A DNA stretch of 64,000 nucleotides from Cenarchaeum sp. (lineage in GTDB: Archaea; Thermoproteota; Nitrososphaeria; Nitrososphaerales; Nitrosopumilaceae). The notes beneath the pieces are model-generated. The model had not been told where the DNA came from, did not search any database, and was given only the letters and a program-made list of their open reading frames with translations. A program made the position numbers and the translations under genes. Location: the NCBI GenBank assembly GCA_965242695.1, contig CBDESU010000001.1:32001-96000 (forward strand), read 5' to 3'. Shown here piece by piece: positions 1 through 64,000 of the stretch (within the stretch, counting starts at the first letter, position 1; every line of letters begins with the position of its first letter).

Positions 1-18328: not shown

Positions 18329-19153
18329 CTACGATCCGCCCGCGCCCGAGTCAGCGCCGGCGCGCGCCGCCTCTGCCGCCTCGCCGCGCACGGCGCGGCG
18401 CCAAAGGGCCCCGAGAATGACGGCCGCCGACGCCCAGAACACGCCTACGCCGGCGATCGACGCGGCCCGGAACGCGGCCGTGTCGGCCGGCACGGCCTCT
18501 TGGCCGCCCGCCGGCCCGGCGGGGCCGAGATCGCCCGCATCCGGAAACGCGGCCCACGCGGCCGAGACGGCCGCGGCGTACGCCAGCACGGCGACGGCCC
18601 CTGCCAGGGCCCTCCTGCCGCCCCCGACCCCTCCGCCGGCGCGGCGCACCGCCACGTACAGGCGATGCGACCCGACGGCGGCGGCGCCGGACACGGCCAT
18701 GAGCCCGGCGTACAGCATCAGCCGCTCGTCGACCGTGTCCGGATCGCCGGTCGCGGGCAGCTCGGCAGGATACTTTGCAAACGGCACGAGGAACACCACG
18801 ACCCACATGATCCCTGCCAGCGCAAGCGCCTTGCCGATGTCGTGGCGGCCTGGCAGCGACGCCCTGGACAGGGCGTACACTATCCCGAACAGTGACCCGA
18901 ACGCGGCGCCGAGGATGGCGCCGGCAAGGACCTGCCCGCCCTTTTGCCACATCCTGTACTGCTCGTACTGCGCCCTGAACTCGACGGTGTCGGATGCCTC
19001 GCCCGACTCGAAGAGCGCCGTATTCTCGGCCTCTATTGCAATGTCCAGGAAGGGCTCTACCATGGCCAGGTTGGCGGCGCCGTGTATCGTTCCGGCCGCC
19101 GCGCCGGCCAGCACGATGATTCCGATGAGCGATACCTGCCTCAATCCTTCCAC
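18329..19153 (-). CDS. cbtA: Cobalt transporter CbtA family membrane protein
   Basis: EPFLDIAIEAE, PFAKYPAELPATGDPDTVDER; multiple TM helices; follows cbtB. Confidence 0.85.
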   Translation of the reverse strand: MEGLRQVSLIGIIVLAGAAAGTIHGAANLAMVEPFLDIAIEAENTALFESGEASDTVEFRAQYEQYRMWQKGGQVLAGAILGAAFGSLFGIVYALSRASLPGRHDIGKALALAGIMWVVVFLVPFAKYPAELPATGDPDTVDERLMLYAGLMAVSGAAAVGSHRLYVAVRRAGGGVGGGRRALAGAVAVLAYAAAVSAAWAAFPDAGDLGPAGPAGGQEAVPADTAAFRAASIAGVGVFWASAAVILGALWRRAVRGEAAEAARAGADSGAGGS

Positions 19154-19189
19154 CCCTCGCTCGTGGCCGCTGCCTGCACCCTCCGGATG

Positions 19190-19432
19190 CTAGTGGCACG
19201 GCATTCCTGCGGCGTGCCTCATGTCGTGCGTCAGCTCGTGCAGGAACAGCTCGTCAAAGGCGGCGGCCCCCTGGAAAATGCTGAACAGGTGGCCCTGGTC
19301 GAACCCTACGACGAACAGGCCCGCCACAAAGACCCCTGCAAGGGCGGCGAGCGCCCGCAGCGGCGGCCTAGCCTGCCGCGAGATGCTCGCCGGGCTGCGC
19401 GCCATGTCGGGGGGCCTCGTGCCGGCTTTCAC
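19190..19432 (-). CDS. cbtB: Cobalt transporter subunit CbtB
   Basis: GFDQG...LHELTHDMRHAAGMPCH C-terminal signature. Confidence 0.9.
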   Translation of the reverse strand: MKAGTRPPDMARSPASISRQARPPLRALAALAGVFVAGLFVVGFDQGHLFSIFQGAAAFDELFLHELTHDMRHAAGMPCH

Positions 19433-19787
19433 GGCGCGCGGCGCCGCGGGTCGTATTTAACTGCTTGGCGATCGGCATCTAGTGACCTCCGCATGAGCTC
19501 AGGTCCCCTACCTGTGTGACGCCTAGGCCGGCGTGGACCTGCCGGCATCTTGGCGGCGTACCGCATGGCATGCGTTCCGTCTAGGACGACAGGCAATGCC
19601 GGGCGATCGCCGAGTGGTTTGCATGAGGGCGGTGCAGGAGGGGCCGGATGCGGACACACTGCCGACGGACATGGGCTGGCGGCGCCGCACGGCGCCGGCC
19701 TGGGCGTCGTTCTGCGCCAGCATGATGCTTGATGGCGGCTGTTTGGCAGCGGAAACGACGGCTAGGAATGGGCGTTTGGCGGATCGG

Positions 19788-22406
19788 TCAAACCCCAGTC
19801 GGGGACGGGTCGTGGACCCCCGTCCCCTGGTACTGCGGCAGGTCTAGCCGAGTCGTCTTGGCGCCATGAACCCGGACTTCCGGGTCATCGGACTTGCAGG
19901 GGGGCGGTACGGACGGCTTGATCGGCACATGCCAGTTGCCAGGCCTTCGCCTTCGCCTCTGCGGGGTGCCGCATCGCCGCATGCTCGGCGGCGGAGGCTT
20001 CGGAGGGTGCCGCAGCCTGGCGGGTGCAGGACGCGGCGCACGCAGCAATCGCGGCATCGACCGGCGGCTGTCGGCGCGGAGGCGGATCGATGGAGCTGCC
20101 TGGGACGGAGCGGCCCTGCTCCAGTGGGCTTGCGATGCCGTTCGTGGCATTACTCGAGGGGCTTGCGGGGACTGCCGGGCATGCAGGGCGATTGCAACGG
20201 CCACGGCCTCTTGGATCCTCGCATCCGCGGCCGCGGCCTCCACGGCCCTGGCCGCCTCCGCGGCCGCCCTGATGCTCGCCTCCGCGGCCGCGGCCTCCAC
20301 GGCCCTGGCCGCCTCCGCGGCCGCCCTGATGCTCGCCTCCGCGGCCGCCCTGATGCTCGCATCCGCGGCCGCGGCCTCCACGGCCCTGGCCGCCTCCGCG
20401 GCCGCCCTGATGCTCGCATCCGCGGCCGCGGCCTCCACGGCCCTGGCCGCCTCCGCGGCCGCCCTGATGCTCGCATCCGCGGCCGCGGCCTCCACGGCCC
20501 TGGCCGCCTCCGCGGCCGCCCTGATGCTCGCATCCGCGGCCGCGGCCTCCACGGCCCTGGCCGCCTCCGCGGCCGCCCTGATGCTCGCATCCGCGGCCGC
20601 GGCATCCGCGGCCGCCCCTTTACCCCCGCTGCCGCCGCCCGCCCGGGCCGCCGCGATGCACTCGGGCGGCATCGGGCCGTCGAGGGGGCCCCTCCCAGGC
20701 CTTGCCGGCTTCCCGGCGCCACCCCACCGGTTCGGCGCGACCTGCCCGACCTTGAATATGTCGGCCGGGTCGGCGCCGCGGGCGAGCGCGACGAACGCCT
20801 CGTCGAGCGGAATGCCCTGCTTGTCGCACGTGAGTATGAACGAGAGTATGACCGAGAACACCCTTGCCCCCTCGACGGTGCGGAGCTGGTAGCGCACGTT
20901 GCGCTGCGCGACGGGCACGCGCCGCACGTCGCTCTCGCCGGGGTTGTTCGTCGGCGGCATGTCCTTGAACATCAGGAACGTGACCAAGTTCTTGGCCGCG
21001 TTCTCTATCTCGACGCGCGACGGGTGGCCCTTTGGCAGGCGCCCCGCTATGGCCAGCGCCCTCTGGACTATGGAGTCGCGCTCCTCCTCGGGCGCCGTGT
21101 CCATCCCGCTTACGCGCTCGTACAGGGAGCAGAACTCGTGGTACGCCAACCTGACGGCGGGATCGTCGCTTACGATGGCGGCCTTCTTGAAGTTGTTGAT
21201 GACATGGCGCCAGCACCGCTGGATCTCGCCGAGGATGATCTCGTACACCTTGTAGCCGTCGACGACGCCTGCCAGCTGGCGCGCGAACGCAAACTCCTCG
21301 TCGAATATGCCCTTGCCGCGCGAGGGGCGCGCCACGACCATGGCCGCGCACGCCACCGTGAGCAGCCACAGGTAGCCCTGCCTGCCGAACATGCGCATCG
21401 TCGTCTCGTCAAAGTGGCCCCATCCCGTGGACGTGAGCAGCCTTTCAAGGTGCTTCATGAACGGCTCGAGGATGCGCGCGGCCGCCCTGCGCCCGTTCCA
21501 CAGCGCCGAGGCGCACGCCGACGTCCCGAGCAGGCTCTCCAGGTAGCGCGACAGCTTGCGGTCCGTCGCGGCAAGCGCGTACAGGACGAGCATCTTTGAG
21601 AGCATGACGGGGCCGAACCAGGTGCCCTTCAGGTCCGGCGCGTCCGGCGCGCGCGACCACTCGTGGCACTTTGAGCACCACAACCTGCAGACGATCAGCT
21701 GCCACACGTGGACGCGCCCGTCGTCCTCGCCGATCTCGACGAACGTCTTCGACTCGGGCTGCTTGGCCTGGTGGACGTACGTGGCGCGGCCGCAGTGCAG
21801 GCACTCGAAGATGGGGTAGCGGACGACCTTTTCGGGCTTTAGGCGGTGCGAGGCGCCGGGGTGGCCCATGGGAGGGCCCAGCGCCGCATCGGGCCTGGGG
21901 CGCCCGCAAGACTCCGCCTGCTCCCTGTCGAACGCCTTGGCCAGCGGGTTGTACAGGGACGGCATGCCGCGCCGGCTGTTGGGCGTCTCGTAGTACTCGA
22001 GCCTCTTCTTGAGCTTGCGCACCAGCGCCTCCAGCTTGGCCAGCTTGGCAAGGTCCTTGGGGTTGTGGTTGCCCTTTATGGCGTCGATCTGCCACTTGAT
22101 CGCGTCGAGATCCCGCGACATGTCGTCTGCCGTGCGCAGGTGCTCGGCGCCGGCCTTCGAGATCTCGACGGCCATCTCCATGAACCTGCCTGCATCTTCC
22201 GTCCTGGCAATGTCCGCCCGGACCTTGTAGTCCTCAAACTCTGCCTTGAGCCTGTGGACCAGGCGGATCAGACTTGCGATCTCGGCGCGCAGCAGGGCCT
22301 TTTCCCTCCCATGCGCATCCGGCTCGAGCCGTATCCGGGTGACGGCAGGGCAGCAGGCGCACATGACGTCTATGCTCCTCCCGCCGTCCTTGTCGACATG
22401 TGGCAC
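19788..22406 (-). mobile_element. IS66-family transposase with a long Ala-rich repeat C-terminal extension (start uncertain)
   Basis: Coiled coil, Zn ribbon (CLHC, CSKC), HFDETTM, YLW, VVDGYKVY, QRCWRHV, PPTNNPGESDVR. Confidence 0.88.
20218..20610 (-). repeat. 57-bp tandem repeat (about 6.5 copies) encoding AAAADASIRAAAEAARAVE
   Basis: CTGATGCTCGCATCC recurs with period 57. Confidence 0.95.
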
Positions 22407-23339
22407 GCCCGCCTCTCTCCCCCTCTCGACCCGTCCGGCCGCGCTCCGCTTATCATCTGCCGTGTAAACAATTCTTAACAATCTTGTAAAAAACCTGTGA
22501 CTTGCTCTCCCGGGAGGCGCCGCCGAGGGCGGCCGCGCGCGGCCACATGGCCGCCGCCGTGCGCGGCTCCTGCCGGCAGCAGCGGCAGCAGGCTCAAGAA
22601 CGCCGGCTCGGGGGCCGCGCGGCCACATGGCCGCCGTCACGCGGCCTCAAGATGCCGGCGGAACGGGCCATGCCCTGGCATGCGCACTAGGCAGAGGGGC
22701 GGCGGCACGCCTAGGGAGGGGCATGCGGATGGGGGGGACCTGAGCTCATGCTGACCTCCACGTTGTTGCCCGCTCCACACGGCCGCATGTGATCCGCCGC
22801 CCTACCTCGGCGCATCGGGGCACCGCGCCGCCCCTAGCAGGGCCCTGCACTGATCGGCTCTCTGCATGGCGGCATCCCGTGGGCCCCGACGCGGCCGCTC
22901 CGGGGCCCCTGCGTGCGGGCTCCAGCCGCGGCGGGAAGGACGGAGGCGGGATGGAATCGCGCCGTCGCGGAGGCCGCCTGCGATGCATTGCCTGCGATGG
23001 CGAGCGGGGGAGGGGAGGGGGGGGGGGTGCCGCCGCGGCCGGTCGGCGCCAGATGATGCGACCACGGGGGGTGCCGCCGGCCGCGCTGCGCGCCCCGTGC
23101 GAGGCCCCAGCCGCCGGCCGCGAGCGACACCTCGACTTCCAGCCTGCACATCCCCGCGCCCGCGTCGACGACGCGATCGCACGGCCTGCGTGATGTTGCG
23201 CTGCGGGCTGGGCGTAACGGCCGCAATCGTGCCCCTGGCCGCGGCCGCTGGATCCCTGGGTCTGCGGCGCGGCGCCGGCGATGCAATCCCGGCACCGGCA
23301 GGCGCATGGGCTTATCAATGCGCCTAGGACGCCTTGCAC

Positions 23340-24709
23340 ATGGCTCCCCCCCGGCAGGTGATGGCCGGCGTCCCGCAGGCCGGGGCGAGCCAAAAGCTGC
23401 GGGTGCAGAGCACGGAGCTGACCCGCGTGACCCTGCGCAACTTCAAGGGCCATGAGGACCTGCGGCTCGACATGGGAAAGATCACCGTGCTGACAGGCCC
23501 GACGCGCTCGGGAAAGTCGACCGTCCTCCAGGCACTGAACCTGCTGAGATCGGCTCTCCGGGCAGGCAGTTTCGGCATGCTGGAGGGCGGCAGTCCAGAG
23601 TACGGCCACTTTGCGGATGTAGTCACCCGCAGGGACGACAGCCGCGACGTCGGCATTGCCGTAGAGGGGGCCCAAAAGATTCGCACAAGAGGGGGCGGCG
23701 ATGCGGCCGTCGACTTTGCGTACGACGTCTCGTTTGGAATCTCGCTGCGCCCCTCCAGCGTGCGCGCCACGGTCGACATGATGCGCGATCCGCCGCCGTC
23801 GACGGACGAAGGAATGCGGGTCGTGCACGTGTACGGCGCGGGTGAAAAAACCACCACCGTGTCCGGCACCGGGGCCACGGGGACTCGCCGGCTTCCGTGC
23901 CCGCAGACGGCGGGCTTGCGCCGCACATTGACATCAAGCTTGCAGAATGCCCCGCGACCCGTGCATTTCGGGACATGTTTAGCAACGGGGAGTTCTTCGA
24001 GTCCTTGCTGGGCGAGCTGTGGCACGTGCCCTTTTCAAGGGTCGTGACGTCCTACACACTCCCGCTCGAATACGCCGAGGACTTTTTGTCGCCAGACCGC
24101 ACGCGCGGGGCGGCATCGCTGGTCAGCCACATAAGTAGCGACCACTCTATCCAGGAGAAAATATCCGACATGATGCAGGAAATAGGACTCGGGAAGATAG
24201 TGGCCAGGAACGTGCCGGCCCCAAAGGGCGGGGGTGCGGAGCTTGCACTGGACTTTGTCGGGGACGACACGTTCAGCTCCATCGTGCACGAAGGATCCGG
24301 CCCAAACCAGCTCGTCAGCATGCTGGCAGTGCTGGCGTACTCGCCCAGGGGTGCCGTCGTAACCATCGAGGATCCCGAGATACACCTTGATCCGGCGGCC
24401 CAGGCGCGCCTCATGGGGATACTGGTGCGGCATGCGACGGAGGAGGACAAGCAGACAGTGTTTACCACCCACAGCGACCACCTGCTGTACCCACTGCTGG
24501 CATACGTTGCGAAGGAGGGATGCCCCCTTGCAAGCGGCGACGTCTCCATGCACTACTTCGACACAGACGGGTCGGGAAGAGTCGCGGGGGCCGAGCGCCT
24601 TGCCATAAACGAGCACGGGCAGATGCGGGGCGGACTCAGGGGGTTTTGGTACGCAGACGGCAGGGCGATGGGCGAAATCCTGGATCGTGGCGGGGACGGC
24701 CGTCGATGA
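23340..24709 (+). pseudogene. AAA_15/AAA_21-type ABC-like ATPase (DUF3696-like C-terminus), frameshifted at about 23846-23900
   Basis: First frame: LRNFKG...GPTRSGKS (Walker A). Second frame: EGSG, IEDPEIHLDP (Walker B/D-loop), TTHSDHLL. Confidence 0.8.
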
Positions 24710-24911
24710 AAGCGCCGGCGTGGATGCAATCGGAGGCAAGATGCCGCGCGGCAATCCTGGCAGGCGGCGACCTGCCCTGACCCGGGCCGCCAGATTCCGC
24801 CTTCCCCCATCTTGCCGGCACGGCGATCGCCAAAAAGCGCCGCGGCGCAGGGCGGAAGATCTGCACGGGGGGGGGGGGGGGGGGGCGTGGCTGTCCGTGT
24901 CGCTGCGCCGC

Positions 24912-27095
24912 CTATTGCACGCCGGCCCGCCTGCACTTTTCAAGCTCGGCCTGGTAGTCCTGCTCGACGCCGGCGGCCTCGCGCGAGTCGACGCCGATCT
25001 CGCACTCGCTGCGGGTCTCGACGTACCCCTCGGGCGCCGGCATGCAGATATCGCCGATCAGCGCGTACCCCTCGATGCCGCAGGGGTTGCCGGGGTCGCG
25101 GCGCGGCGGCTCGTCGAGCCCCTCGTGCAGCATCGACCGCACGCCGGCCCCGAACGGGTGGTCGACGACGCGGGCGCGCCCCGCATCGTCGTCCTTTAGC
25201 AGCCAGTCGAGCCAGGCGGTGGCAAAGTAGTTTCGCATCTGGTGCGGCAGGTGCACGAGGCCTCCGTCGTCGCGCACCCATCCGAGCACCTCGTACTCTT
25301 CCTGCGCGCCGCCGGGCTCGAGCGGCACTCGCATGCCCTTTGCCATGGAGCCGGGCGCGTCCAGCCCGTAGTCGTCGTCGACGGCCGTCGAGTGGCCCTC
25401 GTCGGCGAGCTCGACGAGCGCCTTTTCGGCGAGCGCCCGCTCGTAGGCGGCGCGGGCGACCGGCTGCCGGTTGTCGGCCGACGGCCATGCGCGCTCGATC
25501 TCGAGCGGGTACGTCTCGGATACGTCGCCGCCTGCTGCCTCGAACCACCTCAGGTGGATCTCGCGGAACACCATGTGGACGAACGCATCGTCCGAGCCGG
25601 TCACGATCAGGAGCGGCTTTGGCACGCCGTCGGGCAGGCCGCCGGCTGCGGAGCCGCCGTCGGGGATGCCGCCGTACGGCTCCCACCTCTTTGGCAGGCC
25701 GTTGTTGAACCCGACTGCCGCGTCCACGTACGGCACGAATGCGAGGGCCGACTGGACGGTCATCGAGCCGAGCGAGTGGCCCATCGCGCCGACCCTGTCG
25801 GCGTCGATCATGCCGGCTAGCAGCCCGCACGCCTCCTTTGCGCCGCCGTCCGGGGCGAGGGCCTCGAGGCACTCCTCCTCGGGCCAGTCCAGGGCGCGCA
25901 TCTCCGAGAGGACGGCCGACAGGTCGGCCGTGCGCTGCTCGAAGAGCGCGCCCATCATCGCACCCGCCTCGATCCCGCCGCCGGGCCTGGCCGAGAGCGA
26001 CCCGGGATCCGGCATCGCGCCGGGCGCTGCGGGGCCGCCGTACCCGTACAGCATCTCCATAAAGTTGGCAAACAGGCGCGATCCCGTCTCGGACGAGCGC
26101 AGCGCGTACGCCTCGGCCACGCCGTCCGGCCCTGCGGCTGCCGCAAAGGCCGACGACGGATCCTCGAACACGGGAGTGTTGCCGCTGTCCGAGGAATGGG
26201 CCACCGCGACGACGACGTATCCGTGGCTTGCCATGTACTCGGCCGCCTGGCTCCAAGTGAACAGGCCGCCGCCGAGGCCGTGGACCATCAGGACCAGGGG
26301 GAACGGGCCGTCCGATGCGGCAGGCGGCGCGCCGCGGTAGCTCTGGTATCCAAACGTCCGGTTCTCGAGGTGGGGGCCTCCTGCCGATGCGGCCAGCTCT
26401 GCGCTTCCCATGAACATGCCGAGCGCGGTCTGCCGCTCGCCGGACGCGGGGGCCCGCAGGGGCCCCGGGTGTATCGCTCCGGCCGCTGCGCCGCCGTCGT
26501 GCGGCCTCTCGACGCGCTTTTCGCTGGGAGGGGACGGGTAGTAGATGTTCGTGGCGGTCGTGCTCGGGTCGCCCGCCTCGGCTATGCGGGCGAGCATCTG
26601 CGAGTACTCGGCGCTCTTGTACTCGGCGCCCCACGCGTCAAACGGCCTCGAGTCGTCCCGGACAAAGTTTGGCACGACGCCGACCGCGTACGGGCCGGGC
26701 GCGTACGCCGACGATGCCGACGAGCCGGGCATGCGCGGGAGGGCGCCGTCATCGGGCGCACCGCCCGACCCAGTTCCCTGCGGCCCGATCGACCATCCCC
26801 TGGCCGCCAGCCGGGCGGCGGACTGCTCGGTGAGGCATGCCGGATCGCCCGACGTCCGGATCGCCAGCACGAGCGGCTGCCTGCATTCGACGTCGCGGGC
26901 TTCCGTTCCGCCGGCTACCTGGAGCAGCGGCGGCGGAAGGTGCCGCGTGTCGTCCCCGCCGTGCGCAGTGGCCTCGGCCGCGGGCAGGGGGAATGCGAGG
27001 GCCGTAAGGGATGCGGCCGCCACCGCGACGACGACGACCGCCGCCGCTGCGCAGACCTGCCTGGGGACCGCCGCGCCGCGCCGCGTAGTGATCAC
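24912..27095 (-). CDS. Secreted alpha/beta hydrolase (PAF-acetylhydrolase/dienelactone-hydrolase-like)
   Basis: Signal peptide; FPLVLMVHGLGG, MASHGYVVVAVAH, GAMGHSLG nucleophile elbow, PLLIVTGSDD, EGHS. Confidence 0.85.
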   Translation of the reverse strand: MITTRRGAAVPRQVCAAAAVVVVAVAAASLTALAFPLPAAEATAHGGDDTRHLPPPLLQVAGGTEARDVECRQPLVLAIRTSGDPACLTEQSAARLAARGWSIGPQGTGSGGAPDDGALPRMPGSSASSAYAPGPYAVGVVPNFVRDDSRPFDAWGAEYKSAEYSQMLARIAEAGDPSTTATNIYYPSPPSEKRVERPHDGGAAAGAIHPGPLRAPASGERQTALGMFMGSAELAASAGGPHLENRTFGYQSYRGAPPAASDGPFPLVLMVHGLGGGLFTWSQAAEYMASHGYVVVAVAHSSDSGNTPVFEDPSSAFAAAAGPDGVAEAYALRSSETGSRLFANFMEMLYGYGGPAAPGAMPDPGSLSARPGGGIEAGAMMGALFEQRTADLSAVLSEMRALDWPEEECLEALAPDGGAKEACGLLAGMIDADRVGAMGHSLGSMTVQSALAFVPYVDAAVGFNNGLPKRWEPYGGIPDGGSAAGGLPDGVPKPLLIVTGSDDAFVHMVFREIHLRWFEAAGGDVSETYPLEIERAWPSADNRQPVARAAYERALAEKALVELADEGHSTAVDDDYGLDAPGSMAKGMRVPLEPGGAQEEYEVLGWVRDDGGLVHLPHQMRNYFATAWLDWLLKDDDAGRARVVDHPFGAGVRSMLHEGLDEPPRRDPGNPCGIEGYALIGDICMPAPEGYVETRSECEIGVDSREAAGVEQDYQAELEKCRRAGVQ

Positions 27096-27351
27096 GGCCC
27101 GAGCACCGCGCCGGCCCATAAATCGATTTGCGGGGCGCGCGATCGGGCACAGGCCGCTCGCCGCCTGCGCGCCGCGCAGCGACTCCATATCCGGGCGTGG
27201 TTTGCCTCCGACCCTCCTGCGCCGGCGGCGCACGGGATGGGCCGGCACGCGGCCCGCCGCACTTGGTTAGAGGCATGCCTCTGTCCCGCCCGGCCCTGCT
27301 CCGCGCCCCCTGCCGCCAAGACTTTTAGCGGAACCGCAGCGCCTGCCCGCC

Positions 27352-28041
27352 ATGATGCAGTACGCGGCGCTGGCAGCCTCGGCGGCCGCCGGCGCGGCAG
27401 CGGCCCTGGCGATCGTCGCGATCCTCGCCCCGGGATCCGGCACGGCTCCCGCTGCAGACGTGCCGCCGCCGCTATTGTCCGCGTCCGCCCTCTCCTCGGG
27501 CGGCTCGCCGCCGCTCGGCGACCCGTCGGCGCCGCTGACCATACTCGAGTGGGGCGACTACCAGTGCACGTACTGCTACCGCTTCCACCAAGAGACGCTC
27601 GGCACAATAAAGGAGCGGTACGTCGAGACGGGCCGCGCAAAGCTCGTCTTCAAGGACTTTCCGCTCAACGGCCCCGACTCCGCCCTGGCCGCCGAGGCGA
27701 CGCACTGCGCCGCCGAGCAGGGCATGTACTGGGAGTACCACGACGCGCTGTACGGCAGCTGGGAGGGCGAGCGGACCGGCTGGATCACGCGCGGATCGCT
27801 AGAGCGGATAGCCGGCGAGGCGGGGCTTGACGCCGGAAGGCTCGCATCCTGCCTCGACGAGGGGACGCACCGCGGGACGGTCGCCGCCCTCGAGCGGGCC
27901 GGCGCGGCGATCGGCGTCGATGCCACTCCGTCCTTCTTCATATTCGACGGAGAGCAGTTCGTAAAGATACGCGGCAACCTCCCGCTCGAGACGTTCGAGG
28001 ATGCGATCGCCGCCGTCGAGGGCGGCGGGCCGCCGGCCTGA
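27352..28041 (+). CDS. DsbA/thioredoxin-like membrane-anchored oxidoreductase
   Basis: LGDPSAPLTILEWGDYQCTYC, GVDATPSF. Confidence 0.92.
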   Translation: MMQYAALAASAAAGAAAALAIVAILAPGSGTAPAADVPPPLLSASALSSGGSPPLGDPSAPLTILEWGDYQCTYCYRFHQETLGTIKERYVETGRAKLVFKDFPLNGPDSALAAEATHCAAEQGMYWEYHDALYGSWEGERTGWITRGSLERIAGEAGLDAGRLASCLDEGTHRGTVAALERAGAAIGVDATPSFFIFDGEQFVKIRGNLPLETFEDAIAAVEGGGPPA

Positions 28042-28222
28042 GCTTCCTGAGGGCGGTCCACTGCCGGCGCTGCCGCCGGCCGCAGGCGCCCCGCTGCGGG
28101 GCCGCCGCATGCGTACGCTCCGGCGCTCGGCCGGGAGGGGCGGCATGCGGCCCGCACCGGCCGCGGCGGGCGCCGCCGCGCCGCCGCAAGGGTGATATTG
28201 GGGGCGCGCCGGGCGCGCCCCG

Positions 28223-29509
28223 ATGAAAAAGATAGCAGTCGAGCGGCAGGACTCTGTAAAGCTCTACCGCACGCGCCGCATGCTCGACAAGCTCGCCGAC
28301 ATATCCGGCCGCGGCACCGAGCTGATCAGCGTGTACGTGCCAAAGGGCAAGCAGCTGCACGAGGTCATCGGCACGCTGCGCGAGGAGCAGGGCACGGCCG
28401 ACAACATAAAGTCCGACCTCACGCGCACGCACGTCGTCGACTCGCTCGCAAAGGCGATCCAGCGCCTGCGCATGTACAAGCGCACGCCCGAGCGCGGACT
28501 GGTCGTGTTCTGCGGCGCCCTCCAGCCCGAGGGCGGCGGCCCGATCGGCAGCGAGACGGTCCGAGCCTTCGAGATCGACCCGCCGCGCGACCTGCACACG
28601 TTCCTGTACAGGTGCGACGACCACTTCCACGTCGACATACTAAAGGACATGCTGCGCGACGACAACCTTGTCGGCTTCCTTGCCATCGACGCAAAGGACG
28701 CCGGCCTCGGGCTGCTCCACGGCGACCGCGTCGAGATACTCGGCGAGACCGGCTCGGGCGTGTCAGGCAAGCACAGGCAGGGCGGGCAGTCGGCCAAGCG
28801 CTTCCAAAAGCTGCGCGAGATGGAGCTGACGTACTACTACAACCGGATCGGCGCGCTCACGCGCGAGTACTTTGTCGACATACACAAGATAAAGGGGCTG
28901 ATCGTGTCCGGGCCGGGGCCCACAAAAGAGGACTTTGTAAAGGGCGGCTACCTCGAGTACCGCCTGCAGAACATGATAATCGCGACGCTCGACACGTCGT
29001 ACGCCGGGGCCGAGGGCGTGCACGAGGCGTTCAAGAAGGCAGGCGATGCGCTGTCGGGCTTCCGCATGGTCGAGGAAAAGGGCCTTATCGACAGGCTGTT
29101 CTCCGAGATCAACTCGCACTCGGGGCTCGGCGCGTACGGCCTCTCCGAGGTCGTCGGGCTGCTGCGCAACAACGTAGTCGACACGCTGCTCGTGACCGAC
29201 ACGGCCGACACGCACCGCGTGGCCGTCTCGTGCAGGCGATGCGGCAGGGAGGGCGAGGAGTTCGTTCCCCGCGCCGACGTCATGGCCGCCAAGGCGCGCG
29301 CCGCGTCGGGCCCATGCCCGGGCTGCGGCGCGACGTCGGACACGTCCGTCGCAGAGCGCGACCTCGTAGACTACCTCTCGCTCGTGGCCGCCGAGCGGGG
29401 AACGCGCGTCGAGGTGGTGTCGGGAAGGGCCGAGCACGGCCTAATGCTCGGCAGCCTGGGAAACGTCGGGGCCATACTGCGGTACAATCCGGGCCACTCT
29501 AGGGCGTAG
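28223..29509 (+). CDS. prf1: Peptide chain release factor aRF1
   Basis: GRGTELISVY, NIKS, YRCDDHF, KHRQGGQSAKRF; C-terminal Zn ribbon. Confidence 0.97.
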   Translation: MKKIAVERQDSVKLYRTRRMLDKLADISGRGTELISVYVPKGKQLHEVIGTLREEQGTADNIKSDLTRTHVVDSLAKAIQRLRMYKRTPERGLVVFCGALQPEGGGPIGSETVRAFEIDPPRDLHTFLYRCDDHFHVDILKDMLRDDNLVGFLAIDAKDAGLGLLHGDRVEILGETGSGVSGKHRQGGQSAKRFQKLREMELTYYYNRIGALTREYFVDIHKIKGLIVSGPGPTKEDFVKGGYLEYRLQNMIIATLDTSYAGAEGVHEAFKKAGDALSGFRMVEEKGLIDRLFSEINSHSGLGAYGLSEVVGLLRNNVVDTLLVTDTADTHRVAVSCRRCGREGEEFVPRADVMAAKARAASGPCPGCGATSDTSVAERDLVDYLSLVAAERGTRVEVVSGRAEHGLMLGSLGNVGAILRYNPGHSRA

Positions 29510-30002
29510 GCGCCGCCTGATGCGCGCCGCGGCGGATCCCTGCGCGCTCCGCGGCCGCCCCGGCCTCCGCGGCGGCCGCGCCGGCCGCATCGGACTCGAT
29601 GTGGGGGCGTATGCGCGCGGCGAGCCTCTCGAGGTCGCCCATGCTGGCGACCTTTCTGCCCGCCGACCAGTCCGTGCCGGTGCTGTTGTAGCGCGGTATG
29701 ACGTGGACGTGCACGTGCGGGACGACCTGCTTTGCGGCCCTGCCGTTGTTCTGCGCGATGCTGAACGCATCCGCCCCGAGCCCCTTGAGGACGGCGCCGG
29801 CGATCGCGTGGGCCGTCCCGAACACCCTGCCGACGCCTGCGGGGTCCATGTCGGATATGGTCTCGCGGTGCTCCCTCGTGATCACGAGGCAGTGGCCCGT
29901 GTCGATCGGGTACCTGTCCATTATGACGACCACGTCGGCGTCCTCGTATATGGTCGCCGCCTCGGACTCGCCGCCGATGATCTCGCAGAAGACGCAGCCC
30001 AT
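29499..30002 (-). CDS. HIT family hydrolase
   Basis: MGCVFCEII...QVVPHVHVHVIPR. Confidence 0.93.
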   Translation of the reverse strand: MGCVFCEIIGGESEAATIYEDADVVVIMDRYPIDTGHCLVITREHRETISDMDPAGVGRVFGTAHAIAGAVLKGLGADAFSIAQNNGRAAKQVVPHVHVHVIPRYNSTGTDWSAGRKVASMGDLERLAARIRPHIESDAAGAAAAEAGAAAERAGIRRGAHQAAPTP

Positions 30003-30274
30003 GCGCGCCGGCGGCGCGCGGCATTTTATGTAGTGATCGCCGCGGCCCGTGCGGCCGCCGACACGTACCTGCCACATGTCTGGCCCGTGCGGCCCGCACC
30101 CTGCCTGCGTCGTGGGGGGGGGGGGTGTCCGGGTCGGGCTCCCGCGCGCGGCTGCTCTTGCCCTCCCCCCGGTGCGCGGGGTGCAGCCTGCGGGCAGGGA
30201 CATGCCGCATCCGCCGCCTGCCGGCACACCATGAGGTCGACTAGATTAAAAGTGGTTGGTGTGGGGCTCTGTCC

Positions 30275-31018
30275 GTGACATCTAGGCCGGGGCAGCGCGT
30301 GCAGAAGATCGTTCTGACCCGTAGCGGCAATCGTTGCGCATTGCCAGACTGCCGCCGGCCCCTGGTCATGTCGGGAACTGAGCGTGACCCGGCCGCGTTG
30401 ACGGCCCGGATTGCACACATAGCGGGCAACAGGATGGGATCGCCTAGGCACGACCCCGGCATGTCTGACAAGGAGAGGAACTCCGAGGACAACCTCATCG
30501 CCGTCTGCGCCAACTGCCACGACCGGATCGATGGCCAGCCCAACACGTACACCGTTTCCGAGCTGTGCAGGATCAAGTCTCTCCACGAGGCATGGGTGCT
30601 GAGCGAGCTGGGCCGCAGCATGCCCAAGGTAGACTTTCCCGAGCTCGAGCGGGCTGTACACCATGTCATGGCGTCCGAGGCCGGGCCGAGCAAACCCGAC
30701 GCACTATTGCCACCAAGGGATAAGATTGCCCGGAACCGACTCTCCGCCAGATCGGAGGCCCTGGTACTGCACGGGATGATGGCGTCAAGGCTGGTGAAAA
30801 AGTACATCAACGCATCGACGGATGCCCGGCTGGCGGGGCGCCTCAAGAACGGCCTTGGCCGGGAGTACGAGCGGAACAGGGGCGAGGGCTTGGAGGGCGA
30901 TGAGCTGTTCGATGCCATGGTCAGGTTTGTGGCCGGCACGGGGGACTTTGCGAGGGATGCGGCCGGCCTGGCGGTGCTGGTGCACTTCTTCGAGAGCTGC
31001 GAGGTGTTTGAAAAGTGA
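30275..31018 (+). CDS. lmuA: Lamassu/ABC-3C effector LmuA: HNH endonuclease plus C-terminal domain
   Basis: SGNRCALPDC...AHI...NSEDNLIAVCANCHDRID. C-terminus GDELFD...VLVHFFESCEVFEK. Confidence 0.85.
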   Translation: MTSRPGQRVQKIVLTRSGNRCALPDCRRPLVMSGTERDPAALTARIAHIAGNRMGSPRHDPGMSDKERNSEDNLIAVCANCHDRIDGQPNTYTVSELCRIKSLHEAWVLSELGRSMPKVDFPELERAVHHVMASEAGPSKPDALLPPRDKIARNRLSARSEALVLHGMMASRLVKKYINASTDARLAGRLKNGLGREYERNRGEGLEGDELFDAMVRFVAGTGDFARDAAGLAVLVHFFESCEVFEK

Positions 31019-31239
31019 TACTCCCAGACAAGCACATCACGGTGTCCAACTCGCTGCTAGGAGTGGGGGCGGTGCTGCTGGAGTCGATGCGACCCTCCCA
31101 GACAGTGACCGAACTGTGGGGCAGGACGCGGGCGCGCCCTGAGGTAAGGACGTTCGACAGGTTTGTACTGGGCCTCGACCTGCTGTTCATCCTCGGGGCT
31201 GTCAGCTACAGGAACGGAATGGTGGTGAAGGGAGGATGA
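31015..31239 (+). CDS. lmuC: ABC-three-component middle component (LmuC)
   Basis: MILPDKHITVSNSLLGVG...FVLGLDLLFILG; GTGA/ATGA overlaps with both neighbours. Confidence 0.85.
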   Translation: MILPDKHITVSNSLLGVGAVLLESMRPSQTVTELWGRTRARPEVRTFDRFVLGLDLLFILGAVSYRNGMVVKGG

Positions 31240-32987
31240 TCATCCGAGCCCTGCGCTCCGATCGAGAGACGTTTCGAACCGTGCGGTTCAAGGACGGCGC
31301 AAACGTGGTTTTGGGCGACAGGGCGCCAGACTCTGGCAAAAAAGACACCCGAAACGGCCTAGGCAAGTCGGCAATGCTTGAGATTATCAGCTTTTGCCTG
31401 GGCGGGAACATGGGCGAGACGCTCAAGAGGAGGGAGGTGAAAGGGTGGACATTCACGCTTGACGTGGAACACGGCGGGAGGGCGTTCAGCGTCAGCCGCG
31501 GCACCGGCGACAACGCGGTCGAGATAGCAGGCGACACCTCCGGTTGGCCCTCAAGTCTGGCCGGCGACGGCACGCTTGTGCGGGACGGGGTGCGCGTCGG
31601 GATCGACGACTACAACCGTGACATGGGCCGGATGCTGTACGGCTTGGAATCGCACAGCGCACTTCGCTACAGGCCGACGTTCCGGAGTCTCATCTCGTAC
31701 CGCGTTCGGCAGGGCGGCAAGCACGGCGGCTACCACTCGCCCTTCCAGAGCTTTCACATACAGGCGGCGACCTGCGTCCAAGTCAACAACGCCTACATGC
31801 TGGGCCTAGACTGGGAGGCCGGGGCGCGGCTACACTATCTAGCCGAGCGCAAAAAGCAGCTGCGTGATATCGAAAGGGCCATGAGTGACGGGGTGCTGTC
31901 GGACCTGGTCGGCAGCATAGGAGACATAGAGGCAATCTTAATCAGGCTCGAGGACAAGGCGCGCAGGGAAAAGGATGCCATAGACCGGTTCCGCGTCCAC
32001 GACCGGTACCGGGATCTTGAGTCGGAGGCCAACGGCCTGACAGAGTCGATCCACGGCCTAGTCAACGAGAGGTTCGCGATGGGGCAGGCGTCTGACATGT
32101 ACAGGGACAGCCTAGAGGAAGAAAGCGATGCGACGCCCGAACAGGTACTTGCAGTCTACAGGGAGGCCGACGTGCTGTTTCCCGACTCGGTTCGGAAGGG
32201 ACTGGAGGAGGCGCGTGCATTCCATGCCGCCATCGTCCGCAACAGACGCGGCTTTCTGGGATCCGAGATCGACAGGCTGGGAGGCGAGATGTCCAAGAGG
32301 GACCTGCAGATAGACGAGCTTGGGGCGAGGCGGGCCGCCGTCATGGGGATACTCCGGACGCACGGGGCCATCGACGAGCTCGTCCGGCTGCAGGAGCGCC
32401 ACAACGCGACGGCGTCCGAGCAGGCGGACGCGGCCAACAAGCTGGCCCAGCTCAAGAAGATCGACGAGGAGAAGACGGATATAGATGCCCGCATGAACAA
32501 TCTGCGACGTGATGCGACGATCGACTTTGACGAGCGCCGTGATCGGCGGAAGGCGGCAATCCTGGCATTCAACGACTACTCAAAGCGCCTGTACAGGGCG
32601 CCTGGCAAGCTGGTCATCGATATAAAAGACGGGCTGTACCGCTTCAACGTAGAGATCGAGCGGTCCGGCAGCAGCGGCATTGGCAGCATGAAGATATTCT
32701 GCTACGACATGATGCTGGCAGGGTTGTGGGCCGGGCGGCCCAATTCGCCTGGATTTCTCGCGCACGACAGCGACCTGTTTGAGGGGGTCGACTCTAGACA
32801 GACCGCCAAGGCGCTAGGCCTTGCCGCAACCGAGTCGGCGGAGCGCCAATTCCAGTACATCTGCACGATGAACATGGATGATGTCCCGCACGACGACTTT
32901 GACAAGGGATTCGACTTTGACTCGCTCGTGGCCGAGACGCTCACGGACAGGGATGCGGGCGGCAGCCTGCTCGGCATCAGGTTCTAG
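31236..32987 (+). CDS. lmuB: DUF2326 SMC-like ABC ATPase (LmuB)
   Basis: TRNGLGKS Walker A, coiled coil, SSG...KIFCYD, FLAHDS, FQYICTMN, LLGIRF terminus. Confidence 0.9.
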   Translation: MIIRALRSDRETFRTVRFKDGANVVLGDRAPDSGKKDTRNGLGKSAMLEIISFCLGGNMGETLKRREVKGWTFTLDVEHGGRAFSVSRGTGDNAVEIAGDTSGWPSSLAGDGTLVRDGVRVGIDDYNRDMGRMLYGLESHSALRYRPTFRSLISYRVRQGGKHGGYHSPFQSFHIQAATCVQVNNAYMLGLDWEAGARLHYLAERKKQLRDIERAMSDGVLSDLVGSIGDIEAILIRLEDKARREKDAIDRFRVHDRYRDLESEANGLTESIHGLVNERFAMGQASDMYRDSLEEESDATPEQVLAVYREADVLFPDSVRKGLEEARAFHAAIVRNRRGFLGSEIDRLGGEMSKRDLQIDELGARRAAVMGILRTHGAIDELVRLQERHNATASEQADAANKLAQLKKIDEEKTDIDARMNNLRRDATIDFDERRDRRKAAILAFNDYSKRLYRAPGKLVIDIKDGLYRFNVEIERSGSSGIGSMKIFCYDMMLAGLWAGRPNSPGFLAHDSDLFEGVDSRQTAKALGLAATESAERQFQYICTMNMDDVPHDDFDKGFDFDSLVAETLTDRDAGGSLLGIRF

Positions 32988-32996
32988 CCGGGCAGA

Positions 32997-33103
32997 GGTG
33001 CGCATGCGATCAACCTGGGGCGCGCCTGCGAGTTGATGCCCGCCGTCCTTGCCGCCCCGACCCCCCGGGTGCGCATGCGATCAACCTGGGGCGCGCCTGC
33101 GAG
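32997..33103. repeat. 36-bp direct repeat x2 with a 35-bp spacer
   Basis: GGTGCGCATGCGATCAACCTGGGGCGCGCCTGCGAG at 32997 and 33068. Confidence 0.9.
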
Positions 33104-33344
33104 CCATGTTCCGGGACATGGCGGTACGCCGGCGGCTCGCGCCCGGGCATGCCGCAGGAGATGTTGGCTACAGGCCGAAGGCACGAGGGCATAGTTCGTG
33201 TGTATGGCGCGCAGCATGGATGGCAGGCCGCGACCCGCATCGCATCATGAGCGCGCCGTGCATGGCCGTGTCCGGCGGCGGCGCCACCTGCGCACCGCCG
33301 GCGGGTCGGCCGGTGCGCCTAGACGGGGGCATGCCGGCGGGACG

Positions 33345-33780
33345 CGATCCCGTGCGGGCAACGGCGAAGTTATATACGACAAATCTGGCCCGCGAAATCG
33401 AAACATGTCCTACGACTCGGCCGACGTAGCGCCATCACGCGTAGCGCCGCCCCTACTGGGGGGGGGGGGGTGGCAGGAGCTGCGGGATGCGATCTCGTGC
33501 GGGCAACGGCGAAGTTATATACGACAAATCTGGCCCGCGAAATCGAAACATGTCCTACGACTCGGCCGACGTAGCGCCATCACGCGTAGCGCCGCCCCTA
33601 CTGGGGGGGGGGGGGGGGGGGGGGTGGCAGGAGCTGCGGGATGCGATCTCGTGCGGGCAACGGCGAAGTTATATACGACAAATCTGGCCCGCGAAATCGA
33701 AACATGTCCTACGACTCGGCCGACGTAGCGCCATCACGCGTAGCGCCGCCCCTACTGGGGGGGGGGGGTGGCAGGAGCGG
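33345..33780 (+). repeat. Triplicated promoter + ATG + poly-G cassette (G13, G22, G12)
   Basis: AAGTTATATAC box and ATGTCCTACGAC at 33405, 33550 and 33704; periods 145 and 154 bp. Confidence 0.95.
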
Positions 33781-36700
33781 CGGGACGGCGCGGCCTGCCG
33801 TCCTTTACGCCGCATCAATAGCTGCCGTGGCGGTGCTGGCCGCGGCTGCGGCCTTGGCGCCGCCAGACGGATCGGGGACCGCATTCGCGCAGCATGCCGA
33901 CGGGATCACCTGCCCGTCGGCGGCGGCCGGCTCTGAATGCGTGTACCACGTCACGGACGCGCTTGCCATACGGGACATAAAGCCCACCGTCATACGGGTC
34001 GACCCCGACACGGGATACGTGTACGTGTCCACCGTCCCCCATGCGGGCTCGAGGGACTTCAACTACTCGTACCTCAACGCGTACAACAGCTCGGCCAACG
34101 GCTACCTCCCCATCGCCGAGTTCAGGTTTGACGAGGGGATCAACACCCGCATCGCGGACTTTGAGATCAACAGCCGGACGAACGAGCTGCACGTGGTCCA
34201 CACGTGGGGCCTGGGCGACCCGTCCGAGGGGTGGACGGGGCAGAGCCATGACGGCCAGGGGAGGGCCAACCTGACGACGATAGACCTGGAGACACACGAG
34301 ATATCGAAGACGATCCGGCTCTACTACAACGAGACGACCCCGCTGCCCGGCTGGAGCCTTTGGGGCACCGACCGGTTCTTGATACACGACATCGCGCTCG
34401 ACAGGGAGCGCGATCTCGCGTACATCGGCGCCGAGCGCGCCCCCATACTGGTCGTCGACACGAGCACGACGACGCTGGTGCCCGCCACGGTGAACCGCAC
34501 CGGCACCAACAGCGGGGACGACGGGTGGAACGCGTACGCGGTCGGCACCATATCGATGAGCATGTCAGTCGACGAGGACTCGGGGCTCGTGTACGCCGGC
34601 GTGGTCGTCGGCAACAAGCTTGACGACCTGCATGCGTCGTGGGGCATTGCGGCGCTCAACTTTACGGGCGCGAACGGCTCGGCGACGGCACACTACGAGC
34701 GAGTCGCATTCCACAACGTATCGTCGCAGCAGGCGCCAAGCGATCCCTGGCCATGCTCCAACTACTACAGCTACAGCTGCGACGTATGGGACCTGTCGGG
34801 AGAGGGCGCTAGGGATGCGCGCATCGAGGCCATCCGCCTTGACGGGCCGAACGACAAGCTGTTCGCGCTGTACGAGAACCACACCGTGTGGGCCGTGCCC
34901 CTCGGCGGGGACGGGCTCCCGTCCGGCGCGATGACGGCGGTCCACATTCGGACGCCGGAGGAAGAGGGCCGGCGCGACGACGCGAGCATCCACGACATTG
35001 CGCTCGACTCGCAGAGGGGGCTGCTGTACGCATCCCTGCGCGACTATACAGACCCGCGCGTGATCGTAATGGACTCTGCCACGGAGGCCCGCGTGGGGGT
35101 CGCATCGACGACGAGCGAGCCCTGGGACATGGGGATCAACCCCGCCGACGGGTCCGTGTACGTGCTGCCGCTGTGGGCGCTCGGCGCGTACGTCATCGAG
35201 GCCGAGCCGAGGACCGGCCTGCAAAAGGCGATCGATGCCGCGCCGGCCGGCGCCACGGTGGTGGTCGAGCCCGGAACGTACGCCAACGCGGTCCTCGACA
35301 TAAACAAGTCGCTGACCCTGACGACTGCCACCGGCGAGCCGGGCGCCGCAAAGTTCACGGGGTACTCGCGCATCGAGGTCGAGGCCGACGACGTGGCCGT
35401 CAGGGGGCTCGTGTTCGAGGATACGGACTGCATGCCGGGCTTTGGCGGGTCGCTCGTCGAGATCAGGACGCACAACGGCATTACGCGGGAGAACGTCACG
35501 ATCGAGGGCAACGTGTTCCGCGACACGTGCCATGCGGCGATCCAAAAGGAGGGCCGCGGCGACGTGGCCGGCATCAGCATCCGGAACAACACGTTCGTGA
35601 ACATCGGGCTGCGACTCGATCCGGGCATGGCGGGGCCGCTCGACACCGGGGGCGAGAGCGAGTTTCAGATCATGCACGGCGCGATCGGGCTGGCGCACCA
35701 CCCCAACCAGAACACGGTCAGCGGCAACATAACCGGCAACTACATCAGCGGCACGAGCGCGGCCGGCATTCGCGTGTTCAACGCGCACGACATGGTCATA
35801 TCGGACAACTACATCGCCGACACCCCCGCGAGCGCGATCGGGCTGGCGCACAACCCGCAGAACGTCGTGGTCCGCAACAACACGATCGTCGGCGCCAACA
35901 GCGAGCCCGACCTGGACTACATCGGGGGCATCGAGGGCAGCGGCGATGCGGACTACTGGCAGTTCCTCAGGACGTACAGCATCATCCTAGAGTCGGACAC
36001 CCTGTCGCAGGACCACCCGCTGCACGGCGACGGCAAGCCGGCGCCGGACGCGGCCATCAACGTGTGGTCCGACGGCGAGGACATACGGGTCGAGGGAAAC
36101 ACCATACGGGACAGCGACGGGGCCTTTACGATATGCACCGGCGTGTGCGCGTTCGAGAGCGACGGGAACGTGCGCGGGGGCGACGAGAACGGGCATGCGG
36201 GCTGGCCGCCGAACACGCCGGACATACGCAACATACCGTTCGACAGGAACATTACGGATGCCCGGTTTGTGTTTGCCGACAACGTCGTGCACGCCTACAA
36301 CGGCACGGACAACAACGGCGCGCTCGTGCGGAGCGACACGATCGGCGAGCTCGACGCGTCCGGCAACACGTTCGTCGGGTGCGGCGCGGGCATGGCCGGC
36401 CGGCCGGTCCCGACGTTCGGCAACGTGACCACAGGCTCGGCCGTGTACGAGGATGCGGGGTGCGAGTACGAGTACCACGTCACGCGCACGCTCGGCGTCG
36501 GCGACATCATACCGCATATGGTCGCGGTAGACGAAGAGACGGGGTACGTGTATGTCGCCAACACGCCCCACCTGGGCACGCGCGACCAGGACTACTCGCA
36601 CCTGCGCATATACGACGGGGGCACGGGAGAGGCGCTCGGCGACATCCGCTTCAACGGGACAAACTCGCGCATATCCGATGTCGAGGTCGCCGGCGGAACG

Positions 36701-39700
36701 GTGTACGTCGCCCACATGTGGGGCATTGGTGACAGCTCTCTGGGATGGGACGGCCGCATGTGGAACGGGGACGGACTGATGAACCTGACGGCGATCGAGG
36801 CCGGCTCGTACGAGGTGCTCGGCACGATCGAACTGGTGCACGGGGACGGCGCCGGACAGAACGCGACAAGGGGCGTGATATCCGACCTGGCCCTCGATCC
36901 GCTCAGGAGCAGGGCGTACGTCTCGACCGCAAGCGAGGGGCCCGTGCTCGCCGTCGACGTGTCCGATCCCGGTTCGATGATGCTGATGTACACGGCTGCC
37001 GGAAACGCCAGCGCGGGCGAGTGGAGCCCGTACGGCGCAGCCGGCCCCGCGTCGGCGCTCGCCGTCGACAACGGCACGGGCATGGTGTACGCGGCAGCCC
37101 GCGTCGGCGACAGGGACGACAGCACCCTGCACTCTTGGGGGATCGCGATGCTGGACTTTGGCGCCGGCGGCGCCTTTGGGCCAAACTACACGCGCGCGCA
37201 CTTTCTGAACATGTCGGCAAACCCCGCGCCGGATCCCGCGGAAGAGTGCGGGGGCGACTACAACCGGCACCCGTGCAACGAGGACGTCCTGGTCGAGTCG
37301 CTGCTGCTCGACGCGGCCGGCGGCAGGCTGCTTGCCCTGTACGCAAACCACTCCGTGTGGGCGTTCGGCCTCGACGGCGCGGGCTATCCTGCCAACTACA
37401 CCGAGGTCGACGTGAGGCAGCGGGATCCCGCGCCCGGAAGCTACGAGGACGGCTACGGCAGAAGCCGAGACCACAACCAGATCAGCGACATCGCGCTGGA
37501 CGGCGAGCGGAGGCTCCTGTACGCATCGCTCCACGACTTTGCAAACCCGCGGGTCGCCGTGATCGACGCCGACACGCACGAGCGGGTCGGCCTGGCCTCT
37601 ACGAGCAGCCAGGCCTCAAGCCTTGGACTGGATGCGAGGACGGGGGCGGTATACGCGCTGCCGCAGTGGACGCCGAACGCGTACGTGATAGAGGCTGCCG
37701 CAAAGACCCGCCTGCAGTCCGTAATCGACGGCGCCCTGCCGGGCGAGGCGGTGAGGCTGCTGCGGGGCACGCACGACGATACCGTCCTGGACGTGACGCG
37801 GCCGCTGACGCTCGCATCGGCATCCGACCTGCCCGGCTCGGTGACCTTTACGGGGTACTCGCGCATCGAGGTAGAGGCCGACAACACCGCCATACGCAGC
37901 CTGTCCTTCAGGGACACGGACTGCATGCCCGGCCTGGCCGCCTCGCTCGTCGAGATACGGACGTACGGCAACGACTACACGCGCAGCAACGTCACAGTGG
38001 AGGGCAACGCGTTCAGCGACACGTGCCACGCGGCGGTGCAGCAGGAGGGGGTAGGCCGCCTCGACAACGTCCAGGTGCGGGGCAACACGTTCGTAAACAT
38101 AGGCCTAAAGGTTCCCGACGGCAGGATGCAGCCGATCGACACGGGCGGCGAGAACGAGTTCCAGCTCTTCCACGGCGCGATCGGCCTGGCCCACCACCCG
38201 TCCCAGATGCCCGTGAGCGGAGTCGTCGCCGACAACCGCATAGTAAACACGAGCGCGGCCGGCATACGGGTGTTCAACGCCGACGGCATGGCCATAACGG
38301 GCAACTACGTCGAGGGCACCCCGGCGAGCGGCATCGGGCTTGCGCACGGGCCGAGCAACACCGCCGTCGCAAACAACACGCTCGTGCGGACCAACAGCGA
38401 GCCGAACCTGGACTACCTGGACGGAATCGAGGGCAGCGGCGAGCCGGGCTACTACGGGTTCATCAACTTTGACCGCCCCAACCCGCACGCCTACCTGGGC
38501 CTGCAAAAGGTCAGGGACGGCCCGCCGTACGCCGTGCCGTCGCCCGATGCGGCCGTCAGCGTCTGGGCCGGCGCCGTGAACGTCAGCGTCACCGGAAACA
38601 CCATACGGGGCAGCGACGGCGCATTCACGGTCTGCACCGGAGTGTGCGCGTTCGAGAGCGACGGGCCGGTCCGCGACAACCCGCGCAACGTGCCTTCCAA
38701 CGACGTGCCGGTGAACGAGCAGGTGCGGTTCGCCGGCAATACCATACACGCGCACAACGGGACGGACAACAACGGCAGGCTGGTGCGCAGCTATGCGCTC
38801 GGCACGCTGGATGCGACGGGCAACACGTTTGTGGGCATTGATGCGGCCGGCGCCGCCGCCGGGATGGTGAGGGCCGATGCGGGCGGCGAGCCGATCGGAA
38901 CGGCCGTCGTTGCAGCATTCGTCTCGCCGGGCAGGATACTTGCAATCTACGGCGCGCCGCTCGGCCCGCCGGCCGGGCATGCGGGCCCCGTGTACGGCAG
39001 CGTCACCGGACCGGGCGGCCTGGACGAGGCGCCCGCCGGCGAGTCGGGCCTCTACACCAAGGTGCACGCGATCGAGATCGGCGGGGACGGCGTGGACTCC
39101 ATGCAGAGCGGCACGATCGCGCTCAGCGTCGACTTGGAGGGCATCGATCGAAGTGGAACACACTATGCCTTCCGCGGCGACTCGATACCCGTAAGGCCGA
39201 GCGGCACGAACGCGGCGGCAGCGTCTGCCGCATTCACGTCGCCCGGCACGGCCCGGATCGTGTACGGCGCGCCGCTGGCCGCGTCCGCGTCCGACTATAC
39301 TGGCCTGCGCGTGGGGCCCCTGAACGCATCGGCCGCCGTACTGGGCGTGTCTGGGTCGGGCACCGCGGCCCATACCCTGTCGATCAAGTCCGACTATGCG
39401 GTAACGGCGGCGACGGCCGGCTACATCGACATTGCGCCGCTGGCGCTGCTGCCGGACGGAGGCCTGTTTGCAGGCGCCGACGGCCTGCCGATTGGCAGCG
39501 GCCTGGGGGCGGGAACGACCGCCGTTGCGCCTCCGGGATCTGATCCCTTTGTGATCGAGGCGGACACCTTTGCAGACTCGCTCAACGGCACCGGCAGCGC
39601 GGCGATCCGCGTGCCGGGCGGCGCGATCCCCGCCGTGAACTTTACGGTGTCTATGGAAGCGGCCACCATCACGTTCGCATCGAGGACGAGCATTACCGAC

Positions 39701-41683
39701 AGGGGCACGGGCATGCCGTACGAGGGGCCGATCAACGTCACGGTGGCGGCAGCGGAGAGGCGGGCGGCGGCCGCAGGCGCGCTCGGCGTCGCAGGCGACT
39801 CGGGCCGGATCGGCATCGTCGTGGAGATCGGCGATCCGAACGCGGACATTGCGCTCGACCGCCCGGCGCGCATACTGCTCGCCGGCCAGCCGGCGCCGGC
39901 CGACGTGTACCACATGGACAGCATGGGGACCGTGGCCAGGATCGCCGAGTGCGGCGATGCGGCGGCCGGCCCGGCCGGATGGCTGGCCGACAACCGCGAC
40001 AGCGTGCCGTTCTGCCATACGGTGGAGGGCGGGGCGGAGGCCGGCACGGGCGACTATGCGATCTACACGTACCGCCTCAGCGCATTCTTCGTCGTAGGCG
40101 AGGACGACGACGGCGGCACGGGCGGCGGCGGCGGCCCGGCGCCCGCGGTGTCCCGGGTCGAGCCGGCGAGCGCCAGCGGGACGTACGGGGAGGGCGAGGC
40201 GATCAGCATCGCAGTCGTGTTTACAGAGGGCGTCAACGTGACGGGCACGCCGCTGCTCGAGCTCGAGACGGGCGCAGTGGACCGGAACGCTACGTACGCC
40301 TCGTCAGACTCTGCGACGCTGATGTTCCGGTACGTGGTTCAGCGGGGCGACGCCACAATGGACCTGGGGTACACCGGCACGGACGCGCTGGCGCTCAGCG
40401 GCGGCGCGATCCGGGATGCCGACGGCAACGATGCAATCCTGGCACTTCCGGCACCCGGATCGCCGGGCTCGCTCTCGCACTCTGGCGACATTGCGATCGA
40501 TGCGCCCAACCGCTTGGTGCAAAGGATGACGGCCGTCCTGGTCGTCCCGGATGCGCCCCCGCCGGAGACTCGGGAGCCTCCGGCGCCGCAGGTCGTCGCA
40601 GCGCCGCCGCTTGCGCCGTTCGGAGGCGGCGGAGGCGGCGGCGGCGGCGGCGGGGGCGGCGCGCGTATCATGGCGGACGGCACCGGCCAGGTGATCCTCT
40701 ACTCGGCCGCATGGGACTGCAACGAGGGCACGATCCGAATAACTGCCAGCGACGCGGCCGGCGCCGACGTTAGCATCCTCTCGTCGGCCGGCGCGGTCGC
40801 CGCAAGAACGTCCGACGGGCCGCACCCAGAGGGCCGCACCGTCTACGAGGCGCCCCTCCCAGAGGATGCGATACTGTCGATCAGGGCCGCTGCGGTAGAC
40901 GGCAGGACAATGTCGACTGCGACAGAGGCGGTGCGGACGGGCGGGCAGTGCACGGGCGAGGCCGTGTTCAGGGCGTACGGAATGCCTGCCGACGCCGCGC
41001 AGCCGGAATCGGCCGACCGGGAGAGCCCGGCAGGCGAGCCGCCGACGTCCGATCGCCCTGATGCGCCTGAAGACCGGGAGAGCCCGGCAGGCGAGCCGTC
41101 GACGGCCGATCGCCCTGATGCGCCCGAAGACAAGGCGAAGGGGCAGTCCGACATGCCGCCGCCGCCCCGCGATCCGGACGAGGATGCGCCCGGTGCGGCT
41201 GATGCCGATCGCGTTGCGCCGCCAGCCGAGGCGCCGGCATCCTCCGAGCCTGATGCGCCCGGTGCCGAGGGCGACGACGAGGGCGGCTGCCTGATCGCGA
41301 CTGCCGCGCACGGGACAGAGATGGCCCCGCAGGTGCAGCGCCTGCGCGAGGTTCGCGACGGCACGCTCTTGACGACAGAGTCTGGCAGGGCGTTCATGGC
41401 CGCGTTCGGCTCTGCGTACTATGCATTCTCGCCGCAGGTGGCGGATCTGGAGCGCGAGCACCCGGCGTTCAGGCAGGCCGTCGCCGCGCTTGCCGCGCCG
41501 ATGCTGCTTGCGCTGCAGGTCGTCGATGCGGCCGAGCCCGGGTCAGAGCACAGCGTCGCAGCGTACGGCGCGCTGGCGATCGCACTCGTCATGGGCATGT
41601 ACGTCGCGGCGCCGGCAGCCGGCATGGGGTATGCGATCCGCCTTGCCCGGGGCGGGGGCGGCCTCTGCAAGCCACGTGTGTAG
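33704..41683 (+). CDS. Giant surface protein: signal peptide, 2x (beta-propeller + right-handed beta-helix), Ig-like module, CFI-box-CTERM
   Basis: YVTN-like blades (VDPDTGYVYV). LQKAIDAAPAGATVVVEPGTY followed by N-x-I/F parallel beta-helix repeats. GGCLIATAAHGTEMAPQVQRLREVRD near the end. Confidence 0.88.
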   Translation: MSYDSADVAPSRVAPPLLGGGGGRSGGTARPAVLYAASIAAVAVLAAAAALAPPDGSGTAFAQHADGITCPSAAAGSECVYHVTDALAIRDIKPTVIRVDPDTGYVYVSTVPHAGSRDFNYSYLNAYNSSANGYLPIAEFRFDEGINTRIADFEINSRTNELHVVHTWGLGDPSEGWTGQSHDGQGRANLTTIDLETHEISKTIRLYYNETTPLPGWSLWGTDRFLIHDIALDRERDLAYIGAERAPILVVDTSTTTLVPATVNRTGTNSGDDGWNAYAVGTISMSMSVDEDSGLVYAGVVVGNKLDDLHASWGIAALNFTGANGSATAHYERVAFHNVSSQQAPSDPWPCSNYYSYSCDVWDLSGEGARDARIEAIRLDGPNDKLFALYENHTVWAVPLGGDGLPSGAMTAVHIRTPEEEGRRDDASIHDIALDSQRGLLYASLRDYTDPRVIVMDSATEARVGVASTTSEPWDMGINPADGSVYVLPLWALGAYVIEAEPRTGLQKAIDAAPAGATVVVEPGTYANAVLDINKSLTLTTATGEPGAAKFTGYSRIEVEADDVAVRGLVFEDTDCMPGFGGSLVEIRTHNGITRENVTIEGNVFRDTCHAAIQKEGRGDVAGISIRNNTFVNIGLRLDPGMAGPLDTGGESEFQIMHGAIGLAHHPNQNTVSGNITGNYISGTSAAGIRVFNAHDMVISDNYIADTPASAIGLAHNPQNVVVRNNTIVGANSEPDLDYIGGIEGSGDADYWQFLRTYSIILESDTLSQDHPLHGDGKPAPDAAINVWSDGEDIRVEGNTIRDSDGAFTICTGVCAFESDGNVRGGDENGHAGWPPNTPDIRNIPFDRNITDARFVFADNVVHAYNGTDNNGALVRSDTIGELDASGNTFVGCGAGMAGRPVPTFGNVTTGSAVYEDAGCEYEYHVTRTLGVGDIIPHMVAVDEETGYVYVANTPHLGTRDQDYSHLRIYDGGTGEALGDIRFNGTNSRISDVEVAGGTVYVAHMWGIGDSSLGWDGRMWNGDGLMNLTAIEAGSYEVLGTIELVHGDGAGQNATRGVISDLALDPLRSRAYVSTASEGPVLAVDVSDPGSMMLMYTAAGNASAGEWSPYGAAGPASALAVDNGTGMVYAAARVGDRDDSTLHSWGIAMLDFGAGGAFGPNYTRAHFLNMSANPAPDPAEECGGDYNRHPCNEDVLVESLLLDAAGGRLLALYANHSVWAFGLDGAGYPANYTEVDVRQRDPAPGSYEDGYGRSRDHNQISDIALDGERRLLYASLHDFANPRVAVIDADTHERVGLASTSSQASSLGLDARTGAVYALPQWTPNAYVIEAAAKTRLQSVIDGALPGEAVRLLRGTHDDTVLDVTRPLTLASASDLPGSVTFTGYSRIEVEADNTAIRSLSFRDTDCMPGLAASLVEIRTYGNDYTRSNVTVEGNAFSDTCHAAVQQEGVGRLDNVQVRGNTFVNIGLKVPDGRMQPIDTGGENEFQLFHGAIGLAHHPSQMPVSGVVADNRIVNTSAAGIRVFNADGMAITGNYVEGTPASGIGLAHGPSNTAVANNTLVRTNSEPNLDYLDGIEGSGEPGYYGFINFDRPNPHAYLGLQKVRDGPPYAVPSPDAAVSVWAGAVNVSVTGNTIRGSDGAFTVCTGVCAFESDGPVRDNPRNVPSNDVPVNEQVRFAGNTIHAHNGTDNNGRLVRSYALGTLDATGNTFVGIDAAGAAAGMVRADAGGEPIGTAVVAAFVSPGRILAIYGAPLGPPAGHAGPVYGSVTGPGGLDEAPAGESGLYTKVHAIEIGGDGVDSMQSGTIALSVDLEGIDRSGTHYAFRGDSIPVRPSGTNAAAASAAFTSPGTARIVYGAPLAASASDYTGLRVGPLNASAAVLGVSGSGTAAHTLSIKSDYAVTAATAGYIDIAPLALLPDGGLFAGADGLPIGSGLGAGTTAVAPPGSDPFVIEADTFADSLNGTGSAAIRVPGGAIPAVNFTVSMEAATITFASRTSITDRGTGMPYEGPINVTVAAAERRAAAAGALGVAGDSGRIGIVVEIGDPNADIALDRPARILLAGQPAPADVYHMDSMGTVARIAECGDAAAGPAGWLADNRDSVPFCHTVEGGAEAGTGDYAIYTYRLSAFFVVGEDDDGGTGGGGGPAPAVSRVEPASASGTYGEGEAISIAVVFTEGVNVTGTPLLELETGAVDRNATYASSDSATLMFRYVVQRGDATMDLGYTGTDALALSGGAIRDADGNDAILALPAPGSPGSLSHSGDIAIDAPNRLVQRMTAVLVVPDAPPPETREPPAPQVVAAPPLAPFGGGGGGGGGGGGGARIMADGTGQVILYSAAWDCNEGTIRITASDAAGADVSILSSAGAVAARTSDGPHPEGRTVYEAPLPEDAILSIRAAAVDGRTMSTATEAVRTGGQCTGEAVFRAYGMPADAAQPESADRESPAGEPPTSDRPDAPEDRESPAGEPSTADRPDAPEDKAKGQSDMPPPPRDPDEDAPGAADADRVAPPAEAPASSEPDAPGAEGDDEGGCLIATAAHGTEMAPQVQRLREVRDGTLLTTESGRAFMAAFGSAYYAFSPQVADLEREHPAFRQAVAALAAPMLLALQVVDAAEPGSEHSVAAYGALAIALVMGMYVAAPAAGMGYAIRLARGGGGLCKPRV

Positions 41684-41998
41684 GCGCCGGGTTGCCGCCC
41701 CGCCGCATCTCCGATGGCGGTGCGGCGGGCAGTGGGCGGCGGGACGGATGCAGGGGCGGGGACGAGCCGGCGCGGGCCGCCTGCACCGCCCGGTACGATC
41801 CGTGATCTCTCCCCCTGCTTGCCTGCCTGCCGTCCGGCGCCCGCCGGCGGGCCCCGCACCGCCTTGTGCTGCATCGGGAGGCGGTGCATCCCAGCCCCGC
41901 CCCGCTGGGCGCGCGTTCGACCGCGCCCGCGCCCTGCGGCGGCGCATTGCGCCGCCCCCGCGATCCGCTTAATTAGGGCGGCCGGCGGCGGCGCGCCG

Positions 41999-42664
41999 AT
42001 GGGCAAAAAGTCCTCGGCCAAGCGGGGCGGCAAGGGCGGCGGCGCCGCGCCAGCCGGGGGCCGCTCCTACCGCGATGCGCCGCACCGGACCGAGGCCGAG
42101 AGGCGCGAGAGCCACGCGGCCAAGCGCAGCAAGAGCAAGAGGCGCAACTACATGGTCGTGATCGGAGCGGCCGCCGCCGTGGCGGCCATCGTAGGGTGGT
42201 CTGCGTACACGTTCACCACCCTCCAGCCTGCCGTCTCGGGCATACCCCCGGGGGCGGGCCTGTACGGCGACGAGCACGAGCACGCCTCGATACTCGTCGT
42301 CATATTCGGCGACCGGTTCGACTTTTCAGGCCCGTCGTTCCAGATACAGAACCGCTGGATACACTTCGAGGCGCAGGACGGGACGACCATACACCGCCAC
42401 TCGTCGGGCGTGACTACGGGGTACCTCTTCGAGACGCTCGACATACGCGTCGACGAGGACTGCTACGTGTTCCCCGACGGCCGCGAGTTCTGCACCAACG
42501 AGGACTTTGAGCTGCGCTACTACGTCAACGGCGAGCAGGTCGACTCGGTCAACGACTACGTGTTCGGCGACCAGGACCGCATACTCGTGACGTACGGCAA
42601 CGAGACGCCCGAGGAGATCAACGAGTACCTGGCCGAGCTCAACGCGCAGCCGATAGTGGCCTAG
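41999..42664 (+). CDS. Conserved thaumarchaeal membrane-anchored protein (His-rich motifs)
   Basis: TM helix then HEHASIL...WIHFE...IHRHS; TTAATTA box upstream of ATG. Confidence 0.8.
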
Positions 42665-42723
42665 CCGCGGCCGGCGCCGCCCCGGCAAAACCCAATATAC
42701 CGACCGGCCGGCGCGGCGGCGGC

Positions 42724-44511
42724 ATGCCGGAGGGAGCGGGCGGAAGCGGGGACCGCGGCGGGGACCGCGCGGGCCCAGCCATATCGAGCCGGAACGTCCT
42801 CGAGGGCGCCGAGCGCGCGCCGCATCGGGCCATGTACAAGGCCATGGGCCTCGACGATGCCGACCTGTCGCGGCCGCTCGTCGGCGTGTGCCACACGGGC
42901 AACGAGGCGACGCCGTGCAACGTGCACCTCGCCGGCCTGGCCGCCGAGGCCAAGCGCGGCGCGTCTGACGGCGGGGCCACGCCGCGCGAGTTCTCTACGA
43001 TTGCGGTGAGCGACGGGATTGCGATGGGCCACGAGGGCATGAAGTCCTCGCTCGTCTCGCGCGAGGTCATCGCCGACTCGATCGAGCTCATGGTCAGGGC
43101 GCACCAGTACGATGCGCTCGTCGGCATCGCCGGCTGCGACAAGTCGCTGCCGGGGACCATGATGGCCATGGCCCGCCTCGACGTGCCGTCCGTGTTCGTG
43201 TACGGCGGGACGATAATGCCCGGCGAGCTCGGCGGCCGCGAGCTTACCGTGGTGGACGTGTACGAGGCCGTCGGCGCGCACGCCTCGGGCGCCATCACGG
43301 CCGGCGACCTCCGCGACATAGAGAACGCGGCCTGCCCGGGGGCCGGATCGTGCGGCGGCATGTTCACGGCCAATACCATGGCGTCAATCTCGGAGGCCGT
43401 CGGGCTTGCGCTGCCCGGCAGCGCCTCGCCTCCAGCCGAGGACTCTAGGCGCCGCAGGGCCGTATACGATGCGGGCGCCGCGTGCGCGGCCCTGCTAGAG
43501 TCGGGCACGCGGCCGAGCGACATACTCTCGTTCGAGGCGTTTGAGAACGCGATCGCGATGCTAAACGCCGTCGGCGGCTCGACCAACGGCATACTGCACC
43601 TGCTCGCACTCGCCCGCGAGGCCGGCGTGCGCCTCACGTACGACGACTTTGAGAGGGTGCGCAAGCGCACGCCGCACATCGCCGACATGAAGCCGGGAGG
43701 GGGCTACGTCATGAGCGCGCTCGACAGGGCAGGCGGCATCCCGTACGTAATGGCCCGCCTGCATGCGGCGGGGCTGCTCCACGGCGAGTGCCTCACCGTC
43801 ACGGGGCGCACGCTCGCCGAGAACCTGGACGGCGCCGCGGCGGCCGCGGCCGCGGCATCGGGGGGATCCGCCGTGGCCGATGCCGGCGCGGCGGCATCCG
43901 CGCCTCCGGGGCGGATCGTGCGCCCCGTGTCGGACCCGATACACCGCACGGGGACGGCGGTCATACTCCGCGGCAGCCTCGCCCCGGACGGGGCCGTCAT
44001 CAAGACGGCCGGCGTCGAGATGGACAGGTTCGAGGGGCCGGCGCGCGTGTTCGACCGCGAGGAGGACGCCTTTGCCGAGGCCTCGCGCGGCGGGATATCG
44101 CCGGGCGACGTCGTCGTGATCCGGTACGAGGGCCCGCGCGGCGGCCCCGGAATGCGCGAGATGCTCGCCACGACGGCGGCCCTCGTCGGGCAGGGGCTCG
44201 GCAGGCGGGTGGCCATGGTGACGGACGGGCGGTTCTCGGGCGGCACGCGCGGGTTCATGGTGGGGCACGTCGCGCCGGAGGCGTTCGCCGGCGGGCCCAT
44301 CGCGCACGTGCGCGACGGCGACCGCGTGCGCATAGATGCCGCGTCGGGATCGATCGACCTGCTCGTCGATGCGGCCGAGCTTGCGGCGCGGGCGCGCGGC
44401 TGGGAGCAGCCAAGGCCGAACTACGCGTCCGGCGCCCTTGCAAAGTACGCGTCCCTTGTCGGCTCGGCCGCCGAGGGGGCCGTCACGAGGCCGGCCGCCG
44501 CCGCGGCATGA
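42724..44511 (+). CDS. ilvD: Dihydroxy-acid dehydratase
   Basis: [52 protein letters not shown]. Confidence 0.97.
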
Positions 44512-44585
44512 CGCGGCCGCCCCTGGGCGCAGTGCGAAAATTCCGGCCGGAAAAGCGGCCGTGGGGGAAGGCTGCCGGACCCCTG

Positions 44586-44786
44586 TCATGCGTGCATGCT
44601 GCACCGCAGGACGGTGCGGCCGCTCGAGCTGTCCGCCGACAGCGAGTAGCCGTCCTCCAGGCCCCTGCCGCACACGTGGCAGGCGACCGGCTCGGCGCTT
44701 GTCATGAGGTATGCGGCCGAGCCGTCGGGCAGGAAGACGTCGTGGATGACGACGGGCCTGAGCATGTTCGATCTTCTGCTGCTCAT
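44586..44786 (-). CDS. Small putative zinc-binding protein
   Basis: CHVC...CSMH; TTAATA box upstream. Confidence 0.65.
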   Translation of the reverse strand: MSSRRSNMLRPVVIHDVFLPDGSAAYLMTSAEPVACHVCGRGLEDGYSLSADSSSGRTVLRCSMHA

Positions 44787-45168
44787 GGGCGGGCCGCCAC
44801 ACGGCCCCCTATTAAGCATACCGTACGCTTACAGGGCTTTATAGGGGCCATACGGCAGAGTATGGGTGCTTGACGTCCGTGTGACGCACGGCGCACGGGG
44901 CGATCGCCGGCGGCCCGGCCCTGCCGCCCGCCCGGGCACGACGTCGCGGCGCTTGCGCGGGCAGCCGGGATCCGACCATCGCGGCGCCCTGCGCCTGCTC
45001 GAACCGGCGGCCTTCCAGGCCGTGCCAGAAGTCGCTCCTGCGCGCCGCGCCGCCGGCCCTCGCAGCCAGCGCCTTGGATCGCCCTGGGCCGCATCTGGCG
45101 CTGGCCGGGCGCTTGGCCCGCTGGCCGGACGGGCCGGACGCCGCGCGCCGGCGCTGCGGGCGCCGGCG

Positions 45169-46956
45169 CTAGCGGCCGCCCTTCTTCCTACGACCCGCCC
45201 TGCCGGCCGCCGCCGCGGCCTTTCTCCACGCCGCGGCGGCCTTTTGCGCGTCGGGGTCGGCCTGCCCGCGCGCCGCCTCGCCGTCCGCCCATGCCGCCGA
45301 CCGCCTGGACGCGGCGGCCTCCATCCTCCGAATCTCGGACGACAGCCGCGCCGTCTCCCCCGCATGCTCTTCGGCCGCAGCCGACAGCATGCGCGCCTGC
45401 CCTGCATCCTCCCGCGCGCCTGCCTGCACCGACGGCAGCGCGTCGCGGTCGCCGTCCCACCTGTACCCTGCCGACGACCACCGGTCAGAACTCTCTGCCA
45501 GCCTGATTGCGTCCAGCAGCAGCGCCTTTGCCCAGTCGATTGCACTCGCCACAAGATCGGACGCGGTCAGCGCATAGCCGTGCGACCGTATGGACCGCTC
45601 CGTCATGGACGCGTCGTGATTTGGCTCCGCTGCCAGCCTGTACGCCTTCGCAGCCTCGAGCTGCTTTTTCCCGGCCGCATTGCTGAGATCGGCCGAGCGG
45701 CTGAACGCCCCGGCGGCCCGATCCGATGCCTTCGCGGCATCCATCAGCAACTCCCCCACGCGCCCCATCTCATCCGCGTCTACCGCGCCCTGCGCATCGA
45801 TCGACCGCCCGAACGCCTCCGCCGCCCGCCCCCTGGCATCGTCGGCCTCGGCCCCGGCCGCCCATCCCTTCCTGCGCTTTGCCCATGCCGCATGATCTCG
45901 AATCGATCCCTCCCACGCCATTGCATCGGCGGCCGCCTCCCAGAGTGCGGCCGCCGCCGGCTTTGTCCCGCCTGCTCCGCCTCCGAGCCGATCGATCTGC
46001 CGCTCTCCGCCGAGCCCCGCCGCGCCGCCCCGGCCGCCATGCTCTTCCGATCCGTCTTCGGCGGCGCGCCCGCCGGCGCTTCGTGCCCCCCGCATGCGGC
46101 CGGCAGCGGCGGCGCGCCCGCCGCCCGCCTCCGCCGCCCGGCTTTTCGGCCCCTCGCCCCTGTCAGCCCTGCCGGCCGATGCCGCGGCCTCCTTCCATGC
46201 CGCCACGGCCTCTTCCTCGTCGGGGCCGGCCCGCCCGCGCGACGCCGCCGCCCTCTCGGCCGCGCCCGCCGCCTTTTCGGCCACGGTCGCCGTCATGTCC
46301 CTCACCGCCTCTGCCGCCCTCTCCCCCTCCTTCGCGAGCTCGGCCATTTCAGCCGGCTTTGTGCGGTTGTGCCTAGCATTCTCCCACGAGCCGGCCAGCC
46401 AGGGCGCCTGGGCGGCCTGGCTGCCGCCCAGAATGGGCGTGTCGGGCGCCCGCTTGGCCGCGCCGGCCGCCAGCCGCTCGGCATCCAGCACGATCCCCTT
46501 CGCATCCTCGGCCACGGCCGCCGCCATCATGGCCTCCGTGCGCGCATTCTTGTGTGACTCTTCCGCCCATTCGCGCATCATCTGCGCCCGTTCCGCCTCC
46601 GCGGCCCGCCCGTGCGCCGCGGAAGACCTGGTTTTCGCATCCCCTGCCGCCTCTTTCATCTCCGACGCCCGCATGAACCCCCTGGCCGACTCCCTCATCG
46701 ACGCCGCGGCCTGCGACATTCCCCTCGCCGCCCGTTCCGCCGCGCCCGGGCCCGCGCCCGCCCGGCCCTGCGCATCGGCCGCGTTGCCGCCCGCATCCCC
46801 CGCCGCGTCGTCTGCAGCTGCCTTGGCCTCCCAGGCCGCCCTGCGCGCCCTCCATGCGGCATGCTCGTGTATGGACGCCTCCCACGCCATTGCCTCGCTT
46901 GCCGCCGCCCACCGCGCCGCGGCCGCCGAGGACGACGACGACAAAGCATCTCCCAT
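45169..46956 (-). CDS. Ala-rich helical hypothetical protein with internal two-fold repeat
   Basis: AAAxWxAAxxAMAWExSIxxHAAW occurs twice; CATAAAGG box upstream. Confidence 0.6.
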   Translation of the reverse strand: MGDALSSSSSAAAARWAAASEAMAWEASIHEHAAWRARRAAWEAKAAADDAAGDAGGNAADAQGRAGAGPGAAERAARGMSQAAASMRESARGFMRASEMKEAAGDAKTRSSAAHGRAAEAERAQMMREWAEESHKNARTEAMMAAAVAEDAKGIVLDAERLAAGAAKRAPDTPILGGSQAAQAPWLAGSWENARHNRTKPAEMAELAKEGERAAEAVRDMTATVAEKAAGAAERAAASRGRAGPDEEEAVAAWKEAAASAGRADRGEGPKSRAAEAGGGRAAAAGRMRGARSAGGRAAEDGSEEHGGRGGAAGLGGERQIDRLGGGAGGTKPAAAALWEAAADAMAWEGSIRDHAAWAKRRKGWAAGAEADDARGRAAEAFGRSIDAQGAVDADEMGRVGELLMDAAKASDRAAGAFSRSADLSNAAGKKQLEAAKAYRLAAEPNHDASMTERSIRSHGYALTASDLVASAIDWAKALLLDAIRLAESSDRWSSAGYRWDGDRDALPSVQAGAREDAGQARMLSAAAEEHAGETARLSSEIRRMEAAASRRSAAWADGEAARGQADPDAQKAAAAWRKAAAAAGRAGRRKKGGR

Positions 46957-47073
46957 GCGGCGGCCTGCGCCGCATGGCCGCCTTTATGCCGTTCGGCCGG
47001 GCCCAGCCCGCGCCCCGGCCGCCGCCGGCCGCGCCGGGGCGCATGCCGGCGCGCCGCCGCCGGCCGCCCCGCC

Positions 47074-47706
47074 CTACCACGACGGCTCGTCGCGCATCAC
47101 GGCCCGGCCCGACTCGACGGCAAACCCCATGGCCTCGAGCGTCGCGCGGGCCGTCGGCGAGTTGCGATCGAGTATGTTCTGGGCAAGGCGCTCCCTGTGC
47201 TCCCTGCCCAGGTGCTGCCCTATCTTGTACTTGCCGCGCATGCTCTCGGGGGTGACGCGCATGATCGCGACGTGGTCGACGACGTCCATCTCGGGCCTTA
47301 TCGGCTCGTACCTGCCCTCGGGCTGGTACTTTGCCATGAGGGCGTTGAGCGCGGCGGCCTTTTCCTTCCTGTCATCGACTATGCTGCACAGCCCCTTTGC
47401 GACGACGCTCACGTACAGCGTGTCGGCGAGCGACGCGTCGGCCGGATCCTCAAAGTACGACGGCAAAAACTCCAGCTCACGGTCGACCTCGAAGCCGACG
47501 CGGGGGTTGCGCCTGGCGTTGTCGAGCTTTTCGCCCCTCGTGTGCGAGTGCATGTAGATCGACCCGCCCATGTAGGCAAAGTTCATCGGAATGACCTGCG
47601 GGTACCCGTCGGCGTCGATCGTCGCGATGCGCCCGACGTGCTCCGCATCGAGGAACTCGGCGATCCTCTCGGGCGACCTGATCTCGAGCCTGCCTGCAAG
47701 CTGCAC
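47074..47706 (-). CDS. Pyridoxamine 5'-phosphate oxidase/NimA-like flavin-binding protein
   Basis: GRIATIDADGYPQVIPMNF...HSHTRGEKLDN...YVSVVAKG. Confidence 0.9.
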   Translation of the reverse strand: MQLAGRLEIRSPERIAEFLDAEHVGRIATIDADGYPQVIPMNFAYMGGSIYMHSHTRGEKLDNARRNPRVGFEVDRELEFLPSYFEDPADASLADTLYVSVVAKGLCSIVDDRKEKAAALNALMAKYQPEGRYEPIRPEMDVVDHVAIMRVTPESMRGKYKIGQHLGREHRERLAQNILDRNSPTARATLEAMGFAVESGRAVMRDEPSW

Positions 47707-47758
47707 GCCCGTCCGGCCGCCCGCGCCGATATAAGCGCCGCGCCGCCGCCCGGCGCCC

Positions 47759-49021
47759 CTAGATGTAGTCCTTGCCCATGGCGCCCCTCAGGGCGCGCGG
47801 CACCTCTATGCGCCCGTCGCCCGTCTGGAAGTTCTCGATTATGGCCACCATGGTGCGCGTCGTGGCCACGACCGTGCTGTTGAGCGTGTGGACTAGCCCG
47901 GTCGGCACGTCGGGGCTGTCCCTGTACCTGACGGCGAGCCTCCTTGCCTGGTAGTCCAGGCAGTTCGAGCACGAGACGACCTCCCTGTACGCCCCCTGCG
48001 AGGCCATCCACGCCTCGATGTCGTACGTCTTGGCAGACACCTTGCCCATGTCGCCGCTAGAGAGGAGCACGACGCGGTGCGCCAGGCCGAGGCTCCTGTA
48101 GTACTCTTCGGCCGCCGACAGCATCCTCTCGTGCTCGGCCCACGACTCGTCGGGCCTTGCGAACACGAACTGCTCGACCTTGTCGAACTGGTGCACCCTG
48201 AATATGCCCTTCTGGTCGCGCCCGTGCGCGCCGGCCTCTTTGCGGAAGCACGGGCTCACGCCGGCGTACCTGACCGGCAGCGACTTGCCATCTAGTATCT
48301 CGCCTGCATGCATTGCGGCCATCGCGTGCTCGGACGTCCCGATCAGGTACAGGTCGTCGCCGTCTATCTTGTATATGACGTCCTCAAAGTCGTCGGCGAT
48401 TACGGCCCCGTCCATCGACCTCCTGTTGAGCATGTACGGGGGCTGGACGGGCTCGTACCCCCTTGCGGCGAGCATGTCGAGCGCGTGCGATATGAGGGCG
48501 TGGTTGAGGCGGACGAGGTCGCCCTTCAGGTAGTAGAAGCGCGCGCCGGCCGCCTTCGCGGCCCTCTCCAGGTCGACAAGGCCCCTCGACACGGACAGGT
48601 CGACGTGGTCGCGCGCCGGCGCGCCGCCTTCTGCACTGCCCCACCTCCGCACCTCGACGTTGGCCGAGTCGTCGGGGCCGACGGGCACCGACTCGTGCAG
48701 GACGTTGGGCATGGACCTTGCGAGCCGGTCGTACCCGGCCTCGGCAGCCCTCTTTTTTTCCTCGGCCGCATCGATGGCGGCCGACAACTCGCGCATCTGC
48801 CCGATCAGGCCGGCCGCCTCGGCGCCGCCCCCGGCCTTCTTGGCCCTCGAGATCGCCGCCGCAAGCTCGTTGCGCCGCCTCTTGAGGGACTCGGCAGCGC
48901 CGATCGACTCGACGCGGGCCGCATCGGCGCCTATCAGCGCGTCCAGGTCGTACGCCGACCCCCTCGCCGAGAGCATGTCCCTGAGGGGCCCCGGCTCGCC
49001 GAGAAGCTTGCGGTCGATCAC
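47759..49021 (-). CDS. serS: Seryl-tRNA synthetase
   Basis: YLIGTSEH, FRKEAGAHGRD, FRVHQFDKVEQF, EVVSCSNC, HTLNST. Confidence 0.98.
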   Translation of the reverse strand: MIDRKLLGEPGPLRDMLSARGSAYDLDALIGADAARVESIGAAESLKRRRNELAAAISRAKKAGGGAEAAGLIGQMRELSAAIDAAEEKKRAAEAGYDRLARSMPNVLHESVPVGPDDSANVEVRRWGSAEGGAPARDHVDLSVSRGLVDLERAAKAAGARFYYLKGDLVRLNHALISHALDMLAARGYEPVQPPYMLNRRSMDGAVIADDFEDVIYKIDGDDLYLIGTSEHAMAAMHAGEILDGKSLPVRYAGVSPCFRKEAGAHGRDQKGIFRVHQFDKVEQFVFARPDESWAEHERMLSAAEEYYRSLGLAHRVVLLSSGDMGKVSAKTYDIEAWMASQGAYREVVSCSNCLDYQARRLAVRYRDSPDVPTGLVHTLNSTVVATTRTMVAIIENFQTGDGRIEVPRALRGAMGKDYI

Positions 49022-49269
49022 CGCCGCGTCACCCCGAGGGCCACCTGCACGTGGCCTAGCACCTCGTCTATCGTGGATGCGAGCGACGAGACCCTTGCCG
49101 CGCCGCGCGACTCGAACTCTAGCGTCATGGACGTCTCGCCCGCGTCGATGCGCATCGACAGCCCCTCGGGGAACCCCGTGTTGTCGGGCTCGAGGGCGGC
49201 CGCGGCGGCGGCTGCCCCGCCCGGCGGCAGGTCACGAAGCACTATCGTCACCGTGCACCCTGGCGACAT
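49018..49269 (-). CDS. pcc1: KEOPS complex subunit Pcc1
   Basis: ALEPDNTGFP motif; position between the DHH gene and serS. Confidence 0.75.
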   Translation of the reverse strand: MSPGCTVTIVLRDLPPGGAAAAAAALEPDNTGFPEGLSMRIDAGETSMTLEFESRGAARVSSLASTIDEVLGHVQVALGVTRR

Positions 49270-50716
49270 CTGCATCGAGGCGGTCGAGAAAGTCGTCCAA
49301 TTTGTCTCTTGGCACGCGCGCGCCTGCGGCCGCGTCGTGCCCGCCCCCGATGCCGCCGAACGCGGCGCCCGCATCCCTCATGAGCACCGCCAGGCTGACC
49401 GCGCCGGGCGCGCCGGGCGCGGCCCTTGCCGAGACCTTTGAGGTGCCCGCCTCGTCGCCGTCGGCCGTGAGGACGACGATCATCCCGGCGTTGCGCGGCG
49501 AGCCGGCGAGCAGCGACGCTATCGTGCCGGCCATCGACTCGGGGACGATGCCGGCCGCGTTGACCGTGAGGATGCGCCTGCCCCTCTGCGACCGCCCCCG
49601 CTCGCCGGCGATCCTGTCCATCTGCTCCCTTATGCGCCTGCGGTACTCGGCCAGGGACGCCTCGCCCTCGCGCAGCGCCGCTCCCCTGTCGCCCATGCAT
49701 ATGCATATCCCGACGCCGGCCCTGCCTATGCGCCCGCACGAGTTGAGCATGGTCGAGAACTCGCGCGCGTCCCTGAGGAAGCCGCGCTCGTCCTCGGCCG
49801 ACAGCGTGTACGTGTACCCGACGATCTGGTCGGCCGCCGCATCGGCGCCGCTCCCGCCGCCCTCTTCCCCGCCTTCGCCGGCGGCGGCGGGGGGCGGGGC
49901 CGATGCGGCCGCGCCGGCCGCGTACCTTGCGACGGCCTCGACGAGCATGCGCTTTTCCTCGTCGGTCAGCTCGGCGGCCACGCGCCACCTGCCGCCGTCC
50001 TTGAGCGGTATGCCGGCCGACGTGAGCAGCGCGGTGCACGCGCTGCGGTTCCACGTCAGCCCGCCTATGAACGGCCGCGACGTGAATGCGAGCGAGTCGG
50101 GCAGGGGCCGCGTCTGCCGGCCGACGAGGAGCAGGTCCATCTCTACCTCCAAGAGGCCTCGCTCGACGGCCGCGTCGCGTATCTTTGCGTTCCTGCCGGT
50201 CATCGAGCAGCGCTCGCCCGAGTCCTGCCTGTCGCCGAGGGCGGCCACGACGGCCGTCGCCGACAGGTCGGCGTTGCGCGGGTCGACGGCCTCGGCGGCC
50301 AGGTACGACATTCCGCCGCCGCACACCTCTGACCCGCCGTCGATGCCGAACCGCCACGCGTTGATCACCCTCTCGTTGTCCATCTCGTCCTCGGGTATCT
50401 GGTGGTGGTCGAGCACGACCCAGTCGCCGCCGAGCCGGGCGTCGAGCTCGCCGGCCATGCCGCCGCCCAGGTCGGATATGATGTGGAACCTTCCGGGGCC
50501 CCGACCGAGCGAGGCGACCGCCTTTGGCCCGAACTCCTTTACGGCCGACACCGTAAACGTTGCGCCGGCCCTGCCGAGGGCCCTTGCGAGTATCCCGCCG
50601 GACGCGATCCCGTCGCAGTCGATGTGCGTCGTCACGGCTATGGGGGTGCGCGAACGGACGCGGTCCGCCACGGCGTCGGCAAAGTACGACAGGCCCTGGT
50701 CGATGCTGGGAGCCAT
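49232..50716 (-). CDS. DHH-family phosphoesterase (RecJ-like)
   Basis: HIDCDG, SDLG, LDHH, GGGHDAAAG. Confidence 0.93.
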   Translation of the reverse strand: MAPSIDQGLSYFADAVADRVRSRTPIAVTTHIDCDGIASGGILARALGRAGATFTVSAVKEFGPKAVASLGRGPGRFHIISDLGGGMAGELDARLGGDWVVLDHHQIPEDEMDNERVINAWRFGIDGGSEVCGGGMSYLAAEAVDPRNADLSATAVVAALGDRQDSGERCSMTGRNAKIRDAAVERGLLEVEMDLLLVGRQTRPLPDSLAFTSRPFIGGLTWNRSACTALLTSAGIPLKDGGRWRVAAELTDEEKRMLVEAVARYAAGAAASAPPPAAAGEGGEEGGGSGADAAADQIVGYTYTLSAEDERGFLRDAREFSTMLNSCGRIGRAGVGICICMGDRGAALREGEASLAEYRRRIREQMDRIAGERGRSQRGRRILTVNAAGIVPESMAGTIASLLAGSPRNAGMIVVLTADGDEAGTSKVSARAAPGAPGAVSLAVLMRDAGAAFGGIGGGHDAAAGARVPRDKLDDFLDRLDADVARVHGDDSAS

Positions 50717-51165
50717 TACTCGAGCTGCGCCACCACTGACTTGTACTTCCAGCCGGGCGGTATCCTGCCCGTCCTCTTGTAGTACACCGAGAGGCGGTGC
50801 ACCTTTGCCTCTATGAGCTCGAGCGACCTCACGTTGCGCCGGTCGCCCTTGTTGGCCCTGAGGTGCCTCTGCAGGCCGACGGCCTTCTTGACCATGTTGT
50901 CCAGGTCCTCGGGCATCTCGGGGCCTGCGCCGGCCTCGGCGAGTATCTCGCCCATGGTCATGCCGGCGACGGACTGGACGAGCGGGATCGCGTGCTGGTC
51001 GCGCAGCTTTACGCCGATCTGGCTCGGCGAGAGGCCCTCGCCGGCGTACCTTACGACGAGCGCCTTTGCCTCCTCGGGCGTCTGCTTGACCCATACGGGG
51101 GCGGCCGGCTTGACGGGCCTCGTCGAGTGCGACTTGCCGTGCCTGTGCGAGTGGAGCCTTCCCAC
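50716..51165 (-). CDS. rps15: 30S ribosomal protein S15 (uS15)
   Basis: MGRLHSHRHGKSHSTRP, SQIGVKLRD, LIEAKVHRL. Confidence 0.97.
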   Translation of the reverse strand: MGRLHSHRHGKSHSTRPVKPAAPVWVKQTPEEAKALVVRYAGEGLSPSQIGVKLRDQHAIPLVQSVAGMTMGEILAEAGAGPEMPEDLDNMVKKAVGLQRHLRANKGDRRNVRSLELIEAKVHRLSVYYKRTGRIPPGWKYKSVVAQLE

Positions 51166-51283
51166 GGCCGGGCCGCCGGGGGTTCCAAATTAAACGTTGC
51201 CTGCGGCCGCCCTGCCGCCCGCCGGCGCGGGGCGCCTTTTAAGGGCCGGCAAGGGTTAAATAGCCGCCCTAGCAAGCCCGGCC

Positions 51284-51613
51284 ATGCTTAGAGCAGTGCT
51301 CTTGGGCGGATTGTTTGCCGTTATCGGCGTTGGCAGCCTCGGGTTCATCGGGGTCGCCTATGCCGCGTACATGGGCAACGTCGGCGACCAGGGCCAGACG
51401 GGCCAGAACACGCTCGAGGAGACCCTCGAGCTTGCCAGGCGCCGGATAGATGCTGCCGAGTCCAACCCCTCTTCGGGCTCGGGGACGCCCTATCTTGACG
51501 CCAGCGGCGTGCTCGGCTCGTCTGCGATTGCGGGCGCCGTCTTTGGCGGCATTGCGGCCGCGCTCTTCTTCAGGTCCCGGACCGGCAAGTATGCCGCCCA
51601 GGGACGTGGGTGA
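51284..51613 (+). CDS. amoZ: Probable ammonia monooxygenase accessory subunit AmoZ
   Basis: Signal peptide, short helical region and C-terminal TM helix, about 11 kDa. Lies between rps15 and amoB as recalled for Nitrosopumilaceae; assignment rests on synteny and size. Confidence 0.6.
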   Translation: MLRAVLLGGLFAVIGVGSLGFIGVAYAAYMGNVGDQGQTGQNTLEETLELARRRIDAAESNPSSGSGTPYLDASGVLGSSAIAGAVFGGIAAALFFRSRTGKYAAQGRG

Positions 51614-51932
51614 GCAGGCCGACAGGCAGCCGACATTTTTCTATTTTAGGGGCGGCGGGGGGCGGTTGCCCCCTCCCCTGTCCGGCATGCCATGCCCGCA
51701 GCGCGCCTGGCGGCGCGCTGGCCGCCCCGGGGGGCCGGCGCGGGCCGCCTGACTGCGCGGCGCCGCCTTGGCGCCTGTGGAGCAGGGGGCCGGCGCCAAG
51801 CGACGCCTAGGCACTGCCTTGCCCGCGGCCGCGGGGATGGGGGCGGGGCTGCAGGGGGGCCTGCAGGCGCCCCGGCACCGCGCTGGGGCGCCTTGGGAAA
51901 TGTATATAACGCACATGTTGGGGCGCCCGCGC

Positions 51933-52202
51933 ATGACACCTATAGTGGGTGCATTCCTGAGCATCCTCTCGACGATGACGGGGCAGCTCGGCCCGAACTA
52001 TGATCCCCTGTTCTACGACGTCATGATCTACATCTTTGGGACCATCATGTTCACCGTCTTCCTGCTCGCCATCATCGCCTTCTGGCTGCGCGTACACGGC
52101 TGGGGCTACAAGGACAACCGCGAAAGGTGGATCGACGAGCTGGATCGGCACTTTGAGCGCGAGGGCATCGGCCTGATTCCGGACAACGGCAAGTACTGGT
52201 AG
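51933..52202 (+). CDS. amoY: Probable ammonia monooxygenase accessory subunit AmoY
   Basis: 89 aa with a single TM helix; TATATAA box at about 51903; adjacent to the amoZ candidate (synteny inference). Confidence 0.5.
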   Translation: MTPIVGAFLSILSTMTGQLGPNYDPLFYDVMIYIFGTIMFTVFLLAIIAFWLRVHGWGYKDNRERWIDELDRHFEREGIGLIPDNGKYW

Positions 52203-52225
52203 GGCCATCTCACTATTTTCACTCT

Positions 52226-52246
52226 CCTATCCGCCATGCGGATAGG
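52226..52246. terminator. Perfect 9-bp hairpin after a T-rich tract, between convergent genes
   Basis: CCTATCCGC-CAT-GCGGATAGG. Confidence 0.45.
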
Positions 52247-52710
52247 GGGCCCTGCGCGCGGCGCCGTGTCCGGCCCAGGCCCGACGGGGGAGGGGGGGGG
52301 GGGGCGCCCCTGGTGGCCCGCCGTCCGTGCCGCCGGGCTCCTGCGCGCGGCGCCGTGTCCGGCCCGCGCCAAGTGCGGCCGCCTGATCCCGTGGCATGTG
52401 CCATCCGGCCCTGCGCGCGGCCCGCCGTTCCCGTCCAACGGGATCGATCAGGGCGCCGCCGGCGGACGGCGCTGAGCAGGGGGCGCCTGCGCGGACCTGC
52501 AGCCTGCGCACCTACTTTGCGGCCCTGCGCGCGCCGCCTGCCTGCGGCCCGCAGCGTCCTGCGATCATCCACGGCGCAACGCCGCGGCCACGTTGCCTTG
52601 GCGAGGCCGACATGCTGGCGCCGAGTAGTCGGCCCCTGCGCGCGCCACTTGGGGGGGATGTCCTAGCGCGGATCGGCGGGCTTGATGCGCCCGCCTGCCC
52701 GCCTGCCGCC

Positions 52711-53235
52711 TCACACGTCCGGCGGCAGAAAGTCCTGGTCCTTGCTGTCGTCGTACGACTTTGACGTGAACTCGGCGACGTACTGCGAGCCGTCGACCAG
52801 CGGGGCGCGTATGAACTCGGGCGATGCCCTGCCGTCGACGATGATCCGGGACTTGTCCTCGACCATGTCCCTGAGCGGAAAGTCCCAAGTCCACAAAAAG
52901 TGACCGATCTCGAACGGGTACTCCTCGGACCAGGATGCGTGGATCGTCCCGTCGCTGGTGAGCGTGTACAGGCTGCGCTGGCAGCCGCCCTCCTCGAACC
53001 CGACCCTTGCCGGTATGTCCGCCCTGTTCCCGTCGACGTACATCTCTAGCGTGGCCGTGATCGTATAGGGCGTGTCCATGTCGTTTATGCATACCTTGAG
53101 GGGGTTGTCTAGGTTGGCCCACTGCTGGACGAGCGTGCTTGCGGCGGCCACCGATATGCCGATGGCCGCCGTTATGATGAGGAACCTGATCGTCTGCCTG
53201 CGCTTGGCGGGATCCCCCATGCCGGGCCAGAACAT
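52711..53235 (-). CDS. Conserved hypothetical membrane-anchored protein (amo-neighbourhood gene)
   Basis: MFWPGMGDPAKR + TM helix + Cys pair; TTTATT box upstream. Confidence 0.8.
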   Translation of the reverse strand: MFWPGMGDPAKRRQTIRFLIITAAIGISVAAASTLVQQWANLDNPLKVCINDMDTPYTITATLEMYVDGNRADIPARVGFEEGGCQRSLYTLTSDGTIHASWSEEYPFEIGHFLWTWDFPLRDMVEDKSRIIVDGRASPEFIRAPLVDGSQYVAEFTSKSYDDSKDQDFLPPDV

Positions 53236-53645
53236 GGCCCGTCGTGCCGGGCGGCGCAATAAAGGCGTTTTCCGCAGTGCGCGGCCTGCCGCGGGGGAGG
53301 GGCGGCTGAGGCGGCCCCGCTCGCCAGGATCCGTCCCTGCCCTGATGCCTCCGGCGTGGGCTTGCCGGACGCCGGCCCGTGCCGGGGGATGGGGGCGCCC
53401 GCAGCCTGCACTTGTCGCGTCACATGCCCGGCGCCCGCTGCGATGATGCGTGCGCCCGGTCGCCGCTGGCGGATGGCACATGCCAAAGCGGGGCTTGCAG
53501 GGGGTTTCGACTTGGACTGTCGGGCGCGCGAGGGCGCACAGCGCCCGGCCCGTGCCCCCTGCCGCGCCCTTGGGAGGGGCACCTCCCTGTGCGGGCCATT
53601 GGCTGCCATCCGACATGTCATATACGCCCTCCGCCACGTGCCTGC

Positions 53646-54062
53646 ATGGTCGTTAGACGGCAAGAGCCGGCGGGGGCGGAGCGCGGCGGCAGGGCGGATC
53701 CGAGCCGGCGGGATGCCTCTGCTCAGGGCTTTGATCCCGGAGATGCCCCGCAGCATCTCCGTGTGCGGGACGAACAAACGGGGCGAGTGCGCCCAGCGAG
53801 AATGGATGACGAGGAAGAGCGGCGCAGGAGGGCGGCAAGGATCAAGAGGCTGAACGATGCGATTGATGAACGGCTCGCCCGTCGCATCGGCCGGCGAATC
53901 GACAGGGGGCTAGACCAGCGCATTGGCCAGCGGCTTGACGAGGGGATGAAGCGGCGGGCACGCGAGGCGATGGAGCGCCGGCGGGACAGGTACGCCCAAG
54001 TGGGTATCCACAGGGCCTTTGCGCGGGACTGCGCAAGGTACATGGCCGGCGTGTCGTGCTAG
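53646..54062 (+). CDS. Small charged helical protein, copy 1
   Basis: Near-identical to 54158-54610; CATATA box upstream. Confidence 0.55.
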   Translation: MVVRRQEPAGAERGGRADPSRRDASAQGFDPGDAPQHLRVRDEQTGRVRPARMDDEEERRRRAARIKRLNDAIDERLARRIGRRIDRGLDQRIGQRLDEGMKRRAREAMERRRDRYAQVGIHRAFARDCARYMAGVSC

Positions 54063-54157
54063 GCGCGTTGCCGCCTTGCGCCTCTGATTGGGGCGCCGCC
54101 GTGCAGGCCTTGACGGCCACCCTACATGTTATATACAGCCGCTTGCCCTAGGCCTAC

Positions 54158-54610
54158 GTGAGCGTGACAAAACAGGAGCCGGCGGGGGCGGAGCGCGGCG
54201 GCAGGGTGGATCCCGACCGGCGGGACGCCTCGGTTCAGGACCTTGATCCCGGAGATACCCCGCAGCATCTCCGCGTGCGGGACGAACAGACGGAGCGAGC
54301 GCGCCCGGCGAGAATGGATGACGAGGAAGAGCGGCGCAGGAGGGCGGCAAGGATCAAGAGGCTGAACGATGCGATGGATGAGCGACTCGCCCGGCGCATC
54401 GGCCAGCGGATCGACAGGGGGCTAGACCAGCGCATCGGCCAGCGGATCGACAGGGGGCTAGACCAGCGCATCGGCCAGCGGCTTGACGAGGGGATGAGGC
54501 GGCGGGCGCGCGAGGCGATGGAGCGCAGGCGGGACTGGTACGCCCAGGTGGGAATCCACAGGGCCTTTGCGCGGGACTGCGCAAGGTACATGGCCGGCGT
54601 GTCGTGCTAG
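54158..54610 (+). CDS. Small charged helical protein, copy 2 (one extra 36-bp repeat unit)
   Basis: TTATATA box at about 54129; RIGQRIDRGLDQ repeat. Confidence 0.6.
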   Translation: MSVTKQEPAGAERGGRVDPDRRDASVQDLDPGDTPQHLRVRDEQTERARPARMDDEEERRRRAARIKRLNDAMDERLARRIGQRIDRGLDQRIGQRIDRGLDQRIGQRLDEGMRRRAREAMERRRDWYAQVGIHRAFARDCARYMAGVSC

Positions 54611-54703
54611 GCGCACGGATGTACACATGCGCATTTTTGGACGGTCGATCTGAGTGCTAGGTGCACTTCCGAGCACCATGGCTTAGTAGCACATGGCTCG
54701 CGT

Positions 54704-57118
54704 CTACACATGGCGTTCCTGCCACCTGATCCTTCGCATCTCTGTCGCCCTGTCACGATATTTCTTGCCCTCTGCATACCTTCCCACTCTGTCCAACACA
54801 TGTCCTAGTTCTTCATACGTGTCGGGGTTGGCAGGATCTAGCCGGGCCGCGGCCTCGTAGGCGGTCACAGCCTCGGCATACCTGCCTGCCTCGTACAGCG
54901 CCTTTCCGAGCCCGAGCCTGGCGTCAAGGCTGCCGGGATCCAGCCGGGCCGCGGCCTCGTAGGCCGGCGCCGCCTCGGCATACCTGCCTGACTCGTACAA
55001 TGATCGGGCCAGCCCGATCCTAGCATCAAGGCTGCCGGGATCCAGCCGGGCCGCGGCCTCGTAGGCCGGCGCCGCCTCGGCATACCTGCCTGACTCGTAC
55101 AGCGCCTTTCCGAGCCCGAGCCTGGCGTCAAGGCTGCCGGGGTCCAGCCGGGCCGCGGCCTCGTAGGCATGCGCCGCCTCGGCATGCCTGCCTGACTCGT
55201 ACAATGATCGGGCCAGCCCAATCCTAGCATCAAGGCTGCCGGGGTCCAGCCGGGCCGCGGACTCGTAGGCCGGCGCCGCCTCGGCATGCCTGCCTGACTC
55301 GTACAGCGCCTTTCCGAGCCCGAGCCTGGCATCAAGGCTGCCGGGGTCCAGCCGGGCCGCGGCCTCGTAGGCCGGCGCCGCCTCGGCATGCCTGCCTGAC
55401 TCGTACAATGATCGGGCCAGCCCAATCCTGGCATCAAGGCTGCCGGGGTCCAGCCGGGCCGCGGCCTCGTAGGCCGGCGCCGCCTCGGCATGCCTGCCTG
55501 ACTCGTACAGCGCCTTTCCGAGCCCGAGCCTGGCATCAAGGCTGCCGGGGTCCAGCCGGGCCGCGGCCTCGTAGGCCGGCGCCGCCTCGGCATGCCTGCC
55601 TGACTCGTACAGCGCCTTTCCGAGCCCGAGCCTGGCGTCAAGGCTGCCGGGGTCCAGCCGGGCCGCGGCCTCGTAGGCGGTCACAGCCTCGGCATGCCTG
55701 CCTGCCTCGTACAGCGCCTCGCCGAGGCCGAGCCGGGCATCAAGGTCGCCTGGATCCAGCACCGCGGCCTCGCGCATGGCATCGGCCGCCCTGGCGTAAT
55801 GCCCCATCTTCAGCAGCGACTCGCCCATGCCGCGGTGCGCCGCGGCGCCCCCGAGCTCGTGAACAAACGTGTTGCCTGGATCGCTCCCCCTGTCGCCCCG
55901 CCTGCGCGGCGCGAATGCGACTATCTCGCTTCTCTTGATTCCGGCACTGTATGACTTTGCGGCATCTTCGTGCCTGCCTAGCGCCTGCATCGCGTTTCCA
56001 AGTCCCACGCGCGCGGCGGCATCGTCGGGATCCTGCGCGATCGCCCCGCGGTACTGCTCGGCAGCCTCTGCGTGCCTGCCCGCCAGCGCAAGCGCAGTGC
56101 CGTGCCCCGTCTGGAACGGCGCATCGCCGGCGCCCTTGCGCGCCTCAGCCTGGTAGTACTGCACGGCTGGAATCCCGCCGCCGTCGTCCGCCACGGCCAG
56201 CGCGCGCCCTGCGGCGGCGCGCACCGCGGCGTGGCCGGGATCGACGGCGGCCGCCTTCCCGTACCACTCGACGGCCTCTTTCGGCCGTCCTGCCAGCACC
56301 AGAAAGTTGGCCATGCCGACAAGGGGGAGGATGCTCCCGGGGTACGCCCCTGCCGCCTCTTCGTACGCCGCCTCTGCCTCTGCGCTCCTGCCCAGGCGCG
56401 CAAGGCAGTGTCCCGTGTACAAAAGGGACCACAGGTCGCACTTTGCACCCTTGGACACTGTCCTGTCCCTGTACCGCCTGCATATCTTGAGGGCCGCCGC
56501 GGCCGCCTTTCGCGCTCCGATGAAAATGCCGGCCGCATCCATTACAGAGGCCTCTACGATGAGGGCCGTGGCCAGGTACTTGTCGCTGCCCGCCAGGACG
56601 GCCCGCACGAACCTCTCAAGGACGGCCAAGTGCCGCACGTCGTCAAACTTGAACGCGCCGAGCGAGTGGACCAGCGCGTGGCGCAGGTCGAACAGGCGGG
56701 CAAGGTCGTCGCGCATCTCCTCCAGGCACTTCCGCAGCAGGGGCAGGCCGTACGTGTCGGCCAGCCGCCCGATCGCATCGACGCTTTGGAGTCCGTGGCC
56801 GAGCGCATCGATGCGGGACATGCTGACCCGGACGGCCCGGCCCACGTCCTTGATCTGCGCTGGCATGTGTGCCCTGCCGTGCATCAAGTCGAGCCGCTCC
56901 TCGAGGATCAGCCGCAGGAACTGCTCGAGAATGGTGACGGCCTGCGTGACGATGGCCGCCTTTATGACAGGATCGCGCGACCCCGCGCGCACCTTCAGAT
57001 GCGCTATGCCTATGAATACGTCAAGCATGCCCATGCCGATCATCGCCAGCGTGATCGGGTACCTTGGCATGTGCACGGTGCGACCGCCTGCCTTATCCTC
57101 TGTAGATGTACTAGGCAA
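54704..57118 (-). CDS. HEPN-domain + TPR-array protein
   Basis: N-terminal helical domain with ILEQFLR and the R-x4-H motif RHALVH, followed by more than 12 TPRs. TTAAATA box about 25 nt before TTG 57118. Confidence 0.78.
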   Translation of the reverse strand: MPSTSTEDKAGGRTVHMPRYPITLAMIGMGMLDVFIGIAHLKVRAGSRDPVIKAAIVTQAVTILEQFLRLILEERLDLMHGRAHMPAQIKDVGRAVRVSMSRIDALGHGLQSVDAIGRLADTYGLPLLRKCLEEMRDDLARLFDLRHALVHSLGAFKFDDVRHLAVLERFVRAVLAGSDKYLATALIVEASVMDAAGIFIGARKAAAAALKICRRYRDRTVSKGAKCDLWSLLYTGHCLARLGRSAEAEAAYEEAAGAYPGSILPLVGMANFLVLAGRPKEAVEWYGKAAAVDPGHAAVRAAAGRALAVADDGGGIPAVQYYQAEARKGAGDAPFQTGHGTALALAGRHAEAAEQYRGAIAQDPDDAAARVGLGNAMQALGRHEDAAKSYSAGIKRSEIVAFAPRRRGDRGSDPGNTFVHELGGAAAHRGMGESLLKMGHYARAADAMREAAVLDPGDLDARLGLGEALYEAGRHAEAVTAYEAAARLDPGSLDARLGLGKALYESGRHAEAAPAYEAAARLDPGSLDARLGLGKALYESGRHAEAAPAYEAAARLDPGSLDARIGLARSLYESGRHAEAAPAYEAAARLDPGSLDARLGLGKALYESGRHAEAAPAYESAARLDPGSLDARIGLARSLYESGRHAEAAHAYEAAARLDPGSLDARLGLGKALYESGRYAEAAPAYEAAARLDPGSLDARIGLARSLYESGRYAEAAPAYEAAARLDPGSLDARLGLGKALYEAGRYAEAVTAYEAAARLDPANPDTYEELGHVLDRVGRYAEGKKYRDRATEMRRIRWQERHV
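54842..55759 (-). repeat. Nine near-identical 102-bp TPR-coding tandem repeats
   Basis: LDPG(S/D)LDAR(L/I)GL...YE(A/S)AAR x9. Confidence 0.97.
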
Positions 57119-57448
57119 CGAAATTTGCGGTATTGGGCTTCTATTTAACTCACACGGGCCTCTGAGCGCCTGAACAGGCGTGCCCACGCCGCTTGGCGGG
57201 GCGCGCCCGGCATGCGCTCCGCACATGAAGGGCGGCCGAGCTGGCGGGAGATGCGGGGAGCGCCCGGCGCGCCGCGCCCGCTGACGCGATCTCTCCGGAT
57301 CCTCCCGCCACATCGCATGCCGGGCGGCTAGCCCCCGGCGGGGCGATCTGCGCCGTCCGCCCGCGGCGGATGGGCGCGGGCGCGCCCGCGGCCGCGGCCG
57401 GCCCGCCGCGGGCAAGGAACAATAGCGGCCGGCCGGACGGCCGCCTCC

Positions 57449-58279
57449 GTGCGGGGAACAGGCGGCCGCCTAGGTTGCAAGGCAGAGCGAGACGGCGCCG
57501 CCTCCGCCGCCTCAGCCGCCGGCTGCGACGAAGGCCCGCCTCCGTCCGTCCGGTACATCCGCATGTTCAACAGGTTCTTCAGGGATGCGGCCATGACAAG
57601 CACGTACAAGGTCGCGCTGCTCAGGTCGCTGGCCGACGTCGGCGGATACGGCACATCCCGGCTCGCAGGCGGGCACTGGATCGGCAGGCTCTGCGCATCC
57701 GGCGGCGCATCCGCCTGCCGCCTGGTCATGGACCTCAACTTTGCCGCGGCGCGGTTTGCAAAGTTTTACTGGGACATGGAGGTCGGCTTTGGCCTCCTGC
57801 ACATAGCGCCCGGCAGCGGGATGCGTCGCCGGCCGCGCCGCCTCCTCATGTCCCGCCTGGTCGCCGACGCCGCGGCGCGGCGGGCGGCCGCGGGGGAGAG
57901 CGGACAGGCCGGCCTGTCCGCCGTCGCCGTTCCGAGGCTCGACGAGCTTGCATCCGACGACATGTCGGGCCTGCGATCAAAAACAATCGCCGTAATCCAG
58001 CGCGACGTGCTCGATGCCGTCTCCCGCGACATGCCGGGCCTGTACGACATACTGCCCGGCCGCCGCCACATTTCATTCGATGCCGATCTCGTGTGCTTTA
58101 TGCGCGAGTACGGCCCGACCGTCAAGAGGGCCCTCAACCACCGCCTTGCCGTCCTGCTCGAGGGCCTCAACCCCGACGCGGTCCACGTTGCCACAAAGAC
58201 CGACGAGCTTCCGATCGCCGAGAGGGTGGATGCCGCCAGGCGGCTCGCCGGCGCCGCCGGCCGCGATGCCCGAGCCTGA
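57449..58279 (+). CDS. Protein resembling the N-terminal domain of TYKxALL-type HNH restriction endonucleases, with no HNH domain
   Basis: TSTYKVALLRSL, FAKFYW, LEGLNP; no CxxC or HNH motif follows. Confidence 0.6.
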   Translation: MRGTGGRLGCKAERDGAASAASAAGCDEGPPPSVRYIRMFNRFFRDAAMTSTYKVALLRSLADVGGYGTSRLAGGHWIGRLCASGGASACRLVMDLNFAAARFAKFYWDMEVGFGLLHIAPGSGMRRRPRRLLMSRLVADAAARRAAAGESGQAGLSAVAVPRLDELASDDMSGLRSKTIAVIQRDVLDAVSRDMPGLYDILPGRRHISFDADLVCFMREYGPTVKRALNHRLAVLLEGLNPDAVHVATKTDELPIAERVDAARRLAGAAGRDARA

Positions 58280-58436
58280 CGCATGCCGTCCGTGCGCCGC
58301 CCTTATCGGCCGGGGCGGCGCGCGGGGGCGCCCCGCGGGAGGCGGGCGCCGCATCCGGGCGGCCGTCGCCCGCATGCCGCGCGGCGCGGGGCCGCGGCGG
58401 CCGCATGCCGCTGGGAAAATGAAAAGGGGTGGGTAA

Positions 58437-59006
58437 TCAGATTACCTGCCAAGGCCTTGTCGCAAACGTAATCACGTAGCCGACGCCGATGATGATCGAC
58501 TGGTACGCAATGTTGGTGTATGGTATCTCCTTGAGGATGTACTCGCCCGACACGACGACGGTCTGGCCCGGACCGAGCCCCGGCCCGACGCTGGCCACGT
58601 TGAGCTGCGTGTGCACGTGGTACACGCCAGGCTCTAGGGCCATCGCGCATATCTGGTACGGAACGACGGCGTTGCCCGGTATGTCAAAGACGTTGCCCGG
58701 GGGGTCCCTGGAGAGAATCTCCCACCTGTTGCCGGCGTTGGTCGACTCGGAGAAGATCGAGTTCCATGCCCTCATGTCCCTCTCGACCAGGCTGACAAAG
58801 CTGCCAGACAGGCAAAGGTTCTCACCTGTCTGGAGCGACTGCCTGTTGAACGTCTCGTCCTCGATCCTCACAAAGCGGCTCTGAAGCTGGGCCTGTACGC
58901 CGTGTGCCTCCACGGTCGGCAGTACGGCCTCGATCCAATTGAAGCCGAGCGTGCCGAGCGCCAGAACGGCGCCCAGTCCGACGACTAGAATCTTGTTGTT
59001 GATCAT
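58437..59006 (-). CDS. amoB: Archaeal ammonia monooxygenase subunit B
   Basis: AHGVQAQLQSRFVRIEDETF, YHVHTQLN, TRPWQVI; 189 aa. Confidence 0.98.
   Translation of the reverse strand: MINNKILVVGLGAVLALGTLGFNWIEAVLPTVEAHGVQAQLQSRFVRIEDETFNRQSLQTGENLCLSGSFVSLVERDMRAWNSIFSESTNAGNRWEILSRDPPGNVFDIPGNAVVPYQICAMALEPGVYHVHTQLNVASVGPGLGPGQTVVVSGEYILKEIPYTNIAYQSIIIGVGYVITFATRPWQVI

Positions 59007-64000: not shown

Follow-up and report, generated by a model that had tools for sequence, protein, structure and literature searches.

A triplicated promoter, start codon and poly-G cassette as a candidate slipped-strand switch of a giant surface-protein gene in a sponge-associated archaeon

In a sponge-associated, ammonia-oxidising archaeon of the genus Cenarchaeum, the gene for a giant surface protein begins in a tandem array of three cassettes, each of which combines a TATA-like box, an ATG and a run of G that stands in the path of translation. 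On balance, this arrangement probably acts as a slipped-strand on/off switch of the gene, a reading that we hold with some reserve. The window analyzed here is a stretch of 64,000 nucleotides, positions 32,001-96,000 of the forward strand of CBDESU010000001.1 (GCA_965242695.1), from an assembly of Cenarchaeum sp. whose contiguity (2 contigs for 3.9 Mb) suggests that long reads lie behind it. An archaeal host had been proposed from the letters of the window, and it is borne out by a match to archaeal AmoA (E 2e-118) and by the archaeal 16S and 23S rRNAs that Rfam finds in the window, where it gives no other match. The 10 runs listed with DNA of the locus come from 4 studies and are recorded as sponge metagenomes or as coded organisms.

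The cassettes form a single array in the output of TRF at 33337-33785 (period 154, 3.0 copies, 92% matches, score 789), and its elements are as follows.

33336..33344, forward strand: GGCGGGACG 9-mer microhomology at the upstream array border, read from the sequence, with a second copy at 33779-33787
33337..33785, forward strand: tandem promoter/start/poly-G cassette array, with units of 145 and 154 nt and the last unit partial
33369..33377, forward strand: TATA-like box GTTATATAC of cassette 1, implied +1 at 33400
33405..33407, forward strand: ATG1, opening an out-of-frame ORF of 107 codons with its stop at 33728
33458..33470, forward strand: poly-G tract 1, G13
33514..33522, forward strand: TATA-like box of cassette 2, implied +1 at 33545
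33550..33552, forward strand: ATG2, opening an out-of-frame ORF of 128 codons
33603..33624, forward strand: poly-G tract 2, G22
33668..33676, forward strand: TATA-like box of cassette 3, implied +1 at 33699, with a 5-nt leader before the ATG
33704..33706, forward strand: ATG3, the sole in-frame start for the giant ORF as assembled
33757..33768, forward strand: poly-G tract 3, G12, gating the frame from ATG3 to the signal peptide

The triplication with G13, G22 and G12 that was originally predicted is confirmed by TRF, by the repeat spacings and by an exact 101-nt core. The start-to-start spacings are 145 and 154 nt, each one above a multiple of 3 as had been claimed. The core, GTTATATAC...ATG...CCCCTACT followed by G12, comprises the TATA-like box, the ATG, 18 codons and poly-G, and it is found with 0 mismatches at 33369, 33514 and 33668 and in 0 of 100 shuffles. 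Copies 2 and 3 are 100% identical over 154 nt, and copy 1 differs from both at defined bases (88% in ungapped register). All three tracts are pure and uninterrupted, the length of G22 being that of the assembly alone, as no short-read contig bridges tract 2 (the records are apparently cut at 33590-33637). The cassette DNA is unique in the genome, where the only match besides the locus itself is a 34-nt poly-G match, and tandem arrays with at least two tracts number just 3, so the multi-cassette design is not a general feature. The short GGCGGGACG direct repeats at the borders suggest that the duplication originated between them. A 36-nt direct repeat upstream was found at this locus only.

The boxes in the array resemble promoters when judged by the genome's own profile, in agreement with the original prediction. 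This profile was trained on 271 AT-box promoters of the same genome (median 8.5 bits, 75th percentile 10.1 bits), and the cassette box scores 10.3 bits, which is equalled by 0.07% of 200000 random genome positions. Across the genome, TATA-like boxes stand 29-31 nt before ATGs of at least 100 codons in 122 cases, as against about 1-14 at most other distances, and the AT-rich peak lies at -30 to -23. The cassette box lies at -36 to -28, placing the ATG 5 nt further away than the modal leaderless spacing, and this fits a 5-nt leader. A structured RNA element in the leader of cassette 3 was considered and dropped, given that its fold is no better than that of shuffled sequences (z -1.34; 25 of 200 shuffles as good). 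Reckoned by length alone, a pure-G quadruplex takes at least 15 nt, a length that G22 reaches and that G12 and G13 do not.

As assembled, ATG3 alone is in frame with the 2659-aa ORF, which ends at 41683, and ATG1 and ATG2 give only the 107 and 128 codons listed above, as had been stated at the outset. When the length of tract 3 is varied in silico, translation from ATG3 runs for 2659 codons at G12, 77 at G13 and 38 at G11. ATG2 joins the giant ORF if tract 2 is G21 or G24, or if tract 3 is G11 or G14; at G11 a frame of 2710 codons is open from ATG2, since the two tract lengths (22+11) then add up to a multiple of 3 and cassette 3 is free of stops in that frame. Of the single-base changes in tract 3, only the gain (G13) closes all three starts. 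The earlier claim that changing copy 3 by one base turns the gene off consequently stands for the gain (G13) and falls for the loss (G11) if ATG2 is used. Taken over all length classes, three cassettes would in principle leave the gene ON in 13 of 27, compared with 1/3 for one tract.

The product of this frame has the features of an exported and anchored surface protein:

33704..41683, forward strand: giant ORF, 2659 aa, with two beta-helix (NosD-like) modules and a C-terminal anchor
33773..33889, forward strand: export signal, with a basic n-region (R24, R30), a hydrophobic core at 32-52, and A-F-A then Q at 60-63
41288..41503, forward strand: CFI-box-CTERM domain, residues 2529-2600 of 2659 (NCBIfam NF041770)

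Pfam matches are Beta_helix (2.4e-13), NosD (5.6e-07) and Chondroitinas_B (2.5e-06), and NF041770 is matched with E 8.2e-19 and 67.2 bits against a cut-off of 40; in the translation, a hydrophobic stretch and then a basic tail follow this last domain. The export signal is, from its residues, probably of the Sec type, and its hydrophobic core and AxA-Q motif align in all 12 of 12 homologs. From tract 3 to the hydrophobic core there is no in-frame ATG, only GTGs at +58 and +64 that lie inside the core, so export should depend on reading through the G-run. Both the frames and the homolog alignment therefore uphold the view that the G-runs occupy the only reading path from start codon to export signal. 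Elsewhere in the giant gene, an internal run of 13 Gly is written with GGA/GGC, which marks the G-run as a nucleotide feature and not a glycine requirement.

In the mechanism that we favor, each unit would supply an archaeal TATA-type promoter, an ATG about 5 nt past the predicted +1, 18 codons and a G-run, and production and export of the protein would require a cassette ATG that reads in frame through the G-run or G-runs. Runs of at least 10 G would gain and lose bases through slipped-strand mispairing during replication, and the last run would decide, by its length modulo 3, whether the gene is ON, as predicted for the assembled G12, or OFF. The upstream cassettes, now out of frame, might in principle add starts that extend the protein by 51 or about 100 N-terminal residues. 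As homologous substrates, the repeated cassettes may also undergo unequal recombination that alters their number. Such switching might benefit the cell, whereas the idea that the triplication serves an adaptive, "multi-state" purpose is conjecture. Any transcript begun at promoter 1 or 2 would be subject to out-of-frame translation across ATG3, which could as well do harm.

Tract lengths differ both between and within public runs, in a comparison made at the level of contigs, where homopolymer error could account for some of the minor-length contigs. The number of cassettes is itself polymorphic: in run X1, a 794-nt contig joins 33457 to 33758 and thereby holds one cassette with G11, a state predicted to be OFF, along with 9 other differing letters. 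Contigs of X6 and X8, which come from one study and are not independent (X6 is possibly the source sample), end exactly at 33380, the point at which the presence of junction-type units would force a 31-mer graph to branch. Variants of G11 at 33757 are present at depth 24 of 572 in X6 and 220 of 1424 in X8, tract 1 (33458) has variants of -2 in X8 and -3 in X6, and minor-length contigs occur also at depth 47.6 of 268 (X6) and 70.5 of 167 (X8); these depths are summed over multi-mapping contigs, and depth ratios between contigs were left unused as copy numbers. Neighboring single-copy tracts differ as well, with that at 24867 being +1 in X6 and -8 in X1 and X8, that at 30114 being -1 (G11) at full depth in X1 and X8, and that at 23016 being +1 in X6. 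Slippage is the probable cause of these differences. The two contig ends of the assembly overlap with 96.5% identity over 28.7 kb and differ in 2 of 3 tracts; they were considered as a gauge of tract instability within the genome and dropped, the copies being 3.5% diverged.

Sense-strand G-runs stand at the heads of giant surface-protein genes across the genome, and the locus belongs to this set. The genome holds 223 poly-G/C tracts of at least 10 nt, and the counts of G-runs fall and then rise with length (G6 970, G7 142, G8 26, G9 15, G10 28, G11 28, G12 24, G13 18), as do those of C-runs, so that the long runs form a class of their own; the genome-wide mode of tract length is 10-12. For placement, we used our own crude gene calls and counted sense tracts within 300 nt of the 5' bound of an ORF. 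Such a tract is found at 22 of the 39 ORFs that reach 2000 codons and at 15 of 102 of 1000-2000 codons, hence at 37 of the 141 that reach 1000 codons, versus 56 of the 2376 smaller ORFs (odds ratio 14.7, p 4e-24), a strong concentration at the 5' ends of giant genes. The bodies of the largest genes (388 kb) contain 0 tracts, sense or antisense. Paralogs of the giant protein are among the genes with head tracts (C1:849125/849241, C1:2006421/2006531/2006697, C2:1422802 and C1:1026212). The strand of the tracts follows the replichore at 199:24, with a putative replication origin at about C2:0.67-0.70 Mb. Since 38 of the 39 largest genes point the same way, the sense orientation is not independent evidence. 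Within tandem arrays, which make up 3.5% of the genome, lie 14 of the 223 tracts (1.8-fold enrichment). The idea that G-runs are general drivers of tandem duplication was set aside as a weak possibility, with 10 of 652 arrays holding a tract.

In a second species of the genus, the homologous promoter core reads ATATACGAC, and a two-unit tandem cassette of its own, in which G11 and G15 stand at a spacing of 135 nt and are both in frame, precedes a full-length collinear homolog. Among sampled tracts of two relatives, a frame of 900 codons or more follows 1 of 19 in G004, plus the homolog locus, and 0 of 20 in G002, whose examined homologs are without a tract. Treatment of the giant gene and the G004 homolog as orthologs was rejected, as their flanks mismatch and only the gene itself is collinear. 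In JGI metagenome contigs, the exact 28-nt cassette pattern has 0 matches and a protein-guided scan gave one locus of 25% identity, which is uninformative; a protein-guided scan of species-representative genomes, a set from which near relatives are possibly absent, confirmed none.

These observations may be read in other ways. The G-run could act in the leader, its length tuning transcription or initiation through termination and reinitiation at a short 5' ORF on a leaderless mRNA, or through altered promoter-proximal DNA or RNA structure, in which case the fusion with the giant ORF seen here would be a secondary accident. In the same genome, an in-frame ATG upstream of the tract is present in only 11 of 37 tract-bearing giant genes, and in three paralogs the ATG nearest the TATA box is out of frame every time, which counts against the favored mechanism. 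The layout that a role in the leader would need is found in paralogs of the giant protein. At C1:849241 a TGA stands directly past G13 and the main ATG 48 nt on, and at C1:2006421 TAA/TGA directly follows the tract and the short ORF stops 17 nt before the main ATG; both tracts lie in a short upstream ORF or leader, outside the main frame. At C2:1422802 an ORF of 25 codons passes through G11 and its TGA overlaps the main ATG (ATGA). A Met 2-10 residues before the hydrophobic core, past the position of the tract, is the called start of 11 of 12 database homologs, and a separate family, TAAATAATAC-Gn-CGCCGCCAACGGAGC, places the tract directly after the TATA box (C1:135658, 150343, 266171, 828696). 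At the present locus, however, a role in the leader would leave the export signal without a start, given the absence of an in-frame ATG past the tract, and both the unexceptional fold of the cassette-3 leader and the shortness of G12 and G13, which by our own reckoning rules out a three-layer intramolecular quadruplex, speak against it. We regard this reading as unlikely for the locus.

It is rather more doubtful that tracts and triplication alike are mutational debris that the cell tolerates. On this reading, the G-runs of a G+C-rich genome devoid of MutS-type repair would expand and bring about local duplications, persisting without selected switching where they are least harmful, in intergenic DNA and gene heads, and the gene would be intact here and broken in other strains. 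In its favor, MutS domain V was found in 0 of 5 genomes of the genus, a result that suits the favored mechanism as well, and NucS_C gave weak matches in only 2 of 5. By our gene calls, 136 of 223 tracts are intergenic or partly intergenic, with almost none in gene bodies, and tract strand keeps its replichore bias at sites other than gene heads (74:12 and 18:6), a sign of a replication-linked process; the 9-nt microhomology at the array border, the single cassette of X1 and the G002 tracts with their lack of a link to giant genes tend the same way. Yet small-genome members of the genus are also without a MutS match and have few tracts (33 and 12 G11 windows, compared with 464-554). By our own arithmetic, the heads of the 141 largest ORFs account for about 49 of the 223 tract placements; a uniform distribution would put about 1% there, and one confined to intergenic DNA at most about 7 tracts. 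The modest enrichment in tandem arrays argues against tracts being strong drivers of duplication, and the bimodal distribution of lengths calls for selection or for a threshold length beyond which runs expand. Least probable, and in our view very improbable, is an assembly artefact in which the three copies or the exact tract lengths stem from a homopolymer-bearing repeat. The unbridged G22, the one-cassette contig, the divergent contig ends, which imply more than one strain in the assembly, and the +1 state of X6 contigs at two nearby tracts would suit it. Against it, the 450-nt array is far shorter than the reads that 2 contigs for 3.9 Mb would require, the X6 and X8 contigs stop at 33380 as expected of a branch at a junction-type left flank, the base differences of copy 1 are not expected from collapsed or inflated identical repeats, and the second species has a two-unit array of its own.

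Phase variation by homopolymers belongs to the textbook repertoire of host-associated bacteria. The original prediction called it scarcely described in archaea, and our literature search found no report of homopolymer phase variation in archaea, Thaumarchaeota and Cenarchaeum included. A 2025 review describes multi-locus phase-variable genomes as seemingly confined to pathogens and archaeal phylogenies as still to be surveyed (PMC11868660). If the locus is a clear case of a slipped-strand switch, the device would extend to an archaeon with an archaeal promoter and near-leaderless starts that lives as a sponge mutualist or commensal, and this would suggest that living inside an animal favors one and the same solution in bacteria and archaea. 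The triplicated cassette would also offer a natural experiment on how serial tracts combine. A bolder proposal, possible but distinctly tentative, is that about 220 replication-oriented poly-G switches form the first archaeal homopolymer 'phasome', with this locus as its most elaborate member. Its three hypermutable tracts in series, together with unequal recombination between the cassettes, might then work as a small combinatorial counter instead of a single toggle and yield OFF, ON and extended ON states (51 or about 100 residues) of a giant adhesin from 1-3 promoters.

Among bacterial systems, Campylobacter jejuni resembles the present genome in carrying many unbroken G/C homopolymers of about 8-13 nt, both between genes and in the 5' coding parts of surface-structure genes, and it is likewise not known to have MutS/MutL repair. 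Its tracts are far fewer than those found here, at a few dozen. In contrast to that bacterium, the locus is archaeal, with a TATA-type promoter, a near-leaderless start and a tract-bearing start cassette in three copies, and the Cenarchaeum genome has about 220 tracts with targets of 1000-8000 residues. In Neisseria opa, a repeat tract in the signal-peptide region sets ON or OFF by its length modulo 3. The in-frame poly-G tracts of hmbR and hpuA (PMC3786947) follow the same rule. All three genes share with the giant gene a repeat within the frame between the start codon and the export signal or mature protein; there, however, one tract serves each gene and promoter and start are unduplicated, whereas here three tracts lie in series and the state is given by sums of lengths. 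The C-stretch of Bordetella fim and the poly-G of Treponema pallidum tpr/tp0126 are promoter-near tracts that tune transcription, and they resemble the TAAATAATAC-Gn family found elsewhere in the Cenarchaeum genome; at the present locus, by contrast, the tract comes 53 nt after the ATG, outside the promoter. Giant surface-protein genes 40 kb further on in the same genome have the same class of head tract (C1:135658/135762, 144382, 150343/150446). These carry one or two tracts of different kinds, one of them directly after a TATA box, whereas here the whole unit of promoter, ATG and tract is present three times and precedes a member of another protein family (beta-helix, CFI-box-CTERM).

The array at the head of the giant surface-protein gene consists of three tandem cassettes, as the original prediction had described, each carrying a TATA-like box, an ATG opening 18 codons and a poly-G run. 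A 101-nt core, made up of GTTATATAC, 27 nt, the ATG, 17 more codons and the first 12 G's of the run, recurs with 0 mismatches at 33369, 33514 and 33668 (0/100 shuffled controls matching), and this cassette DNA is found nowhere else in the source genome. The cassettes start 145 and 154 nt apart, each with 53 nt from the ATG to the run and 79 nt from the run to the next ATG, so that the non-run total is 132 nt.

Features of the locus (window coordinates, forward strand)
33337-33785: tandem array, TRF period 154, 3.0 copies, 92% matches, score 789
33336-33344 and 33779-33787: 9-mer GGCGGGACG on both array borders, read from the sequence
33458-33470: poly-G run 1, G13
33603-33624: poly-G run 2, G22
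33757-33768: poly-G run 3, G12
33704-41683: giant ORF, 2659 codons from the third ATG

The flanking 9-mer is the footprint expected of a duplication via microhomology, which may be how the array arose. Copy 3 alone was expected to be in frame with the giant ORF, and this is the case: the ATGs at 33405 and 33550 open 107 and 128 codons. On the 5' side of the array lies a perfect 36-nt direct repeat (32997-33032 and 33068-33103, 71 nt apart), which is intergenic, confined to a single locus in the source genome and a breakpoint of short-read contigs. The two genes immediately 5' (30245-32984) resemble parts of an ABC-three-component system (DUF2326, 5e-36; CTD10; HNH).

The host is an archaeon, with archaeal 16S and 23S rRNA genes inside the window and one archaeal amoA (E 2e-118) in a genome of 3.89 Mb in 2 contigs (G+C 67-68%); window DNA is listed in 10 public sequencing runs from 4 studies, each run being a sponge metagenome or a coded organism. 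TATA-like boxes at 29-31 nt 5' of ATGs opening at least 100 codons number 40, 35 and 47 cases in the genome, compared with about 1-14 for most other distances, and A+T content upstream of 937 ORF-proximal ATGs is maximal at -30 to -23. Because of these box distances and this A+T peak, many of its genes look leaderless. The cassette box scores 10.3 bits on a profile of 271 promoters from the same genome (training median 8.5, 75th percentile 10.1), a value reached by 0.07% of 200000 random positions, with the profile being partly circular since its training promoters were chosen by A+T content. The implied transcript starts (33400, 33545 and 33699) lie 5 nt ahead of the cassette ATGs, which makes the cassette consistent with a 5-nt-leader promoter and not with the modal zero-leader form. 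No Shine-Dalgarno-like motif was seen ahead of the cassette ATGs on reading the sequence. On a transcript that begins at promoter 1 or 2, ribosomes would probably initiate at its own 5' ATG and pass the third ATG out of frame.

Downstream of run 3, the giant protein continues with a basic segment, a hydrophobic core of 21 residues, A-F-A and then Q, and the core with its AxA-Q motif is aligned in 12/12 protein-database homologs. Further along are Beta-helix/NosD-type modules (Pfam, 2.4e-13 and 5.6e-07) and a C-terminal CFI-box-CTERM domain (67.2 bits, cut-off 40). These domains, together with the hydrophobic core and AxA-Q, point to an exported, C-terminally anchored surface protein. No in-frame ATG was found between run 3 and the hydrophobic core, and the sole in-frame alternative starts after the run are GTGs at +58 and +64, within the core itself, whereas 11/12 homologs have Met 2-10 residues ahead of the core, as placed by gene callers rather than by experiment. 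It thus appears that the giant gene no longer has a start of its own and relies on translation from the cassette ATG through the run. The 5' run is not required for coding glycine, since a 13-glycine stretch within the gene (40622-40660) uses mixed GGA/GGC/GGG codons and contains no long G-run.

When the three run lengths are varied in silico, with the first two ATGs (ATG1, ATG2) also taken as candidate starts besides the third (ATG3), two of the three cassette frames are open and the third is shut by TAGs at 33726 and 33741.

Predicted states of the array
As assembled (13, 22, 12), or (1, 1, 0) modulo 3: ATG3 alone productive
Run 3 to G13: all three ATGs closed, at 107, 90 and 77 codons
Run 3 to G11: ATG3 closed at 38 codons, ATG2 opening a 2710-codon frame
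Run 2 to G21: ATG2 productive in addition to ATG3

The loss of one G from run 2 thus brings ATG2 into frame, as had been proposed. The accompanying proposal that any one-base change in copy 3 silences the gene holds for a gain but, if ATG2 is used, fails for a loss, which would transfer the frame to ATG2. With three cassettes at least one ATG is open in 13/27 length classes modulo 3, and with a single cassette in 1 in 3.

Variation at the locus can be followed in four public sequencing runs (X1, X6, X8 and X9), compared as assembled contigs rather than reads. In X1, whose relevant contig has ~1% other letters, one 794-nt contig fuses 33457 to 33758, leaving one cassette with G11 that is predicted to be off from its own ATG. 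Simplification by the assembler is an alternative to a true single copy; however, a graph assembler normally breaks at a tandem repeat, yet this contig runs through, which argues for a single copy in X1. X6 and X8 come from the same study, and X6 is possibly the source of the assembly, so the two are not independent. Their contigs stop precisely at 33380, the last 31-mer with the copy-1-specific base 33350, where a graph branch is forced only if units with a junction-type flank are present. The triplication is real in the assembled population and missing from at least one other. Minor-length contigs occur at 33757 (-1; depth 24/572 in X6 and 220/1424 in X8) and at 33458 (-3 in X6, 47.6/268; -2 in X8, 70.5/167), and no X-run contig bridges G22. 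Nearby single-copy runs vary as well: X1 and X8 both have G11 at full depth at 30114 and are -8 at 24867, and X6 is +1 at 24867 and at 23016. These data show that run lengths and cassette number differ between populations, while falling short of proving heterogeneity within a population beyond sequencing error. Elsewhere in the window, an ATG followed by a C7 run (23341-23353) heads an ATPase-like ORF, split in the present assembly; one C fewer in X8 and X9 and one extra G at 23878 in X1, X8 and X9 mean that its frame over ~530 nt differs between populations.

Long runs are not peculiar to this locus, whose distinguishing traits are the three-fold cassette, the apparent loss of a start belonging to the gene itself and the polymorphic copy number. 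Homopolymer counts in the source genome fall steeply from G7 (142) to G8 (26) and G9 (15), then climb (G10, 28; G11, 28; G12, 24; G13, 18), with C showing the same pattern, and G/C runs of at least 10 nt total 223; further runs in the window lie at 23017, 24867, 30114, 52292, 59910 and 60349. Gene calls were crude, comprising 2517 ORFs that extend from stop to stop, were scored on codon usage and take the preceding stop, rather than the real start, as their 5' bound. On this basis, a sense run lies at most 300 nt from the 5' bound in 22/39 ORFs of at least 2000 codons, 15/102 of 1000-2000 codons and 56/2376 smaller ones (giant versus smaller, odds ratio 14.7, p 4e-24). No runs lie inside 388 kb of largest-gene bodies, and by simple arithmetic the ~49 run-gene pairings at giant-gene heads compare with ~1% of 223 under a uniform spread. 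An in-frame ATG 5' of the run is present in only 11/37 run-bearing giant genes. Paralogs of the giant protein bear runs at their gene heads, and in several a short ORF begins ~30-36 nt after a TATA-like box, spans the G-run and terminates either shortly ahead of a distinct main ATG or in overlap with it, a layout that suggests a switch of the termination-reinitiation type. In a further, conserved family, TAAATAATAC-Gn-CGCCGCCAACGGAGC, it is the run that comes directly after the TATA box, with a second run ~100 nt downstream.

Other run-bearing loci in the source genome (contigs C1 and C2)
C2:1422700-1423100 (L012): short-ORF paralog, with stop and main ATG overlapping as ATGA at C2:1422802
C1:2006000-2006900: short-ORF paralog
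C1:848950-849700: short-ORF paralog
C1:135658, 150343, 266171 and 828696: TAAATAATAC-Gn-CGCCGCCAACGGAGC family
C1:2070328, minus strand: TAAATAATAC-Gn-CGCCGCCAACGGAGC family

Across C2:0.69-1.68 Mb and C1:0-1.0 Mb the plus strand carries the runs as G; in the rest of the genome it carries them as C. Because the contigs overlap at both ends (C1 end and C2:1-12526, 100% over 12.5 kb; C1:1-28698 and C2:1646426-1675135, 96.5% over 28.7 kb), the chromosome is probably one circle with two switch points of run orientation, and the assembly combines two strain variants at one giant, repetitive gene. The replichores fit 199 runs and not 24, a fit inflated by drawing the boundaries from the same pattern, and for runs far from same-strand gene heads the agreement is 74:12. 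Ordinary genes are co-oriented with the replichore in 52-54% of cases and the largest genes in 38/39. Since both runs and largest genes follow the replichore, the sense orientation of runs at giant genes cannot serve as separate support for a function. The sole Orc1/Cdc6 match (C2:701295) adjoins one switch point, and if it marks the origin, the G-run would sit on the lagging-strand template. MutS domain V was detected in 0/5 genomes of the genus (control search positive in 11/14 known genomes), and NucS_C gave weak matches in 2/5. Absent MutS-type repair would favour slippage, although it leaves unexplained why the large genomes alone are rich in runs: G11 windows on both strands number 464-554 in the three large genomes (G000, the source, with G002 and G004; 3.2-3.9 Mb) and 12 and 33 in the two small ones (G001 and G003; 1.8-2.0 Mb).

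The first 599 residues of the giant protein have no match in the two small genomes. G004, which represents another species of the genus, holds a homolog that is collinear over its full length (tblastx segments at 46-87% identity) with non-syntenic flanks, preceded by a two-unit tandem cassette (L007:1294-1561, G004:C1 ~50.4-50.6 kb) with the box ACATATACGAC, a TTG 31 nt on, and G11 and G15 at a spacing of 135 nt, both units being in frame. This cassette shares the promoter core ATATACGAC with the cassettes of the source genome. Among runs taken first by position, not at random, a frame of at least 900 codons follows within 300 nt downstream in 0/20 of G002 and 1/19 of G004 (homolog locus excluded), and the fetched homolog loci of G002, like two other homolog loci of G004, have no runs. 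These samples and run-free loci speak against a general rule that runs head giant genes.

The favoured mechanism, which we consider somewhat more probable than not, is a slipped-strand poly-G switch; it would change the frame in which the export signal of the giant surface protein is read from a near-leaderless start. An adaptive, multi-state role for the triplication is possible, if rather improbable. The original prediction held such a device to be scarcely described in archaea, and a literature search of openly accessible papers agrees, returning no such switches for Cenarchaeum or Thaumarchaeota. Among related work, a frameshift survey includes one thaumarchaeal genome and does not comment on it (PMC3711429), a survey of 18 archaeal genomes reports poly(C)/poly(G) tracts to be no nearer 5' ends (PMC2831843), and multi-locus phase-variable genomes are described as apparently restricted to pathogens, with archaeal phylogenies in need of surveying (PMC11868660).
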